Below are positions 1-64,000 of a stretch of 64,000 bases of DNA, piece by piece. The stretch covers positions 54,560 to 118,559 of the forward strand of contig JAZDCZ010000409.1 of the NCBI GenBank assembly GCA_036679605.1, written 5' to 3'. This stretch comes from Gemmatimonadota bacterium. GTDB lineage: Bacteria; Gemmatimonadota; Gemmatimonadetes; Gemmatimonadales; GWC2-71-9. The notes under the pieces are model-generated. The model saw only the letters and a program-made list of their open reading frames with translations. It ran no database searches and was not told the origin of the DNA. How positions within the stretch are numbered: position 1 is the stretch's first letter; each line of letters starts with the position of its first letter. Made by a program: the position numbers and the translations under genes.

Positions 1-455
1 AGCAAGATATCGATCGCTCTGTCGGTCTGGCCGGTGCGGGAGGTGGCGACCGCCCAATGGCGGTACGGTTCGACGCTCTCGGGTGACATCTCGACCCACC
101 TTTCACCCGCGGCAGCAACACTGTCCGGCTGATTGAGCGACGCCCACGTGCGCAGTTCTATCTGGTGCAACAACCGATTCGCCGGGTCGCTCGCAAACAG
201 AGAATCCACAACTGAGATTACCGATTCGAGTTTGCCAAGTCTCGTAAGTACGCGCTCCAACCCCAGGAGTGCTACATCATTGGCTTGCGCTCCCGCCAGT
301 AGTGCGCGATAAGCGTCAGCTGCTTCCTCGTAGCGGCCCCGCCGCTCCAGATCAAGTGCCCGACCTGTCACCACACCCGTCTGAGCAACCGTCACGGTTG
401 CGGCAGTCGACATGAGCATGATGAGACCGATTGATCTATGGACGGCGCGCACCAT
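1..455 (-). CDS. Secreted TPR-repeat protein, runs off the window edge (only the 5' part is present)
   Basis: Manual translation from ATG 455: MVRAVHRSIGLIMLMSTAATVTVAQ (signal-like), then ALDLERRGRYEEAADAYRALL (TPR-like). Frame is open to position 1 and overlaps the end of the upstream gene. Confidence 0.7.
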   Translation of the reverse strand, partial: MVRAVHRSIGLIMLMSTAATVTVAQTGVVTGRALDLERRGRYEEAADAYRALLAGAQANDVALLGLERVLTRLGKLESVISVVDSLFASDPANRLLHQIELRTWASLNQPDSVAAAGERWVEMSPESVEPYRHWAVATSRTGQTDRAIDIL

Positions 456-3400
456 TCAACCGCCGGAAATAGTCCAAAACGAGACGGCGTTCCTGGGGTG
501 ACAAAGAGCGCAGGTCTTCCCATGTGGGATACCGGTACCGCGGGCCAGCGGCGGAGTCGAGGCGTTGCAAGGGTGGTAGCTGAACCGTGTTGGGATCTGC
601 CGTCTCGCTCAGGCGTTCTTCACGCTGATCTTCCTCGTCGCTCCGCAACGTGCGCCCAGCGTCCAGCAGACGTCGGAACAACCGCTCCTGACGTTCGATC
701 GTCTCGCGATCTAGACGAGCCCCTTCGAGTTCTCGTGCGAGATCGTTGGCCTCTTGTGCCAATTCACTTGCACTCGGCACCTGACCTTCAGCCTGCAACC
801 GCTCCATCTCGTTCGCCAGCGAACGCTGCCTCTGCGCCAGCAATTGCATTTGCTGCATCAACTGCTGATCTCCGTTTTGCATGAGAGACAGCATGCCGTT
901 CGTAGCGTTATTCAATTGTCCCTGCTGCTGTGCCATTTGGGCGAGACGTTCCATCGCCTCGCTCAGACCGGAACCGGATTGCGCATTCGCCACATCGGAG
1001 CGGGCGCGGAGCAGTGCATGCGCCAAGGAGTTCAGGCCATCAAGTGCCTCACCTGCCAGTTCGCCGGCTTGTCTAGTGTTCGGGTTTGCACGTTGCAATT
1101 GATCGAGCGCCTGCGACATGCGGAGCTTCGAGAAGCCCAGTGCGGTACCCAACTGCGGAGAGACCAGCGCGTTCTTTCCCGCAGCGCCCTGCAACCGCTC
1201 CAAGAGTTGATCGACACCCGACCGAACAGCGGCTTGTGCGCCGCGAACGTCGCCACCCGACTCGCCGCGATTGAGTCGCTCCATGATCTCCTGCTGCGCC
1301 TGCGCCAGGCTTGCAGTCTCCACTAGCGACCGATCCATTGCGTCCAGAACCTCCTGTCGCCACTCCTGCCGCAATTCATCGCGCTGTTGCCGGAGATCGG
1401 AAGCAAGCGGTTGCAGCGATTGACTAGCAGATTCACCCGATTGCTTCGCCTGTTGACGCTCTCCACTCTGCGCCTGCGCACCAGCCTGTTGCATCTGCCC
1501 GGCCGCCTGCTGTGCACCATCGGCCGCGTTCTGTACACTCTCGTCCGATTTGCCGGACTCGCCCAACTGCTGTCCCAACTCGTCGAGCCGGGCGGCGAGG
1601 GAGTCTGCCTGTTCCGCCAATGCTCTTTCCTGTGCCGCAAGCACACTGTCGGACATCTGCGTATCGGTCGACTCGTTCCACTCGTTCTGACGTTGCGCCA
1701 ACTCCTCAGCATCATCGGCCAGCGTGGTCATCTCTCCTTCCATGGCGGCCCGCTCGAACAATTCCTTGCCCCGTTCCAGTTCATCCCGCAGCTGCTGGGC
1801 AGATTCCGCGAGCTGTTTGAGCGCTTCCCGCACTCGCTCCGCGTCAAGGTTTTCCACCGCATCTCGCAGGGCCTCCAAACGATCCCTTAGCTCATCGGTG
1901 ATAGCTTTGTCGAGGAGATCCCTTATTTCATCTAGTTGCTTGTGGAATTCGGGGTCTGTGAGACCGGCGGCCCACGCCTCCTCAGATAGTTGACGGAGTT
2001 CTTCGGTAAGACTCTTCGCCCGCTTCAGCGCTTGTTCTTGTTTCTGCGAAAGTTCCGTCGCGCGCTCTACGGAATTGAACGGAAGATCGTCGGTTGATTG
2101 TTGTCCCGCTTGCGACGCTTCTGCTTCGGCACCGCGTTGTCGTTCGGCGGCCAGGTCTTGGAGTTCTTGGGTAAGTCGATCTTGTTCACTGAGTAGCGAA
2201 TCGGCCCGCTCGCCGACGGACTGCGACCGGTTTCTAACAGCGTCCCGTAGTTCCGCCATCGACGGCAACCAAAGCAGATACTCGCGGCTCTCGCCCACAT
2301 TCGGCTTGGGTGCGTTGTCACGCGCTCTGACCTTGAAGTGGGCCGTGTCACCTGGGAGAAAGCCCCGCTCGTTGAGATCGAGGACCCACTGAAACACCAC
2401 TCGGTCGGTCGCGTTGCCGGGCAGCGGCAAATTTTCGATAACCTGCTTGCCGGTCACACCTAGCTTGCTGACCCGCCAACTGACAAGCTCTACCTGCGTA
2501 AGCGCGTTGTCATCGTTGGCATCGATCACCAGTGGCTGCTTGAGCGTTAGAGAAACCGTGGTATCAGCTCCGGGAATGGGAACATTGACCACAGGCACAC
2601 CGTCAGGTGCCGCGACCAGGTTCAGCTCCGGAAGTTCTTCCGCCGGCAGCTCGCCCGTTCGGGTTGCTACGCGGAGCTGCCAGCGAGCGCTCCGCGATAC
2701 ACGCAACACGCCACTGAAGAGTTGCCCTTCGCTCGCAAGCGGTACCGACCGCCGGTCGCTCTTCCATTCCGCAGAGCGAACGTCCAGGGTAACGCGGCCC
2801 CGCACAGAGATACTCGTTCCCACGGGCAACTGGATTGGCTCAGGGCCCGCTAACAGCGGCTCGTCGGGCCGCCCAAGGTAGGTGGGATATCGGGCGACGA
2901 GTTGGAGATCGGCCAAGAACGCCGGAAGCAGCACACGAACGTGAACCGTATCTGAGTTTCGGCCGCCGCTGGCAGCATGCAGAAAGAGATCACTGTCGAG
3001 CGGACCCAGGGTGATTTGCGTCTCACCAGCGCTGTCGAGCCTCAAGGATCTCGCGGCCCATGCCTCACCGGGCGCCCTCACCCACAGTGTTGCCACGTTC
3101 CTCCGGGCCGCTGTGAGCGAAACGACAACGCTGTCACCGCGCTCGACCTCGATGCGGTCCACCTCGACTCGTACCGGTCCACGCGAACCAAGCAATGTTG
3201 TGAGAGGATTCCAAAATTGTCGGCTATGACCCGATGTCGGACCGGCTAGGAAGAACATCAGGACTCCGCCAGCCAGGACGCTCGCACCCGTGGTTAGAGA
3301 GCGACCAGCGTGGCGTCTAATGGTACCGAGCGCTCCCAGCCCATTCTCGTGGAGCCAACCAGCGGCCTGTCCGTCGGCAAGATCTGCCAGGCGGGAACTA

Positions 3401-3729
3401 CCAACCTCACGATCCCAATCGGTGATACAGCCGATCGACCCGTGCCTCAAGCCACGACTCACTTCGACCTGGCGAGCCAGCGCCACCGTTTCGGTTTGCT
3501 TGAGCCTGCGACTCACCCAGAGAGCACCCCATACAAGAGCAGCGATGCAGCCCAACCACCCCAACAAAACGAATGCGGGAAACGAGCGATACAGACCGAT
3601 GCGAGCCGCCAGCAAGCCCAGACTCAACGCAGCGAATGCGAGCCCTGTAGTAAGAGACGTACCCGCTGCCAGAACGCGACGTAACAACTCTTTACGTCGT
3701 GCCTCGAGCCACCGTCTAGTCTCAGTCAC
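436..3729 (-). CDS. DUF4175-like membrane-anchored protein with long Gln-rich coiled coil
   Basis: 1097 aa: N-terminal TM helices, Ig-like middle (VRARDN motif), Q/E-rich coiled-coil tail ending DYFRRL; adjacent to DUF4159. Confidence 0.75.
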   Translation of the reverse strand: MTETRRWLEARRKELLRRVLAAGTSLTTGLAFAALSLGLLAARIGLYRSFPAFVLLGWLGCIAALVWGALWVSRRLKQTETVALARQVEVSRGLRHGSIGCITDWDREVGSSRLADLADGQAAGWLHENGLGALGTIRRHAGRSLTTGASVLAGGVLMFFLAGPTSGHSRQFWNPLTTLLGSRGPVRVEVDRIEVERGDSVVVSLTAARRNVATLWVRAPGEAWAARSLRLDSAGETQITLGPLDSDLFLHAASGGRNSDTVHVRVLLPAFLADLQLVARYPTYLGRPDEPLLAGPEPIQLPVGTSISVRGRVTLDVRSAEWKSDRRSVPLASEGQLFSGVLRVSRSARWQLRVATRTGELPAEELPELNLVAAPDGVPVVNVPIPGADTTVSLTLKQPLVIDANDDNALTQVELVSWRVSKLGVTGKQVIENLPLPGNATDRVVFQWVLDLNERGFLPGDTAHFKVRARDNAPKPNVGESREYLLWLPSMAELRDAVRNRSQSVGERADSLLSEQDRLTQELQDLAAERQRGAEAEASQAGQQSTDDLPFNSVERATELSQKQEQALKRAKSLTEELRQLSEEAWAAGLTDPEFHKQLDEIRDLLDKAITDELRDRLEALRDAVENLDAERVREALKQLAESAQQLRDELERGKELFERAAMEGEMTTLADDAEELAQRQNEWNESTDTQMSDSVLAAQERALAEQADSLAARLDELGQQLGESGKSDESVQNAADGAQQAAGQMQQAGAQAQSGERQQAKQSGESASQSLQPLASDLRQQRDELRQEWRQEVLDAMDRSLVETASLAQAQQEIMERLNRGESGGDVRGAQAAVRSGVDQLLERLQGAAGKNALVSPQLGTALGFSKLRMSQALDQLQRANPNTRQAGELAGEALDGLNSLAHALLRARSDVANAQSGSGLSEAMERLAQMAQQQGQLNNATNGMLSLMQNGDQQLMQQMQLLAQRQRSLANEMERLQAEGQVPSASELAQEANDLARELEGARLDRETIERQERLFRRLLDAGRTLRSDEEDQREERLSETADPNTVQLPPLQRLDSAAGPRYRYPTWEDLRSLSPQERRLVLDYFRRLNGARRP

Positions 3730-4394
3730 TGGGTGGCAGTTACGGCATAGACGAACAGGTTGACACCCATCCGAATAGCTGCTTCCCGGACCTCGGGTCG
3801 GTCGTTGTGAACCTCAGCATCTTCCCATCCGTCTCCCAAGTCCGATTGGTATGAATAGAATAGGGCCAGCCGGTCGCTCAGAAAGATACCAAATGCTTGG
3901 GCCGGCAGATCGTCGTGCTCGTGAATCTTGGGTATCCCTTCGGGGAAGTCATAGACAAGGTGGAAAACCGGATGATCGAGTGGAATCTCCTCCAGCGGAT
4001 TATCGGGAAATACTCTGGCGATCTCGCGGCGAAACGACTCGTCCATTCCATAGTTATCGTCGGCGTGGAGGAATCCCCCGCTCTCCAAGTACCTTCGTAG
4101 CGTCGCCGCTTCGGTTTCCGAAAACGTTACGTTCCCGTGTCCGGTCATGTGAATGTAGGGGATCTCCCAGAGGTTGGGATCGGAAAGTTTTACGACTCGT
4201 TCACGCACGTCCGCGTCCAGCGTGGTACGGTTCCGGATTGCGCTCAGGAGATTTGGAATGCTCGACGGATTGGCGTACCAATCACCGCCGCCGCCATACT
4301 GGAGACGGCCAATGGTCAGATCTCTGACGCCCGTTGGGGACGAGCCCAAGAGTGCCACTGCGAGTGCAGCGACGGTCAGGATCCTCTGGTTCAC
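3726..4394 (-). CDS. DUF4159 domain protein
   Basis: Signal peptide; motifs LQYGGGGDWY, MTGHG, GGFLHADDNYG, SDLGDGWED, MGVN. Confidence 0.85.
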   Translation of the reverse strand: MNQRILTVAALAVALLGSSPTGVRDLTIGRLQYGGGGDWYANPSSIPNLLSAIRNRTTLDADVRERVVKLSDPNLWEIPYIHMTGHGNVTFSETEAATLRRYLESGGFLHADDNYGMDESFRREIARVFPDNPLEEIPLDHPVFHLVYDFPEGIPKIHEHDDLPAQAFGIFLSDRLALFYSYQSDLGDGWEDAEVHNDRPEVREAAIRMGVNLFVYAVTATQ

Positions 4395-5200
4395 AGGTCA
4401 GTAATCATTTTGTATGCGTCTCTGCGCGGAATGGCGAAGTCCTCCGCCACCTTGGCCGAGGCGTCCCGCCGACTCACGCCGTGGGAGAGCAGATCGAGCG
4501 CGCGTTGGCGCACCGCCGCTTCATCGACATTGTGTTCCGTTGGTCCGGACCCCGCCACACACACGGTCACCTCGCCCCGTGGTGGGTGCGCTTCGTAGTA
4601 AACCTGCAACTCGAGCAAGGTCCCACGCCTGACCTCCTCGTGCATCTTGGTTAGCTCCCGCGTTACCACCGCGGTCCTGTCCGGTCCGCAAGCCTCAGCA
4701 AGATCTCCTAGCAACCGCACCAAGCGGTTGGCAGCCTCGAAGATGACGGCAGTCCAGCTTAGATTGGCCGCGGTGTCGAGCAATCGGCGGCGGTCGCGTC
4801 CCTTCCTGGGCACGAACCCGAGAAATGTATACCGCCCAGCTGGAAGTCCGGACACGCTGAGTGCCGCAGTTACCGCAGACGGTCCAGGAACGGCAACGAC
4901 CTCCACCCCTTCCGCGAGGGCTCTGGACACCAGGTCCGGACCGGGATCGCTGATCCCGGGGGTACCGGCGTCTGTAAGGAGTGCCACACACTTTCCTTGC
5001 ATGAGGGCGGTGGCCAGCTGCTCGAGCCTGGCAGGTGGTGAATGGGCGTGAAAACTGAAGACCCGGGGTGACGCTCCGATTCGCCCAAGCAGGACGCGGG
5101 CTCGCCTTGTGTCTTCGGCGGCAACGACTTCTACGTCACCTAGGACGGCAATCGCGCGCTCCGACAGATCGCCGAGATTGCCCAGTGGTGTCGCTATCAC
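4391..5200 (-). CDS. rsmI: 16S rRNA (cytidine1402-2'-O)-methyltransferase; true start may lie a few codons upstream
   Basis: IATPLGNLGD, AEDTR, DAGTPGISDPG, PGPSA, RELTKMHEE, RGE. Confidence 0.95.
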   Translation of the reverse strand: MIATPLGNLGDLSERAIAVLGDVEVVAAEDTRRARVLLGRIGASPRVFSFHAHSPPARLEQLATALMQGKCVALLTDAGTPGISDPGPDLVSRALAEGVEVVAVPGPSAVTAALSVSGLPAGRYTFLGFVPRKGRDRRRLLDTAANLSWTAVIFEAANRLVRLLGDLAEACGPDRTAVVTRELTKMHEEVRRGTLLELQVYYEAHPPRGEVTVCVAGSGPTEHNVDEAAVRQRALDLLSHGVSRRDASAKVAEDFAIPRRDAYKMITDL

Positions 5201-5314
5201 GTAGAGCGTTTGAGCCTCTCTTGTGGCTTATGATATTTACCAAAAGCGGCGCGGGACAGATGAACGTCACGCGCCGCTGGCTCGATCTGCTTTCGGGCAT
5301 TGGCCCGTTAGCAG

Positions 5315-5650
5315 TCAACTCAAGTGCTGGTCCAGCTTCTCGATGAGGTACGCTTTGGGTACTGCCCCCACCACCGTCTCTACCAACGCGCCATCTTTGA
5401 ACAGTAAAATGCTCGGAATGGAGCGTACATTGAATTGTGCGGCGATTCTGGGATTGGCGTCGACATCGACTTTGGCAACCTTCACCTTACCCTCATATTC
5501 CTCGGCAATTTGCGCGACGACCGGCGCAATCACTTGGCACGGACCGCACCAAGTAGCCCAGAAATCAACCAACGCTAGTCCCTCATGCTGCTCGACCTCG
5601 TCGGCAAAGGTGTCGTCGCCTACATGGGACAGCAGTTCCATCTCTGCCAT
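5315..5650 (-). CDS. trxA: Thioredoxin
   Basis: VDFWATWCGPC and cis-Pro loop SIP. Confidence 0.97.
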   Translation of the reverse strand: MAEMELLSHVGDDTFADEVEQHEGLALVDFWATWCGPCQVIAPVVAQIAEEYEGKVKVAKVDVDANPRIAAQFNVRSIPSILLFKDGALVETVVGAVPKAYLIEKLDQHLS

Positions 5651-5730
5651 GTTTTACTCCCTCATATTATGTTGTGCCCACCCGGGACCAACCCGGGAGG
5701 CAGTTCAAGATTCCACGCACGGAGCTACCC

Positions 5731-6129
5731 GTGATTCCTTCTGATGCTCGGATCGCCCATATCGGCATCGCAGTAGCCGACCTGGATCAGGCAGCAACGT
5801 TCTACCGCGAGATCTTGGGGCTCGAACCTTCCACTATTGTAACAGCAGACGGCGCCAGAATTGTTTCCTTGAATCTTGGCGGCGTCGAGATCGAACTCCT
5901 AACCTCCGAGGAACCCGAGAGTCCGATAGCCAAGTTCTTGGCCAAACGCGGGCCCGGAATTCACCATATTTGCTATCGCGTGCCCGACCTGGAGCAGACG
6001 CTGAGCCTCTGCCGTGAACATGGCTACCGGCTCGTAGACCAAGCCCCACGACAGGGAGCCTCCGGACACAAAGTGGCCTTCTTACATCCCAAGGCGACAA
6101 ACGGCATCCTGATGGAATTTACCGAATAA
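5731..6129 (+). CDS. mce: Methylmalonyl-CoA epimerase (VOC family)
   Basis: HIGIAV, IELL, KFLAKRGPGIHHI, AFLHPK..NGILME; GTG 5731 follows GGAG. Confidence 0.9.
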   Translation: MIPSDARIAHIGIAVADLDQAATFYREILGLEPSTIVTADGARIVSLNLGGVEIELLTSEEPESPIAKFLAKRGPGIHHICYRVPDLEQTLSLCREHGYRLVDQAPRQGASGHKVAFLHPKATNGILMEFTE

Positions 6130-6167
6130 TCCTTGGTCGCGCAGGACCTGGTTAGCTCTTGTGCGTA

Positions 6168-6650
6168 CTAATCGGTGCCGCAGTGCCGGACTGGATTCCC
6201 TCTCGCCTCCAGATCGATTTCACTAATCAGCCAGCCCCCGCGGTAAGTTATCAGGGTGAACGGTACGACAGGCGTACACCCATTGCGTGTAATTTGGACG
6301 TACACCACCTGTTCGCCCGGTTTGATGCCGAATTTGGGACTCAGCCCTCCGTCAGAGACTATCTGAAATTCTTCGTGCTCCAAATAGACTTTCATTATGG
6401 TGAGCCGTTGTTGCCACACGTCGGCGTCCATTTTCTCTGATGCCGGCCCGCCCTTGGTGCCCCAGAATTCTCCCATGGCCACCAGGCTATTGGCATTCAC
6501 TGCGTTCAAGAACCCACGGACTGTGGCTTCTGGACTGGCCGGTGGGAGCACTGACGAACCGCCGCTGCATGAGACGACCGCCAGCACCGCCATAATCGGT
6601 ATAAGTTGACGGCCTGGTTGCGCAATCTGGGAAATCGTCGTGAATTTCAT
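6168..6650 (-). CDS. Hypothetical lipoprotein
   Basis: Lipobox-like AVVSC; PEATVRGFL...GWLISEIDL pattern resembling small NTF2-like lipoproteins. Confidence 0.65.
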   Translation of the reverse strand: MKFTTISQIAQPGRQLIPIMAVLAVVSCSGGSSVLPPASPEATVRGFLNAVNANSLVAMGEFWGTKGGPASEKMDADVWQQRLTIMKVYLEHEEFQIVSDGGLSPKFGIKPGEQVVYVQITRNGCTPVVPFTLITYRGGWLISEIDLEARGNPVRHCGTD

Positions 6651-6697
6651 CTGCAGCTCAAAGTTATAGCTTTCGAAAATTCAGGGCAAGGATCGGA

Positions 6698-7444
6698 ATG
6701 CGATTATACATCAACGTTGACCATGTAGCCACAATCAGGCAGGCACGGCGGACTGACGAACCAGATCCGGCGGAGGCAGCCGTTCTGTGTGAACGGGCCG
6801 GTGCCGACGGAATTACGATCCACCTAAGGGAGGACCGGCGACACATACAGGATGACGACGTGCGTAGAATCGCCGCAAGCATAGGTACGGTGCTCAACCT
6901 GGAACTGGCGACTGCCGCGGACGTGGTAGCGGTGGCGACCGACATCAAGCCCTACCAGGCTACAGTTGTCCCGGAACGGCGTGAGGAGATCACAACCGAG
7001 GGCGGTCTCGATTTGCCCGCAGCCGGCGATGGGAGGGCCCGTCTCCTGGAGACGATCCAACGACTCGCCGACTCCGGTATTCGAGTCAGCCTGTTCATAG
7101 ATCCGAACATCGAGACAATCGATCGCGCAGCGGAACTAGGGGTTCCCGCCATCGAACTGCACACCGGAGAGTACGCGAACAACTATCGTTCATCCAACGA
7201 GGCGCTCGAGAGGTTGAAGCAAGCAACCGATCACGGCCAGCGAGCCGGTTTGGCCGTACACGCCGGCCACGGCCTGACCTACCGCAACGTCGAGCCCGTA
7301 GCGGCGATCCGCCAGATCGAGGAGCTGAACATTGGTCACAGCATCGTGAGCCGCAGTGTGACGGTCGGTATAGAATCTGCGGTCCGTGAGATGAAGACCC
7401 TGATCGACGGCGTCAGCGTTGACCGTGATCCGGACGGGTCATAA
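6698..7444 (+). CDS. pdxJ: Pyridoxine 5'-phosphate synthase
   Basis: NVDHVATIRQAR, IHLREDRRHI, VPERREEITTEGG, ELHTG, AGHGL, ELNIGHSI. Confidence 0.97.
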   Translation: MRLYINVDHVATIRQARRTDEPDPAEAAVLCERAGADGITIHLREDRRHIQDDDVRRIAASIGTVLNLELATAADVVAVATDIKPYQATVVPERREEITTEGGLDLPAAGDGRARLLETIQRLADSGIRVSLFIDPNIETIDRAAELGVPAIELHTGEYANNYRSSNEALERLKQATDHGQRAGLAVHAGHGLTYRNVEPVAAIRQIEELNIGHSIVSRSVTVGIESAVREMKTLIDGVSVDRDPDGS

Positions 7445-7473
7445 CTTACCAACCCTTTTCTTCCTGCTCTTAG

Positions 7474-9120
7474 ATGAACGAACAGATGGGCCTAATAGAG
7501 TTCTTTGCCATGGAGGCCGCCGACTATCTCGAGCGGCTGGACGGTTTGTTGTCCGGCTCTGCCGAGCCTGACAGCGGCGAGTTCGTTCGGCTCACTCGGG
7601 CCCTGCGTGGTTCCGCCCTCATGGCCAACCAACGGGGAATCGGCGCCGCTTCGGAAGCGTTCGAGGATCTGGCCCGGGCGTTCAAGGAGCAACGCGTCGA
7701 GTGGAACGAGGCTATTAAGCAAACGGCTATTCGGGCGGTAGACGATCTCAAGATTCTGGTGCGCAGTGTGGGCCAGTGGAGCGAAGCCGAAGACGCACAA
7801 GTCGCGAAGCTCGCCGCAACCTTGAAAGGCGCTGCTGGTGGCGCAACTCCGGATGAGCCGTCGCAAGTCGAGACCGGGCTTGATTCCGGCACCCGGGCGT
7901 TCATCGCGAGGGAAGGCGCTTCGGTCGCAAGTGCTCTAAAGGAACTCGGACAAGGTATCCAACAAGGAGCCATAAAGACCGGTCAACTGGACAGCGTTCT
8001 GAGGTCGATGCAGCCGCTCAGGGGTCTGGCGGTGCTGTCAGAACTCTCGCCCATCCCCGAATTGCTTGCTGGTGTGGATCGGGCAGTGAGTGTCGTGTTA
8101 CAGCAGCCCGATCAACCCAACGATACCGCGCTCTTGTTCGACGTGGCGGCTAGAGCCCTGTCGGGCGCCGCCCAGCAGGTCGCGGCGACCGGCGAGCCGA
8201 ACCCCGACTCCCCGGAGGCCGGTGAGTTTGCACGACGCTTACATGAGTTGCTGGACATCGGTGGCGAAATCGTTGACATAGAGTCGCTGTACTATGACGA
8301 TGATGGGCCTCACGTTGTACACGAGGGAATCCAGCCGATCGCTCCGGGACGGCTCGTCGCGTTGGAGTTGGTGGCTCACGGTGAACATCTGAAGCAAGCG
8401 GCGGACGAACTCGAGCGGGCCCAGTGGGATACTCAACGCGAACTGCGGGCGCTGGCGCTGGCCGGGACATTTAGATCGCTAGTTTCGGCGGCCGGTAGCA
8501 CGTTGGCCCCCGCAATGACCGCGTTTACAGAGGCCGCCCACAACGCGGTGCACCGCGGGGTCCCGCTACATCGAACTGCTGGGTTCGTCACTCAATTGCG
8601 CAAGGTCGGAGTCGCACTGACGGGTGCGGCGGAGGGTGAGGAGCTGCGATTGGAGCAGCAGCTATCCGAGGTAACGACCGCACTGGAGGCATTACAGGCA
8701 GCAACGCCTGACGCCGTGGTAGACCACTCCGAAATCGCTCTCGCCGACGGGCCGCCAAGCCGACCGCCTGCCCCATCGGCGGCAGTTTTGAGTCCGACCA
8801 AGTCCGTGGCATCGGAGGCGGGCCCCACTGATCTCGCCGACAGCTGGATTGATTACGAGAACATTTCTAGCTCGCCCGGGCTGGGTGAGCCCTCTCTTGA
8901 AGAACTCCTCTCTGGATCACCGGCCACACCGGACAAAGCCGCCGAGGAAGATCTCGTCGCGATTAACGAGCTGTGCTATTCCGGTTCTGCCGCGATCGGG
9001 AGGGCTCACGACATACGGAGCGAAATCCAAGAAGTCTTAGCGGTAACAGCGATCGACCGGCCGGCTCTCAACGATCTCGTGGAGGAACTCCTAGATCTCG
9101 TCGAACTCGGCCAGCGCTAA
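7474..9120 (+). CDS. Hpt-like helical protein lacking the phosphoacceptor His
   Basis: N-terminus EFFAMEAADYLERLD...LTRALRGSALMA resembles a CheA P1/Hpt domain (AHxLKGxA) with R at the His position. Confidence 0.65.
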   Translation: MNEQMGLIEFFAMEAADYLERLDGLLSGSAEPDSGEFVRLTRALRGSALMANQRGIGAASEAFEDLARAFKEQRVEWNEAIKQTAIRAVDDLKILVRSVGQWSEAEDAQVAKLAATLKGAAGGATPDEPSQVETGLDSGTRAFIAREGASVASALKELGQGIQQGAIKTGQLDSVLRSMQPLRGLAVLSELSPIPELLAGVDRAVSVVLQQPDQPNDTALLFDVAARALSGAAQQVAATGEPNPDSPEAGEFARRLHELLDIGGEIVDIESLYYDDDGPHVVHEGIQPIAPGRLVALELVAHGEHLKQAADELERAQWDTQRELRALALAGTFRSLVSAAGSTLAPAMTAFTEAAHNAVHRGVPLHRTAGFVTQLRKVGVALTGAAEGEELRLEQQLSEVTTALEALQAATPDAVVDHSEIALADGPPSRPPAPSAAVLSPTKSVASEAGPTDLADSWIDYENISSSPGLGEPSLEELLSGSPATPDKAAEEDLVAINELCYSGSAAIGRAHDIRSEIQEVLAVTAIDRPALNDLVEELLDLVELGQR

Positions 9121-10156
9121 TAACACAGGGTCCCGTCGATTCGGCTGGACCGGTGTCATTGGGCTCGTCATCTCCGTCGCACTTCTCTGGTGGACGCTGC
9201 ACGACGTATCGCTTTCCGAGGTCTGGGACCGCGTGCGCGGTGTGCGGGTGTTGCCCTTCTTGGCCGCCATAGCTGCCGCCACTCTCACCTTTCCTTTGCG
9301 CACCGTTCGCTGGCAATACCTTCTGAGGTTTGAGGGCAGCACTCTCCCGCTTGTTCCACTGTGGCATGCAACAGCCATCGGATTCATGGCAACCAACCTG
9401 CTGCCCGCCCGAGCCGGCGAGTTCGCACGAGCCTATGCGGTGCGACACTTGACCGGAGTGCGATTCACCTCGGCGTTCGCATCGATCGCAGTCGAGCGCA
9501 TCATGGACACGGGCACGCTCGTCGCATTCTTGGCGATCGCCACTTGGACAGGGGGCTTTGCATCCGACACCTCCGTCGGCGTTGCCACGCTAGGCCAGCT
9601 TGCACGAGGGGCCGGCATGTTCTTCACTCTACTGTTGGTAATGTCGATTCTAGTGGTGCATTGGCCCGCCCCCACTCTCAGGATCACGAGGACACTGGCT
9701 CACAAGATTCTAGCAGAGTCCTGGGCTGCCCGGATCGTGGATGCCGTGGAAGGTCTGTTGGCGGGACTCGACTCCTTGCGGAGCCCAGGTAGGTTGGCAG
9801 CCGTCGCGTTTTGGTCCCTGGCCGTGTGGCTCACAGGAGCGGCGTCGTTCTGGTTCGGGTTCGTCGCTTTCGGTATCGAGGTGCCATGGTCGGCCGCGTT
9901 CATGCTGCAGTCGATACTGGCATTTGGTGTCGCCCTGCAATTCAGCCCGGGGTTTTTCGGGCAGTACGAGGCCATTACGCGTGTCACGCTCGGGCTCTAT
10001 GGGTTGGGATTGGGCAAGGCAGTGTCATTCGCGGTCGGGTTTCACTTGGGCGGATTCATTCCAATCACACTGCTGGGTCTCTGGTCGCTGTCGCGAGCGC
10101 AGATAAAGATCAGGGAGTTGAGCACCATGGGTAGCACAGAGGATAGTGGTGGATAG
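9095..10156 (+). CDS. Lysylphosphatidylglycerol synthase TM-domain (flippase-like, UPF0104) protein; start uncertain (ATC 9095 or GTG 9233)
   Basis: RTVRWQYLL, GFMATNLLPARAGEFAR, ERIMD, PGFFGQYE; the first TM helix is encoded in frame upstream of 9233. Confidence 0.85.
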   Translation: MSSNSASANNTGSRRFGWTGVIGLVISVALLWWTLHDVSLSEVWDRVRGVRVLPFLAAIAAATLTFPLRTVRWQYLLRFEGSTLPLVPLWHATAIGFMATNLLPARAGEFARAYAVRHLTGVRFTSAFASIAVERIMDTGTLVAFLAIATWTGGFASDTSVGVATLGQLARGAGMFFTLLLVMSILVVHWPAPTLRITRTLAHKILAESWAARIVDAVEGLLAGLDSLRSPGRLAAVAFWSLAVWLTGAASFWFGFVAFGIEVPWSAAFMLQSILAFGVALQFSPGFFGQYEAITRVTLGLYGLGLGKAVSFAVGFHLGGFIPITLLGLWSLSRAQIKIRELSTMGSTEDSGG

Positions 10157-11030
10157 GGTACAGGTCGCCGCGCACGCGAAGGTCAATCTCTTCCTGCGAA
10201 TTTTAGCACGAGAGGACTCGGGCTTTCACAGTTTGGAGACTCTATTCGCACTCTTGGAATTGCATGACACGCTCACGATCGAGCGCGCGGCGACTGGAAT
10301 AGAAATAGACGTGGACGGTGCCGAGACTGGACCTGTCGAGGAAAACCTGGCGTACCGGGCGGCAGCGCTAGTGTTGGAGGCGACGGGCGGGAAATTCGGA
10401 GTCAAGATTCAGCTTCAGAAGTCGATTCCGGTGCAGGCTGGTTTGGGGGGTGGGTCGAGCGACGGAGCCGCCACGCTGCATGCGGTTAACAAGCTGGCAG
10501 ATAACGCCGTCCCTAGCCACGAAATTCTGCAGCTCGCCGCCAAACTGGGAAGCGACGTTCCGTTCTTCGCCTCCGGTGCGGCAATGGCATTGGGTTGGGG
10601 GCGCGGCCAGCGTTTGCTGGCAATACAGCCACCTCCTGCCGCTCACACACTCGTAGCGGTGCCTGGGTTTGGAGTAAGCACCGCAAACGCCTACGACCTG
10701 CTCGCATCTTCCCGCGTCAAAGATGTTCCACGCGGGTCGATTCTGCTAAACGATCAGTCCTTTTCTACTTGGGGCGGCATCGGTCGGTTGGGCGGAAATG
10801 ACTTCGAGCCGGTCGTGTTCGGAAAGAAGCCGCAACTACGTGACTTGTTTGAAAGTGTAGCTCAAACTCGACCGCTCATGGTGCGAATGTCCGGCTCCGG
10901 GTCGGCGGTCTTTGCCATATACAAAAATGAAGGAGATCTATCCGACGCGGCAGTCGCGGTCGGACAGAGAGACCAGGTGCTCATCCGGACGATGACTCGG
11001 CAGGAGACAGTTACAGCGATCGGGAACTGA
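10146..11030 (+). CDS. ispE: 4-diphosphocytidyl-2-C-methyl-D-erythritol kinase
   Basis: AHAKVNLFL, IPVQAGLGGGSSDGA, LGSDVPFF, NDFE, MSGSGSAVF. Confidence 0.97.
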   Translation: MVDRVQVAAHAKVNLFLRILAREDSGFHSLETLFALLELHDTLTIERAATGIEIDVDGAETGPVEENLAYRAAALVLEATGGKFGVKIQLQKSIPVQAGLGGGSSDGAATLHAVNKLADNAVPSHEILQLAAKLGSDVPFFASGAAMALGWGRGQRLLAIQPPPAAHTLVAVPGFGVSTANAYDLLASSRVKDVPRGSILLNDQSFSTWGGIGRLGGNDFEPVVFGKKPQLRDLFESVAQTRPLMVRMSGSGSAVFAIYKNEGDLSDAAVAVGQRDQVLIRTMTRQETVTAIGN

Positions 11031-11122
11031 TGTGCCACGGAGAGCGTTTGCTACTGTGAAGCCGAAAAATTTGCGCGTGCCGCCGACGCGCTGTCTCGAA
11101 CAGCCAGTCAGGAGGCTATCAC

Positions 11123-11545
11123 ATGCACGCCAAGACAATCATTGGTACGGGTCTCGCTCTCGCCACTGCCACCACGATCGCTATCGCGGGCGGCATGCTT
11201 ACCCCAACCAAATCTGCCGCTAACTCCGTTACGTCCCCGTCGGCATCCATTCGTGTTGTGAATGCTGACGACCGTGACCTGCGAGTGTATGCGATGAGCC
11301 CCGCCGGCCTCCATCTACTGGGCACTGTGAATTCGAACGAGTCAACAGGTTTTCGACTTCCCGATGGTTTTGCAACAGCGAACAACCACATTGTGCTAGT
11401 CGCTACGCACCTAGACTCCCACGAGACCTACGTCTCCCAGAAATTCGACATCACTGCGGGTGACTTGGTGGAGTGGAAAGTCAGGGGCCAACCCGGCCAG
11501 AGCGATGCCACTGTATTCCACAAGTTGGGCACCGCACTAGACTAG
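11123..11545 (+). CDS. Hypothetical secreted beta-sandwich protein
   Basis: Strong SD AGGAGG, signal peptide, beta-strand-rich sequence. Confidence 0.7.
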   Translation: MHAKTIIGTGLALATATTIAIAGGMLTPTKSAANSVTSPSASIRVVNADDRDLRVYAMSPAGLHLLGTVNSNESTGFRLPDGFATANNHIVLVATHLDSHETYVSQKFDITAGDLVEWKVRGQPGQSDATVFHKLGTALD

Positions 11546-11707
11546 TCAACACGTCTCCATAGACTCTACATCTCGCCCTGTCGGCCATCCACCTACAGGG
11601 CTTTGCCTATCCGGATAGATTCTCTTCTTGCAATTTGCTCGCTGCTAGAACACCGATTAGCTTTGGACCGCACCTGCAGTGTAAGATTATATCATGTAAT
11701 GAGTTGC

Positions 11708-11778
11708 TGGCCCCTCGTTCAAGGGTAGGACACCGGTCTTTGGATCCGGGAATGGTGGTTCGAATCCACCGGGGCCAA
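11708..11778 (+). tRNA. tRNA-Gln (anticodon TTG)
   Basis: Acceptor stem TGGCCCC/GGGGCCA with U1-A72, D arm GTTC/GGAC, anticodon loop CT-TTG-GA, T arm GGTGG-TTCGAAT-CCACC; usual position between ispE and prs; no encoded CCA. Confidence 0.95.
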
Positions 11779-11886
11779 CTGGAGTACCTATCGCTCGGGC
11801 CTCCTGCCGCCCATTAGGGACCCATCACATTAGTATTCTGTCGTCCACAACAGAGGTCTATTGTCCACCCTCAGGAGGTAGAGACC

Positions 11887-12345
11887 ATGATTCCTACAAT
11901 GTCCTTCATGCGCAGGAGAATCGGATCGCATGCAGCGATCCTGATTTCGTTCGTTGCCGGTCTCGCCGCATACGGTTGCGGTGGCGGTAGTGATACCAAC
12001 ACCGGCCCGGGCAACAACAACCCGCCACCACCGCCAACACCGGCGCAGACTGCCGCGCCGGTGATAACCAGTGTCGCGTGGGTACAAGAGGCTGGCTGCG
12101 TGGCCGGAACCGCAGGTCCCGTCACGATCACGACGACCGCCACGGACACAGACACCCCAGTAGCAAACCTCAGTTTTACCGGGACGGTAACCAGCTGCAC
12201 CCCAGCCATCAGCATGGCTACCGCCACAGTCACTTGCCCGCAGACGGGACTCTATCAGGGGAGCGTGACCGTGACTGACCCCGAAAGCAACTCGGACGCT
12301 CAGTCCTTTTCCTTTGGGCCGTGCGAGGAGGGGTCGGCACCCTAG
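11887..12345 (+). CDS. Hypothetical Thr/Pro-rich lipoprotein with Ig/PKD-like domain
   Basis: SD AGGAGG, lipobox AYGC, poly-Pro linker, four further Cys, VTVTDP motif. Confidence 0.75.
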   Translation: MIPTMSFMRRRIGSHAAILISFVAGLAAYGCGGGSDTNTGPGNNNPPPPPTPAQTAAPVITSVAWVQEAGCVAGTAGPVTITTTATDTDTPVANLSFTGTVTSCTPAISMATATVTCPQTGLYQGSVTVTDPESNSDAQSFSFGPCEEGSAP

Positions 12346-12372
12346 GGCAGGGCGCTTTCAGAGTTGCTAGGG

Positions 12373-12405
12373 ACCCCGAGCGTCACTTTACGGCGCTCGG
12401 GGTTT
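12373..12405. terminator. Hairpin between convergent genes, probable terminator
   Basis: Perfect 10-bp stem ACCCCGAGCG / CGCTCGGGGT followed by a short T run. Confidence 0.55.
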
Positions 12406-12432
12406 GCCCTCCTAATCGACCTCCGCTTTTTC

Positions 12433-13296
12433 CTATCCGATTAGAGTGGCGAGCATGAACGCCCCCACCGCCACGAAGACCACCGCCAGCCCCACCTTGA
12501 TGTGATCCGGATCCAGACGCGCCTGTAGCAGTGGCCCTATCTGCCCACCCACAACCACTCCCGGTACCGTGAACGCAACCAGGCTCAACACTTGCCACAG
12601 CACTTCGGGCTCCGACTTGAAGGCGAACGTGTAGAAGTGTCCCGCCGATGCTACGAGTACGCTCACGACTACAACGAAAATCGCTGTGCCGACCGCCACC
12701 GGCGGTGGAATACGACACCTCACCACTAAATGGTACTCCTGAAGCTCGGCCAGACCCACTGAGATCATTCCCAAGAACCACCCGCCGAGTGCTGCGAAGC
12801 ACATGCCCTGTCCCTTATTGCAGATGGTGTAGCGAAACTCCCTGCCCGACCGGTCGACCAGCCTGGAGGTGGATGATTCGCGACCAGCTTCATCGATCCC
12901 GCCCTCGATCGCACGGACCTCTTGGTGTCGCAGTGACGAGAATAACTGCCAGCCGATAAAAACTACTCCCACCGCGAAAATCGCCTTCAGGACGTCGGCC
13001 GGAAAAGCTTCAACCGTCAGGCTCCCGATGATGGCGGCCGGCACGGAGAACATCAGAAGACTGAGGCCGAGCTTGAAATCGATCAAGCCCTGTCGAGCGT
13101 AGGCGTAGACCCCGGATGCGAAGCCGAACAACTCCGTGATGAGAGCCGTGCCAATCGCAACGGAAGGTTCGATCTTCAATGCCAGCATGAAGATAGGAGA
13201 GAAAAAGACAGCGCCACCGATCCCGGTGGACATCGCGATTGTGGCGATGCCAATCGAAATCGGAAACATGAACCAGTACTGAAAAGTCAATTCCAT
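12433..13296 (-). CDS. Sulfite exporter TauE/SafE (TSUP) family permease
   Basis: GIGGAVFFSP, AIGTAL, AVGTA, GGQIG; about eight TM helices. Confidence 0.9.
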   Translation of the reverse strand: MELTFQYWFMFPISIGIATIAMSTGIGGAVFFSPIFMLALKIEPSVAIGTALITELFGFASGVYAYARQGLIDFKLGLSLLMFSVPAAIIGSLTVEAFPADVLKAIFAVGVVFIGWQLFSSLRHQEVRAIEGGIDEAGRESSTSRLVDRSGREFRYTICNKGQGMCFAALGGWFLGMISVGLAELQEYHLVVRCRIPPPVAVGTAIFVVVVSVLVASAGHFYTFAFKSEPEVLWQVLSLVAFTVPGVVVGGQIGPLLQARLDPDHIKVGLAVVFVAVGAFMLATLIG

Positions 13297-13403
13297 TCTT
13301 CATCCCCGCGTAACGCAGCCCACTGTCGTATCGACCAACGCCGGCAGCCTGTCTGACGCACGCCCAGCCCCCTTCTCTAACCTATTATCTGTAAGTATCT
13401 TGC

Positions 13404-14366
13404 GTGGCTATTATGCCAGAAATATCTGTCAAATCCAGCAAAATGCTCCTCATGTCCGGGACGGCCAATAGGCCTCTCGCCGAGGAAATTGCCCAATGCT
13501 TGGGGCAAGAGCTTTGCAAAGTAACCATCAGGCGCTTTGCTGACGGCGAGATCTTCGTCAAGATCGACGAAAACGTTCGGGGCCAGGATGTGTTCATCAT
13601 CCAACCCACCTGTCCGCCGGCCGACAACATACTTGAGTTGCTGATTCTGATCGACGCTGCTAAGCGCGCGAGCGCGGCTCGCATATGTGCGGTGGTGCCC
13701 TACTACGGTTACGGGCGTCAGGACCGCAAAGATCAGCCGCGTGTGGCGATAAGCGCCAAGCTGATGGCGAACATCATCACAAAGGCTGGAGCGGAACGAC
13801 TGCTGGCAATAGATTTTCACCAGCATCAGCTACAGGGCTTCTTCGACATACCGGTCGATCACCTGTACGCAGCGCCCGCGTTCGTGCAGCACTACCGCCA
13901 GAAACAACTCAAGCAGTTGGTGGTGGTCGCGCCGGACGTGGGTGGTGCCAAGATGGCCCGAGGGTTTGCCAAACGACTAGATGCATCCCTCGCCATAATA
14001 GACAAGCGGCGGCCATCGGCGAATATCGCCGAGGTGGTAAACGTAGTCGGGGACGTGGCGGATCGTGACTGTCTATTGGCCGACGATATGATCGACACAG
14101 CAGGCACGATGTCTGAGGCCGTTCACGCACTCAAGCGGCTGGGCGCACGCGACGTCTACTGTTGCGCGAGTCATCCCCTGCTGTCGGGTCCGGCGGTCGA
14201 GCGCCTCAAGGGATGTCCTGTAAAAGAGGTTGCCGTAACAAACACCATGCAAGTGCCGGAAGAGCGCAGATTCGATAGGTTGAAGATTCTGACCATAGCG
14301 CCTCTACTAGCCCAAGCTATTCGATTCACCCATAGCGACCAGTCGGTCAGCTCATTGTTTAGCTGA
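13404..14366 (+). CDS. prs: Ribose-phosphate pyrophosphokinase
   Basis: FADGE, PYYGYGRQDRK, APDVGG, DDMIDTAGT, SVSSLF. Confidence 0.98.
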   Translation: MAIMPEISVKSSKMLLMSGTANRPLAEEIAQCLGQELCKVTIRRFADGEIFVKIDENVRGQDVFIIQPTCPPADNILELLILIDAAKRASAARICAVVPYYGYGRQDRKDQPRVAISAKLMANIITKAGAERLLAIDFHQHQLQGFFDIPVDHLYAAPAFVQHYRQKQLKQLVVVAPDVGGAKMARGFAKRLDASLAIIDKRRPSANIAEVVNVVGDVADRDCLLADDMIDTAGTMSEAVHALKRLGARDVYCCASHPLLSGPAVERLKGCPVKEVAVTNTMQVPEERRFDRLKILTIAPLLAQAIRFTHSDQSVSSLFS

Positions 14367-14396
14367 CCGGACATCAACTGATTAGGACTCCAGAAC

Positions 14397-15074
14397 ATGG
14401 CTGATACAATCACTCTGAGCGCGGAACCTCGTAGCAAGACCGGCAAGGGACCTGCGCGCCAGTTGAGAAGAGAAGACAAGATACCAGCGGTCATCTACGG
14501 ACACGGCCGCGATTCAGAAGCGCTCGCTGTGCTGCGAGCCGACCTAGACAAGACCCTCGTAGCTGCCGGTGGCGGGACGACGGTCATTCACTTGAAGATC
14601 GGCGGCAAGAAGGTGAGAACTCTCATTCGAGAGCTCCAGCGTCATCCGACCGGCCGCAACGTGACCCACGTGGATTTCCTCGAGATCCATGCGGGGGAAA
14701 AGCTCACAGTGCGCATCCCGATCCACCTGGAGGGCTCTCCGTTTGGGGTACGTACTCATGGCGGAATCCTGGATCAGACTCTTCGGGAGTTGGAGATCCG
14801 GGTGTTGCCGAAGGACCTCCCGCCACATGTGGAAGTAGACGTCACGGAGTTGTCCGTCGGTGACTCCATCCACGTTCGCGATCTCGTTGTTGCCGACGTG
14901 GAGGTTCTCGACAACCCCGACAGGACTGTCTGCACCGTGGTGCCGCCGAGAGTCGAGGCCGAGCCCGAGGTGGTGGTAGAGGAGGAGGAAGAGGGAGCCG
15001 AGGACGCCGTGCCGGAACTCATCCGGAAGCCGAGGGCAGAGGGCGACGAAGAAGGCACCGGACCAGAGGAATAA
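14397..15074 (+). CDS. rplY: 50S ribosomal protein L25 / CTC
   Basis: GKGPARQLRR..KIPAVIYG, HVDF, long CTC-type C-terminus with acidic tail. Confidence 0.96.
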   Translation: MADTITLSAEPRSKTGKGPARQLRREDKIPAVIYGHGRDSEALAVLRADLDKTLVAAGGGTTVIHLKIGGKKVRTLIRELQRHPTGRNVTHVDFLEIHAGEKLTVRIPIHLEGSPFGVRTHGGILDQTLRELEIRVLPKDLPPHVEVDVTELSVGDSIHVRDLVVADVEVLDNPDRTVCTVVPPRVEAEPEVVVEEEEEGAEDAVPELIRKPRAEGDEEGTGPEE

Positions 15075-15077
15075 GTT

Positions 15078-15662
15078 CTGCGCGTTCTTGTTGCGCTTGG
15101 GAATCCTGGGGCCGCACACGCGTTCACCCGGCACAACGCGGGCTTCATGCTCGGCGATTGGCTAGTGAAGCGCTGGGAGTTCCCGTCGTTTCACCGCTCC
15201 GGCCAGGCAGACGTCAGTGACGGTATGGTTGGTGGTGAAAGAGTGGGTCTCGTTAAGCCAAGAACCTACATGAACCGCAGCGGGAGAGCGCTGAGGCCGC
15301 TCCTCAGCAGCTCCGATTTCGATCCCGCAACCCAACTCTTGGTCATGGTCGACGACTTCGCGCTTCCGATTGGAGCTTTTCGTGTCCGGGCGCGAGGATC
15401 CGCGGGAGGACATAACGGACTCCAGAGCATAGAAACAGCCGTGGGATCGCCGGAGTATGGACGCCTCAGAATCGGCGTCGGCCCGCTGCCTGACGACACG
15501 ACCGACCCGGCGGATTTTGTGCTCGAACAGATGACTGAGGACGAATTGGACACCATCGGAAAACTCCTGCCGGCCTTGCAGGACACAGTGGAGTGCTGGA
15601 TCAACGAGGGTATCGAGACAACGATGAACCGCTACAACCGACGAGGACAACAGAGTGACTGA
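15078..15662 (+). CDS. pth: Peptidyl-tRNA hydrolase, predicted CTG start
   Basis: In-frame (L)[21 protein letters not shown] upstream of ATG 15147; [26 protein letters not shown]. Confidence 0.95.
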
Positions 15663-17712
15663 TTTTAGCTTTCTGCCCATCGCGGCCATAGCCGCGGGCG
15701 TGGCCGGATTAATAATCGCTTGGATCACGTACCTTTACGTGCGGCGTCAGTCGCCGGGTAACGAACTCATGCAGGAACTCATGGAGTTGGTTCATGACGG
15801 CGCCATGACCTTTCTCCGCCGCGAGTATTCCATCCTGATCCCGTTTCTGGCAGTCATCGCCATTCTGTTGGGACTAGCGATCGGGTGGAACACCGCAGCG
15901 GCCTACCTGGGTGGCGGCATCTGTTCGATCATCGCTGGATTCTCCGGCATGAAGGCGGCCACCAGGGCCAACGCCCGCACGAGCGAGGCGGCCCGTGCGA
16001 GCGGCGAGGCGATGGCACTCCGAGTCGCGTTCAACGGCGGTGCTGTAATGGGGCTCGCCGTCGCGAGCCTAGGACTCCTTGGGATCGGCCTAGTCATGCG
16101 AGCCTTTCTTGGAGACCCGACCAGTGAGGATGCTTGGCAGGCTTTCAGCGAAATCATCACTGGGTTCGCCATGGGGGCTTCGTCTATCGCTCTGTTCGCA
16201 CGAGTGGGGGGCGGGATCTTCACAAAGGCAGCGGACGTGGGTGCTGACTTGGTCGGCAAGGTAGAAGCCGGAATTCCTGAGGACGATCCGCGCAACCCCG
16301 CCACAATCGCGGACAATGTGGGCGACAATGTCGGTGACGTGGCAGGCATGGGTGCGGATATCTTCGAGAGTTATGTCGGTGCTGTAATCGCCACAATAGC
16401 GATCGCGGCAACAAGCCCGCTCATCGCCCACCGCATGGCAGGCATTGCGCTCCCGGTACTCTTTATTGGGGCAGGCCTGATAGCCAGCCTCATCGCGATC
16501 GCGATCTTCCGAGTGCTCGAGAAGGCAAGTCCAGCTGCCGCCCTCAGGTGGTCGACGTTCATCGCAGCCGGCCTCTTCTTGGCAGCGGCTTACTTCATAA
16601 CCAGCAACGTTGACATCGGTATCACAACCGCATCGGGCGCCGCCAACGTGCTCGGTCCGTTCTGGGCCGTAGTAGCTGGTACAGCCGCCGGCATAATCAT
16701 TGGCTTGGCAACCGAGTACTACACGGGCGCCAAGCCGGTTCGTATGATCGCAGAGGCGTCACTGACCGGCCCAGCCACCAATATTATTGCAGGACTGGCG
16801 ATAGGCATGCGTTCTACTGCGATTCCGGTGCTCGTGATCAGCGGCGCCATCTATGTCGCGTTTACCAACGCCGGTCTTTACGGGATCGGTATCGCGGCGG
16901 TGGGAATGCTCGCCACAGTGGGCGTTACGATGTCGGTGGATGCCTATGGCCCGATCGCCGACAACGCAGGCGGCATTAGCGAGATGAGCGGGCTCGGCCC
17001 CGAGGTTCGGAAGATCACGGACGGATTGGACGCGCTCGGCAATACCACGGCAGCCATGGGCAAGGGGTTCGCCATTGGTTCGGCTGCCCTGACCGCGCTG
17101 GCACTCTTCAGCGCGTACGCCAATGCCGTGACCCCACAGGGTGCACCGCCCCTCATACTTGATATCGTAGATCCCAAGGTCGTCATTGGCCTGTTCCTCG
17201 GCGGGATTCTACCGTTCTTCATCGCTGCATCCACAATGACCGCGGTTGGCAGGGCAGCCGAGGGAATGGTCCAGGAGGTTCGACGCCAGTTCCGCGAGAT
17301 CGCTGGACTGATGGAAGGCAAGGCCAAGCCGGACAGCGCCAGATGTGTCGATATCGCTACGCGAGCTGCGCTACGAGAGATGATCCTGCCCGGAGTCATA
17401 GCTATCGCAGCCCCTGTGGTCGTTGGCAAGTTTCTCGGTGTAGAGACCCTGGGCGGACTCTTGGCAGGCGCCACCCTGACCGGCGTAATGATGGCCCTGT
17501 TCATGGCCAATGCCGGCGGAGCCTGGGACAACGCCAAAAAATACATCGAGGGGGGAGCGCACGGCGGCAAGGGATCGGACCCACACAAGGCGGCAGTGGT
17601 TGGCGATACCGTGGGCGACCCATTCAAGGACACCAGCGGACCGTCCCTCAACATTTTGATCAAGCTGATGTCGGTGGTGAGCCTGGTGCTTGCGCCTTGG
17701 TTCATCGGATAA
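15655..17712 (+). CDS. hppA: Membrane-bound pyrophosphatase, K+-dependent type, probably Na+-translocating
   Basis: [26 protein letters not shown] (Ala marks K+-dependent enzymes), [18 protein letters not shown]. Confidence 0.95.
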
Positions 17713-17765
17713 GAACAACCACTACCACTGGAACAACACCCCTGGTAGATTGCGTCCCTTCGGAA

Positions 17766-17821
17766 ACCACCTACTCCGCAACCAAAGAGTGGCGGGGTCA
17801 CTTAGTCCAAAGGATGGTGTC
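17766..17821 (+). promoter_or_regulatory. Putative S6:S18 ribosomal-protein leader RNA
   Basis: Outer stem ACCACCT / AGGATGGT covers the SD; inner stem ACTCCGC / GCGGGGT; asymmetric internal loop; directly upstream of rpsF. Confidence 0.55.
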
Positions 17822-18241
17822 ATGAGTCGCGAGTACGAGATCGTTTACATCTTCGGCAGTGCGCTCGAGGAGACCCAGGTCAACGAGCACCTGGAACGTT
17901 TCCACGAGCTTCTCAAGAACGCTGAAAACCCCGACCCAATATCCGGCGTCAATCATTGGGGCAAGCGCACCCTGGCGTATCCGATCAAGAACGGGGAGCA
18001 AGGCTATTACGTGGTGGTCCGATTCGAGACGGATGCCACACTGTTGCCCGAGTTCGAACGCGTGATCAAGCTGGAAGAGAGCGTCCTTCGGCATCTGATC
18101 GTGGTTAACGAGCGTGTGCCGATTACGCCGGTGGTCCAATCCGAATCCGCCGGTCAGCCGACAGACAAGACAGACAAGACGGACAAGCCTTCAGAAAATG
18201 AGCCTTCAGCGGAAGGAGGGTCTGATGGCACGCCGAAATAA
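17822..18241 (+). CDS. rpsF: 30S ribosomal protein S6
   Basis: [28 protein letters not shown]; low-complexity tail. Confidence 0.96.
18161..18187 (+). repeat. 9-bp tandem repeat x3 (TDK)3 in the S6 tail
   Basis: ACAGACAAG ACAGACAAG ACGGACAAG. Confidence 0.8.
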
Positions 18242-18446
18242 GACTTGCCCCATCTGTGAAGCTGGCACGCGGTACGTCGATTACAAGGACGAACGTACAC
18301 TGTCACGATTTACCACCGAGCGAGGCAAGATACTTCCCAGCAGGCTCTCCGGTATGTGTGCACGACATCAGAGACAGCTCTCTCGGGCGATCAAGCGCGC
18401 TCGCTACCTAGCTCTTCTTCCCTACATCAAGGGATTCGGCCGGTAA
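18225..18446 (+). CDS. rpsR: 30S ribosomal protein S18 (Zn-binding C+ form)
   Basis: [30 protein letters not shown]. Confidence 0.97.
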
Positions 18447-18488
18447 AATGATCTCGCCGTCCTGCGGCGCGTGTGGGGACGGTAGGTC

Positions 18489-19442
18489 ATGAGCATCCGA
18501 CGGTGGGCGCGGCAACAGGGGCCGCTGGTCGCAGCCGCGATCCTCTTCCTTACCGTGGCGCCTCTTGCCCTAATCGCGCTTCCGCTCGCCGCCCTGTTGG
18601 TGATGTCGCCACCACGTTCTTCGCGAGCGACATTCGTAGCTGCCGTCGCTGGTGGATTCGGCTTAGCTTGGCTCGCTCAAACAGGTAATCTCCCTGACCA
18701 ACTGGTACGCTCCGCCACCTTGATCGCAGCCACGGTCTTCGTGCTGTCCGCTCGGTACACGGCAGCCTCTGTAACGCACCGCGCGTTGATCGCAGTCATG
18801 ACAGCCGCACTCGCGGTGGGCGGAATGTTGTTGACTTTGGGCTTGTCGTGGAGCGAACTGCGCTGGTGGGTGGGTCACCGGGTCGGATTCTTCGCAAGCC
18901 AAGTAATGGGTCTTGTCTGGCAGGGTGGAGGACCACAGACTACTCCGGGCGGCCCGACGCCGCGAGAACTCGCGCAATGGGCGGATTTAACAGTGCGGCT
19001 CATGGCAAATTATTATCCGGCGATACTGGCGTTGGTGCTGATGGCCGGCCTAGGTATCGCTACGGCAATCTACCATCGCGTGGCGGTGCGGCCATTTGGC
19101 ACCTCAGTTGGGCGGCTACGAGAGTTTAGATTCTCCGAACACATCGGTTGGCTCGCCGTAGTACCACTCATCGTGGTGTTGATTCCGAAGCTGGTCGCTG
19201 TGAAGATCAGCGCGATTAACATTCTGGTGGTCACCGGCACTCTGTATGCACTGCGAGGCATAGCAGTAGCAGCATTCGGACTCCAGATGTTTGCCGGAGC
19301 GAGCGGTCTGTTGACCGCATTCGTGGTTGTTGCCGCGATTCTCTTGTTGCCCGTGGCGTTCGGGGGGGCCATTCTTCTCGGGGTTGTCGACGCGGGCCTG
19401 GACCTTAGACGGCGGTGGACGACACCGCCAGCGAGTACTTGA
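18489..19442 (+). CDS. DUF2232/YybS-like membrane protein
   Basis: Multi-TM protein with YALRGIAV and GVVDAGLDLRRR; usual position between rpsR and rplI. Confidence 0.8.
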   Translation: MSIRRWARQQGPLVAAAILFLTVAPLALIALPLAALLVMSPPRSSRATFVAAVAGGFGLAWLAQTGNLPDQLVRSATLIAATVFVLSARYTAASVTHRALIAVMTAALAVGGMLLTLGLSWSELRWWVGHRVGFFASQVMGLVWQGGGPQTTPGGPTPRELAQWADLTVRLMANYYPAILALVLMAGLGIATAIYHRVAVRPFGTSVGRLREFRFSEHIGWLAVVPLIVVLIPKLVAVKISAINILVVTGTLYALRGIAVAAFGLQMFAGASGLLTAFVVVAAILLLPVAFGGAILLGVVDAGLDLRRRWTTPPAST

Positions 19443-19446
19443 GCTT

Positions 19447-19899
19447 ATGGAAGTGATACTTAGACAGACAATCGACAAATTGGGGCTGGCCGGCGAACTC
19501 GTGAAAGTCAAGAACGGTTACGCCCGCAACTACCTGATCCCGCACGGACTCGCCTATGCTGCCACAGCCGCCAACAAACGCAAGTTGGCGGCGGAGACTG
19601 AGCGCTATGCCTCTCAACGCCTAGCAGAACGTGCGGACGCCGATGGACTCGCGGAGAAGTTGAGTGGAGTTTCGGTCGAATTTGTTGTGAAGGCCGGAGA
19701 GGGTGACAAGTTGTTTGGGTCGATAACATCCTCTGATATTGCCGCTTCCCTGTCCGAACGTGGCTTCAATATCGACAAGCGCATCATTGTTCTGCCCGAG
19801 CCGATCAAGGCGATAGGGATCTACAAGGTTGCTATCCGACTCCACCCCGACGTCCATCCTGAAATTCGTGTGTGGGTCGTCAAGGAAGAGAGTGACTAG
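19447..19899 (+). CDS. rplI: 50S ribosomal protein L9
   Basis: MEVIL, VKNGYARNYLIP, KLFGSIT, PIKAIG. Confidence 0.97.
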   Translation: MEVILRQTIDKLGLAGELVKVKNGYARNYLIPHGLAYAATAANKRKLAAETERYASQRLAERADADGLAEKLSGVSVEFVVKAGEGDKLFGSITSSDIAASLSERGFNIDKRIIVLPEPIKAIGIYKVAIRLHPDVHPEIRVWVVKEESD

Positions 19900-21700
19900 C
19901 GTTCCCATTGGGATTGCTTACCTAGACGGCCCGCGGCTCAGGTCGTCGTTGTTGGCCGCAGCCGACTGGGTCGATGCCGGGAGGGAAGAACTCAATCGCA
20001 TCAATGTTTTTCCCGTACCTGACGGCGATACCGGTACCAATTTCGCCGCCACTTTGAGAACCGTAGCCGAGACCCTGCGGACCATCGGCCCCAAACCACT
20101 TCCCGTAATTACCACGACAATGGCTCAGACCTGTGTTCTAGCCGCACGCGGCAACTCGGGGATGCTTCTGTCGCAGTTCCTCCTAGGATTTCGGGAATCA
20201 CTCGCCGGACTCACGAGTGCGCGTGCAGATGAGGTGGCACATGCTATCAAGGCCGGTTCTGATCGACTATTCAAAGCATTAGACGATCCGGTTGAGGGAA
20301 CCATCATCACCATCGCACGTGAAGCGGCGGACGAGGCGGAATTAGCCGCTCAGGAGACGACCAACTTCGCAGACTTGATGCACCGTGTTCTCGACAGAGC
20401 CCAGGCTGCGCTTAAGCGAACCCCCGAACTACTCGAGGTTCTCAGGGAGGCTGGGGTGGTCGACGCGGGAGGTAAGGCTTTCGTACGCGTACTGGAAGGC
20501 ATTGTGCGACTGATAGACGGAGATCCTATCAAAGGCCAGGCGGAGCCGACGCCTTGGACAGGACCCAACCCAGCGGCCATGGCTGCGGTTGCTGTCGAGC
20601 GCGACTTCCATTTCTGTACCGAGGTGCTGGTACGTGGCACGCGCTTTCCGGCCAGCACTGAAATCCGGTCTCTACTAAGACCTATTGGGGGCTCGATCGT
20701 AGTGATCAGCAGTGATGACCTCTTGAAGGTGCATATACACACCGACGCCCCGGATGCCGTCTTCAGTATCGCAGAGAAGTGGGGCACCATCGAGAGCACA
20801 AAGGCCGAGGACATGCGCCAGCAACACCTCGACTTGCATCGGAATAAACGCAGCATTGCTCTGGTGGTAGACTCTTCGTGCGATCTACCAGACGAAATTA
20901 TCGACCGGTACGGGATGGTTGTGGTGCCGCATCAGGTCTGCATCGGACCCCAAGCGTTTCTTGACCGGGTGGAGATCGAAGGCCCGGAACTGTACTCGCG
21001 CATGAAGCGCGGAGGCGAGGTCTTTTCGACGTCGCAACCGACTCCAGCAGCGTTCCAGCAGGCGTTTAGCGACGCGTGTTCCAGCGCCGACGACGTTATA
21101 GGGGTATTCGTATCCGGTGCGTTGTCCGGCGCTCACTCCTCAGCCCAAGCCACCATCAACAGAGCCGCAATCCGCAGAGTTACCGTGGTGGACTCGAAAA
21201 CGATCTCTTTGGGGTTGGGGATGCTCGCGCTACGGGCAGCGGAGTTAGTCGACGAAGGACTGTCGGTGGAGGAGATCACGATCGAACTGCAACGCGTGCG
21301 CAACAACTCTGGAGGTTTCTTCACTGTAGATACTTTTGAAAATTTGTTGCGCTCTGGTCGCGTGAGCCGTGGGCGAGCGTGGCTGGGCAGTCTGTTGGAC
21401 ATCAAACCGATACTGGAGCTGGACCGCGAGGGCAGAATCGTCCCGTATGACCGCGTCCGCGGTCGCGACGGCTTGGTACCCAGAGTCCTCCAGCACTTGG
21501 ATCGCTGCCTAATACCGCAGCCAGAGCGCCTGAGAATGGGAGTGGTCCACGCCGGTGCCCCCGACATCGCGGAGGAGGTTCGGTCAGCGCTCGTAGCAAA
21601 GTATGCGCCGCAGACATGTCTCGTGGAACACGTTACCGCCGCTATCGGGGTTCACACGGGACCCGGCGCGTGGGGTATATTTTATCAGATTGAGGACTGA
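19892..21700 (+). CDS. DAK2-DegV fusion (fatty-acid kinase FakA-FakB-like)
   Basis: INVFPVPDGDTGTN, ARGNSG, VDAGG, CTE, KVHIH, followed by DegV motifs VDSSCDL, STSQP, RSGR, IKPIL, HTGPG. Confidence 0.92.
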   Translation: MTSVPIGIAYLDGPRLRSSLLAAADWVDAGREELNRINVFPVPDGDTGTNFAATLRTVAETLRTIGPKPLPVITTTMAQTCVLAARGNSGMLLSQFLLGFRESLAGLTSARADEVAHAIKAGSDRLFKALDDPVEGTIITIAREAADEAELAAQETTNFADLMHRVLDRAQAALKRTPELLEVLREAGVVDAGGKAFVRVLEGIVRLIDGDPIKGQAEPTPWTGPNPAAMAAVAVERDFHFCTEVLVRGTRFPASTEIRSLLRPIGGSIVVISSDDLLKVHIHTDAPDAVFSIAEKWGTIESTKAEDMRQQHLDLHRNKRSIALVVDSSCDLPDEIIDRYGMVVVPHQVCIGPQAFLDRVEIEGPELYSRMKRGGEVFSTSQPTPAAFQQAFSDACSSADDVIGVFVSGALSGAHSSAQATINRAAIRRVTVVDSKTISLGLGMLALRAAELVDEGLSVEEITIELQRVRNNSGGFFTVDTFENLLRSGRVSRGRAWLGSLLDIKPILELDREGRIVPYDRVRGRDGLVPRVLQHLDRCLIPQPERLRMGVVHAGAPDIAEEVRSALVAKYAPQTCLVEHVTAAIGVHTGPGAWGIFYQIED

Positions 21701-22097
21701 GAACTCTGTACGTGGATCAGACGCTGCGCGGGCTAGCCATCTGAAGGAAAGCGCAAGCCGAGCGCGCCACGACGGCATTGAGCTGGCCGTGAACGCTCTA
21801 GACGAGCACAAGGCAACGAATGTTGTGGTTCTTGATCTGCGGAATCTCTGCGACGCAACCGACTATTTCATTGTGGCATCCGGCTCGTCCGACACGCACG
21901 TAAGGGCCCTTGCCAATAGAGTCCGCAACGCCTTGGACAGTGCAGGCCGTAAAGCACACCATATCGAAGGACTCGGTTCTGGTCGCTGGGTATTATTGGA
22001 CTACGTGGAGTTCGTCGTCCACATATTCCACCCTACGCTTCGACAATTCTATAGGTTGGAGAGACTCTGGGCCGACGCGCCCACCGTCTCAGGATAG
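21690..22097 (+). CDS. rsfS: Ribosome silencing factor; start approximate
   Basis: KATNVVVLDL, DYFIVASG, WVLLDY, VVHIF, FYRLERLW. Confidence 0.95.
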   Translation: MRTENSVRGSDAARASHLKESASRARHDGIELAVNALDEHKATNVVVLDLRNLCDATDYFIVASGSSDTHVRALANRVRNALDSAGRKAHHIEGLGSGRWVLLDYVEFVVHIFHPTLRQFYRLERLWADAPTVSG

Positions 22098-22117
22098 CTT
22101 CCCCTATCCGGAGCAAT

Positions 22118-23566
22118 ATGCATCGCTTCATTATGCTCGGCACGCACCACACTCGGAGTTCTCGCTGCATCCTCCTACTCCTCCTGGCCTCTATGGGGTG
22201 CGGACAGGACGGCGACCTTGACCCGCTGAGGCAGGGCGTCGCAAACGTAGGGAGCAACGAGGACGCCGGCACGTCAGTGGTGTTTCGGATGCCCCAGGGT
22301 GGGGGAGATGCCAAACTATACCGACTGCCCGAGATGATCGAGGTCTCCTGGCAGTTTGACGCTGGTAACCGATCTGTCGGCAGCATAGTCGGATTCGCTA
22401 GTGACGACGACCTCATATTTTCGTTGGTCGGTCCCGATTCGGCAGGCGGGTTCGATCTAGTCGGGTTGGATCTGGTAACTGGACGCACACGGACTGTGGA
22501 CACGAACGTGGCATTGGCGACGGTAGGTCCCACCGGCCGTGCCTACGTGGTGGGGACTGACCGGACAATTGGGGAAGTAGACCAGAGCGGCAGAATCGAG
22601 GAATGGGGCGACACGCTCCTTCAAGCCCCAACAAAGATCTGGGGAGCCCAACGCAATCGGATCGTAGCAACCACGTCCGACAGCAGCCGAGAGCTACTCT
22701 TGCTCTCCCAAGGCCAGACTCCTATTCGACAACAGATTCCGATCGGACCCATCACGATATCCAAGTGGGGCCGCTTTGTTGTGGTCGCCACCGACTCAGG
22801 ATTAGCGACATTTGATCCACTGGAACCGGCTAGCACTGGCTTCGTGCCCCTGGCGCCAAGCCCCAACCACGTCATCCTGTCACCATCAGGACACTTGATA
22901 TATGCCGTCAAAGACAAGCGACACCTAGTTTCCGTCGAACGGTTCCACACTGACGTTCGCCGCGAACTTCAGCTGCCGGGACCCGTTGGCGATCTGCGCA
23001 TGGGTCCACTGGGCCGCATCCTTTTGGCCCAGAGCGCAGTGGCGGATTCCACGTGGATCATAGATCTCACAAAACTGCGGATGGTGAAGACGGTGCCCGG
23101 CAGCTGGGACGACGACTTACCGGCTGTGGCCCCGGACGGGAGCGTTCTGACCCGTCTGGGAGAGACGGTGGTGACCCTTGCGACGGGGACATTCGAACCC
23201 ATGGAATCTGTGACGGCCTCGGCCAAGGATCGGTGGATAGTCACAAGATGGGATCCTCGAAGACCGGCCTTGGAGTTGGCCAGCGACAGCGCCGAGACGA
23301 CGGAGCAACCCAATCAGATCATGTACGTCCAGGTGAGCAGCTCGCGTAACCCCGCCTGGGCAGATGACCTTGCCCGAGAGCTACGTGATGCCGGCATGGA
23401 TGCCAGCGTGCTCCGGCCGGACTCGACTGACTTCTCGGTGGATGAGCTATATCGTGTCGTTCTCGGACCCTACACCAGCCGGGATGAAGCGGAGGGCGAA
23501 GGACGAAAGTTAGGTCGGTCCTTCTTTATCATCACGCGCGAAATCCTCCGGCCAGAGATCCATTGA
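22118..23566 (+). CDS. Lipoprotein with beta-propeller-like region and C-terminal SPOR domain
   Basis: Lipobox-like ASMGC; C-terminal YVQVSS...YRVVLGPYTSRDEA. Confidence 0.8.
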   Translation: MHRFIMLGTHHTRSSRCILLLLLASMGCGQDGDLDPLRQGVANVGSNEDAGTSVVFRMPQGGGDAKLYRLPEMIEVSWQFDAGNRSVGSIVGFASDDDLIFSLVGPDSAGGFDLVGLDLVTGRTRTVDTNVALATVGPTGRAYVVGTDRTIGEVDQSGRIEEWGDTLLQAPTKIWGAQRNRIVATTSDSSRELLLLSQGQTPIRQQIPIGPITISKWGRFVVVATDSGLATFDPLEPASTGFVPLAPSPNHVILSPSGHLIYAVKDKRHLVSVERFHTDVRRELQLPGPVGDLRMGPLGRILLAQSAVADSTWIIDLTKLRMVKTVPGSWDDDLPAVAPDGSVLTRLGETVVTLATGTFEPMESVTASAKDRWIVTRWDPRRPALELASDSAETTEQPNQIMYVQVSSSRNPAWADDLARELRDAGMDASVLRPDSTDFSVDELYRVVLGPYTSRDEAEGEGRKLGRSFFIITREILRPEIH

Positions 23567-23699
23567 CAGGGGCAAGTAACAGGACAGAACTGGGGACTAC
23601 ATCAATTCCGTATCACAGCATTACATTCTCTTGGTGCATTAGGGTCTCGAGGGGCCCAACGCATCTCCCAAACTCTCGTATCACGGACAGGTAACGATT

Positions 23700-26600
23700 A
23701 TGCAGCTAACCCGGCTCGAGTTGTCGGGCTTCAAATCGTTTGCGGACAAGGCAGAACTACCGTTTGAAACCGGTGTCACCGCCATCGTCGGGCCAAACGG
23801 ATGCGGTAAGTCAAATATCTCGGACGCCGTTCGATGGGTGCTGGGCGAGCAACGCGTGCGACTGCTCAGGGGAGCCAAGATGGAAGAGGTGATCTTCCAA
23901 GGATCTTCGAAGCGGAAGCCGACGAACATCACTGAAGTATCGCTCTATCTGGACAATAGCGACGATACTTTGGCGATCGCCTTCCAAGAGGTGGTGGTAA
24001 CCCGCCGCCTCTCTCGCAACGGTCAGAGTGACTATCTCATCAACGGTTCACCGGTGCGGTTGCGTGATGTACAAGACCTTCTAAAGGGAACTGGACTGGG
24101 AAGCGACGTAGGTGTCGTCATCGAAGCCCAAATGATCGATCGGCTACTCTCGGATAGTCCCAACGAACGGCGATCACTATTCGAGGAGGCCGCCGGCATC
24201 AGCTTCTACAGGGATCGCAAGACAAGCACCGAACGGAGATTGGAAAAGACAGCGGACGATCTTCAACGGCTTGATGATCTGATTGGTGAAGTCCAGACGC
24301 AGGTCCGTAGTCTCGCCCGTCAAAAGGGCAAAGCCGAGCGCCATCACAAGTTCACCGACGAACTCATGTCCGTCGTGGCAACCGTCACTCGGTACGATCT
24401 GGCTCGCATGGACGAGACCGGTGAGAAACTTCGGGTCCGCCATGACGAGCTGTCCAGCGAGGCTCCGAAGGGACGCAGTCGGTTGAGTGAGTTGGAACGA
24501 GAGCGGGATGCTGCAAGCCAGGCACGTACGACGGCTGAGGTCAGCCGCACGGAGATGGAGCGTCGATCCGCCGAGGTTCGGGTAGAAATAGAACGTATGG
24601 AGGGCGACCTGAACCTCGCTTCTGAGCGGATCGAGAATGCCGCAGAGCAGCGCAACCGGGCCATCAGCGAGCAGCAACTTGCACGCGAGCGAGCGGCACG
24701 GGCCGAGCGTGAACGCGAGGCGGCCGCCACAGAACGGTCTGCAGCACACAAAGCGAGACAGTCAGTACAAACAGAACTGGACCTTCGTTCGAGCACCGAG
24801 GAGGAACTGCACGGACAACTGGCGGATCAACGCAACCAGGTCCGGGAACTCGAGAACTCGAGTCAACTCCAAGCTGAGACCTCTAGATCCCTGCTGGGCG
24901 AACGAGACGCGCTTCAGCATGAGCTGGAAACTTTAAGACCACGCGCAAAACAAGCCGAAGAGCAACGCCGCGACATCGCCCGCGAAGTAGACGTGTGCCG
25001 CACCGAAGTCGAGAAAGCTGGCAAGGAACTGGAAGTTCGGCGCCGGAGCCATCATGCCACCACGACGGAACTCGAACGTGCACGGCACAATCTCGCTGCT
25101 GCCAGGGCTCATGAAGCCGCGGTGCAGGTCGAGCTGCGCGCGGAGGAAGAAAAGGGAGCCCTTCTTCGCGCTCGGCGAGAGGCGCTCGAGGCGCTCGAGC
25201 GTGACCGGGAGGGTCTGGCCCCGGGCGCGCACGCCCTGTTGGAACAGCAGGATCACTTTGCATCAGGCTCTATTCTGGGTCCCTTGAGCGACTATGTCAC
25301 CGTATCCGAAGCCGGGGCGCAGGAGGTGGAGCAACTACTGGGAGAATGGCTGCACGCCGTCCTAGTTCGCGACGAGAGCGCTGTGAAAGAAATCATGGCA
25401 TGGCATGCCAGCACGCAGCCCGGTCCTCTCGCCCTCCTTCCGGTAACTCCGGGACCAAGTGAGGTGAGCGGGGCGACATCCAGCGTCCACCTCACGATGG
25501 CAGCACCAGCCGAGCCTTGGGGGCAATCGCTACTCGCTGCTTCGGGTGCGGTGGTCGGCAGCGGCGGTGCCATACGGAGAATCAACGGCGCAGTGTTTCT
25601 GCCGAGCGCAGAGACGAAAGGTCCCCTGAGCCGGAGAGCCGAACTCGATACGTTGGTTCTTGCCCTACACGATTCGGAACAGTCGATCGAGAAACTCAAG
25701 CACAGTAGCCAAACCTCAGAGAAAGCGCACCTGGACGCCGTCGGTGCCCTGGACTCCGCGACCGCGACAGTGGAACGCGAGGGCGGCGCACTGCGGGAGG
25801 CGCAGGGCAAGAGCGACGACGCCGGCCGGCTGCTCAACAGAAGCGAGCTAGAGCTGGCCGAGGTTGAGGAATCCTTGGGGCAAGTAACTCTGAGGATCGA
25901 TGAGCGCTCGCAAAGGCTTCAGGAAGTCGATACCGGACTGCTAGCAGCTCAGCAGAAAACAACGGAGTTGGCGGGAGCACTCGAGCGACAGAGGAACGCG
26001 CTCGCAGAGTTAGAGTTAGCACAGGAAGCGGCACGCGAGCGCCTGGTGCATTGGCAGGTCGAAGAGGCTCAGGTTGCCGCACGGGAGCGGGCGGCTGGGG
26101 AGCGAGAGACGAGAGCTGAAGAGGCCCTGACCCATACCCGGAGCGAGATTTCTGGGTTGGAGGAAGAAGTCACCCGCATCGAGGGTGATACGAGGGAGTT
26201 CTCCGAGCGGCGTACTGGCTGGCAAGATACTCTCGAAGAGAAGAGACTCACGCTCAAGGAACTGCAAACCGCCGCTCAACAAGCTGAACAATCACTTACC
26301 AACGCGGTGGAAGCGCTGGCCACGACTGACGAAACTCTGGCGACCGTGCGGGTGGAGCTAGAACAACTGAACGAAGAAACACACCGGATCGATCTCGAAC
26401 TCACCGAGTCGGCGGGGCTACGCCGGGCTTTGGTAGAACGGGTTGAGGCCGAGTGGCGTAAGCCGTTAGCTGAACTGCTCGAGTCCGCCGATTCGATCGA
26501 TGGCGCACCGGAGGAGTTGCGGCAGCAGGCCGAACACCTTGCCGCTGCCATAGACGCGATGGGACCTGTGAACCCCCTCGCGATGCAGGAACATACGGAA

Positions 26601-27173
26601 GAGGTCACGCGCCTGGAGTTCCTACAGGGACAGCGCACCGACCTGGTAGATGCCAGAAAGGGACTTCTTCAGGCACTGCAGGAACTCGACGCGACCGCAA
26701 AAGGACTGTTTACGGAGACTTTCGCCAAGATTCGCGAGAATTTTCATTCCGTTTTTCGGACGCTATTCGAGGGAGGAGAGTGTGATGTTCGGCTTTTCGA
26801 CGAGAGGGACCCCTTAGAAAGCGCGATTGATATTTATGCAGCACCTCGTGGAAAACGAACCCAGCGCATTCACCTGCTATCTTCCGGTGAGCGTGCTCTC
26901 GTAGCTCTTTCACTCCTGTTTGCGATCTACCTCACCAAACCGGCTCCGTTCTGCCTCCTGGACGAAGTTGACGCTCCACTCGACGACGCGAACGTCACCA
27001 GGTTCGTAAGGTTGCTCGACGAGTTCAAAGAGGACACTCAGTTCCTCGTTATTACACATAATCCGCGCACCATGCAGGTCGCGGATGCAGTGTTCGGTAT
27101 CACGATGCAGGAACCGGGTGTGTCCACGCTCGTAGGTGTGCGCCTTGGTGAGACCCAAACAATGGCTCTTTGA
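23700..27173 (+). CDS. smc: Chromosome segregation protein SMC
   Basis: GFKSF, GPNGCGKSN, coiled coils, hinge, LSSGE, LDEVDAPLD, ITHN. Confidence 0.97.
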   Translation: MQLTRLELSGFKSFADKAELPFETGVTAIVGPNGCGKSNISDAVRWVLGEQRVRLLRGAKMEEVIFQGSSKRKPTNITEVSLYLDNSDDTLAIAFQEVVVTRRLSRNGQSDYLINGSPVRLRDVQDLLKGTGLGSDVGVVIEAQMIDRLLSDSPNERRSLFEEAAGISFYRDRKTSTERRLEKTADDLQRLDDLIGEVQTQVRSLARQKGKAERHHKFTDELMSVVATVTRYDLARMDETGEKLRVRHDELSSEAPKGRSRLSELERERDAASQARTTAEVSRTEMERRSAEVRVEIERMEGDLNLASERIENAAEQRNRAISEQQLARERAARAEREREAAATERSAAHKARQSVQTELDLRSSTEEELHGQLADQRNQVRELENSSQLQAETSRSLLGERDALQHELETLRPRAKQAEEQRRDIAREVDVCRTEVEKAGKELEVRRRSHHATTTELERARHNLAAARAHEAAVQVELRAEEEKGALLRARREALEALERDREGLAPGAHALLEQQDHFASGSILGPLSDYVTVSEAGAQEVEQLLGEWLHAVLVRDESAVKEIMAWHASTQPGPLALLPVTPGPSEVSGATSSVHLTMAAPAEPWGQSLLAASGAVVGSGGAIRRINGAVFLPSAETKGPLSRRAELDTLVLALHDSEQSIEKLKHSSQTSEKAHLDAVGALDSATATVEREGGALREAQGKSDDAGRLLNRSELELAEVEESLGQVTLRIDERSQRLQEVDTGLLAAQQKTTELAGALERQRNALAELELAQEAARERLVHWQVEEAQVAARERAAGERETRAEEALTHTRSEISGLEEEVTRIEGDTREFSERRTGWQDTLEEKRLTLKELQTAAQQAEQSLTNAVEALATTDETLATVRVELEQLNEETHRIDLELTESAGLRRALVERVEAEWRKPLAELLESADSIDGAPEELRQQAEHLAAAIDAMGPVNPLAMQEHTEEVTRLEFLQGQRTDLVDARKGLLQALQELDATAKGLFTETFAKIRENFHSVFRTLFEGGECDVRLFDERDPLESAIDIYAAPRGKRTQRIHLLSSGERALVALSLLFAIYLTKPAPFCLLDEVDAPLDDANVTRFVRLLDEFKEDTQFLVITHNPRTMQVADAVFGITMQEPGVSTLVGVRLGETQTMAL

Positions 27174-27206
27174 GAACTCCCAGCGAGTTATTGGTGGCGC
27201 GATAGG

Positions 27207-27980
27207 ATGGACTTGGTCGTGATAGGAAGTGGCACTATCGCGCCGTCAAGCACTCGGGTAGCGCCCTGCTACTGGGTGGGTGCAGGAGAAATCACGTTGT
27301 TGCTCGACTGCGGAGCCGGCACCCTGCATCGGGCTGCCGAGTTGGGCATTCCGTGGTCCGAAATATCGTGCGTCGCAATTACCCACTTTCATGTGGATCA
27401 CTGGGGCGAGCTGCCCGCGCTACTCTTCGCTCTCCGATGGGGCATTGAGCCCGCTCGCACCGCACCGCTCAGATTGGTCGGGCCGCCCGGGTTCAGCACC
27501 AGACTAACCATGCTCGCCGCGGCCTTAGGAGACTGGGTACTCAGCCCAGGATACCCTCTGCAAGTCGATGAAATCAAGCCGAAAGAAGTGATCACACTCG
27601 CGGGCGATGTCTCGCTGGAGGCTTTCAAGACACCCCACACGGCCGAGAGCCTTGCCTACGCTGTAACGGAGGGTGAGGTACGGCTGGTATATACCGGCGA
27701 TACGGGTCCGTCCGATGCCTTAGCCGAATGGGCCCATAGCTGCGACCTCCTCCTCGCAGAATGCTCGCTACCTGATGACCGCGCCATCGACATACATTTA
27801 AGTCCTACTCAGGCCGGTAGTCTTGGACGTGCAGCAAACGCTCGCGAGCTTGTGCTGACCCATTTCTATCCGGTGTATGGAGATTTGGACCCAGGCGATG
27901 CCGCGGTGCGTGCGTTCGGAGAACCAGTGACGATTGCGCGCGATGGAGACCGGTTTCACATAGGAATTGACCGATGCTAA
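27207..27980 (+). CDS. MBL-fold hydrolase (RNase Z/AtsA-like)
   Basis: LDCG, THFHVDH, YTGDT, IHL, LTHFYP. Confidence 0.88.
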   Translation: MDLVVIGSGTIAPSSTRVAPCYWVGAGEITLLLDCGAGTLHRAAELGIPWSEISCVAITHFHVDHWGELPALLFALRWGIEPARTAPLRLVGPPGFSTRLTMLAAALGDWVLSPGYPLQVDEIKPKEVITLAGDVSLEAFKTPHTAESLAYAVTEGEVRLVYTGDTGPSDALAEWAHSCDLLLAECSLPDDRAIDIHLSPTQAGSLGRAANARELVLTHFYPVYGDLDPGDAAVRAFGEPVTIARDGDRFHIGIDRC

Positions 27981-29020
27981 TAGTGATGCAACACGGCGCC
28001 GACCCGAAGCAGATTCAGGCTGTCGTAGATACGATCGAGGCCCTGGGCTACCAGGCCAGCCCAATGCCGGGCAAACAGCGTACGGCTGTTGGTCTGGTCG
28101 GCAACGACGGAAGTGTGGACAGCTCACGACTCGCGGCTATGGCAGGCGTCAAGGAAATCATCCAAGTAACGCAACCCTACAAGCAAGTTTCACGCGAATG
28201 GAAGGCGGAGTCCTCGGTTGTTGAGCTGCCCGGCGGACTGACCATCGGCGGTGAAGAGGTAGTCGTAATTGCCGGGCCCTGTTCCGTCGAGTCCGAGTCG
28301 CAAATCATTGAGGCAGCGCAGCTGGTGCGTGCTGCAGGCGCATCGATACTGCGCGGCGGTGCGTTCAAACCGCGCTCCTCCCCCTACTCGTTTCAGGGAC
28401 TGGGCGTGGAGGGGCTCAAGCTCCTGGCCAAGGCTCGAGAGGAGACGGGTCTCTTGGTCGTAACGGAAGCGATGGACCCTGAGGGCATCGAAGTGGTAAG
28501 TGAATACACCGATATCATCCAGATTGGTGCACGCAACATGCAGAATTTTTCGTTGATAAAGCGGGCGGGCAAGTCCGGAAAGCCGGTGCTACTCAAGCGC
28601 GGGTTGTCCGCGACCATCACAGAGCTTCTCCTCTCAGCAGAATACTTGCTCGCCGAAGGTAATCATGACGTTATCCTGTGCGAGCGAGGAATTCGAGGAT
28701 TCGACAGCACGACCCGCAATATCTTCGACATTACCGCAATCCCTGTGGTTCACTCACTCTCACACTTGCCGATAATTGCAGACCCTAGTCACGGCACCGG
28801 CCGACGCGATAAAGTCATTCCGATGGCCCGAGCAGCGGTCGCCGCCGGCGCGGATGGAATCATGGTCGAAGTTCATCCTTCGCCAGAGAACGCCCTCTCG
28901 GACGGCGCACAGAGCCTATATCCCGAACAGTTTGCGGAACTCATGAAACAGGCGAGCGTGATCGCAGAGGCCAGCGGTCGTCGCATCGCCATGCCAATTC
29001 CAACACCGGTCAACGCATGA
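27974..29020 (+). CDS. aroF: DAHP synthase, type I-beta with N-terminal regulatory domain
   Basis: IAGPCSVE, GAFKPRSSPYSFQG, IGARNMQNF, LKRG, CERG, DPSH. Confidence 0.95.
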   Translation: MLIVMQHGADPKQIQAVVDTIEALGYQASPMPGKQRTAVGLVGNDGSVDSSRLAAMAGVKEIIQVTQPYKQVSREWKAESSVVELPGGLTIGGEEVVVIAGPCSVESESQIIEAAQLVRAAGASILRGGAFKPRSSPYSFQGLGVEGLKLLAKAREETGLLVVTEAMDPEGIEVVSEYTDIIQIGARNMQNFSLIKRAGKSGKPVLLKRGLSATITELLLSAEYLLAEGNHDVILCERGIRGFDSTTRNIFDITAIPVVHSLSHLPIIADPSHGTGRRDKVIPMARAAVAAGADGIMVEVHPSPENALSDGAQSLYPEQFAELMKQASVIAEASGRRIAMPIPTPVNA

Positions 29021-29661
29021 GGTGTTTGGCGCTTGCGTTGCTTTTCGCGTGCGGTGTTCTCGAAGCCCAAGATGCCACCTCGGCGCTCAACAGGGCTGAA
29101 CGCAAGTACCGTAGCATCGAGACGCTAGAGGCACGCTTTACCCAAACGATCGTAAACCCGATGCTCGGCGGGCCGGACACGACCTACGGTGTTTTCTTGT
29201 TGGCACCGCCCAACCGATTCGCGATGCGCTTCAGCGACCCGCCAGGTGACCGCATTGTAGCCGATGGCAGGTGGCTTTGGGCCTACGCTCCGAGCAGCGT
29301 CCCGAACCAAGTGTTCAGACAACCGATTCCGAAGCACGGGGCAGCGACACCGAACCTCTTGGCACAGTTCGTCGACCGGCCACTAGAACACTACCGAGCG
29401 ACGTACGTCGGCGCAGACTCCGTCGCTGGGGAATTGGTAGATATCGTGCACCTGGTGGCTAGGACCAAGAACATTCCGTTTCGAAGTGCGGATATTTCTA
29501 TTTCACGCACCAGCGGAATGGTCAGGCGGCTGCAGCTCGTCGAGCCGTCGGGTCAACGACGTACACTCCTGTTTGACGAAATGCGCGAAGGAATCAAGAT
29601 TCCAGACTCAGAGTTGAGGTTTGACGTTCCCGAGGGAACGCGTATCGTAACTCCCGACTAG
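29017..29661 (+). CDS. lolA: Outer-membrane lipoprotein carrier protein
   Basis: Signal peptide, ARFTQ, PNRF, IVADGRWLWAY, C-terminal FDVPEG. Confidence 0.85.
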   Translation: MRCLALALLFACGVLEAQDATSALNRAERKYRSIETLEARFTQTIVNPMLGGPDTTYGVFLLAPPNRFAMRFSDPPGDRIVADGRWLWAYAPSSVPNQVFRQPIPKHGAATPNLLAQFVDRPLEHYRATYVGADSVAGELVDIVHLVARTKNIPFRSADISISRTSGMVRRLQLVEPSGQRRTLLFDEMREGIKIPDSELRFDVPEGTRIVTPD

Positions 29662-30488
29662 GGGCTCAGCTCAGACTCGACTCTGGAGTGATCATCACTG
29701 GTCGGACCTATTAAGCGCAGGGCGGCTCTCCCCAACGCCTTATACAGTGACGCGTCCTCTTCCGACAATACGGCCAAATTCTTGCGAACCGTGTCAACGT
29801 CACCACGCACGATTGGACCGGTAAGAGCACGAGCGGGACCGTTCTTCCGAATGTTGTCCAGCGTCCCGTGGATCAGTGGCTCGAGGACGCGCCAGGCATC
29901 TTCCCCCGGTACTCCGGCATCCTCGATTAAACGAGCCGCCGTGCCCGCCACAACCACCAAGTAATTTGCCGCGAACACCGCCGCGGCATGATAGAGGCCC
30001 TTATTTGCTCCCGTCATGCGGAACGGTTCGAGGCCTACAGCACGTGCCAACGCCTCGGCCTGTACCATCGCCCGGTTGTCGCCTTCGATCGCTGCCGCCG
30101 CTCCCCGTAATCTCTGGGGGGTGGTCTCGGGGTCGCTCATCGATTGCAGAGGGTGCAGAGAGCCGAGTGAACAGCCGTGCGAAACAAGCGGGGCCAACAC
30201 CTTGCAATCCAACGCACCCGACAGATGCAGGACCACGTGCTTCTCGCTCAGAGCACTGGACTCCGCAAGCTGCTCAGCGACCTTTGCCAACACATCATCG
30301 GGCGCCGCCAGAATTACTACGTCGACTGAGGAGATCCATGGAGGCAGACCTCCAGCGGTCATTTTCAGCGGAGACGGGAGCGTCTTTGATTGACGACCAT
30401 GGAGCTGCACCTCCACTCCCGCATTGGCGAGCGCCAGGCCGAACCCGACACCGGCCCGGCCCGATCCTATGATACCTACCGAGATCAT
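29658..30488 (-). CDS. Rossmann-like / DUF2520 oxidoreductase
   Basis: IIGSGRAG, HLSGA, HPLQS, YHAAAVFAAN, LTGPIVRGD. Confidence 0.9.
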   Translation of the reverse strand: MISVGIIGSGRAGVGFGLALANAGVEVQLHGRQSKTLPSPLKMTAGGLPPWISSVDVVILAAPDDVLAKVAEQLAESSALSEKHVVLHLSGALDCKVLAPLVSHGCSLGSLHPLQSMSDPETTPQRLRGAAAAIEGDNRAMVQAEALARAVGLEPFRMTGANKGLYHAAAVFAANYLVVVAGTAARLIEDAGVPGEDAWRVLEPLIHGTLDNIRKNGPARALTGPIVRGDVDTVRKNLAVLSEEDASLYKALGRAALRLIGPTSDDHSRVESELSP

Positions 30489-32137
30489 TGGTTTTCGATA
30501 CTACGCCGCGCTTTCGATTGGACTTCAGCGACAGCGATCAGTTCGGCCGGAGTATGTACACCATCCAGGAGGCTGAGTGCTCTACCAATCTGGATATCCT
30601 CGCGAGCACGGCGTCTGGTCTCCTCGTCACCGCCGAAGACGTATCGGGCAACCTCGTAGCCGATTTGCCGATCCAACAAAGTCCTGACACCGGCGAACAC
30701 CGAGTCCGGAACGTCAATTCCACGCATCGCGAGCCGATTCATGATTTCGTTCCTCATCGCCCGCGTAACCGTAAAGCCTGGATCACTCACTGAGTTGTTC
30801 GCCTTTAGTTCCAGGGAGTACGTGGTGAGAACGTCCCGGTAATCCGGGATCTTCGCACCGAGCGACCTCGTAAAGGCGGCCTCGAGATCGGTCAGTGGCT
30901 CGAACCTGACGGTCACGTCAGGCCGGATTCCGCCACCACCCACCACTTCTCGCCCGCCATCCGTATGGAAGACCTGGCTCGGATCGACCAAACTCGTATC
31001 TGTTGATCGATCTCGTTCTTGCTCTTCCCGACCGCCAACGATCCGGAGCGACCCGTCCACTCGTCTGATAGGACGCTGTATCGTTCTACCGCTGGGGGTA
31101 AACCAATGTCCGGTTGTGATCTGTAGCGCATGACGTGGGCCCATGGCAAAGACGGTTTGCACGAGCCCCTTTCCGAACGTCGGCGTTCCCAAGACGACCG
31201 CACGGTCGTGGTCCTGGAGTGCCCCGGCAAATATCTCTGCGGCGCTCGCAGTCCCGCCGTTAACGAGAACTACTATCGGCATTTCCGGCCACTTCTGCTG
31301 CTTGCTGGCTCGGTATGTCTGAGAGGAGTTGGAATCCCGGCCGCGACTATCTACCACCACTTGATTCTTGTCCAGGAAGAGGTCAGTCAGGGCTACGCCC
31401 TGGTTGAGCAGCCCTCCCGGATTATTCCGTAGATCGAGTATCAAGCTGCGCGCTCCTGCCTCTCGGAGTTCCTCGACCGATCGCGATACTTCATCGGTAA
31501 CGGTCTCACTGATCGTGGCATAGGACAGAGAAACGTAGCCCACTCCCTCCCCAAGCATCATCGCTGAGCGCACCGAACTTACGTGAATCGTTGCCCGCTC
31601 GAGGGTGAACTCAATCGTCTCCGGAACGCCAGGACGCCGGATACCAACGCGAACCTCACTACCGGGCTCGCCACGCAGCTCAGAAACCGCCCTATCGTTC
31701 CTCCACCCAAATGTCGACACTCCCTCTACCTCGACTATCCGGTCACCCGACTCGATTCCGGCAGCCTCTGCTGGGCTTGACGCCATTGGCGCGATGACGG
31801 TGATCCAGCCATCCCGCACGTCGATCTGCATGCCCAATCCACCGTAGTTTCCACTGGTTCGCTCCGAAAGTTCATCGAAATCTTTCGGTCTGAGAAAATC
31901 TGCGTACGGATCGTTGAGTTCTCCGATAAGCCCGTCTATTGCCAGGTCATACAACTGTTGCTCTGAAACAGAATCGACTGCGTACTGTGCAATGTGCGCC
32001 AGAACGTTCTCGAACAACCGGGCCTTTGCGTACACCTCGCTGGCCTGTGATGTCCCGCGCTGCAACAACCATCCTCCCGAAAGGAAGGAGACAAAGCCGA
32101 CGACGACTATAACTAGCACTCTCTTCTTCTTCATCAT
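30485..32137 (-). CDS. S41 carboxyl-terminal processing protease
   Basis: DPY, GLG PDZ motif, LDLRNNPGG, TASAAEI, TFGKG, GGIRPD. Confidence 0.95.
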   Translation of the reverse strand: MMKKKRVLVIVVVGFVSFLSGGWLLQRGTSQASEVYAKARLFENVLAHIAQYAVDSVSEQQLYDLAIDGLIGELNDPYADFLRPKDFDELSERTSGNYGGLGMQIDVRDGWITVIAPMASSPAEAAGIESGDRIVEVEGVSTFGWRNDRAVSELRGEPGSEVRVGIRRPGVPETIEFTLERATIHVSSVRSAMMLGEGVGYVSLSYATISETVTDEVSRSVEELREAGARSLILDLRNNPGGLLNQGVALTDLFLDKNQVVVDSRGRDSNSSQTYRASKQQKWPEMPIVVLVNGGTASAAEIFAGALQDHDRAVVLGTPTFGKGLVQTVFAMGPRHALQITTGHWFTPSGRTIQRPIRRVDGSLRIVGGREEQERDRSTDTSLVDPSQVFHTDGGREVVGGGGIRPDVTVRFEPLTDLEAAFTRSLGAKIPDYRDVLTTYSLELKANNSVSDPGFTVTRAMRNEIMNRLAMRGIDVPDSVFAGVRTLLDRQIGYEVARYVFGGDEETRRRAREDIQIGRALSLLDGVHTPAELIAVAEVQSKARRSIENQ

Positions 32138-32167
32138 TTGCCTCCACTTAGAAGGGGGTCGTCGCGA

Positions 32168-32785
32168 CTAACTCCCGTTCAGATGTGACTTGACCAGGCT
32201 CCACGCTTCTGCCTCGACCTGATCGGCACTGCGGGTGGCATCCAAATGGAAGATGCCCGGCCCGGCGGCGGTGCGGAAAGCGCGATCTACACGGTGATGG
32301 ACCTCGTCATCGGCAGACTCAATTCTATCGGGCTTGGCACCTGCCCCAATGCGCCTCTCGAGCGTCACCTCCAGCGGAGCGTCGAGCACAATGGTCATGT
32401 CAGGCGCGAGCCCCCCTGTTGCCAAACGATTCGCCGCAAGCACCGGATCACGGGGTAACTGCCGACCCTCCACTTGGTAAGCCTCCGTCGACAGTTCGTA
32501 TCGGTCTCCCAGGACAATTTTGCCGGCATCTAGAGCAGGCTTGATGACGCGAGCCACGAGATCGGCTCGTGCGGCCAAGTAGAGAAACACTTCGGCCAGC
32601 GGCGCGGTGTCGAGTGCCGGATCGAGCACCGTTCTGCGCGCAGCCTCGGCCATGGGTGTACCTCCCGGTTCCCTGACCTCCACTACATCGTGGCCTGCAT
32701 CCCGCAAACGCTCGCCCAAGCGAGTCGCCAATGTGGTCTTCCCGATGCCGTCGGCACCCTCAACTACTATGAACACACCGGCCAT
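32168..32785 (-). CDS. tmk: Thymidylate kinase
   Basis: EGADGIGKTT, REPGGT, DRY, PD. Confidence 0.96.
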   Translation of the reverse strand: MAGVFIVVEGADGIGKTTLATRLGERLRDAGHDVVEVREPGGTPMAEAARRTVLDPALDTAPLAEVFLYLAARADLVARVIKPALDAGKIVLGDRYELSTEAYQVEGRQLPRDPVLAANRLATGGLAPDMTIVLDAPLEVTLERRIGAGAKPDRIESADDEVHHRVDRAFRTAAGPGIFHLDATRSADQVEAEAWSLVKSHLNGS

Positions 32786-32795
32786 ACCTACGGGT

Positions 32796-33149
32796 TCAAC
32801 CTAGTGTAATGATCGGACTCTCGGAGCCCTTCTTCATACCGTCCATGATGCGCTCATTGACTCGCACCATGAGTTTCTCGAAATTCGCTTGAGCCGAGAT
32901 CATCTGCTGATAGCGTGAATCAGTCTGAATTTTGGAGAGCAGCTCCTCATATTCAGCTGCACGATCCTTGGGCGGCTCCTTCCCTAACCTCACCTGCTCT
33001 TCCAACTCTTCCGCCAAACGCTCCATTCTCTGCAACAGGGCACTAAGCTCTGACGCCTGTTCCATCAGTTCGCGCGCCTTCTTCACTGCCTTGTAGTCAT
33101 CGCTCTGCCCGATCTGCCGGCCGAGTTCAACCGCTTTCTCGTAGATCAC
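32796..33149 (-). CDS. YlbF-family (Com_YlbF-like) protein
   Basis: KAVELGRQIGQSDDY...AQANFEKLM helical pattern. Confidence 0.7.
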   Translation of the reverse strand: MIYEKAVELGRQIGQSDDYKAVKKARELMEQASELSALLQRMERLAEELEEQVRLGKEPPKDRAAEYEELLSKIQTDSRYQQMISAQANFEKLMVRVNERIMDGMKKGSESPIITLG

Positions 33150-34024
33150 CGCGACTCCCTTGTTGCAAAGACAAAGCGCGAACGCCCGAAAAGATCGGAT
33201 TCAATTCGCGCATTTTCCCACCCGCTGTCGATTGCCAGCTCAAGTGTACGTTCCGCTCTCGTTGAATCTAGCTCAAACGCGACGAGCCCGCCCGGATTAA
33301 GACAATCCGTCGCGGTTTCGAATAACTCCCGCAAATGATGCAGCCCATCCGGTCCACCCACAAGCGCTTCGCGAGGCTCATAATCTCTGATTTCGCGCCC
33401 CAACGATTCGTATTCGGCCTCAGTGATGTAGGGCGGGTTCGACACGATCACATCGAAAGTCTCCCTTTCCAAGGCATCGAGCAAATGTCCCGACTTCAGT
33501 TCGATAGACGTTCGGGAAGACACGGCTGCAACGTTGTCGGCAGCGACTTGTAGGGCATTCGCCCATCGATCAGTGGCGACGATCCTGGAGAACGATCCCT
33601 CGCACGCCAGACTCAGAGCAATACAGCCACTGCCCGTTCCGATGTCCGCAGCACTGCCCCACGGCTCATCACCCCAACGAAGTCTCGCCCAATCTAGTAC
33701 GTGACCGACCAGGCTCTCTGTCTCGGGCCGCGGAATGAGGACTCTGCGATCGACCGATAGGTCCAGGTGCCGGAAGCCTGCCGTACCAACCACATAACAT
33801 CGCGGCTCACCCTCAGAGCGTTGCCTTATCGCGATTCGAAAGCTGTCGCACTGCCTCTCATCCGCCACGTCATCGCCCAGCAGAAACACCTCACCTACCT
33901 GAACGCCGGCCAGATCGGCCCAGATGGCAGTCGCCTCGCGCCTCGCACTCGATATACCCGCATTGTGCAAAGTACGAGCGGCGTCGCCCACCGCCTCAGC
34001 AATAGAGGTCTCCGTCCTGATCAA
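33146..34024 (-). CDS. prmC: Release factor glutamine methyltransferase
   Basis: [30 protein letters not shown]; follows prfA. Confidence 0.96.
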
Positions 34025-34979
34025 GTGGCTATCTGCTCTCCCTCGTAGGCAAGACGGAGTGCGTCAATAATTTCGTCTAAGTCGCCCGTCAGAACGCTGT
34101 CCAGTGAATGGACCGTCATATTGATGCGATGGTCTGTTACACGATTCTGGGGAAAGTTGTAGGTGCGGATCTTGGCAGACCGATCTCCCGTACCAACCAT
34201 CGCTCGCCGCTCTTGACTCCGCGAAGCCTCCTGCTCAGCCACTAGACGGTCCAGCAGGCGGGCTCGCAGCACCTCCATCGCCTTGATCTTGTTCTGCAGC
34301 TGGGATTTCTGATCTTGGCATTGAACCACCACATTAGTCGGCAGATGCGTTATGCGAACCGCACTATCGGTCGTATTGACGCTTTGGCCACCGGGACCCG
34401 AGGATCGAAACACATCGATCTTAAGATCCTTCTCGTCGATGCCTACATCCACCTCTTCTGCTTCCGGCAGAACCGCTACGGTGGCTGCCGACGTATGGAT
34501 GCGACCCTGCGCCTCTGTTGCCGGCACGCGCTGCACCCTGTGAACACCGGACTCATGTCTCAGATGCCCGTATGCACTTGGTCCTTTAACCATGAAGGCC
34601 ACCTCCCTCAAACCACCTACGTTGCCTTCCGACAGCGATACGGGATCGAGGGTCCACCCCCGGCGCTCAACGTAGCGCATATACATGCGGTACAGATCTG
34701 CCGCGAATAGGGCCGCTTCATCTCCTCCGGTACCGGCCCGAATCTCCACGATAGTATTGCGGTCATTGAGTGGATCTGGTGGCACAAGCAGCTGACGTAC
34801 CTGGCGTTCGAGACTCTCCACTTCTGGTGCGAGCCGCTGCATATCATTCCGAGCCAGCTCGGCCTGTACTCTCGACCAAGCGTCTTGAGCATAGCCGAAT
34901 CGCGCGTGGTGGCAGGGTCCGCCAGCTGTCGCTCTATGTCCGCCACGCGCTCGAGCGCGGCCTTGAGCCGCGCCTCCAT
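34021..34979 (-). pseudogene. prfA: Peptide chain release factor 1, split across two frames near 34865 (real lesion or assembly error)
   Basis: First 38 aa (MEARL...LGREY) are in one frame; [11 protein letters not shown]... with [24 protein letters not shown] and RTYNFPQ is in another. Span of 959 nt is not a multiple of 3. Confidence 0.85.
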
Positions 34980-34982
34980 GGA

Positions 34983-35204
34983 TTACTCCGCGGCGGCCGG
35001 CTGGCCCTGCTTGGAGTACCGCTGGCGGAAACGCTCCACGCGCCCCGCGGTGTCTACAAGCTTCTGCTTGCCTGTAAAAAAAGGGTGGCAGTGAGCGCAG
35101 ATCTCAACATGGATTTCCGACATCGTCGAGCGGGTCTCAAACGTATTGCCGCATGCACACTTGGCAACGGCAAGCTCGTAAGTGGGATGTATGCCTTCTT
35201 TCAC
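34983..35204 (-). CDS. rpmE: 50S ribosomal protein L31 (C+ form)
   Basis: [27 protein letters not shown]. Confidence 0.98.
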
Positions 35205-35292
35205 TGCTCTTCTCCAAAAATAATGTGTATATAAGACCGCGAAATATAACTGGCCGTTAGACTTGCAGGCAAGCGACCCGATCTAACATCGA

Positions 35293-35321
35293 TTGACAGC
35301 CCCACTGGCCTAGATTAATCT
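35293..35321 (+). promoter_or_regulatory. Sigma70-type promoter for the crp gene
   Basis: TTGACA-17 nt-TAATCT; favours ATG 35351 over TTG 35321 as the start. Confidence 0.6.
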
Positions 35322-35350
35322 TGGAGTCCAATTTTGCCGGATACCTGCCA

Positions 35351-36022
35351 ATGTCGGTGGAGCAAACCCTCCGCAGTGTTCCCCTCTTTGCGGATCTGAA
35401 CGATGACGAGATGGACAGGCTCTGTCGCACAATGCGGACGAAGAGCTATCCCAAGAACAGTGTGATCGTCTTCGAGGATGATCCGGGTGACGCCCTATAT
35501 GTGGTGAGCAGCGGACAGGTGAAGGTCGTGTTGATTGGCGAGGACGGGCGCGAAGTCATCCTCTCCGTGTTGGGTGAGGGCGATTTTTTTGGAGAGATGG
35601 CTCTAATTGACGATCAACCCAGATCCGCACACGTGATGGCGATGGAGGACTCCAAAGTACTTGTCCTCTATCGAGACGACTTTCATCGCTGCCTCGAAGA
35701 AGCTCCACGGATGGCCCTCGGATTGCTGCGACAGCTTTCCCGCCGACTGCGTAGTGCAGATGACAAGATTGGGGGACTGGTCCTGCTTGACGTTCCCGGC
35801 CGCGTTGCACGCATATTGATTCAGCTAGCCGATGAAGGAGACGGGGTTGTGATCAGCCGCCGCATTACGCATCACACCCTCGCGCAGATGGTCGGATCCA
35901 GTCGAGAAACCGTCTCTCGGACCATCAAGGATCTATCGACCAACGGCCTGGTCGCGGTCACCAAATCAACCATCGAAATCCAAGATCGCGCGCGACTCGA
36001 GACGTTGGGCGGACTGACGTGA
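35351..36022 (+). CDS. Crp/Fnr family regulator (cAMP-receptor type)
   Basis: cNMP pocket FFGEMALID..PRSA, RRLR, HTH recognition helix SRETVSR; no FNR-type Cys cluster. Confidence 0.93.
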   Translation: MSVEQTLRSVPLFADLNDDEMDRLCRTMRTKSYPKNSVIVFEDDPGDALYVVSSGQVKVVLIGEDGREVILSVLGEGDFFGEMALIDDQPRSAHVMAMEDSKVLVLYRDDFHRCLEEAPRMALGLLRQLSRRLRSADDKIGGLVLLDVPGRVARILIQLADEGDGVVISRRITHHTLAQMVGSSRETVSRTIKDLSTNGLVAVTKSTIEIQDRARLETLGGLT

Positions 36023-36033
36023 GCCAGGTCACG
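36018..36033. promoter_or_regulatory. CRP-type box
   Basis: CGTGA-GCCAGG-TCACG (palindromic arms; consensus TGTGA-N6-TCACA), upstream of a possible TTGCCG-18 nt-TACCTT promoter. Confidence 0.6.
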
Positions 36034-36111
36034 GCAACCGCGTGATCAAGTGACTTGCCGTCGGCTCCTTCCTAGCGATACCTTGAGATCACCTATGACT
36101 AACCAGAGAAC

Positions 36112-36987
36112 ATGGCGTTTACAGTAAGGTTCTGGGGCGCCCGGGGATCTATACCCACCCCGGGACCGCTCACCAGCCGTTACGGGGGGAACACGCCGTG
36201 TCTCTCGGTGGAGGGTGACAATGGGACCTCGGGAAGCCGAGTGATCCTGGACGCCGGTACGGGCATCCGGTTGCTCGGTAAGGAGCTGATTGAACGGACC
36301 GCTGGGACGGTGAGTGTGGACCTCCTGCTGAGCCATACGCATTGGGATCACATACAAGGGTTACCGTTCTTCGCTCCGTTCTTTGGAGCCGGCAACCAAA
36401 TACGCATCTGGGGACCGCCGCAGGGTAAAGTTGGACTGGAGAAGATTATGCGACTCCTGATGGATCCAGTAGTGTTTCCGGTGCCGCTCGATAAGTTGGC
36501 GGCCGAGCTGAGCATAACGCATGTTGAGTCGCAAGACGTTGATATTGATGGCTTTACAATACGTACGGTGCGGCTGCGCCATCCCGGCCACACCCTGGGG
36601 TACCGCCTGACTCCACGGGATGGAGGCGCGAGTTTTGCTTACATAACTGACAATGAACTGGGACCTGGGGGCGACTATGACGTGGGCCCGGCGTGGAGAC
36701 AGGAGCTAGTCGATTTTCTGTCGGGTGCGGAGGTGATGGTCCACGATGCGATGTATACGCCCGCCGAACTGGACGGGCATCGTGGCTGGGGTCATTCATC
36801 GAACCACGAGGCCGTCGCCCTAGCTCAAGACGCTGGGGTGGGTAGATTGGTATTGTTTCACCATCTCCCGGAACACAGCGACGAGGACATGGACAAGTTT
36901 GTACAGGAAGCGCGGATTACAGCAGACGGACTGGGCCAGCCGCTGGAAGTGATTGCGGCCACGGAAGGTCTAGAACTGACGCTTTGA
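36112..36987 (+). CDS. MBL-fold metallohydrolase, putative cyclic-nucleotide phosphodiesterase
   Basis: FWGARGSIP, YGGNTPC, LDAGTG, SHTHWDHIQG, TDNE, HDA, WGHS, FHH. Confidence 0.85.
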   Translation: MAFTVRFWGARGSIPTPGPLTSRYGGNTPCLSVEGDNGTSGSRVILDAGTGIRLLGKELIERTAGTVSVDLLLSHTHWDHIQGLPFFAPFFGAGNQIRIWGPPQGKVGLEKIMRLLMDPVVFPVPLDKLAAELSITHVESQDVDIDGFTIRTVRLRHPGHTLGYRLTPRDGGASFAYITDNELGPGGDYDVGPAWRQELVDFLSGAEVMVHDAMYTPAELDGHRGWGHSSNHEAVALAQDAGVGRLVLFHHLPEHSDEDMDKFVQEARITADGLGQPLEVIAATEGLELTL

Positions 36988-37001
36988 GAGAGGATAAAAC
37001 T

Positions 37002-37694
37002 ATGAAGTGGCGCTCAGCTTTTGCCCTGCTTCTCGCCGCTGCGTTTGCGGCGCCGCAGTTGGCGGCGGCACAGGACACTCGACCAGGCATTGGAGTACTG
37101 CCGTTTGAGAATGGGGGGTCGATCGGAGTCGACCGAGAGGACTTGGAGGCATTCAGCGTTGGCCTACAGCAAATGCTGATTACCGAGTTGGCCTTCAATG
37201 GTGAGCTTCGGATCGTAGACCGAACCAATCTGCACCAGCTAATGGAGGAGCAAGACCTGGGAGCCGCAGGCCGGGTGAGTGCTGAAACGGCCGCCAGAAT
37301 CGGCAAGATTGTTGGAGCCAAGTACATGATCCTTGGCGGCTTCATCGACTTCAACGCCCAACTGCGGATCGATGCCCGGGTGGTCGATGTCGAGACGACC
37401 GAGATCATCAAGGTCCAACGACAGCGCGACAAGCGTGATAACATGTACGAGATTGTGGTGGACTTGGCAAACAATCTCACCAAGGGCCTTGAGTTGCCGG
37501 CGCTCTCTCGGCAGGCGTTCAACCAGCGCAAGGAGCGCAAGGTCCCGTCGAAGGCAGTCAAGTTGTACATGAAGGGTCTGGTTTACCAGAACATCGGTAA
37601 CAACGAAAAGGCTGCCGAGCTGTTCAGCCAAGCTTCCGAGATCTTCCCCGAGTACACGGAAGCCAAGGAAGCACTCAAGCAAACCAAGAGTTAG
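37002..37694 (+). CDS. Secreted CsgG/HfaB-like (TolB-N fold) protein with C-terminal TPR
   Basis: Signal peptide (AAA-Q), VLPFEN, IVDRTNL..LMEEQDL, ARIGKIVGAKY, IDARVVDVET, TPR-like tail. Confidence 0.85.
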   Translation: MKWRSAFALLLAAAFAAPQLAAAQDTRPGIGVLPFENGGSIGVDREDLEAFSVGLQQMLITELAFNGELRIVDRTNLHQLMEEQDLGAAGRVSAETAARIGKIVGAKYMILGGFIDFNAQLRIDARVVDVETTEIIKVQRQRDKRDNMYEIVVDLANNLTKGLELPALSRQAFNQRKERKVPSKAVKLYMKGLVYQNIGNNEKAAELFSQASEIFPEYTEAKEALKQTKS

Positions 37695-37706
37695 CGCGCT
37701 AGACGT

Positions 37707-38489
37707 GTGCTGACTCCAGTAGCCGCGCTCGGAGGTCGTCTAATCCGTGCCATTGCCCAGTTTGGGGCAATGGCACGGTTTTGCGTAGGATCCATTGTCA
37801 GCTGGCGTTGGTTACCCAAGGCCGGCCGTAGGGTCGTTCTCAGAGTCCTATTCAAGCAAGTTTGGTTTACAGCGGTTCAGGCAATCCCGGTAGTGGTAAT
37901 CCTGGCCGGCATCCTTAGCTTCTTGCTCATCTCCCAGGCGATCCGTGAACTCGGCCGACTGGGAGCGACGGAGTTGATTGGACGGTTAGTGGTGGTCGCC
38001 ATCATACGCGAGCTTGGCCCGCTGGTCACCGCACTCATCGTGACCGGCCGGTCTGGGACGGCAATTGCCGCCGAACTCGCTACCAATAAGGTGATGGGAG
38101 AAGTTAGATCCCTTGAGAGCATGGGCATCGACCCCGCCCATTACCTGATCCTCCCCCGCTTCGGTGGCGCGATCGTGTCGATGTTTGGACTGATAATCGT
38201 GTTCGACCTGGTCGCAGTCATGGCAGGCCTGGTAGCGGCCACCTTCAACAACATGACCAGTGGAACATACTTTGAGATTGTGCTCAACAGTCTGGCGTTC
38301 CAGGATGTTTGGCTCACTCTCGCCAAGGGACTGATGTTCGGCATTATTGTCGGGGTGATCCCGAGTTTTCACGGCCTCTCGGTGCATCGCGCCGCAACGG
38401 AGGTTCCAGTTGCGGCAAGCCGCGCTGTGGTGGCGAGTATCATCGCCATCTTCCTTACCTCTGGACTTTTTGTCGCAGTGAGCCTCTGA
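37707..38489 (+). CDS. mlaE: MlaE-family ABC permease
   Basis: IRELGPLVTALIVTGRSGTAIAAEL, MGIDP..YLILPR, KGLMFG, VP.AASRAVV. Confidence 0.93.
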   Translation: MLTPVAALGGRLIRAIAQFGAMARFCVGSIVSWRWLPKAGRRVVLRVLFKQVWFTAVQAIPVVVILAGILSFLLISQAIRELGRLGATELIGRLVVVAIIRELGPLVTALIVTGRSGTAIAAELATNKVMGEVRSLESMGIDPAHYLILPRFGGAIVSMFGLIIVFDLVAVMAGLVAATFNNMTSGTYFEIVLNSLAFQDVWLTLAKGLMFGIIVGVIPSFHGLSVHRAATEVPVAASRAVVASIIAIFLTSGLFVAVSL

Positions 38490-39163
38490 TGAGCGAAGCT
38501 CCTCTGGTTTTCGAGAACGTTGGGGTTGCCGGACTGAACGGCACCGGGATATCTCTCGAGGTGCCCGCAGCCTCGGCGACGGCGGTTGTCGGAGACGACG
38601 TGAGCGGAGTCGAATTGCTGGGACAATATGCTCTTGGCCTTGACCAACCACCCAGCGGCCGCGCGATGGTCTTCGGTGAAGATATTTGCCAGATGAACCG
38701 CCACCAAGCTCTCGCCTTCCGTCGATCCGTGGGCTACCTTCCCGCCGGCGACGGGCTGTTGCAAAACCTTTGCCTACTGGACAACATCGCTCTCCCGCTC
38801 CGCTACGGCAGCGACATGAAAGAGCGAGAGATGGACAGCAGAATAGAAATCATGCTTGCGATGGTGTCACTGAAAGACGCGGCTGGCCTCAGACCGGCCC
38901 AGGCTACGGAAGAACAGTGCCGGCGCGCTGCTCTTGCTCGAGCCCTGGCGTTCGATCCAAAACTGGTGATTCTAGAACAGCCTTTTGGCGGTCTTGCCTC
39001 GGAGGCGAGTAGAGATCTGTTGGAAATCGCACGTGGCGGTGAGACCAGCGGGGGCTGCAGACGGTGCGTATTCATTACCGCACCGTTTATGCCGGAGCGC
39101 TTGAAGCCGCGCATAGAGCACCACTATCGAATTGCCAAAGGTCAATTGGAACCCTACACTTGA
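38489..39163 (+). CDS. MlaF-like ABC ATPase homolog with degenerate catalytic motifs
   Basis: ABC scaffold (PPSGRAMVFGED, DNIALPL, RAALARALAFDPKLVIL) but Walker A reads GDDVSGVE, signature ATEEQ, Walker B ILEQP. Confidence 0.85.
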   Translation: MSEAPLVFENVGVAGLNGTGISLEVPAASATAVVGDDVSGVELLGQYALGLDQPPSGRAMVFGEDICQMNRHQALAFRRSVGYLPAGDGLLQNLCLLDNIALPLRYGSDMKEREMDSRIEIMLAMVSLKDAAGLRPAQATEEQCRRAALARALAFDPKLVILEQPFGGLASEASRDLLEIARGGETSGGCRRCVFITAPFMPERLKPRIEHHYRIAKGQLEPYT

Positions 39164-39176
39164 GGAGCGGGGAGCT

Positions 39177-40082
39177 GTGAAACCCAGACTAGCCGATTTT
39201 CTGGTCGGCATCTTCGTCCTAGTGAGTGTGGGCGTCACGATAGGTGCCCTGCTTCTCACCAGCGATTTCGGTGAGACACGCTACGATCTCTTCCTGCGTT
39301 CTGAGACTGCTCAGGGCTTGAGCGAGGATATGAAGGTGATCCTCAGGGGCCTTACCGTTGGGAGGATCACTGAAGTGAACCCGGTGATCGATCCTGCCAG
39401 TGGTGACTTGAGTTTTGTGTCGCGGCTGTCTATCCAAGCAAATTTTGCCGACGGAACTTCTCTCACACTTCCAACCACCACTAGCGCGGTTATCGCACAG
39501 CCGTCACCTATTGGGGGATCTGTTATTGAGCTTGTCATTCCACCAGGTGCAACGCGAGATAATGCCTTAGTCGCAGGAGATACTCTCACGGCGGAGCGCA
39601 GGGGAGGCGCCGTGGACGCACTAACGGAAATGGCAACGCAGTTGAGTGTGGAGGTTCCAAGACTGTTGCGCGAAGCGCAAGAGCTAATAGATGCGGCCGA
39701 GAACACGATCCAAGATGCAGGCTCTCTTATATCGACAACGAGACCAGAAATAAGGGCAACGCTGCGACAGGTGTCTAGCACCTTGGCCAGCTTCGAGCTG
39801 CTCGCACAGGATCAAAATGCTCGGCTCGGGACCCTTCACGACTCACTATCTCTTGTGTTGGCCGATGCCCGCGGGATGATCCAGCGGTTTGACAGCCTGG
39901 CAGCTTCGGCGGAGCTAATGAGTGAAGAGAACCGCGGGCTCATCCACTCCACGATGCAGAGCATCTCTCGGTCGACCGACGTTCTATCGAATTTTGCCGA
40001 GCAATTGAGCCGCCGCCCACTCCGCCTTCTCACCGGGGTCAAACCTCCGCCCGATCCAAGTGACACTACGGAGCAGCACTGA
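39177..40082 (+). CDS. mlaD: MlaD/MCE family protein with helical extension
   Basis: VGIFVL TM anchor, GL...KVILRGLTVGRI, IELVIP, coiled coil ending P.RLLTG. Confidence 0.88.
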   Translation: MKPRLADFLVGIFVLVSVGVTIGALLLTSDFGETRYDLFLRSETAQGLSEDMKVILRGLTVGRITEVNPVIDPASGDLSFVSRLSIQANFADGTSLTLPTTTSAVIAQPSPIGGSVIELVIPPGATRDNALVAGDTLTAERRGGAVDALTEMATQLSVEVPRLLREAQELIDAAENTIQDAGSLISTTRPEIRATLRQVSSTLASFELLAQDQNARLGTLHDSLSLVLADARGMIQRFDSLAASAELMSEENRGLIHSTMQSISRSTDVLSNFAEQLSRRPLRLLTGVKPPPDPSDTTEQH

Positions 40083-42019
40083 TGGACCTTACGCTGCTAC
40101 ACACGGCAGACTTCCCAATCAACTCTATCGCCGAAGCTCTGGACACCGACGGTGTCATCCGTGTTCTCATACGGTCAACGAGCCAATTGGCAGTCGGCGA
40201 TAACCCGACCTTGTTTATTCTAGACCCAGGCAGCCGAAAACAGTTCACGAGCAGCATGCGCTCGTTCGTCAGTGCCGGAGGCGGGATCGTCGCGATTGGC
40301 GAGGACGGGGAGCGTGACGTTCCATCGGAACTGGACCAGGAACTCCTGACGACTTTTGTTCAGCAGCCATGCGGCAAGCGACAACTCCTCCTCGCACTCA
40401 GGATGGCATACAAGCATGTGGCCGCGCGCGCTGAGACTGTACGAGCCAAGAAAGAGGCGGCGAGCCGGACGCAGGAGATCCACGAGCTAACTCGCATAGG
40501 CATGGCCCTGGCGACGGAGCGCGATTACAACTCGCTGCTGGATCTCATACTGACTCAGGCCCGTCGATTGACGTCCTCTGACGCGGCCAGCTTGTATCTG
40601 GTCGAACAGCAGGACGGCGAGCCTGATCAACTCCGGTTCAAGTTGTCGCAGACCTATTCGCGTCCCGACATTCCTCTAGTAGAATTCACGATTCCGATTA
40701 ATAAGTCCAGCATAGCGGGATACGTCGCCACTACTGCCGAACCACTCGTCATCGACGATGCTTACTTCCTGCCACCAGACTCCGAGTACACGATCAACCG
40801 CACCATCGATCGCAAATACAGTTATCGGACGAAATCGATCCTTACGATTCCAATGACCGACCACCAAGGTGATGTCATCGGAGTTCTTCAACTCATCAAC
40901 CGCAAGCGTGATTACAAGGCTCAGCTAGAAACCGAGTCAGACTTCGATACCCAGGTCATCCCATACACACGTCGTCTCGTAGAGTTGGTATCCGCTCTGG
41001 CTGGACAGGCCGCAGTATCGATTGAAAACAGCCAACTCTATGAAGACATAGAGCGCCTCTTTGAAGGTTTTGTGCGAGCCTCGGTAACGGCCATCGAGCA
41101 GCGAGACCCCACTACATTCGGTCATTCCGGGAGAGTCGCGGGGATGACCCTTGGACTTGCGCAGGTAGTCGACCGCGCAACCGACGGCCCCTACCGCAAC
41201 ACCAAGTTCTCACGTGAGGAGATTCGGGAACTCAGATACGCAGGATTGCTGCACGACTTTGGAAAAGTTGGCGTGAGAGAGCAGGTTCTGGTAAAGGCCA
41301 AGAAACTCTATCCGCCAGACCTCTCTCAGCTAAAGCAGCGCTACGCCTTTATTCGTCGTACCTCCGATAAGGAATTCTACCGGAAGAGAATGGAATTCCT
41401 GGAGGAGTCGGGCCGAGACGGCTACGACGGATTTGTACGAGACTTGACGGCAGAGCACGACAGCCAACTCGAGGAACTCGATCATTTCATGAAGTTGATC
41501 ATCGAGTCGAACGAACCCAGCGTGCTGCCGGAAGGGAGCTTCGAGGAGTTACTCGAATACGCCAATCGTTTTTATGTGGATCTCGACGGCGCCGAGCAGC
41601 CGTATTTAGCGGAAGATGAAGTTCGGTTTCTATCGATCAGAAAAGGGAGCTTGGACGAATCTGAACGCCTGGAGATCGAGAGCCACGTCGCACACACCTT
41701 CCGTTTCCTGCAACAGATTCCGTGGACTAAAGAATTGAGTGCGATCCCGAAGATCGCATTTGGACACCACGAGAAGCTCAATGGCAGCGGCTATCCCAGC
41801 CGGGTGAAGGCGGCCGACATTCCGGTTCAGACCCGCATGATGACGATCTCAGATATTTTCGACGCTCTTACCGCCTCAGATCGCCCTTACAAGCGGGCGG
41901 TGCCCCTCGACAGAGCCCTCGATATTCTTGGATTCGAGGTTAAGGATGGCATGCTGGATGAAGATCTCCTCAAATTGTTCGTGGAAGGGAAGGTCTTCGA
42001 GACGGAATTGGGCGACTAG
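40082..42019 (+). CDS. GAF + HD-GYP phosphodiesterase with degenerate N-terminal REC-like region
   Basis: GAF (SIAGYVA, IGVLQLINRK, AAVSIEN), GHSGRV, LHDFGK, HHEKLNGSGYP, DIFDALT..RPYK. Confidence 0.93.
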   Translation: MDLTLLHTADFPINSIAEALDTDGVIRVLIRSTSQLAVGDNPTLFILDPGSRKQFTSSMRSFVSAGGGIVAIGEDGERDVPSELDQELLTTFVQQPCGKRQLLLALRMAYKHVAARAETVRAKKEAASRTQEIHELTRIGMALATERDYNSLLDLILTQARRLTSSDAASLYLVEQQDGEPDQLRFKLSQTYSRPDIPLVEFTIPINKSSIAGYVATTAEPLVIDDAYFLPPDSEYTINRTIDRKYSYRTKSILTIPMTDHQGDVIGVLQLINRKRDYKAQLETESDFDTQVIPYTRRLVELVSALAGQAAVSIENSQLYEDIERLFEGFVRASVTAIEQRDPTTFGHSGRVAGMTLGLAQVVDRATDGPYRNTKFSREEIRELRYAGLLHDFGKVGVREQVLVKAKKLYPPDLSQLKQRYAFIRRTSDKEFYRKRMEFLEESGRDGYDGFVRDLTAEHDSQLEELDHFMKLIIESNEPSVLPEGSFEELLEYANRFYVDLDGAEQPYLAEDEVRFLSIRKGSLDESERLEIESHVAHTFRFLQQIPWTKELSAIPKIAFGHHEKLNGSGYPSRVKAADIPVQTRMMTISDIFDALTASDRPYKRAVPLDRALDILGFEVKDGMLDEDLLKLFVEGKVFETELGD

Positions 42020-43569
42020 AAGGCGACCACCCCTTCACGCTTGCGGTACCACCAAGCATACATCAGGATGGCAACTGTTAGAAAGGCGCATAGCTGTCCC
42101 ACCCAATCGCCCAGTCTTGAATACACAGTAATCACATCTGATGTCAGAAGCGTGTCTGCAGCTACTGCACGCACCCCCAACCCAGTCCGGCCATATTCCC
42201 GCCCGAACGGATCGACGAACTCGGAAATACCACTATTTGCAGACCTCACTATTCCCACTCGATTCTCAATGGCTCGCATGACCAGATGTGACTTGTGCTG
42301 ATACGGTGCGACCGTCTTGCCGAACCAAGCATCGTTCGTAATGTTGATTAGGAAGTCCGCCCCGCTCATACGGTACGAACGGCTTAGAGCCTCGAACGCG
42401 GACTCATAACAAATAACAACCCCGAACCGTCCCACCGACTTGTGGTAGACGGGACGCGAATCACCGATACCAAAACCCCCAAACCATCTCAAGTTCAACC
42501 ACCGCGGGTTCACAAACGGAACTCGCTCTACCATCGGCACGAGAAATACTTTGTGATACACCGGGTGTGCATTCCTCCCACCGAACGAGTCGAACACAAA
42601 CGCGGCATTGAAGTAGTCGTAATCGGTACGGGATCGCCATTCCACATCGACACCACCCGTCACCACCGGAACACCGTTCCGCCGTACCAACGCGGAGATC
42701 GAATTTTCCCATTCCGGATGGCGGTCGAAATAATCAGGGATGGCGGCCTCGGGCCAAACCACCAGCCCCGGACCGGTGCTATCCGCTACCGCCGCCGACA
42801 TCTCCAGCAGATCTCGAACGATCGCGTTGTGACCTGACCTGTCTTCCTTTTCATCAAACCCGACATTGGGCTGCACAACAGCTATTTTGCCCACAGATCG
42901 AAGTTTTATAGTCCGCTGCCGGAAGATCCCGTAACCGCTGGCCAGCAACAACCCTGCAACGACTCCTGCGACCAGCCTTATTGCCCTGCCCCGCGACTTC
43001 TGCCAATCGCGCCAAGCCAAAGCGAGCGCTACATTGGCCAGCACCAACAGGAAGGTGATACCTCTAGCCCCGATGATGTCGGCTATCTGGATTACCGTGG
43101 GGTAACCGGTAAGGGATGTCCCGAGCCCGAGCCAAGGAAAGGATATGTCGCCTTGGTGTCCAACGAACCACCGTACGGTCGTCCAAAGCACCGGGAAGAC
43201 GAGTAGGATGGGGATCCCGGCGACTCGCTTCACCCATCCCGTCAACGCGAACAGAGTCGCAGTATAGACGGCTAGGATCGTGACTGTAGCAGCATAGGCC
43301 AGCGCAGAGAGCGGCGTAAAGTGCCATAGCGCAACCACCATCCAGTGCAATTCGAGCCCCTGCGTGGCCAGCCCGAACCAAAACCCCTGGGCCAGATGTC
43401 TCCGTAGCGGCCTAGCATCGCTATGGCCTGTCTCGATCAGCCACACTGCCGGTACTAGAGACACCAACGACGGCAAGAAGAGATGAAACGGAGGATATGA
43501 CAACACGACCAACACCGCCCCCACAACCACCAAGCACCAATCCGCTCGCGTCAGGGCGAGGCCTTTCAC
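42016..43569 (-). CDS. lnt: Apolipoprotein N-acyltransferase
   Basis: FPW, VQPN, WPE, K.FLVP..E, ICYES, TNDAW, RAIEN, ANSGIS. Confidence 0.95.
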   Translation of the reverse strand: MKGLALTRADWCLVVVGAVLVVLSYPPFHLFLPSLVSLVPAVWLIETGHSDARPLRRHLAQGFWFGLATQGLELHWMVVALWHFTPLSALAYAATVTILAVYTATLFALTGWVKRVAGIPILLVFPVLWTTVRWFVGHQGDISFPWLGLGTSLTGYPTVIQIADIIGARGITFLLVLANVALALAWRDWQKSRGRAIRLVAGVVAGLLLASGYGIFRQRTIKLRSVGKIAVVQPNVGFDEKEDRSGHNAIVRDLLEMSAAVADSTGPGLVVWPEAAIPDYFDRHPEWENSISALVRRNGVPVVTGGVDVEWRSRTDYDYFNAAFVFDSFGGRNAHPVYHKVFLVPMVERVPFVNPRWLNLRWFGGFGIGDSRPVYHKSVGRFGVVICYESAFEALSRSYRMSGADFLINITNDAWFGKTVAPYQHKSHLVMRAIENRVGIVRSANSGISEFVDPFGREYGRTGLGVRAVAADTLLTSDVITVYSRLGDWVGQLCAFLTVAILMYAWWYRKREGVVAF

Positions 43570-44576
43570 AACTCTATGTCACGGCCTATCGCGGCCGACC
43601 GCTGGACGGCCTCAAGCACTCGATGCAGCCGAACCTGGTCTTCGAGCGATGGAGCCTCAGCATCGCCATTCACCACTGCCAGGAAATGCGCCCACTCAGA
43701 CCGATACGATGCGTTTACCACATTCTCTCCACTGGAGACACCCGTATGAGCAACGTCCATCGGAGTGCCATGCATTTCCTTGAACACTTTGAGTGGTGCT
43801 AGGCTCGCCGAACCGTACGAACACATGAAATCAATTGTTAGCTTTTCAGCCTCTCCAACGAAATGCCACGACACATCCACAAAGATCGACAGCCCACCAC
43901 TGCAGCGAATTAGAGCGCATCCCGAATCCTCTACGCGCTCATCATGATCGGGAGGATTGAATTGCGCGCTCACCGATTCAGGCTGCTTACACCCTGCCAA
44001 CCAAATGCCTAGATCGATGAGGGGCAGACCCAGGTCGAGCATCGCGCCGCCTCCCGACTGATCGCGGTGAAAACGCCAGCCCAGGACTTGCCGAGTTGGA
44101 CGGAAGGCATACCAACGGGCCCGTATGGAATGGAGAGGACCCAGTTCCCCGCTGTCGAGGAATCTGCGCAGAGCTTGAACATCCGGGCGAAACCGGTGAT
44201 TCATTCCGGCCATCACTATCGCGCCGGTCTGCTCGCGAACAGCTGCGACGCGCTCCACGCCCTCGCTCGACAGCGCCAGCGGCCTTTCACAGAGAACATG
44301 CACACCGGCAGTAAGTGCTGTAATCGTGTGGATCTCGTGCAAGTGATTGGGAGTACAGACTACAACTACATCGGGCTTCGAGAGCTTGATCAGATCTTCA
44401 ATGTCATCGTAGACATCCGGAATACCTACTCTGCTCGCCAGGGCACGCGCCTTGGGGAGGTCGATGTCGCACAGCGCCACGATCTCGACCCGTTCGAACT
44501 TTGGCAAGACGCTAAGGTGCGCCACCTGCGCAATTGCTCCCGCACCGATAACGCCGATCCGTATAGCTTCTCCCAT
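43566..44576 (-). CDS. Gfo/Idh/MocA oxidoreductase
   Basis: GVIGAGAIA, TPNHLH, HVLCERP, GGGAMLDLG. Confidence 0.92.
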   Translation of the reverse strand: MGEAIRIGVIGAGAIAQVAHLSVLPKFERVEIVALCDIDLPKARALASRVGIPDVYDDIEDLIKLSKPDVVVVCTPNHLHEIHTITALTAGVHVLCERPLALSSEGVERVAAVREQTGAIVMAGMNHRFRPDVQALRRFLDSGELGPLHSIRARWYAFRPTRQVLGWRFHRDQSGGGAMLDLGLPLIDLGIWLAGCKQPESVSAQFNPPDHDERVEDSGCALIRCSGGLSIFVDVSWHFVGEAEKLTIDFMCSYGSASLAPLKVFKEMHGTPMDVAHTGVSSGENVVNASYRSEWAHFLAVVNGDAEAPSLEDQVRLHRVLEAVQRSAAIGRDIEL

Positions 44577-45208
44577 TACGGAATCCTGTACATCAAACCG
44601 GCCGACGCAGATATCGTTCTAAGTCCACTGGAAACGCCGCCTCGCAGGCCGGCCGTGAAATCGAGTTGTGTGATCAGCCTAACCTCCGACGCCAGCGAAA
44701 GGTTCAAACCGGCCTCAATATTGTCGAGGGCATCCTCCACGAACGTACCCTTGATTGCCCCGCCGGACCCGTTGCGGAAATGCGCCGCGATTCCTACTCC
44801 GGCAAACGTACGTACACGACTCGAAGCTTGTACGAGATACTGAAGATCCAAATCCAGTTCCAGGTCCGACCAACTGATCGTACCCACATCGACAGTGAAA
44901 TCCCCCGTCGGATCGACTACCAGTCCTCTCAACTTGTCCTCGAATTCTCTAATCTCTTCGGCGTCGAAATCACCCTTGAAGTACGATCCACCTAAGAGTA
45001 CCCGTAGTCTTGGCGCTATGAAACCGTAGTCCACTCGAACGGCACCAGTGACCTCGTTGGTGAGTCTATTCGAGGCTGTGGCGCCCAATTCGAATCCAAC
45101 ACCAGACAACTTCAAACCTTCGTAGCTGAATTCGTCGAAAATTCCTTGCGCTGCGGCAAGTTGAGGCACGGCGGCGATGATTACCGCTAGTCTAATACCA
45201 ATTCTCAA
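44576..45208 (-). CDS. Hypothetical outer-membrane beta-barrel protein
   Basis: Signal peptide from TTG 45208, amphipathic strands, C-terminal AGLMYRIP. Confidence 0.65.
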   Translation of the reverse strand: MRIGIRLAVIIAAVPQLAAAQGIFDEFSYEGLKLSGVGFELGATASNRLTNEVTGAVRVDYGFIAPRLRVLLGGSYFKGDFDAEEIREFEDKLRGLVVDPTGDFTVDVGTISWSDLELDLDLQYLVQASSRVRTFAGVGIAAHFRNGSGGAIKGTFVEDALDNIEAGLNLSLASEVRLITQLDFTAGLRGGVSSGLRTISASAGLMYRIP

Positions 45209-46442
45209 TGCGAGTTCCTGGGAAATAGGTGGTAACAATAGTAGCTGCGCTCTGGCCGGCACGCGCGCGACCCACAGCGCCCCACTGGCACATTCCTACT
45301 CCGTGACCCCAACCTGCTCCTGTTATGCGAAGCCGGTCGATTTGGCCGTTGCTGATGTCGGTCGACACCTCAATTGCGGTACTCCCAAGCGGCGCTCCAT
45401 CAGGCCGCTGCAAAACCAAACGAATGTCTGGACCGAACACCGGAATGTCGCCCCCGGCAACCGTCAGTCGAAGTTCGGTAACTCGGCCCGACGCTCCCTT
45501 CCCATGCACGCTCACCCCGAGAACTTGGTTCAATTCGGATGCGTCGATACCCAACGCTCGTGGCACAGTACGCCCCAATATGTCGCGCAGCATGTCCCCC
45601 TCCCATTCGACAGTCCATCGAAACCTTGGGGAAATGTCGCAGTAGTATCCGCTGGACGACTTCCGATCGGAAACGGGTCTCAGGTAAGGGACGGGGCGAA
45701 CCGATCTAAAAGACTCACTAGGGGCTGCCGTAGAATAACCGCAGGTCGAATGAAAGAACGCGCTTATGAGTTCGCCCTGATAAGTTACGACCTCACCACG
45801 CGTTCTACGCACCGCGTCGTTCCCAGCCTTGCTCTCCCTCTCTACCCCGAGATACGCCTGATCCGCAGTACCGGCCCGCAAATCGTAACCATCCGTCTTG
45901 AACCGGCCACGATTCTTCAGAGCATAGGTCCGCGATACTATTGCCTGTGCCTCCAGTGCAGCGTGCTCGCTTGCGGGCCTGGATCCCATCTCTGCAGTGA
46001 CAACACCTCCAAGATATGCCTCGAGACCCACGACGTTCACGACGTACACGCCTCCGCCTCGCGCAAAAACCTCTATCGTTCCTCGGTATGCCCTTCCGTT
46101 CAATGTTAAGAACCGAGAGCGATTGAGGCTGCGAAATGTAAGCTTGTCGAAGCGTCCCTCCTCCCTGCCCTGCAGGCGAATTCGATCGCCCTCGCCCGAG
46201 ATTTGGATCTCCTCGGCGGGCCCCAGCCTAATCCTTGCCGACCCACTGGTAGCAACACTACCCTGGCCCTCGAGTCGCACCTCCCGACCTCCCACAACAA
46301 GGCCCACTCGAATCGTAGGCTCTCCTCCCACTCGGGCCGCCCCGCGCGGCGTGGCGCACGTTGTCACCGACACCGCCGAGGCTGCGCTAAACAGCAGTAG
46401 CGCGAGCCAGTGCTTGGGCAAAGAGATCGATCGTTTCGGCAA
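45192..46442 (-). CDS. SpoIID/LytB domain protein
   Basis: YRG, LEAYLGGVV.AEM, AQAIVSRTYA, DQAY, GWGHGVGMCQWGA. Confidence 0.93.
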   Translation of the reverse strand: MPKRSISLPKHWLALLLFSAASAVSVTTCATPRGAARVGGEPTIRVGLVVGGREVRLEGQGSVATSGSARIRLGPAEEIQISGEGDRIRLQGREEGRFDKLTFRSLNRSRFLTLNGRAYRGTIEVFARGGGVYVVNVVGLEAYLGGVVTAEMGSRPASEHAALEAQAIVSRTYALKNRGRFKTDGYDLRAGTADQAYLGVERESKAGNDAVRRTRGEVVTYQGELISAFFHSTCGYSTAAPSESFRSVRPVPYLRPVSDRKSSSGYYCDISPRFRWTVEWEGDMLRDILGRTVPRALGIDASELNQVLGVSVHGKGASGRVTELRLTVAGGDIPVFGPDIRLVLQRPDGAPLGSTAIEVSTDISNGQIDRLRITGAGWGHGVGMCQWGAVGRARAGQSAATIVTTYFPGTRIENWY

Positions 46443-47670
46443 TTATGTCGTCCGTGTGCGCGTCAGATACGAACGCGGCCTCAAAGGGTGACGGCGCCAG
46501 CAAGATGCCCAACTCTCTGGCAGCTCGGTGAAACCGCACGAATAATTCGGTATCGCACTGCTTTGCCTCTGAAAAATTCGTCACTGGTCCATCATGAAAG
46601 AAGAAGCCCCACATCCCACCGGCATGGTCCGCCGAGACCGGAACGCCGCACTTTGACCCCGCCGCCTCCATGCCTTCCGCGAGCATTCCGCTGCGCCGAT
46701 CGAGCCGCTCGTACAGTCCGTCCTCTTGCGCGGCTCTTAGCACCGCTAGCCCGGCCGCCATCGGTACCGGGCTCCCGGAGAGGGTACCCGCCTGATAGAC
46801 AGACCCCGCCGGTGCGATCCGTGCCATGAGATCCTTACTGCCGCCATAAGCTCCCACTGGGAATCCGCCGCCGATCACCTTCCCCATTGTGGTGAGGTCT
46901 GGCTCGACACCTACCAGAGACTGGGCGCCCCGAAGTTGCACACGGAACCCGGTCATCACTTCATCGAAAATCAAGAGCGCACCGCGCTCAGTGGTGAGGC
47001 TGCGCAATCGCTGCAAGAACCCCTCTTGCGGCGGTATAAAACCGGCGTTGCCAAAGAACGGCTCTACGATTACCGCAGCCAATTCATCACCATGGTCATC
47101 GAACAGCCGTTCTACGCTCTCCACATCATTGAACGTGGCTGTAAGCGTTAGTCGAGCGAGTTCTGCCGGGACTCCAGGGCTCCCAGGTATCCCCAGCGTC
47201 GCCATTCCACTGCCACCCGACACGAGGAAGCAATCGGCGTGTCCGTGGTACCCGCCGTCCATTTTGACGATCATGTTGCGCCCCGTAGCCGCGCGCGCGA
47301 GGCGCACCGCTGACATGGTAGCCTCAGTACCGCTGTTGACGAATCGCACCATCTCAACCGATGGAACCAACTCTACGACGAGTTCCGCAAGCTCGATCTC
47401 GGCCTCACATGTCATACCATAGGTGACACCTCGTTCGACCGCCCTTCGGATGCTCTCCGCGACCGTGGGGTGGTTGTGCCCCAGCAGGATGGCCCCCCAA
47501 GACATCACATAGTCTACGAGACGCCTCCCATCGTGCCCGGTCAGAAAGGCACCGTCTGCCTCGCGCACGAAGAGTGGATCTCCTCCGACGCTCCCAAATG
47601 CTCTCACCGGGGAATTCACCCCCCCTGGCATCACACTGAGAGAACGAGCTGCTAGTGGCGAGGCACTCAC
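46387..47670 (-). CDS. hemL: Glutamate-1-semialdehyde 2,1-aminomutase
   Basis: PGGVNSPVRAF, NSGTEA, YHGH, FDEVMTGFR, GKVIGGG, YQAGTLSG. Confidence 0.97.
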   Translation of the reverse strand: MSASPLAARSLSVMPGGVNSPVRAFGSVGGDPLFVREADGAFLTGHDGRRLVDYVMSWGAILLGHNHPTVAESIRRAVERGVTYGMTCEAEIELAELVVELVPSVEMVRFVNSGTEATMSAVRLARAATGRNMIVKMDGGYHGHADCFLVSGGSGMATLGIPGSPGVPAELARLTLTATFNDVESVERLFDDHGDELAAVIVEPFFGNAGFIPPQEGFLQRLRSLTTERGALLIFDEVMTGFRVQLRGAQSLVGVEPDLTTMGKVIGGGFPVGAYGGSKDLMARIAPAGSVYQAGTLSGSPVPMAAGLAVLRAAQEDGLYERLDRRSGMLAEGMEAAGSKCGVPVSADHAGGMWGFFFHDGPVTNFSEAKQCDTELFVRFHRAARELGILLAPSPFEAAFVSDAHTDDIIAETIDLFAQALARATAV

Positions 47671-48983
47671 TTGACAGCCTCTGCATGAAAGTCGTAATCC
47701 ACGTTGTCATCCAATACGACTCGAACGAAGTCTCCCACTCCGACCCATCCGCCCTTTCTCACGTACGTGACTCCATCGACATCGTCGGCTTGCCACTTTA
47801 CACGCCCCACGTGTGTGACTCCATCCTCGTCGGGATTTGCTACACGATCGACGAGCACATCTGTCTCGCTGCCCACATAACGAGCCAGTCGATCTTCGGA
47901 TATTGTGCGCTGGATTTCGAGCAATTCCTCTTGTCGGGCCCTCTTGACCTCGCCGGGCACATCGTCTGCAAACTGCGTGGCGCGCGTTCCGTCCTGCGGA
48001 GAATATGTAAACACCCCGAGCCGCTCGAACTCCATTTCCGACGCAAACTTACATAGAACCTCGAAATCTTCGTCGGTTTCACCGGGGAAACCTACGATGG
48101 TGGTTGTGCGTATAGCGATTTCCGGTATCGCTTGCCTCAGCTTCATGACCTTGTCCCGTATTGTGCTCTGTCGCTCTGGCCGGCGCATGCGCTCCAGCTG
48201 ACTGTCCGACGCATGCTGAATTGGGATATCGATATACGGCACAATGCGCGGCTCACCGGCGATCAGTTCGATCAGCCTGTCGGTAAGCCCAAAGGAATAG
48301 ACATAGAGCAGCCGAAACCACGGGATAGTCGTGTTCTTCAGGAGAGATTCGAGGAGTTCCGGCAGTCTCGGCCCATCACGCCCGAGGTCCCGACCGTAGT
48401 GTCCCAGGTCCTGCGCTACCAGACTTACCTCCTTCGCCCCCTGCTCCTCCAGCAGTCGGGCCTCCGCCACCAAACGCTCGAGCGGTTCCGACCGATGTTT
48501 ACCGCGCATCAACGGGATGGCACAGAACGCACAAGTGTGGTCACAGCCCTCTGATATTTTGAGGTACCGCATGTGGCAATCGCGACCAAGAAACTGACGG
48601 GCTCCCGGATGGCTCTGCACCGGATCGTGAATGAGTCCCATTTCGGCCAAGGCGGGAACCAACTTGTGAAGATCTCCAAACCCGAGGCAAAGATCCAATT
48701 CCGGGATTTCCCGCTGGAGATCTTCTTTGTAGCGTTCAATTAGACACCCGACCGCAACCACTGCCTTTACCCTACCTGTCTCCTTGAGCGCAGTGGCTCT
48801 GAGCATCTCTTCGATTGACTCCTGCTTGGCTGCATCGATAAAGCCGCAGGTATTCACCAAGATCAGGTCGGCTGCTTCGAGATCGTCGATTAGCACTGCC
48901 CCGTGACCAACGAGGTTACCGACCAGTCTCTCCGAATCAACCGTTGCCTTGTCACAGCCAAGCGAGATAACGCCGAGCCTCAC
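47667..48983 (-). CDS. rimO: Ribosomal protein S12 methylthiotransferase
   Basis: SLGCDKATVDSE, NTCGFI..AKQES, GCDHTCAFCAIP, TRAM domain with DVDG. Confidence 0.95.
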   Translation of the reverse strand: MRLGVISLGCDKATVDSERLVGNLVGHGAVLIDDLEAADLILVNTCGFIDAAKQESIEEMLRATALKETGRVKAVVAVGCLIERYKEDLQREIPELDLCLGFGDLHKLVPALAEMGLIHDPVQSHPGARQFLGRDCHMRYLKISEGCDHTCAFCAIPLMRGKHRSEPLERLVAEARLLEEQGAKEVSLVAQDLGHYGRDLGRDGPRLPELLESLLKNTTIPWFRLLYVYSFGLTDRLIELIAGEPRIVPYIDIPIQHASDSQLERMRRPERQSTIRDKVMKLRQAIPEIAIRTTTIVGFPGETDEDFEVLCKFASEMEFERLGVFTYSPQDGTRATQFADDVPGEVKRARQEELLEIQRTISEDRLARYVGSETDVLVDRVANPDEDGVTHVGRVKWQADDVDGVTYVRKGGWVGVGDFVRVVLDDNVDYDFHAEAVK

Positions 48984-49100
48984 GGTGACAGGACTACGAA
49001 CGCAAGAGAGCGATAAACACGGGGTAGAATATACTCGGAAGGGGATAGTAGAAGACGGAATGCCTGACAGAGGCGACCGACCCTACGACTGTTGCCTCCG

Positions 49101-49958
49101 TCAGAGAAGAAAGCTTTCCAGCGCTCGCGCACGGCTGACATGCCGAAGCCGAGCTAGTGCCTTCTCTTTGATTTGCCGGACCCGTTCTCGGGTTATCCCC
49201 ATCATGCGGCCGATCTCTTCGAGCGTCAGGGGTTCCTTGCCCTCCAACCCGTAGTACAACCGTAGGATCCTTGCCTCACGTTCCTTGAGCGTTTCGAGAA
49301 CCCCCTCGATGGATTCACACAGGGCACGCTCAAAGGTTTCCTTTTCAGGCCCCGGACTCTGAGTGTCCGGGATGTAATCCATGAGCCTGTTATCCTCACC
49401 TGGAGTCAACGGAGCATCGAGCGACAGGTGACTCTGGGATATAGAGAGGGTCTTGGCCACTTCTTCCCTCGAGATATCCATTCCCTCGGCGATCTCGGAA
49501 ACCGTTGGCTCTCTCCCAAGCTCCTGCAATAGCAACCGCGACCGTTTGCCGATTCTATGGAGGGTGCCTGCGCGGTTCAGCGGAACGCGCACAATCCGGC
49601 TTTGCTCTGCCAATGCCTGCAGAATAGCTTGTCGAATCCACCACACGGCGTACGAGATGAACTTGATTCCCTTAGTCTCGTCAAATTTGTGGGCGGCCCG
49701 GATCAGCCCGAGGTTCCCTTCGTTGATCAGGTCTGATAAACTCACACCCTGATTTTGATATTTTTTCGCCACCGATACTACGAACCGGAGATTGCTGCGG
49801 ACCAGTTTGTCCAGTGCCTCACCGTCTCCGACTCTGATCTGCTGGGCGAGATCGACCTCGTCTTCGCGTGTGATTAGGGGATACTGACTGATTTCACGTA
49901 GGTATTGATCCAGAGACCCATCGTCCCTGACTGCTCTCTTGGCCGACGCAACTGCCAT
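49101..49958 (-). CDS. Sigma70-family RpoD/SigA-like factor without region 1.1
   Basis: YLREI, NLRFVVSVAKKY, DLINEGN, KFISYAVWWIRQAI, TRERVRQI. Confidence 0.93.
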   Translation of the reverse strand: MAVASAKRAVRDDGSLDQYLREISQYPLITREDEVDLAQQIRVGDGEALDKLVRSNLRFVVSVAKKYQNQGVSLSDLINEGNLGLIRAAHKFDETKGIKFISYAVWWIRQAILQALAEQSRIVRVPLNRAGTLHRIGKRSRLLLQELGREPTVSEIAEGMDISREEVAKTLSISQSHLSLDAPLTPGEDNRLMDYIPDTQSPGPEKETFERALCESIEGVLETLKEREARILRLYYGLEGKEPLTLEEIGRMMGITRERVRQIKEKALARLRHVSRARALESFLL

Positions 49959-50227
49959 CTGTCACCTACCTCCGCAGAGTTTTGTGTGCCGCTGTTGATT
50001 ACTCACTAACGACTTTTTATTACACATCAACCGCGAACGAGCTGCCGATGGCACGTGCTCGTCACATGGTAGGATTGGAGGGAGGCGATACTTTGCGCCT
50101 GTTGAGTGGCGCTCGAGCGTTTGGTCAACGCGTCGTTCGGCTCGTAGCCGATAAGGTTTGATTCAGTCACCGACGGACTTTTTTTTGGACTACGGTGTTG
50201 CTCTCCGATCTTCGACTGTGTTTTAGG

Positions 50228-50476
50228 TTAGTGGGGTTTGGCCAATGGCGCAACCGCTACGGACCATCCGTGTCGATTGGCCCATGAGCGCAAAGCAACC
50301 AAAAGTTCGCTTGCGGAGCACTCGTGCTGCAGAGTTGCAGCCACACACGAGGCTCGCTCACCAGCCGCAAACTCTGCCTGGACTAGCTTGCCCCGGGGAA
50401 TGTCGCCCAGCGCAGCCAGGTCGAGTGAAGCCCCGCCGGCATTCAGAATAATGGCAATGGAAGATCTCGTTGGCAC
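50228..50476 (-). CDS. Small hypothetical protein
   Basis: 82 aa ORF filling the gap, co-oriented with both neighbours; no recognised motif. Confidence 0.45.
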   Translation of the reverse strand: MPTRSSIAIILNAGGASLDLAALGDIPRGKLVQAEFAAGERASCVAATLQHECSASELLVALRSWANRHGWSVAVAPLAKPH

Positions 50477-50571
50477 GGATACATTCTAACCCACCACCCG
50501 ATTTGTACCGTACGAAATTCGTGCTCACATGTACAAAAAACTGCGGCGCAATCAAACTACCGAATCGACCA

Positions 50572-51927
50572 CTACTCCCGTTCCAGGCCGTACCGCTCGA
50601 TCTTCTTGTACAAGTTACTGCGGGGCATTGATAGCTGACGCGCCGTCTCACTCACGTTCCAGCCGTTTTCCGTCAACTTCACCTTGAGAAACGCCCTCTC
50701 AGCGTCTCGCTTGAACGACTCGAAGGTCTCGCACATCATGAGATCACCGAGTGATGAATCATGAGTACCTCCTCCGAGGCGGGCGACGTCCGCTGCACAA
50801 ATAGCTTCGCCAGGAGAAAGGATCAGCAACCGCTCGACCGCATTCCGCAACTCTCTGACGTTACCTGCCCAATCGCGTGAAGCCAGCGCTTCGAGCGCGT
50901 CGGGGTGGAATTGCTTCGGCGCGAATCCCGGACCCGCCGTCAGATCGGCCGAGAATTTTTCCACCAAAGCAGGTATGTCGTCACGCCTGCTCCGAAGCGG
51001 TGGCACCTCCACCGGAACAACGTTCAACCTATAGAAAAGATCCTCACGAAACCGACCAGCGGAGATCTCGTCGTCCAACGACTTGTTGGTCGCAGCAACG
51101 ACGCGCACATCAACATTGATTTGCTTGGACGCGCCAATCCGCGTCACTACTCCTTCCTCCAGCGCTCGAAGGACCTTGGCTTGGGCTGCGCTGCTCATGT
51201 CTCCAACTTCATCGAGGAACAGAGTCCCTCCGTCGGCCAGCTCAAATTTGCCCGGCCGATCGGCGAATGCTCCGGTGAACGAGCCCTTCACGTGACCAAA
51301 GAGTTCGCTCTCGATCAATTCTCCTGGGATCGCCGCGCAGTTCACCTCTACAAACGGTTTATCCGCTCGCGGTGAACCCCTGTGGATCGCTCGCGCAACA
51401 AGCTCCTTTCCACTGCCGTTCTCGCCGGTGATCAGTACTCTGGCTGGAGTCAAAGCAACCTTGGCTATCACATCGAGCACTTCCTGAATCACACGACTGG
51501 AACCCACGATCTCATAGCGATCGCTCACACCCTCACGGAGACGGCGGTTCTCAGAGGAAAGGTCTACATGGTCGAGGGAGTGGCGCAGGGTAAGGAGTAT
51601 ACGGTCGGTATCCAACGGTTTTTCGAGAAAGTCGTAGGCGCCGAGTTGTGTAGCCTCAACCGCGGTCTGAATAGTGCCATGACCTGAGATCATGACGACG
51701 TGCAGATTATTGTCCATCTCCTTCAGCTGCGAAAGAGTCTGGAGCCCGTCCATGCCGGCCATCTTCACGTCCAAGAAAACAAGGTGAGGGTGAAACTCGG
51801 TCACGACCTTGATGCCCTCATCTCCGGAGGCAGCAGTTCGGACCTCGATGCCCTCGTACTCGAGAGTCTGCAGCAACGCATTGCGGACCCCCTTCTCGTC
51901 GTCTATAACCAACACTCGCTTCGCCAT
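50572..51927 (-). CDS. Sigma54-dependent response regulator (NtrC/NtrX family)
   Basis: REC (VIDDE, LDVKM, SGHG, EKP), AAA+ ([25 protein letters not shown]), Fis-type HTH. Confidence 0.95.
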
Positions 51928-52580
51928 CAGCGGTTTCGCCGCGAGAACGTTATGCCCGCCGGTCTGACCGTGAGATCCAGAACCGATGGGGGTATAGTCA
52001 TCAAAATCACTCCGCCCGGACTCCCCGTGAGATGTTTGACCAAAAGTGGAACGGACGCCTGCGGAAACGGAAACGAACTCACAACGAACTCGTCGATGCT
52101 CCAAGAGATGACGCCCGGCTCCCGCATTTCTGCCACTCCGGACAACCAGAGCGGCTCGCGTGGATTCAAAATACCCCGCAGCGGCCCCAGAAGGTCGCCT
52201 CCGAACGGACCCGTCAACAGCACCGCCACCAGCGTCAGCGTATCACGCCCCAACCTGACACCAATCGAGTCTAGCACTAGACGGACACCCGGATCCAATC
52301 TGTCGCGGACCACAGAGGCCATCTCCGCAGCAGAGAGCACGACGTCGTCAGGTCCCCCCTTCTCCGCAATGGATCTCTCTTTCGCAAGTGCAGTCTCGAG
52401 ATCTTTGGGAGAATAGTATCCGACCTCGGAGTTCGTCGAATCGCCAGCCAGCTGATCGCGCCCGATCGCGTGGTACGCCTTGTCGATCCGCTCCCTAAAA
52501 TGCCATACACCAAAGCCGGCGGCGCCGAGAGTAACGACGACGCCAAGCCCGGCGAATGCGTTCCTAAGACAGCCGGTCAT
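51927..52580 (-). CDS. Hypothetical membrane-anchored protein
   Basis: N-terminal GC plus TM helix; overlaps both neighbours. Confidence 0.7.
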   Translation of the reverse strand: MTGCLRNAFAGLGVVVTLGAAGFGVWHFRERIDKAYHAIGRDQLAGDSTNSEVGYYSPKDLETALAKERSIAEKGGPDDVVLSAAEMASVVRDRLDPGVRLVLDSIGVRLGRDTLTLVAVLLTGPFGGDLLGPLRGILNPREPLWLSGVAEMREPGVISWSIDEFVVSSFPFPQASVPLLVKHLTGSPGGVILMTIPPSVLDLTVRPAGITFSRRNR

Positions 52581-53137
52581 TGAGCCAGCTTCGCGGAGTG
52601 GCGTCTCGTGTAGCGAGCAGCGGAGCTTCCTAATTCACTTCGCATCAGATCCACCGACTGCACCGCGAATTCGGACGAGCACTCGATTTGCCCCAGCCAA
52701 TCGCCGAGCCCCTTGAGGTCGGATGCTCTCACTCCCCGTCTTACGCGGCCCAGGGTAATATGAGGGCGAAATGCTCGCGCCTCCGGAGCGAAACCCAGCG
52801 TCTCCATTTGACGCTCCAACCGCTGCTGAATCAGTTCCAATGGCGGCACCGCTTTGCAACCAACCAAAATGACTCGTGGTCTACTGGGGTTGGGAAACAC
52901 GCCCAAAGTCTCTATAGGAAGCAGAAACGGCTTTGAAGTCGTCACAGCCGCGTCTACAGCGGCAATCATGGCCGGTTCCCGCTCGTCCTGAACATCACCG
53001 AGGAACTTGAGAGTCATATGCAGAGATTCTGCGCCTACCCAGCGAATGCGGTACCCCTCGCACCTTAGAGGCTCTGAGCACCTCCACAGCCGTTTGCGAA
53101 TGTCGGAGGGGAGATTGACGGCCACGAACAAGCGCAC
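52577..53137 (-). CDS. thpR: RNA 2',3'-cyclic phosphodiesterase
   Basis: MRLFVA, HMTLKFLG, PHITLGR. Confidence 0.95.
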   Translation of the reverse strand: MRLFVAVNLPSDIRKRLWRCSEPLRCEGYRIRWVGAESLHMTLKFLGDVQDEREPAMIAAVDAAVTTSKPFLLPIETLGVFPNPSRPRVILVGCKAVPPLELIQQRLERQMETLGFAPEARAFRPHITLGRVRRGVRASDLKGLGDWLGQIECSSEFAVQSVDLMRSELGSSAARYTRRHSAKLAQ

Positions 53138-53208
53138 CAGCTAACATCGACTCCAGGCTAGAACAAGTGCACGCGAACGGGGAGACGGCATCACTTCTAT
53201 CGGTTACG

Positions 53209-54372
53209 TTAGCAGCAAGAATCGTCGCTGCATGCGGGGCCCGCGGCCTCCGTTGTGGCATCATACTCCTGCCCCTTCGACTCCCGTGGATCTCGTGGTG
53301 ATGTACGGGTGCAGTCGAACGGTCGCTGATGCGCCGGATCAATCGGAGTCAGTGGCAAGACCGCGTCGAACTCTCCGGCGTAAGGTTCACCCGTCAGGAT
53401 CGCAAACGTCTTCTCGCACACTGCAGCCCGCTCGCCACGCCGGAACAGATGCCCGTCATCGTCCGCCACCTCTCTCCAGGGACCCCTATAAATGAGAGCC
53501 TTGTTGGTCTCGATACAGGGTCCTTCTTTCCCCCTGTAAGCCCGCAGCGTGACGGACCGAAACTCGATGCCTTCCACGGTCCGCCAGGGCTGCTCGGTTC
53601 GGTCTAGAATCTCCACTCCGTAAAAACCCGCCCGCTCGAAGGCTTCGATGAATCCCTGTTCTGTCATCGCGCCGGAAATGCAACCGGACCAGAGTTCCGG
53701 ATCAGACTTAAGGTGGTCGGGCACCGGTTCGTCAGAGACGATATCAGAGATCACAGCGCGGCCACCACGCTTGAGGACTCTGAAGATCTCCGCGAAAAGC
53801 AGAGGCTTCTGTCCTCCTTCTACTAGATTGAGGACGCAGTTGGAGACTACCACGTCTACCGACTGGTCGGCGACGAGCGGCTGCTCCCGTCTCATTCGGC
53901 TTTGTTCGGCTTCGAGCGTCACTAAATCGTCCGGGGTCCGCACAGGGCGATCTGCAAGCCATTCACCCAATGCATCAAGATCGAGCTTCAGATCTTGGAT
54001 CCTCGCGCGCCGGAACTCGACATTGTCCCATCCCACGCGTTCTGCGACCTCGGCCTGGTAATCGCGAGCGAGATTTAACATGTCCTGGTTCATATCGACG
54101 CCGATCACCCGACCCTCCGGACCGACGATCTGGCTCGCGATATAGCAGATCTTGCCGCCGCCCGAGCCCAGATCCAGAACCGTCTCGCCTCGGCGTAGAT
54201 GGCGACTGGGATCACCACATCCGTAGTCCCGACGGATGATCTCATCCGGAATCACAGCGAGACACTCCGGATCGTAGTCCACCGCGCAGCAAAGCTCGGC
54301 GACGGTGGATTTGGCACCCTTACTGTACCTGTCTATTACCGCCTGCTCCACTTCATTTATAACGCTAGTCAT
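53209..54372 (-). CDS. ArsM/AS3MT-like SAM-dependent methyltransferase
   Basis: LCC, YGCGDP, LDLGSGGG, SNCVLNL, WSGCISGA; Cys-rich C-terminal extension. Confidence 0.8.
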   Translation of the reverse strand: MTSVINEVEQAVIDRYSKGAKSTVAELCCAVDYDPECLAVIPDEIIRRDYGCGDPSRHLRRGETVLDLGSGGGKICYIASQIVGPEGRVIGVDMNQDMLNLARDYQAEVAERVGWDNVEFRRARIQDLKLDLDALGEWLADRPVRTPDDLVTLEAEQSRMRREQPLVADQSVDVVVSNCVLNLVEGGQKPLLFAEIFRVLKRGGRAVISDIVSDEPVPDHLKSDPELWSGCISGAMTEQGFIEAFERAGFYGVEILDRTEQPWRTVEGIEFRSVTLRAYRGKEGPCIETNKALIYRGPWREVADDDGHLFRRGERAAVCEKTFAILTGEPYAGEFDAVLPLTPIDPAHQRPFDCTRTSPRDPRESKGQEYDATTEAAGPACSDDSCC

Positions 54373-54542
54373 CAGTTCTCCGGTTTATTGCGGAACCTGT
54401 TCTCGATTTGTGCACTAAAACTACTATCCCAAGGCTGGGCCAATGGTCTTAGTTCCCTTCCGGCAACCTGCTCCGGCTTTCGCCGGACAAAAGGATGGAA
54501 CTCACGCCGCAGCCCTGTCCTTACAAGATGTAAGGAGACCCA

Positions 54543-55658
54543 ATGAAAACTACAACCATCGCAACGACGGCGGCCGCGCTGGCCCTGCTGGCCGTGAATC
54601 CTAATGAAGCGGCTGCCCAGTTCAGCGGTAGGTGGAAAACCGACTTCTCGAACCACACGGTGCCGCTGGATGAGATATCGTCGGGAGGCCCAGCTAAAGA
54701 CGGAATTCCCGCCATAGACCACCCGCGGTTCGAGACCGTCCAACAGGCAGACCGCTGGCTAAACGATCGCGAACCGGTGGTGCTCGTCAACATCGGAAAT
54801 GTGGCCAAGGCCTACCCGTTGCAAATCTTGATCTGGCACGAGATCGTGAACGATGAGGTCGGAGATACGCCCGTCTCGGTTACCTTCTGCCCGCTTTGCA
54901 ATACCGCCCTGTCGTTCGATAGACGATTCGATGGCCAAGTGCTCGATTTTGGCACGACTGGTCGCCTCAGACATTCGGATCTCGTGATGTACGACCGGCA
55001 AACGGAGACCTGGTGGCAACAGGCTACTGGAGAGGGCATCATCGGAAAATACGCCGGTCGTAGGCTCGAGTTCATCAGCTCTCCGCTGATCAGTTGGGGG
55101 ACATTCAAAGAGCAGTTCAGTGACGGCCACGTGCTTTCTCGCGAGACCGGCCACCGTCGTTCGTACGGTCAGAACCCCTATGCGGGATATGACAACCCCA
55201 GGGGCAGACCGTTCAGACGTTTCTTTGGCGCCAAGGTCGACAAGCGTCTGAGCGCCATGGAGCGAGTGGTGGCACTGGAGCTGGGTGAAGAAGTCCGAGC
55301 CTATCCGTTCTCGTCGCTGAAGAAGAAGCGCGTAGTAGCTGACAAGGTCGCCGGTCGAGACATCGTGGTCTTTTGGTCGCCCGGAACGGCCAGCGCGCTG
55401 GACAATCGAAACATCTCCAGGGGTCGTGACGTCGGCTCCAGCGGAGTATTCGACCGCCACCTCGGTGACCGCCTCCTCAGCTTTGAGTCCGGCGCGGACG
55501 GCCAGTTCCAAGACAAAGAGACCAAGAGCACTTGGAACATCCTGGGACGCGCTGTCGCTGGTCCATTGACTGGGCAAGCTCTCACCCCTATACAACATGG
55601 CAACCATTTCTGGTTCGCCTGGGGAGTCTTCAAGCCCAACACCAAGGTTGTTCAATAG
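54543..55658 (+). CDS. DUF3179 domain protein (secreted, CxxC)
   Basis: GGPAKDGIPAID, HEIVND, FCPLCNT, MYDRQTETWW, FWFAW. Confidence 0.9.
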   Translation: MKTTTIATTAAALALLAVNPNEAAAQFSGRWKTDFSNHTVPLDEISSGGPAKDGIPAIDHPRFETVQQADRWLNDREPVVLVNIGNVAKAYPLQILIWHEIVNDEVGDTPVSVTFCPLCNTALSFDRRFDGQVLDFGTTGRLRHSDLVMYDRQTETWWQQATGEGIIGKYAGRRLEFISSPLISWGTFKEQFSDGHVLSRETGHRRSYGQNPYAGYDNPRGRPFRRFFGAKVDKRLSAMERVVALELGEEVRAYPFSSLKKKRVVADKVAGRDIVVFWSPGTASALDNRNISRGRDVGSSGVFDRHLGDRLLSFESGADGQFQDKETKSTWNILGRAVAGPLTGQALTPIQHGNHFWFAWGVFKPNTKVVQ

Positions 55659-55667
55659 GAGCATGCA

Positions 55668-56111
55668 ATGACCGCAGCCGTTCAACCCGATCAACGCAAG
55701 ATTGCGCTGGCTCTTTCCATCCTTCGGATCAGCCTGGGGGTATTCCTACTTATCTGGTCGCTGGAGAAGTTCTTCTTGCCGCAGTCGACCGTCGGAATCT
55801 GGAAAGGGTTCTACCTGATCTCGATCGGTGAATCGATGCCCTACATCATCGGAACGCTCGAGACCATTCTCTCAATTGCCATCATCGTCGGCTTCATGCG
55901 CACCTGGTCCTACGGGCTCGGCCTCGCGATCAACTTGGTATCCGTACTGTCGACTTGGAAACGGCTGATCGATCCATGGGGCTTGATCTTCGAAACCCGA
56001 AACAACCACCTGTTTCTAGCGGGCATCCCCCTGGTAGCGGGATTCATTGTGCTGTTCATGCTGCGGGACGCTGATATCTGGACGGTAGACGGCAGAAGAA
56101 CGCCATCGTAG
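55668..56111 (+). CDS. DoxX-family membrane protein
   Basis: LRISLGVFLLIW..EKF, E...G, four TM helices. Confidence 0.75.
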   Translation: MTAAVQPDQRKIALALSILRISLGVFLLIWSLEKFFLPQSTVGIWKGFYLISIGESMPYIIGTLETILSIAIIVGFMRTWSYGLGLAINLVSVLSTWKRLIDPWGLIFETRNNHLFLAGIPLVAGFIVLFMLRDADIWTVDGRRTPS

Positions 56112-56131
56112 GGGCGATGCACGCGTCGTCG

Positions 56132-56914
56132 CTACGACGCTTTCTTCTCTCCCAAACTAGCCTTTAGCGCGGCCATCAAGTCGATAATCTGAGTCTTGGG
56201 TTCCTCGGCGGCCGCCACGGTAATTTCCTCGCCGTCCACCTTCTGCTGGATCAACTCCAGCATCCGCGCACGAACCTCGTCCGTGTAGTTCTCCGGGTGA
56301 AACTCGTCGCTCGATGCCTGTTCGATGAGTTGGAGCGCCAGTTTGAGTTCGTCCTCCTTGACCTCGCCGTCTCCTAACGGCACCTCCGAGAACTGCTTTA
56401 CCTCGTCGGGATAGAGCAGCTGTTCCAGAACTAGTCCGTCATCCTTGGGACGCACGATCACTAGGTACTGCTTGCCGCGTGCTGCGTACTTCGCTATGGC
56501 AACACGGTTCGTCTGCTTGAGAGCCGCCGAGAGCAGCCGGTACGCCCGTTCACCACCCTTGTCAGGGCCGAGGTAATAAACCTTGTCGAGATATATCCGA
56601 TCTACCAGATCGGCTGGAACGAACTCCGTGATATCGACAGAGTGGGTGGCCTGTTCTTCGAGCGCTTTCAACTCTTCCGCCGTAAACACTACGTATTGGC
56701 CCTTCGTGAACTCGTAACCCTTTACGAAGTCGACGCGCTCTACCTTCTCGTTCTCCTTGGGACAGATGTACTGTTGCTTGAGACGGGTGCCGCAGTCCTT
56801 GTGGAGCAAGTTGAAGGAGACCTTACGTCCGGACTCTCCGGCCGAATACAGTTTGACCGGTACGGATACCAACCCGAACGATATGGTGGCGGCGGAGATT
56901 GGACGTGCGCTCAT
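56132..56914 (-). CDS. ku: NHEJ DNA end-binding protein Ku
   Basis: ISFGLVSVPVKLY, KGYE, YYLGPD, AYRLL, IDLMAALKASL. Confidence 0.97.
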   Translation of the reverse strand: MSARPISAATISFGLVSVPVKLYSAGESGRKVSFNLLHKDCGTRLKQQYICPKENEKVERVDFVKGYEFTKGQYVVFTAEELKALEEQATHSVDITEFVPADLVDRIYLDKVYYLGPDKGGERAYRLLSAALKQTNRVAIAKYAARGKQYLVIVRPKDDGLVLEQLLYPDEVKQFSEVPLGDGEVKEDELKLALQLIEQASSDEFHPENYTDEVRARMLELIQQKVDGEEITVAAAEEPKTQIIDLMAALKASLGEKKAS

Positions 56915-56941
56915 AGGGGAAATGAATATACTCTTAGCCCG

Positions 56942-59449
56942 ATGAGTGCAAAGGTTAGGCAAGATTCAGACAAGCTAAGTGCTTATAGGACAAAGAGATC
57001 CGCGGAGCGCACACCGGAGCCGTTTGGCACCTCAGCCGCCGAAGGTGGTCGCATGTTCGTGGTTCAGCAACACACAGCACGCCGCGTGCACTACGATCTG
57101 AGGCTCGAAATGAACGGCGTGCTGGTATCCTGGGCCGTACCCAAGGGTCCGTCACCGAATCCGGCCGACAAGCGTCTGGCGGTACATACCGAAGACCATC
57201 CGCTCGAGTACGGCAACTTCGAGGGAATAATCCCCGAGGGAAACTACGGCGCCGGCGCTGTGATCGTGTGGGACCAGGGTACCTGGGTCGCCATCGAGGA
57301 TCCGGACGAGGGACTGGAAAAGGGTAAGCTCCTGTTCGAGCTGCGAGGCTACAAGCTTCACGGCATTTGGACACTCGTCAAAACGAAACAAGACTGGCTT
57401 CTGATAAAGGAGCGCGACGGGTACGCTTCGGAGAACGGGACCGATTCGCTACCGTCCGACTCCATATTCTCTGGGCTCACCGTCAATGAGTTGAAAGATG
57501 GCAGCGATCCTGGGCAGTCGATTTGCAATGAACTCGAGGCGCTGAACGCGCCCCGAAAGCCCGTTGCCGCAGCAGACCTCCGCGTCATGCTGGCAGAGTC
57601 TCGTAACGAGCCTTTCACCGACGCCGAGTGGATCTTCGAACTCAAGTATGATGGCTACCGCCTGCTAACCGGACGGGAGAACGGTCAGACAAAACTACTA
57701 TCTCGTGCGGGCAACGACCTGACGGCGACCTTCCCCGATGTGGCCAGAGCGATCGACTCCCTGCCCTTCGATGACTTCGTGGTGGACGGTGAAGTGGTGG
57801 TACATGACGAACAAGGCATCCCCAACTTCCAGAGGCTACAGAGGCGCGGCCGGCTGTCGCGACGATTGGACATCCAACGCGCTACTGTTGAGCTGCCCGC
57901 CACTCTATACGTGTTCGACCTGATTGCGTTCGGGCCGTACGATCTGAGGTCCCTTCCCATAGAGACGCGGAAATCGATCTTACGGAACGTGCTTCCGTCT
58001 GTGGGCCCACTGCGTTACTCCGACCATATCACGGAGCAAGGTGCGGCGATGTTCGAGCAGGTATCACACATGGGACTCGAGGGTGTTGTAGCCAAGAAGC
58101 TCGGATCAACATACGAGTCGGGTCGCTCACCCAACTGGCTCAAGATCCGCGCTGATCGAACAGACGACTTCGTGATCGTCGGGTTCACCAAACGAAAAGG
58201 AACAGATCAAGGCTTCGGAGCGCTCCATCTAGCACATTACGACGAAGGCACACTCAAATACGTCGGGCGCGTGGGAACCGGTTTCACGGGCAGTCAACTC
58301 GACGATCTCCGTGCGCAGTTGGACGAACTGCGCAGAGATAACAACCCGTGCACGGGTGATGTGCCGACCGGCGAGGGACACTATTGGGTCGAGCCGGAAC
58401 TCGTTTGCGAGGTCCGATTCAGGGAGATCACCGAACAGCACCTGTTGCGACACCCCGCGTTTCTCCGCATGCGAGATGACAAACCGCCCGAGGAGTGTCA
58501 GTGGATCGAACAGACGGCGGTGCTTGTCGATCCTGTACGGGTGGAGGACTCGACCGACGAGCGCGTCGTTCCGTTCACGAACCTCGAGAAAACGTTCTGG
58601 CCGGAGGAAGGATACTCGAAGGGAGATCTCATAGACTACTACCGGGCTGTGTCCGGCTGGATCCTGCCGTACTTGAGAGACCGTGCGGTTGTGATGACGC
58701 GATTCCCTGATGGCATAGACGGGAAATCGTTCTTTCAAAAGGACGCTCCCAAGTTCGCACCCGATTGGATTCGCCGCATCAGACTTTGGAGTGATGGGTC
58801 CGAACGGGAACTCGACTATTTCGTGGCTGAAGACGTGGAGTCACTCCTCTACATAATCAACCTCGGCACTATCCCGCTTCACGTTTGGTCCAGCCGAGTG
58901 GAAACTCTAGAGCAACCCGACTGGTGCATTCTCGATCTGGATCCCAAGGAGGCACCGTTTACCGACGTCGTCACCATCGCGCTGGCGGTACGTCGTCTGT
59001 GCGATGCGATTGACTTGCCGTCGTTCGTCAAGACAAGCGGTTCGACCGGCCTGCACGTCCTCGTTCCGCTGGGACGCCAGTGCACTTACGAGCAGTCGAG
59101 GGCTCTGGCACAACTGCTCGCCCGGGTCATCGCAGCAGAACTTCCAGAGTTAGCCACAATCACCCGTAACCCTGCAAAGCGCTCCGGCAAGGTATACATC
59201 GACTATGTCCAGAACGGCCACGGACGCCTCTTGGTATCACCGTTCTGCGTTCGGCCGTTAGCAGGTGCGCCCGTCTCAGCCCCGCTCGATTGGAGCGAGG
59301 TAAACGACAAGCTATGTCTCCTTGACTACACGATCGAGACGGTACCAAACCGGATGCTTCAACTGGGAGAGGATCCGTTTGTACAGATCCTGGAACTCAA
59401 GCCCGATCTACAACACGCCCTGGAACTCCTGATGCAGCGCGTTGAGTGA
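56942..59449 (+). CDS. ligD: DNA ligase D (phosphoesterase-ligase-polymerase)
   Basis: HYDLRLE/SWAVPKGP, ELKYDGYR, EGVVAK, DLDP, KTSG..GLH, IDYVQN. Confidence 0.97.
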   Translation: MSAKVRQDSDKLSAYRTKRSAERTPEPFGTSAAEGGRMFVVQQHTARRVHYDLRLEMNGVLVSWAVPKGPSPNPADKRLAVHTEDHPLEYGNFEGIIPEGNYGAGAVIVWDQGTWVAIEDPDEGLEKGKLLFELRGYKLHGIWTLVKTKQDWLLIKERDGYASENGTDSLPSDSIFSGLTVNELKDGSDPGQSICNELEALNAPRKPVAAADLRVMLAESRNEPFTDAEWIFELKYDGYRLLTGRENGQTKLLSRAGNDLTATFPDVARAIDSLPFDDFVVDGEVVVHDEQGIPNFQRLQRRGRLSRRLDIQRATVELPATLYVFDLIAFGPYDLRSLPIETRKSILRNVLPSVGPLRYSDHITEQGAAMFEQVSHMGLEGVVAKKLGSTYESGRSPNWLKIRADRTDDFVIVGFTKRKGTDQGFGALHLAHYDEGTLKYVGRVGTGFTGSQLDDLRAQLDELRRDNNPCTGDVPTGEGHYWVEPELVCEVRFREITEQHLLRHPAFLRMRDDKPPEECQWIEQTAVLVDPVRVEDSTDERVVPFTNLEKTFWPEEGYSKGDLIDYYRAVSGWILPYLRDRAVVMTRFPDGIDGKSFFQKDAPKFAPDWIRRIRLWSDGSERELDYFVAEDVESLLYIINLGTIPLHVWSSRVETLEQPDWCILDLDPKEAPFTDVVTIALAVRRLCDAIDLPSFVKTSGSTGLHVLVPLGRQCTYEQSRALAQLLARVIAAELPELATITRNPAKRSGKVYIDYVQNGHGRLLVSPFCVRPLAGAPVSAPLDWSEVNDKLCLLDYTIETVPNRMLQLGEDPFVQILELKPDLQHALELLMQRVE

Positions 59450-59500
59450 ACGAGCTGCTTCGAGACCCGCTGAAGATCCTCGAATGATGTGTCCGATGTC

Positions 59501-59899
59501 TCACGCCATCCAATCCTCCACGGTCAACCCAGGCACCCGGTTGAACTCCGCCGTGTTGCTGGTGACCACTGTCATTCGGTTAGCGAGCGCGATGCCGGCG
59601 ATCATCAGGTCGCGATCACCGACGGGTTGGCCCAGGTTTGCCAGATGAGCGCGTGCGGCGGCGTAGTGGTCGGCGGCGTCGGCGTCGAAATCCAAGATCC
59701 TGAATGGGGCCAACGCTAGATCCTGCTCGGACCGCGATCTTTGGGGTCGCCGGCTTCGGGCCGCGCCATACCACATCTCGGCCAGCGTGATTGTCGAAAC
59801 CGTGATTGACGCGGGGCCGCTTGCCCGGACGCGTGCCGTCAAGGGCTCGTGCAGCTTCATCAGGTGGATGATCGCGTTGGTGTCGAGCAGGTAGCTCAC
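59501..59899 (-). CDS. vapC: VapC PIN-domain toxin
   Basis: YLLDTN, EMWYG, DLMIA, VTSN..EF.RV.GL..EDW. Confidence 0.96.
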
Positions 59900-60156
59900 G
59901 TCTGGTCGGCGGGGATCTCGTCCAGCAAGGGCTGCATCGGGCCCACCTCGAACTCGAGATGCATTTCCCTGAGCCGTGTCCAGTATCCGCGCGGCCAGGA
60001 ATCTCGTTTTATGGGCTCAAGAATGACCGCGTTACCTTCCCGACGGATGGAGACCTCATCGCCGGAAAACCGGAACTCCTGCGGCAATCGCACGGCCTGC
60101 GAGCGACCGTTTTTGAAAATCTTGGCCCGTTTCGGGCCTCCTGAAGCCAAAGGCAT
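59896..60156 (-). CDS. vapB: VapB antitoxin (AbrB fold)
   Basis: [19 protein letters not shown]; overlaps vapC; GGAGG SD upstream. Confidence 0.95.
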
Positions 60157-60339
60157 CCTGATCTTCCTCCGATAGATAGCGGTATATACCATCAAGTGCT
60201 CCGACAAGCAAATCGGCAACATGATCGGGCAACCTACATGCATTACGACGTAATACTCGCTTACTTGATCGCGCTGCGAGTACGTACTATCTTTGGTAAG
60301 GACAGTACTTACATAAGTAAGAACAAGAGGGGTAGCGGG

Positions 60340-60561
60340 ATGAGACTAAAACTAAGCAAGATGGGAAATTCCGTCGGGATGGTCTTGCCCAAGAAAGTGC
60401 GGGACAAGATGAACGTCGCCAGTGGCGATGTCGTCTACCTGACCGAGACTCCTGAAGGGTATAAGATCACGCCCTATGACTCTGAATTTGCCAAACAGAT
60501 GGACCTGGCGCGCAGAGTGATGAAGAAACGGCGGGCGGTTCTGCGTGAACTCGCCAAGTGA
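60340..60561 (+). CDS. AbrB/MazE-family antitoxin
   Basis: [31 protein letters not shown]. Confidence 0.92.
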
Positions 60562-60949
60562 AGAGTTCGTTTGGGTGCAGAGCGAGATCGTGCTGGCCAT
60601 TCACGAGGAACAGCTAGCCGAACACGGGGGCCTTGCGGGCGTAAGAGATGGGGGCATGCTCGAGTCCGCTCTGGCCCGGCCACGACACATGGTCGTCCAT
60701 AAAGACCGCGCCGACGTCGCAAGGCCGGCGGCGGCCTATGCGTTTGGAATAGCCAGGAACCATCCATTTGCGGATGGGAACAAACGCACCGCACTTGTGA
60801 CCGCAGAACTATTTTTAGAACTGAACGGCTACGAGTTGCTCGCATCCGACGGCGATTGCGTGCTCACGATGTTGGGTGTGGCGGACGGTACGCTGTCGGA
60901 AGAAGACCTGATCGAGTGGTTTCGAGCAAGCGTCAGGACGTGCCGGTAA
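60545..60949 (+). CDS. doc: Doc (death-on-curing) Fic-fold toxin
   Basis: IHEEQLAEHGG, LESALARP, HPFADGNKRTA. Confidence 0.94.
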   Translation: MNSPSEEFVWVQSEIVLAIHEEQLAEHGGLAGVRDGGMLESALARPRHMVVHKDRADVARPAAAYAFGIARNHPFADGNKRTALVTAELFLELNGYELLASDGDCVLTMLGVADGTLSEEDLIEWFRASVRTCR

Positions 60950-61017
60950 TGATAGTGGGGAAGCTGCCGTGTCGGCCGAAACCTTCTCAGCCGTACCAAC
61001 GCCGAGTGGATGTGGAC

Positions 61018-61046
61018 TGTCAGAAAACGCGGCCCTCGATCGTTTC
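61018..61046 (+). repeat. Imperfect direct repeat, copy 1
   Basis: TGTCAGAAAACGCGGCCCTCGATCGTTTC; 24/29 identical to 63858-63886. Confidence 0.75.
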
Positions 61047-61173
61047 ACTAACAGAAGCCTGACCCGGCTCGCAAGGGACACCGGGTAAGGGGGTTTCCGA
61101 TACCTTATGCGGGAACGATTCTGCGGTTGTGCGGGTAAAGCTGCGGAGACGACCAGCTGCAAAGGAGGAACCC

Positions 61174-62526
61174 ATGGATCCTCGGCATTACGAGCTTAAC
61201 GGACGGCCCTCACCGCTCGTGCTGCTCTCAGTCTTGTCTCTTGTTGCCACCTCAGTCCTCGCTGCACAAACCGTCAAAGGGGTTGTCCTGGATGACCAAA
61301 CCAGGGGACCCGTCACGAATGCGGCCATCACACTGATCGACGGTTCTGGTTTTCTGGTCAGCTCGACGATCACTGATTCGACCGGTTCCTTCGTTTTCTC
61401 GGCCGGCGTCGGTACCTACTCCCTCAGAGTCGACGCACTTGGCTATGCTACGACGGAATCCGTCTCGTTCGGTGTTGAGAGCGGTCAGCGAGTCGAACTC
61501 GAGTTGCTGGTATCTCAGGAAGCGGTTCGTCTAGGAAAGGTAACCGTCTCCGCTGATGCTGAACCGTTCGCGCCGGGGCCGCTTCGGGGTTTTCACGACC
61601 GTAGACGTCGGGGCGTTGGACGGTTCCTAACAAGGGAGCAGATCGAGCAGCAGGTGGTAGATCGGTTTACCAGCTTGCTTCAACTCATGCCAGGTGTGCA
61701 GGTCGTCCGTATGGCGCCGGACGGAGGAGCGCTTGGGCGGATTCGACACTATACGGTTCGAGTTGGCGCGCGTACCTGCCCTCCGCTGTTGTACCTAGAC
61801 GGTGTCAAACTGGGGTCTATTGATGATGCGTCCGCGTTGGGTCCTGATCGACTCTTGTTTCCCTCGGAGTTGGAGGCGATTGAGGTCTACCGGCCGTCAG
61901 AGATTCCTGCAGAATTCAGTGCCGGTGAGTCTGGTTGCGGTCTTGTCGTCGTATGGACACAGCGCGCACCCGATGGTGTCGTGGCCGCCGGGATACCGAG
62001 CGTATGGAGTGGCGGGACTGGGGCTGAACTCGCGGGCTTTGACAGATCCGTATTCGAACTTTCGTGGCGGCCCGCGACCGGTAGCGGTCATGGGATCCTG
62101 CCCCGTATACGCGCGGGTACCTATACCCCGTCAGAATTCCTCGGTCGAGCCCGGTCGCAGAGCGACGGATTCGATCAGGGCACGAGACCCTTCTACGCTT
62201 CGGTCTACGTAGGAGTGATGAGACCTGTACCAGGAGTCGCATCGATGGGCCCGTTCTATTCACGTTTGGCTGGTGGGTTCACTTTCTACGGCGGTGAGGC
62301 GTCACTGCGCACCCAAAGTGGTGATTCGGTGGTGGTGCTCGAACCCTCGGTCGCGCCGCGTCTCGGCTGGGGCGGAGAGGTCGCAGTTGGGCTACGTATT
62401 CCGGCCGGGACGCTTCGCCCCTGGGTAGAGGTGGGTTTGGGAACAGAATATGTGGCCCGCGCCGGAATGCGTTTTGTCCGGCCCAGTGTGCTGGTAGGGT
62501 TGGAGGTCGGACGCATTCCCAAGTGA
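61174..62526 (+). CDS. Secreted protein: carboxypeptidase-regulatory-like domain, TonB-receptor plug-like domain, short beta-rich C-terminus
   Basis: SD AAGGAGG; GVVLD..T..PV..A, GRFLTREQI, PGV, CPPLLYLDG, IEVY, CGLVVVWT. Confidence 0.8.
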   Translation: MDPRHYELNGRPSPLVLLSVLSLVATSVLAAQTVKGVVLDDQTRGPVTNAAITLIDGSGFLVSSTITDSTGSFVFSAGVGTYSLRVDALGYATTESVSFGVESGQRVELELLVSQEAVRLGKVTVSADAEPFAPGPLRGFHDRRRRGVGRFLTREQIEQQVVDRFTSLLQLMPGVQVVRMAPDGGALGRIRHYTVRVGARTCPPLLYLDGVKLGSIDDASALGPDRLLFPSELEAIEVYRPSEIPAEFSAGESGCGLVVVWTQRAPDGVVAAGIPSVWSGGTGAELAGFDRSVFELSWRPATGSGHGILPRIRAGTYTPSEFLGRARSQSDGFDQGTRPFYASVYVGVMRPVPGVASMGPFYSRLAGGFTFYGGEASLRTQSGDSVVVLEPSVAPRLGWGGEVAVGLRIPAGTLRPWVEVGLGTEYVARAGMRFVRPSVLVGLEVGRIPK

Positions 62527-62840
62527 CTCGCGATGGCAGCGTGGGCGATGACCACGGTCTGGACAGTCTTGCCTCTGACAAGATCCTCGACGTTGCCACA
62601 TTTCGCACCACGTCGCTTACCGGGCTAGTTACAGAATGTCCGCGCATGGTCAACGTGAAATTTGACCAGGTGGAAGGATATTTTCTCCGGGGTGCCAATG
62701 ATATGGTATCGACGCACCGCCGCGTGGTGGGCTTCAGGGCGAACGGACAAGCCATACTCCAGCGTACCCGCACCAGCGCCGCCGATTTCATGGTGGGCCC
62801 GTTCAGCCCCGGTATCCCTCCGGCGGCTTTGCGGCGCTAA
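62523..62840 (+). CDS. Hypothetical protein or gene remnant
   Basis: GTGA overlap with the upstream stop; no recognised motif. Confidence 0.35.
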   Translation: MTRDGSVGDDHGLDSLASDKILDVATFRTTSLTGLVTECPRMVNVKFDQVEGYFLRGANDMVSTHRRVVGFRANGQAILQRTRTSAADFMVGPFSPGIPPAALRR

Positions 62841-62893
62841 GCTCCTCGGCCGTAGCTGATTGCATCGTCAGACGTCTAATCCGCTGCTCGATG

Positions 62894-62924
62894 ACGTTCG
62901 GACCCCCCTAATGCACGTTCGGAC
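62894..62924 (+). promoter_or_regulatory. Tandem 10-bp direct repeat with 21-bp period, putative activator site
   Basis: ACGTTCGGAC at 62894 and 62915; CATAAT at 62947. Confidence 0.55.
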
Positions 62925-63068
62925 TCTAGCGCCACAGTAGTCGAGTCATAATGATTGTGATGACCGGCGCCTTCGGTTTCTCACCCCGGCACTATTAAGC
63001 GCGCCGGCCTCGGTGGCGGCAACGAATGACGCACACGGCGCATGGATTTGGAAGAACGAGGTCTGACC

Positions 63069-63725
63069 ATGAAACTTTCCGGGATTCTAACGGTAACCAC
63101 CAATGTCGTCGTAGTCGGCACGGTTGTATTCTTGCTCGTACGTCCAGGCGGGACCGTGTTCGAGGCTGTCAAGGAGTACCATGCAAAGTCTCAGATTCGC
63201 AAGCGGATCTCCCGAGAATGGAACGACTTCATACAAGTTGGCGGGCGTGTCGACGAAGGCAAGGGCCCTGTGGCGATAGTGGAGTTTGCGGATTACCAAT
63301 GCCCGTTCTGCAAGCAGGAAGACGGTAAACTTGCGAGGTTCTTGGCGGGCCACCCTAATGTCGGGCTCCTATACCGCCATTTCCCGCTCTCGGTCCATCC
63401 CGCGGCCGAAGGGGCGGCTCGGGCAGCGATCTGTGCGGAACAGCAAGGACGCTTTCGCCAGATGCACGACAGGCTGTTCGAAACATCAGAATGGCAGACC
63501 GATACGAATTGGACACGCGAGGCAATCGCCGCGGGTGTTGTCGATACATTGCAGTTCAAGGCATGCTTGCATAGTGAGCCTACTTCGGAACGATTGGACC
63601 GCGACAAGTGGCTCGGGGAGCACCTTGCGGTCAGTGGGACGCCGACCTTTGTCTATCCCAAAGGTGTTCGGGCCGGTATGATTTCTCCCGAAGAATTACT
63701 CGAAATCACCCAATTGCCGCATTAA
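63069..63725 (+). CDS. DsbA-family (Thioredoxin_4/BdbD-like) oxidoreductase, membrane-anchored
   Basis: VEFADYQCPFC, RHFPL, AARAAICA..QG.F, GTPTF. Confidence 0.92.
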   Translation: MKLSGILTVTTNVVVVGTVVFLLVRPGGTVFEAVKEYHAKSQIRKRISREWNDFIQVGGRVDEGKGPVAIVEFADYQCPFCKQEDGKLARFLAGHPNVGLLYRHFPLSVHPAAEGAARAAICAEQQGRFRQMHDRLFETSEWQTDTNWTREAIAAGVVDTLQFKACLHSEPTSERLDRDKWLGEHLAVSGTPTFVYPKGVRAGMISPEELLEITQLPH

Positions 63726-63857
63726 GGGATTCTTATGCTGTTCGCCACGGCTTCGAATTCATCTGAGAAGCCAGATCCGACACTACCTGCCTTCCCCATC
63801 CGCCGTTTCGACGCTCGCTAGATCGCGGTAGTCACCTGCCCCGAAGTCCATGGGAAG

Positions 63858-63886
63858 TGTCAGAAAATACGGCTTTCAATCGTTTC
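63858..63886 (+). repeat. Imperfect direct repeat, copy 2, abutting the IS30 end
   Basis: TGTCAGAAAATACGGCTTTCAATCGTTTC. Confidence 0.75.
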
Positions 63887-64000
63887 CTTGATATCAAGTT
63901 TGAAGTGCAACAATGAGGATTACGGTTCATAGCATTCCTCCGGGGTACGGTAGCCGAGGCGTTTGCGTGGCCGGCGGTTGAGTTGTTGGGCAATGCGATT
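63887..64000 (-). mobile_element. IS30-family element, 3' end (transposase C-terminus and terminal inverted repeat)
   Basis: Minus strand 64000-63920 reads NRIAQQLNRRPRKRLGYRTPEECYEP*, matching the IS30 LNxRPRKxLGxxTP motif; followed by TGTTGCACTTCAAACTTGATATCAAG, an IS30-like end. Confidence 0.88.

Follow-up and report, generated by a model that had tools for sequence, protein, structure and literature searches.

Gene content and conservation

The window analysed here is a stretch of 64,000 nucleotides from a Gemmatimonadota genome, and all positions are counted from its first letter. Seven genes lie in a row on its forward strand. The first, crp (35351..36022; PF00027 and PF13545), encodes a Crp-family regulator and is followed by a gene for an MBL-fold hydrolase of the RNase Z/PhnP type (36112..36987), predicted from its metal ligands and fold to be a cyclic-nucleotide phosphodiesterase, and by a gene for a secreted protein with a CsgG fold and TPR (37002..37694; PF03783 with 67.9 bits, TPR weak). 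An MCE module comes next: the permease gene mlaE (37707..38489; PF02405, 190 bits), mlaF*, for an ABC-fold pseudo-ATPase as judged from motif loss and a predicted model (38489..39163), and a long mlaD (39177..40082; PF02470 with 28.5 bits, above the cut-off, and TIGR00996). The last gene (40082..42019) encodes a GAF/HD-GYP protein with a degenerate receiver-like N-terminus, whose motifs suggest a c-di-GMP phosphodiesterase. Pfam assigns all seven proteins to the families named in the initial annotation, and its description of crp plus six co-oriented genes, with gaps of at most 14 nt or TGA/ATG overlaps, was borne out: all reading frames are on the forward strand, 89 nt separate crp from the MBL gene, and the junctions downstream of the latter are 14 nt, 12 nt, a TGA/ATG overlap at 38489, 13 nt and an overlap at 40082.

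The proposed check of neighbourhood conservation came out positive, since 39 of 47 related loci have the same seven genes in the same order; seven of the remaining eight end at a contig edge, and one (L063) lacks csgG. The operon is therefore more than chance, and an accident of a single genome is ruled out. The HD-GYP gene follows mlaD in every Gemmatimonadota module locus whose contig extends that far. Uncultured Gemmatimonadales thus retain, behind a conserved Crp-type site, an operon that combines an envelope machine with two predicted second-messenger-degrading enzymes, an arrangement for which literature searches found no published description.

The module is retained or lost as a block (one locus, L079, has a 76-codon mlaE remnant). 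Eleven genomes carry the full four-gene core of crp, MBL, csgG and HD-GYP without it, and it has been lost about seven times, with at least seven label changes on a tree of 34 rows. No alignment column of MBL or CsgG separates module-bearing from module-less genomes.

Probable control by a Crp-type regulator

The Crp sequence contains a cNMP pocket (GE..RS) and an RETVSR recognition helix, and its nearest solved structures are 4ev0, 3d0s and 4cyd. Pocket, RE..R helix and a GTGA-N6-TCAC target are all those of a cAMP-responsive CRP; the score against the E. coli CRP equivalog model, 137.9, is below the cut-off of 266. From the relatives of this Crp and from the cyclase described below, we infer that its ligand is cAMP.

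A predicted Crp box (CGTGA-N6-TCACG, 36018..36033) overlaps the crp stop codon. Its core is shared by 24 of the 25 loci that carry the module and by 11 of the 12 core loci that lack it (background rate 0.002 per 120 nt), including six loci where the crp stop codon differs or is displaced. A predicted half-site (GTGA, 36041..36056) lies 9 nt past the first box, a spacing that is exact in 34 of the 35 loci with box 1, and the complete tandem pattern is present in 13 of 17 additional loci. The half-site abuts the -35 element of a putative weak promoter for the six genes (TTGCCG-18 nt-TACCTT, 36055..36084, forward strand), found by eye in aligned intergenic regions. A likely sigma-70 promoter of crp itself (TTGACA-17 nt-TAATCT, 35293..35321, forward strand) was also picked by eye; most related loci have TTGAC(A) and a TAAGCT-like -10 element ahead of crp. 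The promoter scan gave no signal above shuffles, and the crp promoter is absent from the consensus scan output. Genome-wide, GTGA-N6-TCAC is not enriched (111 sites versus 70-166 for other spacers), so that no large Crp regulon is visible.

The layout resembles that of the whiB1 promoter of M. tuberculosis (PMC2844151), where a related Crp, Rv3676, has a good site upstream and, next to it, a poorer one at the -35. The distance between site centres is 23 bp in the operon and 21 bp at whiB1; counted from a guessed start, the predicted sites of the operon would lie at about -65 and -42. The search for a cyclase suggested in the initial annotation turned up a candidate: an FHA-GAF-adenylate cyclase is encoded elsewhere in the genome and is present in 51 of 61 genomes.

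An MCE module with a degenerate ATPase

MlaF* had been called a dead ATPase, and this holds for every orthologue examined: none of 48 copies has Walker A, signature, Walker B or H-loop, whereas Walker A, LSGG and DEP are kept in all 21 canonical NBDs used as control. In the window's copy, the P-loop (G35-DDVSG-V41-E42) contains neither Lys nor Ser/Thr, the Q-loop Gln is replaced by Ala86, the signature reads ATEEQ, Walker B reads E163-Q164 and the H-loop His is missing. The predicted model (pLDDT 92.7) nevertheless has the fold of an ABC nucleotide-binding domain and matches E. coli MlaF most closely (TM 0.80-0.87). A dN/dS of 0.13-0.23 indicates purifying selection, and with it and the 48 copies a decaying pseudogene is rejected. 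Conservation is highest in the RRxxGY/Q-loop stretch (0.88, against 0.49 in the N-terminal strands), the region of ABC ATPases that faces the membrane subunit; the residues now in the P-loop and signature places are themselves conserved (0.72 and 0.75). Because MlaF* lacks ATP-handling motifs and is conserved all the same, the MCE machine of the operon likely works without ATP, and related machines in other bacteria may do so as well. The automatic label "MlaF ATPase" is wrong for the dead members.

MlaE is a permease with matches to 7ch8 and 6xbd. As the NBD tree came from a quick search and has a weak backbone, clade placement relies on the MlaE tree, which splits 32 from 20 rows (SH-aLRT 100) and places the operon's MlaE in the degenerate-ATPase clade. 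Within mlaE, codons 12-25 contain a conserved RNA hairpin (37742..37779, forward strand) of 17 pairs, with 86.7% of cells paired across 23 sequences (slid windows 40-56%; 0 of 500 shuffles). MlaD is a membrane-anchored MCE protein (PF02470, N-terminal hydrophobic helix), built from a TM helix, the MCE domain, a helical region and a conserved RRPxRxxxGV tail; no outer-membrane anchor was identified for it.

The genome also carries two intact mlaEFD sets. The coupling-helix motif is xE in 27 of 27 operon MlaEs and EQ in both canonical MlaEs of the genome, but xE also occurs in 6 of 19 MlaEs that adjoin intact ATPases and is not a clean marker. There are indeed no mlaA, mlaB or mlaC genes at the locus; in the genome, MlaA has no match and the MlaC family has two unlinked ones. 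This absence is uninformative, since MlaEFD alone is common outside Proteobacteria, as summarised in PMC10665443, and we reject it as a sign of novelty. MlaE, an MlaF fold and a membrane-anchored MCE protein are shared with MlaFEDB of E. coli, A. baumannii and P. aeruginosa (6xbd, 7d06, 7ch8), and a long MlaD without linked mlaABC with the minimal MlaEFD core of Veillonella parvula, as outlined in the same source. The module differs from both in an F subunit without Walker A, Q-loop, signature, Walker B and H-loop, in an MlaE of a separate clade, and in genes that sit within a Crp-box operon beside second-messenger enzymes.

In the wider degenerate-ATPase clade, mlaE or mlaD was seen in 73 of 80 metagenome loci, many of them on short contigs. 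An HD-GYP or CsgG gene was seen in none of the 80 and an MBL gene in 12; these 12 loci form a second lineage, in which a member of the same MBL family, with 33-39% identity to the MBL of the window, is encoded between mlaE and mlaF. A TPR lipoprotein is next after mlaD in 11 of 36 loci scanned against Pfam. Of 41 metagenome clusters inspected by eye, 8 have kept Walker A, Walker B and His, so that ATP hydrolysis may persist in part of the clade. A Hydrogenophilales match (L067) was rejected as a member, being an ordinary intact system. A 28-row alignment of distant NBDs proved too diverse to search for loci with and, run against 201 genomes, was unspecific and returned mostly canonical MlaF; the matches from a plasmid search were all ordinary ABC ATPases (about 36%).

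The enzymes and the secreted protein

The two genes had been called phosphodiesterases, and the active-site motifs of both proteins are intact; for MBL the role is a prediction. Its residues H75, H77, D79, H80, H157, D212 and H251, which include HxHWDH, are invariant in 25 rows and correspond to a binuclear metal site of the RNase Z/PhnP type. Fold matches are 2cbn, 1zkp, 3g1p, yeast PDE1 and Apyc1; the score against NF041851 is 57.7 bits, below the cut-off of 400. Among the best 120 longer MBL homologues, 117 carry GAF, REC, cNMP or GGDEF domains. MBL is thus predicted to be a cyclic-nucleotide phosphodiesterase.

The HD-GYP protein retains LHDFGK, HHEKLxGxGYP and RPYK. The HD, HHExxxGxGYP and D metal ligands are invariant in 23 rows, and RPYK occurs in 41 of 42, the remaining row being truncated. 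Going by the meaning that 10.1101/600031 and 10.1101/2021.11.05.467447 give to the RxxK motif, the protein is predicted to be a c-di-GMP phosphodiesterase; specificity for cGAMP is rejected, the motif not being RxxQ/N. The best solved relative, the c-di-GMP phosphodiesterase PmGH (4mcw), shares GAF and HD-GYP domains, metal ligands and the guanine-selecting RxxK. It differs in lacking the extra N-terminal domain, which has a weak likeness to REC (probability 8%, E 0.004), and the insert of more than 100 residues between HD and GYP, and in having a loop Glu in place of Thr344.

The CsgG/TPR protein has a signal peptide without a lipobox Cys, as judged by eye, and so does not look like the outer-membrane lipoprotein partner of PqiC-bridged systems. 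According to PMC13631591, partners of the PqiC type have the CsgG core fold in common and attach to the tail of the MCE protein. In the P. aeruginosa PA3211-PA3214 and E. coli PqiABC systems described there, as in the operon, the MCE protein is long and has a conserved C-terminal peptide, and a secreted protein is encoded alongside it; the source relates the CsgG-like fold class to PqiC. In contrast to them, the secreted protein of the operon lacks the Cys and has TPR, and its gene persists without the module and was lost once where the module stayed; PA3212, unlike MlaF*, is described as an ATPase.

Discussion

Our preferred model, to which we assign a probability of about 0.45, is a cAMP-Crp-controlled, ATP-uncoupled lipid conduit that is co-expressed with signal-terminating enzymes. 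cAMP from the FHA-GAF-adenylate cyclase would act through Crp and the tandem site to control the six-gene unit. MlaE, MlaF* and the long MlaD would assemble as a passive conduit across the envelope, with MlaF* in a structural role, clamping the coupling helix of MlaE, and lipid equilibrating without a driving force. MBL would remove the cyclic nucleotide and HD-GYP would lower c-di-GMP, so that the envelope machine and the enzymes would be linked by shared regulation rather than by contact. The model is supported by the conservation peak of MlaF* at the RRxxGY/Q-loop stretch, the retention or loss of E, F* and D en bloc, the spread of the clade without these enzymes, the two intact mlaEFD sets that remain for ATP-driven work, and the conservation of the tandem box and the cyclase. 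It is also supported by E. coli MlaF with a dead Walker A, which, according to 10.1101/2021.05.25.445566, still permits spontaneous lipid transfer; the initial suggestion that the module is not a transporter hence does not follow. Some observations point the other way. In a second lineage the MBL gene has a place within the module, a hint that common regulation is not the whole link; the residues that took over the P-loop and signature positions of MlaF* are conserved, as would be expected of a new binding surface; ATP motifs survive in some clusters; and no outer-membrane anchor was identified for MlaD.

The initial annotation had suggested a trans-envelope sensor or scaffold. In such a device, MlaD and the CsgG/TPR protein would detect an envelope cue, MlaE would pass it on, and MlaF* would bind to MBL or HD-GYP and adjust its activity. 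Translational coupling of mlaD to the HD-GYP gene and its constant place there speak for this reading, as do MBL within the second lineage's module, the conserved replacements in MlaF*, the fusion of the MBL family to sensory domains, and the conserved tail of MlaD, given that CsgG-fold partners bind MCE tails (PMC13631591). Yet the enzymes stand alone in 11 genomes, with the module's label changing at least seven times, no MBL or CsgG column discriminates, L063 keeps the module without CsgG, and the wider dead-ATPase clade mostly lacks these enzymes (MBL not seen in 68 of 80 loci, many contigs being short). Moreover, none of the best 120 longer MBL homologues has an ABC or MlaE domain. We consider a sensor that feeds the enzymes unlikely; of the overall interpretation, the conserved operon, the dead ATPase, the Crp site and the cyclase are supported, the sensor role is doubtful, and the missing mlaABC is no clue. 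A bolder version strikes us as equally doubtful: in a widespread undescribed MCE branch the ABC motor would have become a pseudo-ATPase relay, which in Gemmatimonadales would pass an envelope signal directly to the cAMP- and c-di-GMP-degrading enzymes, and these would switch off the Crp circuit that produces the machine.

Two intact MlaF genes raise the idea that one of them powers the module, or is restrained by it, and the mycobacterial MceG, as summarised in PMC9947336, serves several Mce systems. Each of these mlaF genes is accompanied by an mlaE and an mlaD of its own, however, and the coupling-helix motifs differ, if not exclusively. An ATP site of an ABC protein needs a Walker half and a signature half; F* lacks both, which would leave an F/F* heterodimer without a complete site. 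We think both versions improbable. Nor do we give much weight to substrate coupling, in which MBL would cleave a phosphodiester-containing molecule delivered by the ATP-free module and thereby provide the driving force. MBL occurs together with the module in two lineages, and the nearest MBL structures are RNase Z/PhnP-fold enzymes, but MBL is retained where the module is gone, the fusion partners of its family are mainly signalling domains, and most clade members lack it.

MCE systems of the MlaE type are regarded as pumps that run on ATP, and there has been dispute over which way the lipid flows. A natural MlaEFD that is incapable of using ATP and under selection would offer a test of what the uncoupled machine does, be it passive exchange, outward leak or signalling, and the graded motif decay in the wider clade a natural series for testing uncoupled function. 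For a little-studied phylum, the operon provides a concrete candidate circuit from cAMP to c-di-GMP, with a predicted binding site and a candidate cyclase.

A conserved operon with a degenerate ATPase

Re-reading of the open reading frames at 35351-42019 of the window (+ strand) confirmed the seven genes, gaps and overlaps reported in the initial annotation, and Pfam agreed with the families that it had named: crp, an MBL hydrolase, a CsgG/TPR protein, mlaE, mlaF*, mlaD and a GAF/HD-GYP protein. Motif reading of MlaF* shows that neither the Lys nor the Ser/Thr of Walker A is kept, and that the Q-loop Gln, the LSGG signature, the Asp-Glu pair of Walker B and the His are gone as well. The claim that the ATPase is dead extends to orthologues, as none of 48 MlaF* sequences retains any of the four canonical motifs; among control nucleotide-binding domains (NBDs), 21 of 21 retain Walker A, LSGG and DEP. 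The predicted MlaF* model has a full ABC fold (pLDDT 92.7), with E. coli MlaF as best structural match, and dN/dS in five pairs is 0.13-0.23, similar to that of the HD-GYP gene (0.12-0.24). In one single-contig genome (G171, locus L271) both mlaE and mlaF* are frameshifted, reflecting either sequencing error or early decay.

MlaF* orthologues occur in 25 of 60 relatives (E below 1e-45). A draw across the phylum found them in 43 of 301 genomes, our own counted (39/125 in its family, 3/3 in a second family, 0/172 in ten others), with misses possible since only nine candidates were scored per genome. An unpublished genome, G185, may be among those without a match; none of the claims depends on its sequence. 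The conservation on which the initial annotation depended is evident: among 47 loci read (25 from relatives, 4 further, 18 picked out of the phylum draw), all seven genes stand in order in 39, seven are cut by contig ends and one lacks only csgG. As our own assembly (6.7 Mb, bigger than most relatives) has 6.3% contamination, unlinked genes were checked in relatives.

MlaEFD usually occurs without mlaABC (PMC10665443). The literature, mainly open-access main texts, yielded no account of the operon or of a naturally ATPase-dead MlaF; the datasets of the MlaEFD survey might contain its genes without comment. The operon is real and conserved; it is a variant of the MCE/Mla kind, apparently undescribed so far.

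Two further features lie in the window. A conserved RNA hairpin in the early mlaE codons (37742-37779) has 17 pairs, four of them with two-sided changes, and in the window's copy a T run comes after it. The hairpin could adjust how strongly the membrane module is expressed; its conservation may be due in part to codon pattern and kinship. prfA (34021-34979, - strand) is missing about 100 nt relative to a same-genus genome, with an out-of-frame break near 34864, probably an assembly error.

The module is optional within its core

The HD-GYP orthologue is present in 40 of the 60 relatives. We examined 14 of 15 loci with HD-GYP but without MlaF*: crp-MBL-csgG-HD-GYP are directly joined in 11, and the other three show csgG-HD-GYP near a contig start, MBL-HD-GYP only, and a cut locus. 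At locus L079, a 76-codon mlaE remnant (2434-2664) between csgG and HD-GYP is the scar of module loss. On a quick 34-locus tree the module label changes eight times, at least seven forced by well-supported branches; under midpoint rooting, the tree suggests that the module was gained once and lost repeatedly. No column of the MBL and CsgG alignments distinguishes module-bearing from module-less groups; ten weak HD-GYP columns do. At locus L087 (2524-5307), what follows crp-MBL-csgG is not the usual GAF/HD-GYP but a pilin-like gene together with an HD-GYP of the membrane-sensor type (labels by eye).

A wider clade with degenerate ATPases

A profile search found distant MlaF-like proteins with partial motif loss. 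Scanning metagenomes by a pattern from a non-catalytic stretch gave at least 119 matching stretches; mlaE or mlaD is visible at 73 of the 80 listed. Their 78 NBDs form 44 clusters, 41 complete, of which 30 have Walker A, 24 the Walker B DE, one LSGG and one all four motifs; His is present in six by script and nine by eye, and 33/41 are, by eye, without one or more of Walker A, DE and His. A quick MlaE tree, excluding the long row L167, separates (SH-aLRT 100) 32 rows, comprising operon MlaEs and metagenome partners, from 20 beside intact ATPases, among them both canonical MlaEs of our genome; sampling is narrow, as the intact set is mostly Gemmatimonadota. The single all-motif metagenome locus groups with the intact-ATPase rows, where its branch is long.

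A TPR lipoprotein lies 3' of mlaD in 11 of 36 Pfam-scanned metagenome loci; the order mlaE-degenerate mlaF-mlaD-TPR lipoprotein occurs at L143, L159, L168, L177, L199, L205, L209, L213, L217, L141, L162 and L206. This lipoprotein may be a novel kind of outer-membrane partner. The window's MBL family stands directly before mlaF in 12 of the 80 loci (L146, L147, L157, L160, L161, L171, L175, L187, L197, L198, L200, L202), preceded by mlaE where the contig shows. These apparently form one second lineage, whose mlaF keeps Walker A, has an altered signature and lacks the His where visible. The 80 listed loci, many of them short, yielded neither an HD-GYP nor a CsgG gene. In the vicinity of some degenerate modules (L168, L217, L148, L153, L193, L205) there are genes for PilZ, EAL, GGDEF-EAL or MshEN proteins, perhaps by chance.

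Probable Crp control and predicted signalling enzymes

A putative Crp box, GTGA-N6-TCAC (36018-36033), overlaps the crp stop. It is found there in 24 of 25 module loci and 11 of 12 module-less loci, and in neither of two crp-MBL loci without csgG and HD-GYP. Its left half is partly the crp stop codon itself; six loci whose stop codon is a different one or lies elsewhere still have the box. A second GTGA follows exactly 9 nt past the box in 34/35 loci, and the whole tandem pattern recurs in 13 of 17 further loci, with three occurrences in our own genome. The M. tuberculosis whiB1 promoter likewise has tandem good and poor CRP sites, one activating and one repressing (PMC2844151). Mycobacterial and corynebacterial Crp are among the nearest solved structures of the operon Crp. 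The box could be read by this Crp or by a 60% identical paralogue (L058, contig C365, 66575-67219).

The cognate cyclase presumed in the initial annotation has a candidate: a class III adenylate/guanylate cyclase (L260, contig C311, 27270-28916), present in 51 of 61 genomes, is a candidate cAMP source. It presumably has FHA-like and GAF-like parts, judging by its sequence, and no membrane helix was seen by eye. GGDEF proteins also occur in the genome.

The HD-GYP protein retains its metal ligands and RPYK, a motif type linked to c-di-GMP rather than cGAMP (10.1101/600031 and 10.1101/2021.11.05.467447). The fold of the MBL protein is of the RNase Z/PhnP type, but the protein scores under the threshold for the named family of cNMP phosphodiesterases. 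GAF, REC, cNMP-binding or GGDEF domains are carried by 117 of its best 120 longer homologues (cNMP-binding in 75; many near-redundant), suggesting that it is likely a signalling enzyme. Elsewhere, an RNase Z-like gene (L057, 8616-9536), another MBL-fold neighbour, follows intact mlaEFD on contig C251.

A model for the module

A sensor is a doubtful reading of the module. The MBL pairing in a second lineage, the tight coupling of mlaD to HD-GYP and the conservation of the residues replacing the MlaF* motifs speak for it, but the module has been lost cleanly and repeatedly. That a borrowed ATPase drives the module is improbable, fitting poorly with a conserved dead MlaF*, and we give similarly little credence to substrate coupling of the module to the MBL protein. 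The CsgG/TPR protein may stand in for a PqiC-type partner (PMC13631591), but it is no lipoprotein and is retained without the module.

We favour, at a probability of about 0.45, an ATP-uncoupled conduit. In E. coli, spontaneous uptake of lipid persists in MlaFEDB with a mutant Walker A, and the complex also hands lipid outward to MlaC when ATP is absent (10.1101/2021.05.25.445566); a coupling-helix role of MlaE is described in PMC7790496. MlaE-MlaF*-MlaD would act as a conduit without ATP coupling, its amount likely set by cAMP-Crp; the enzymes co-expressed with it are predicted to terminate the cAMP signal and to lower c-di-GMP.
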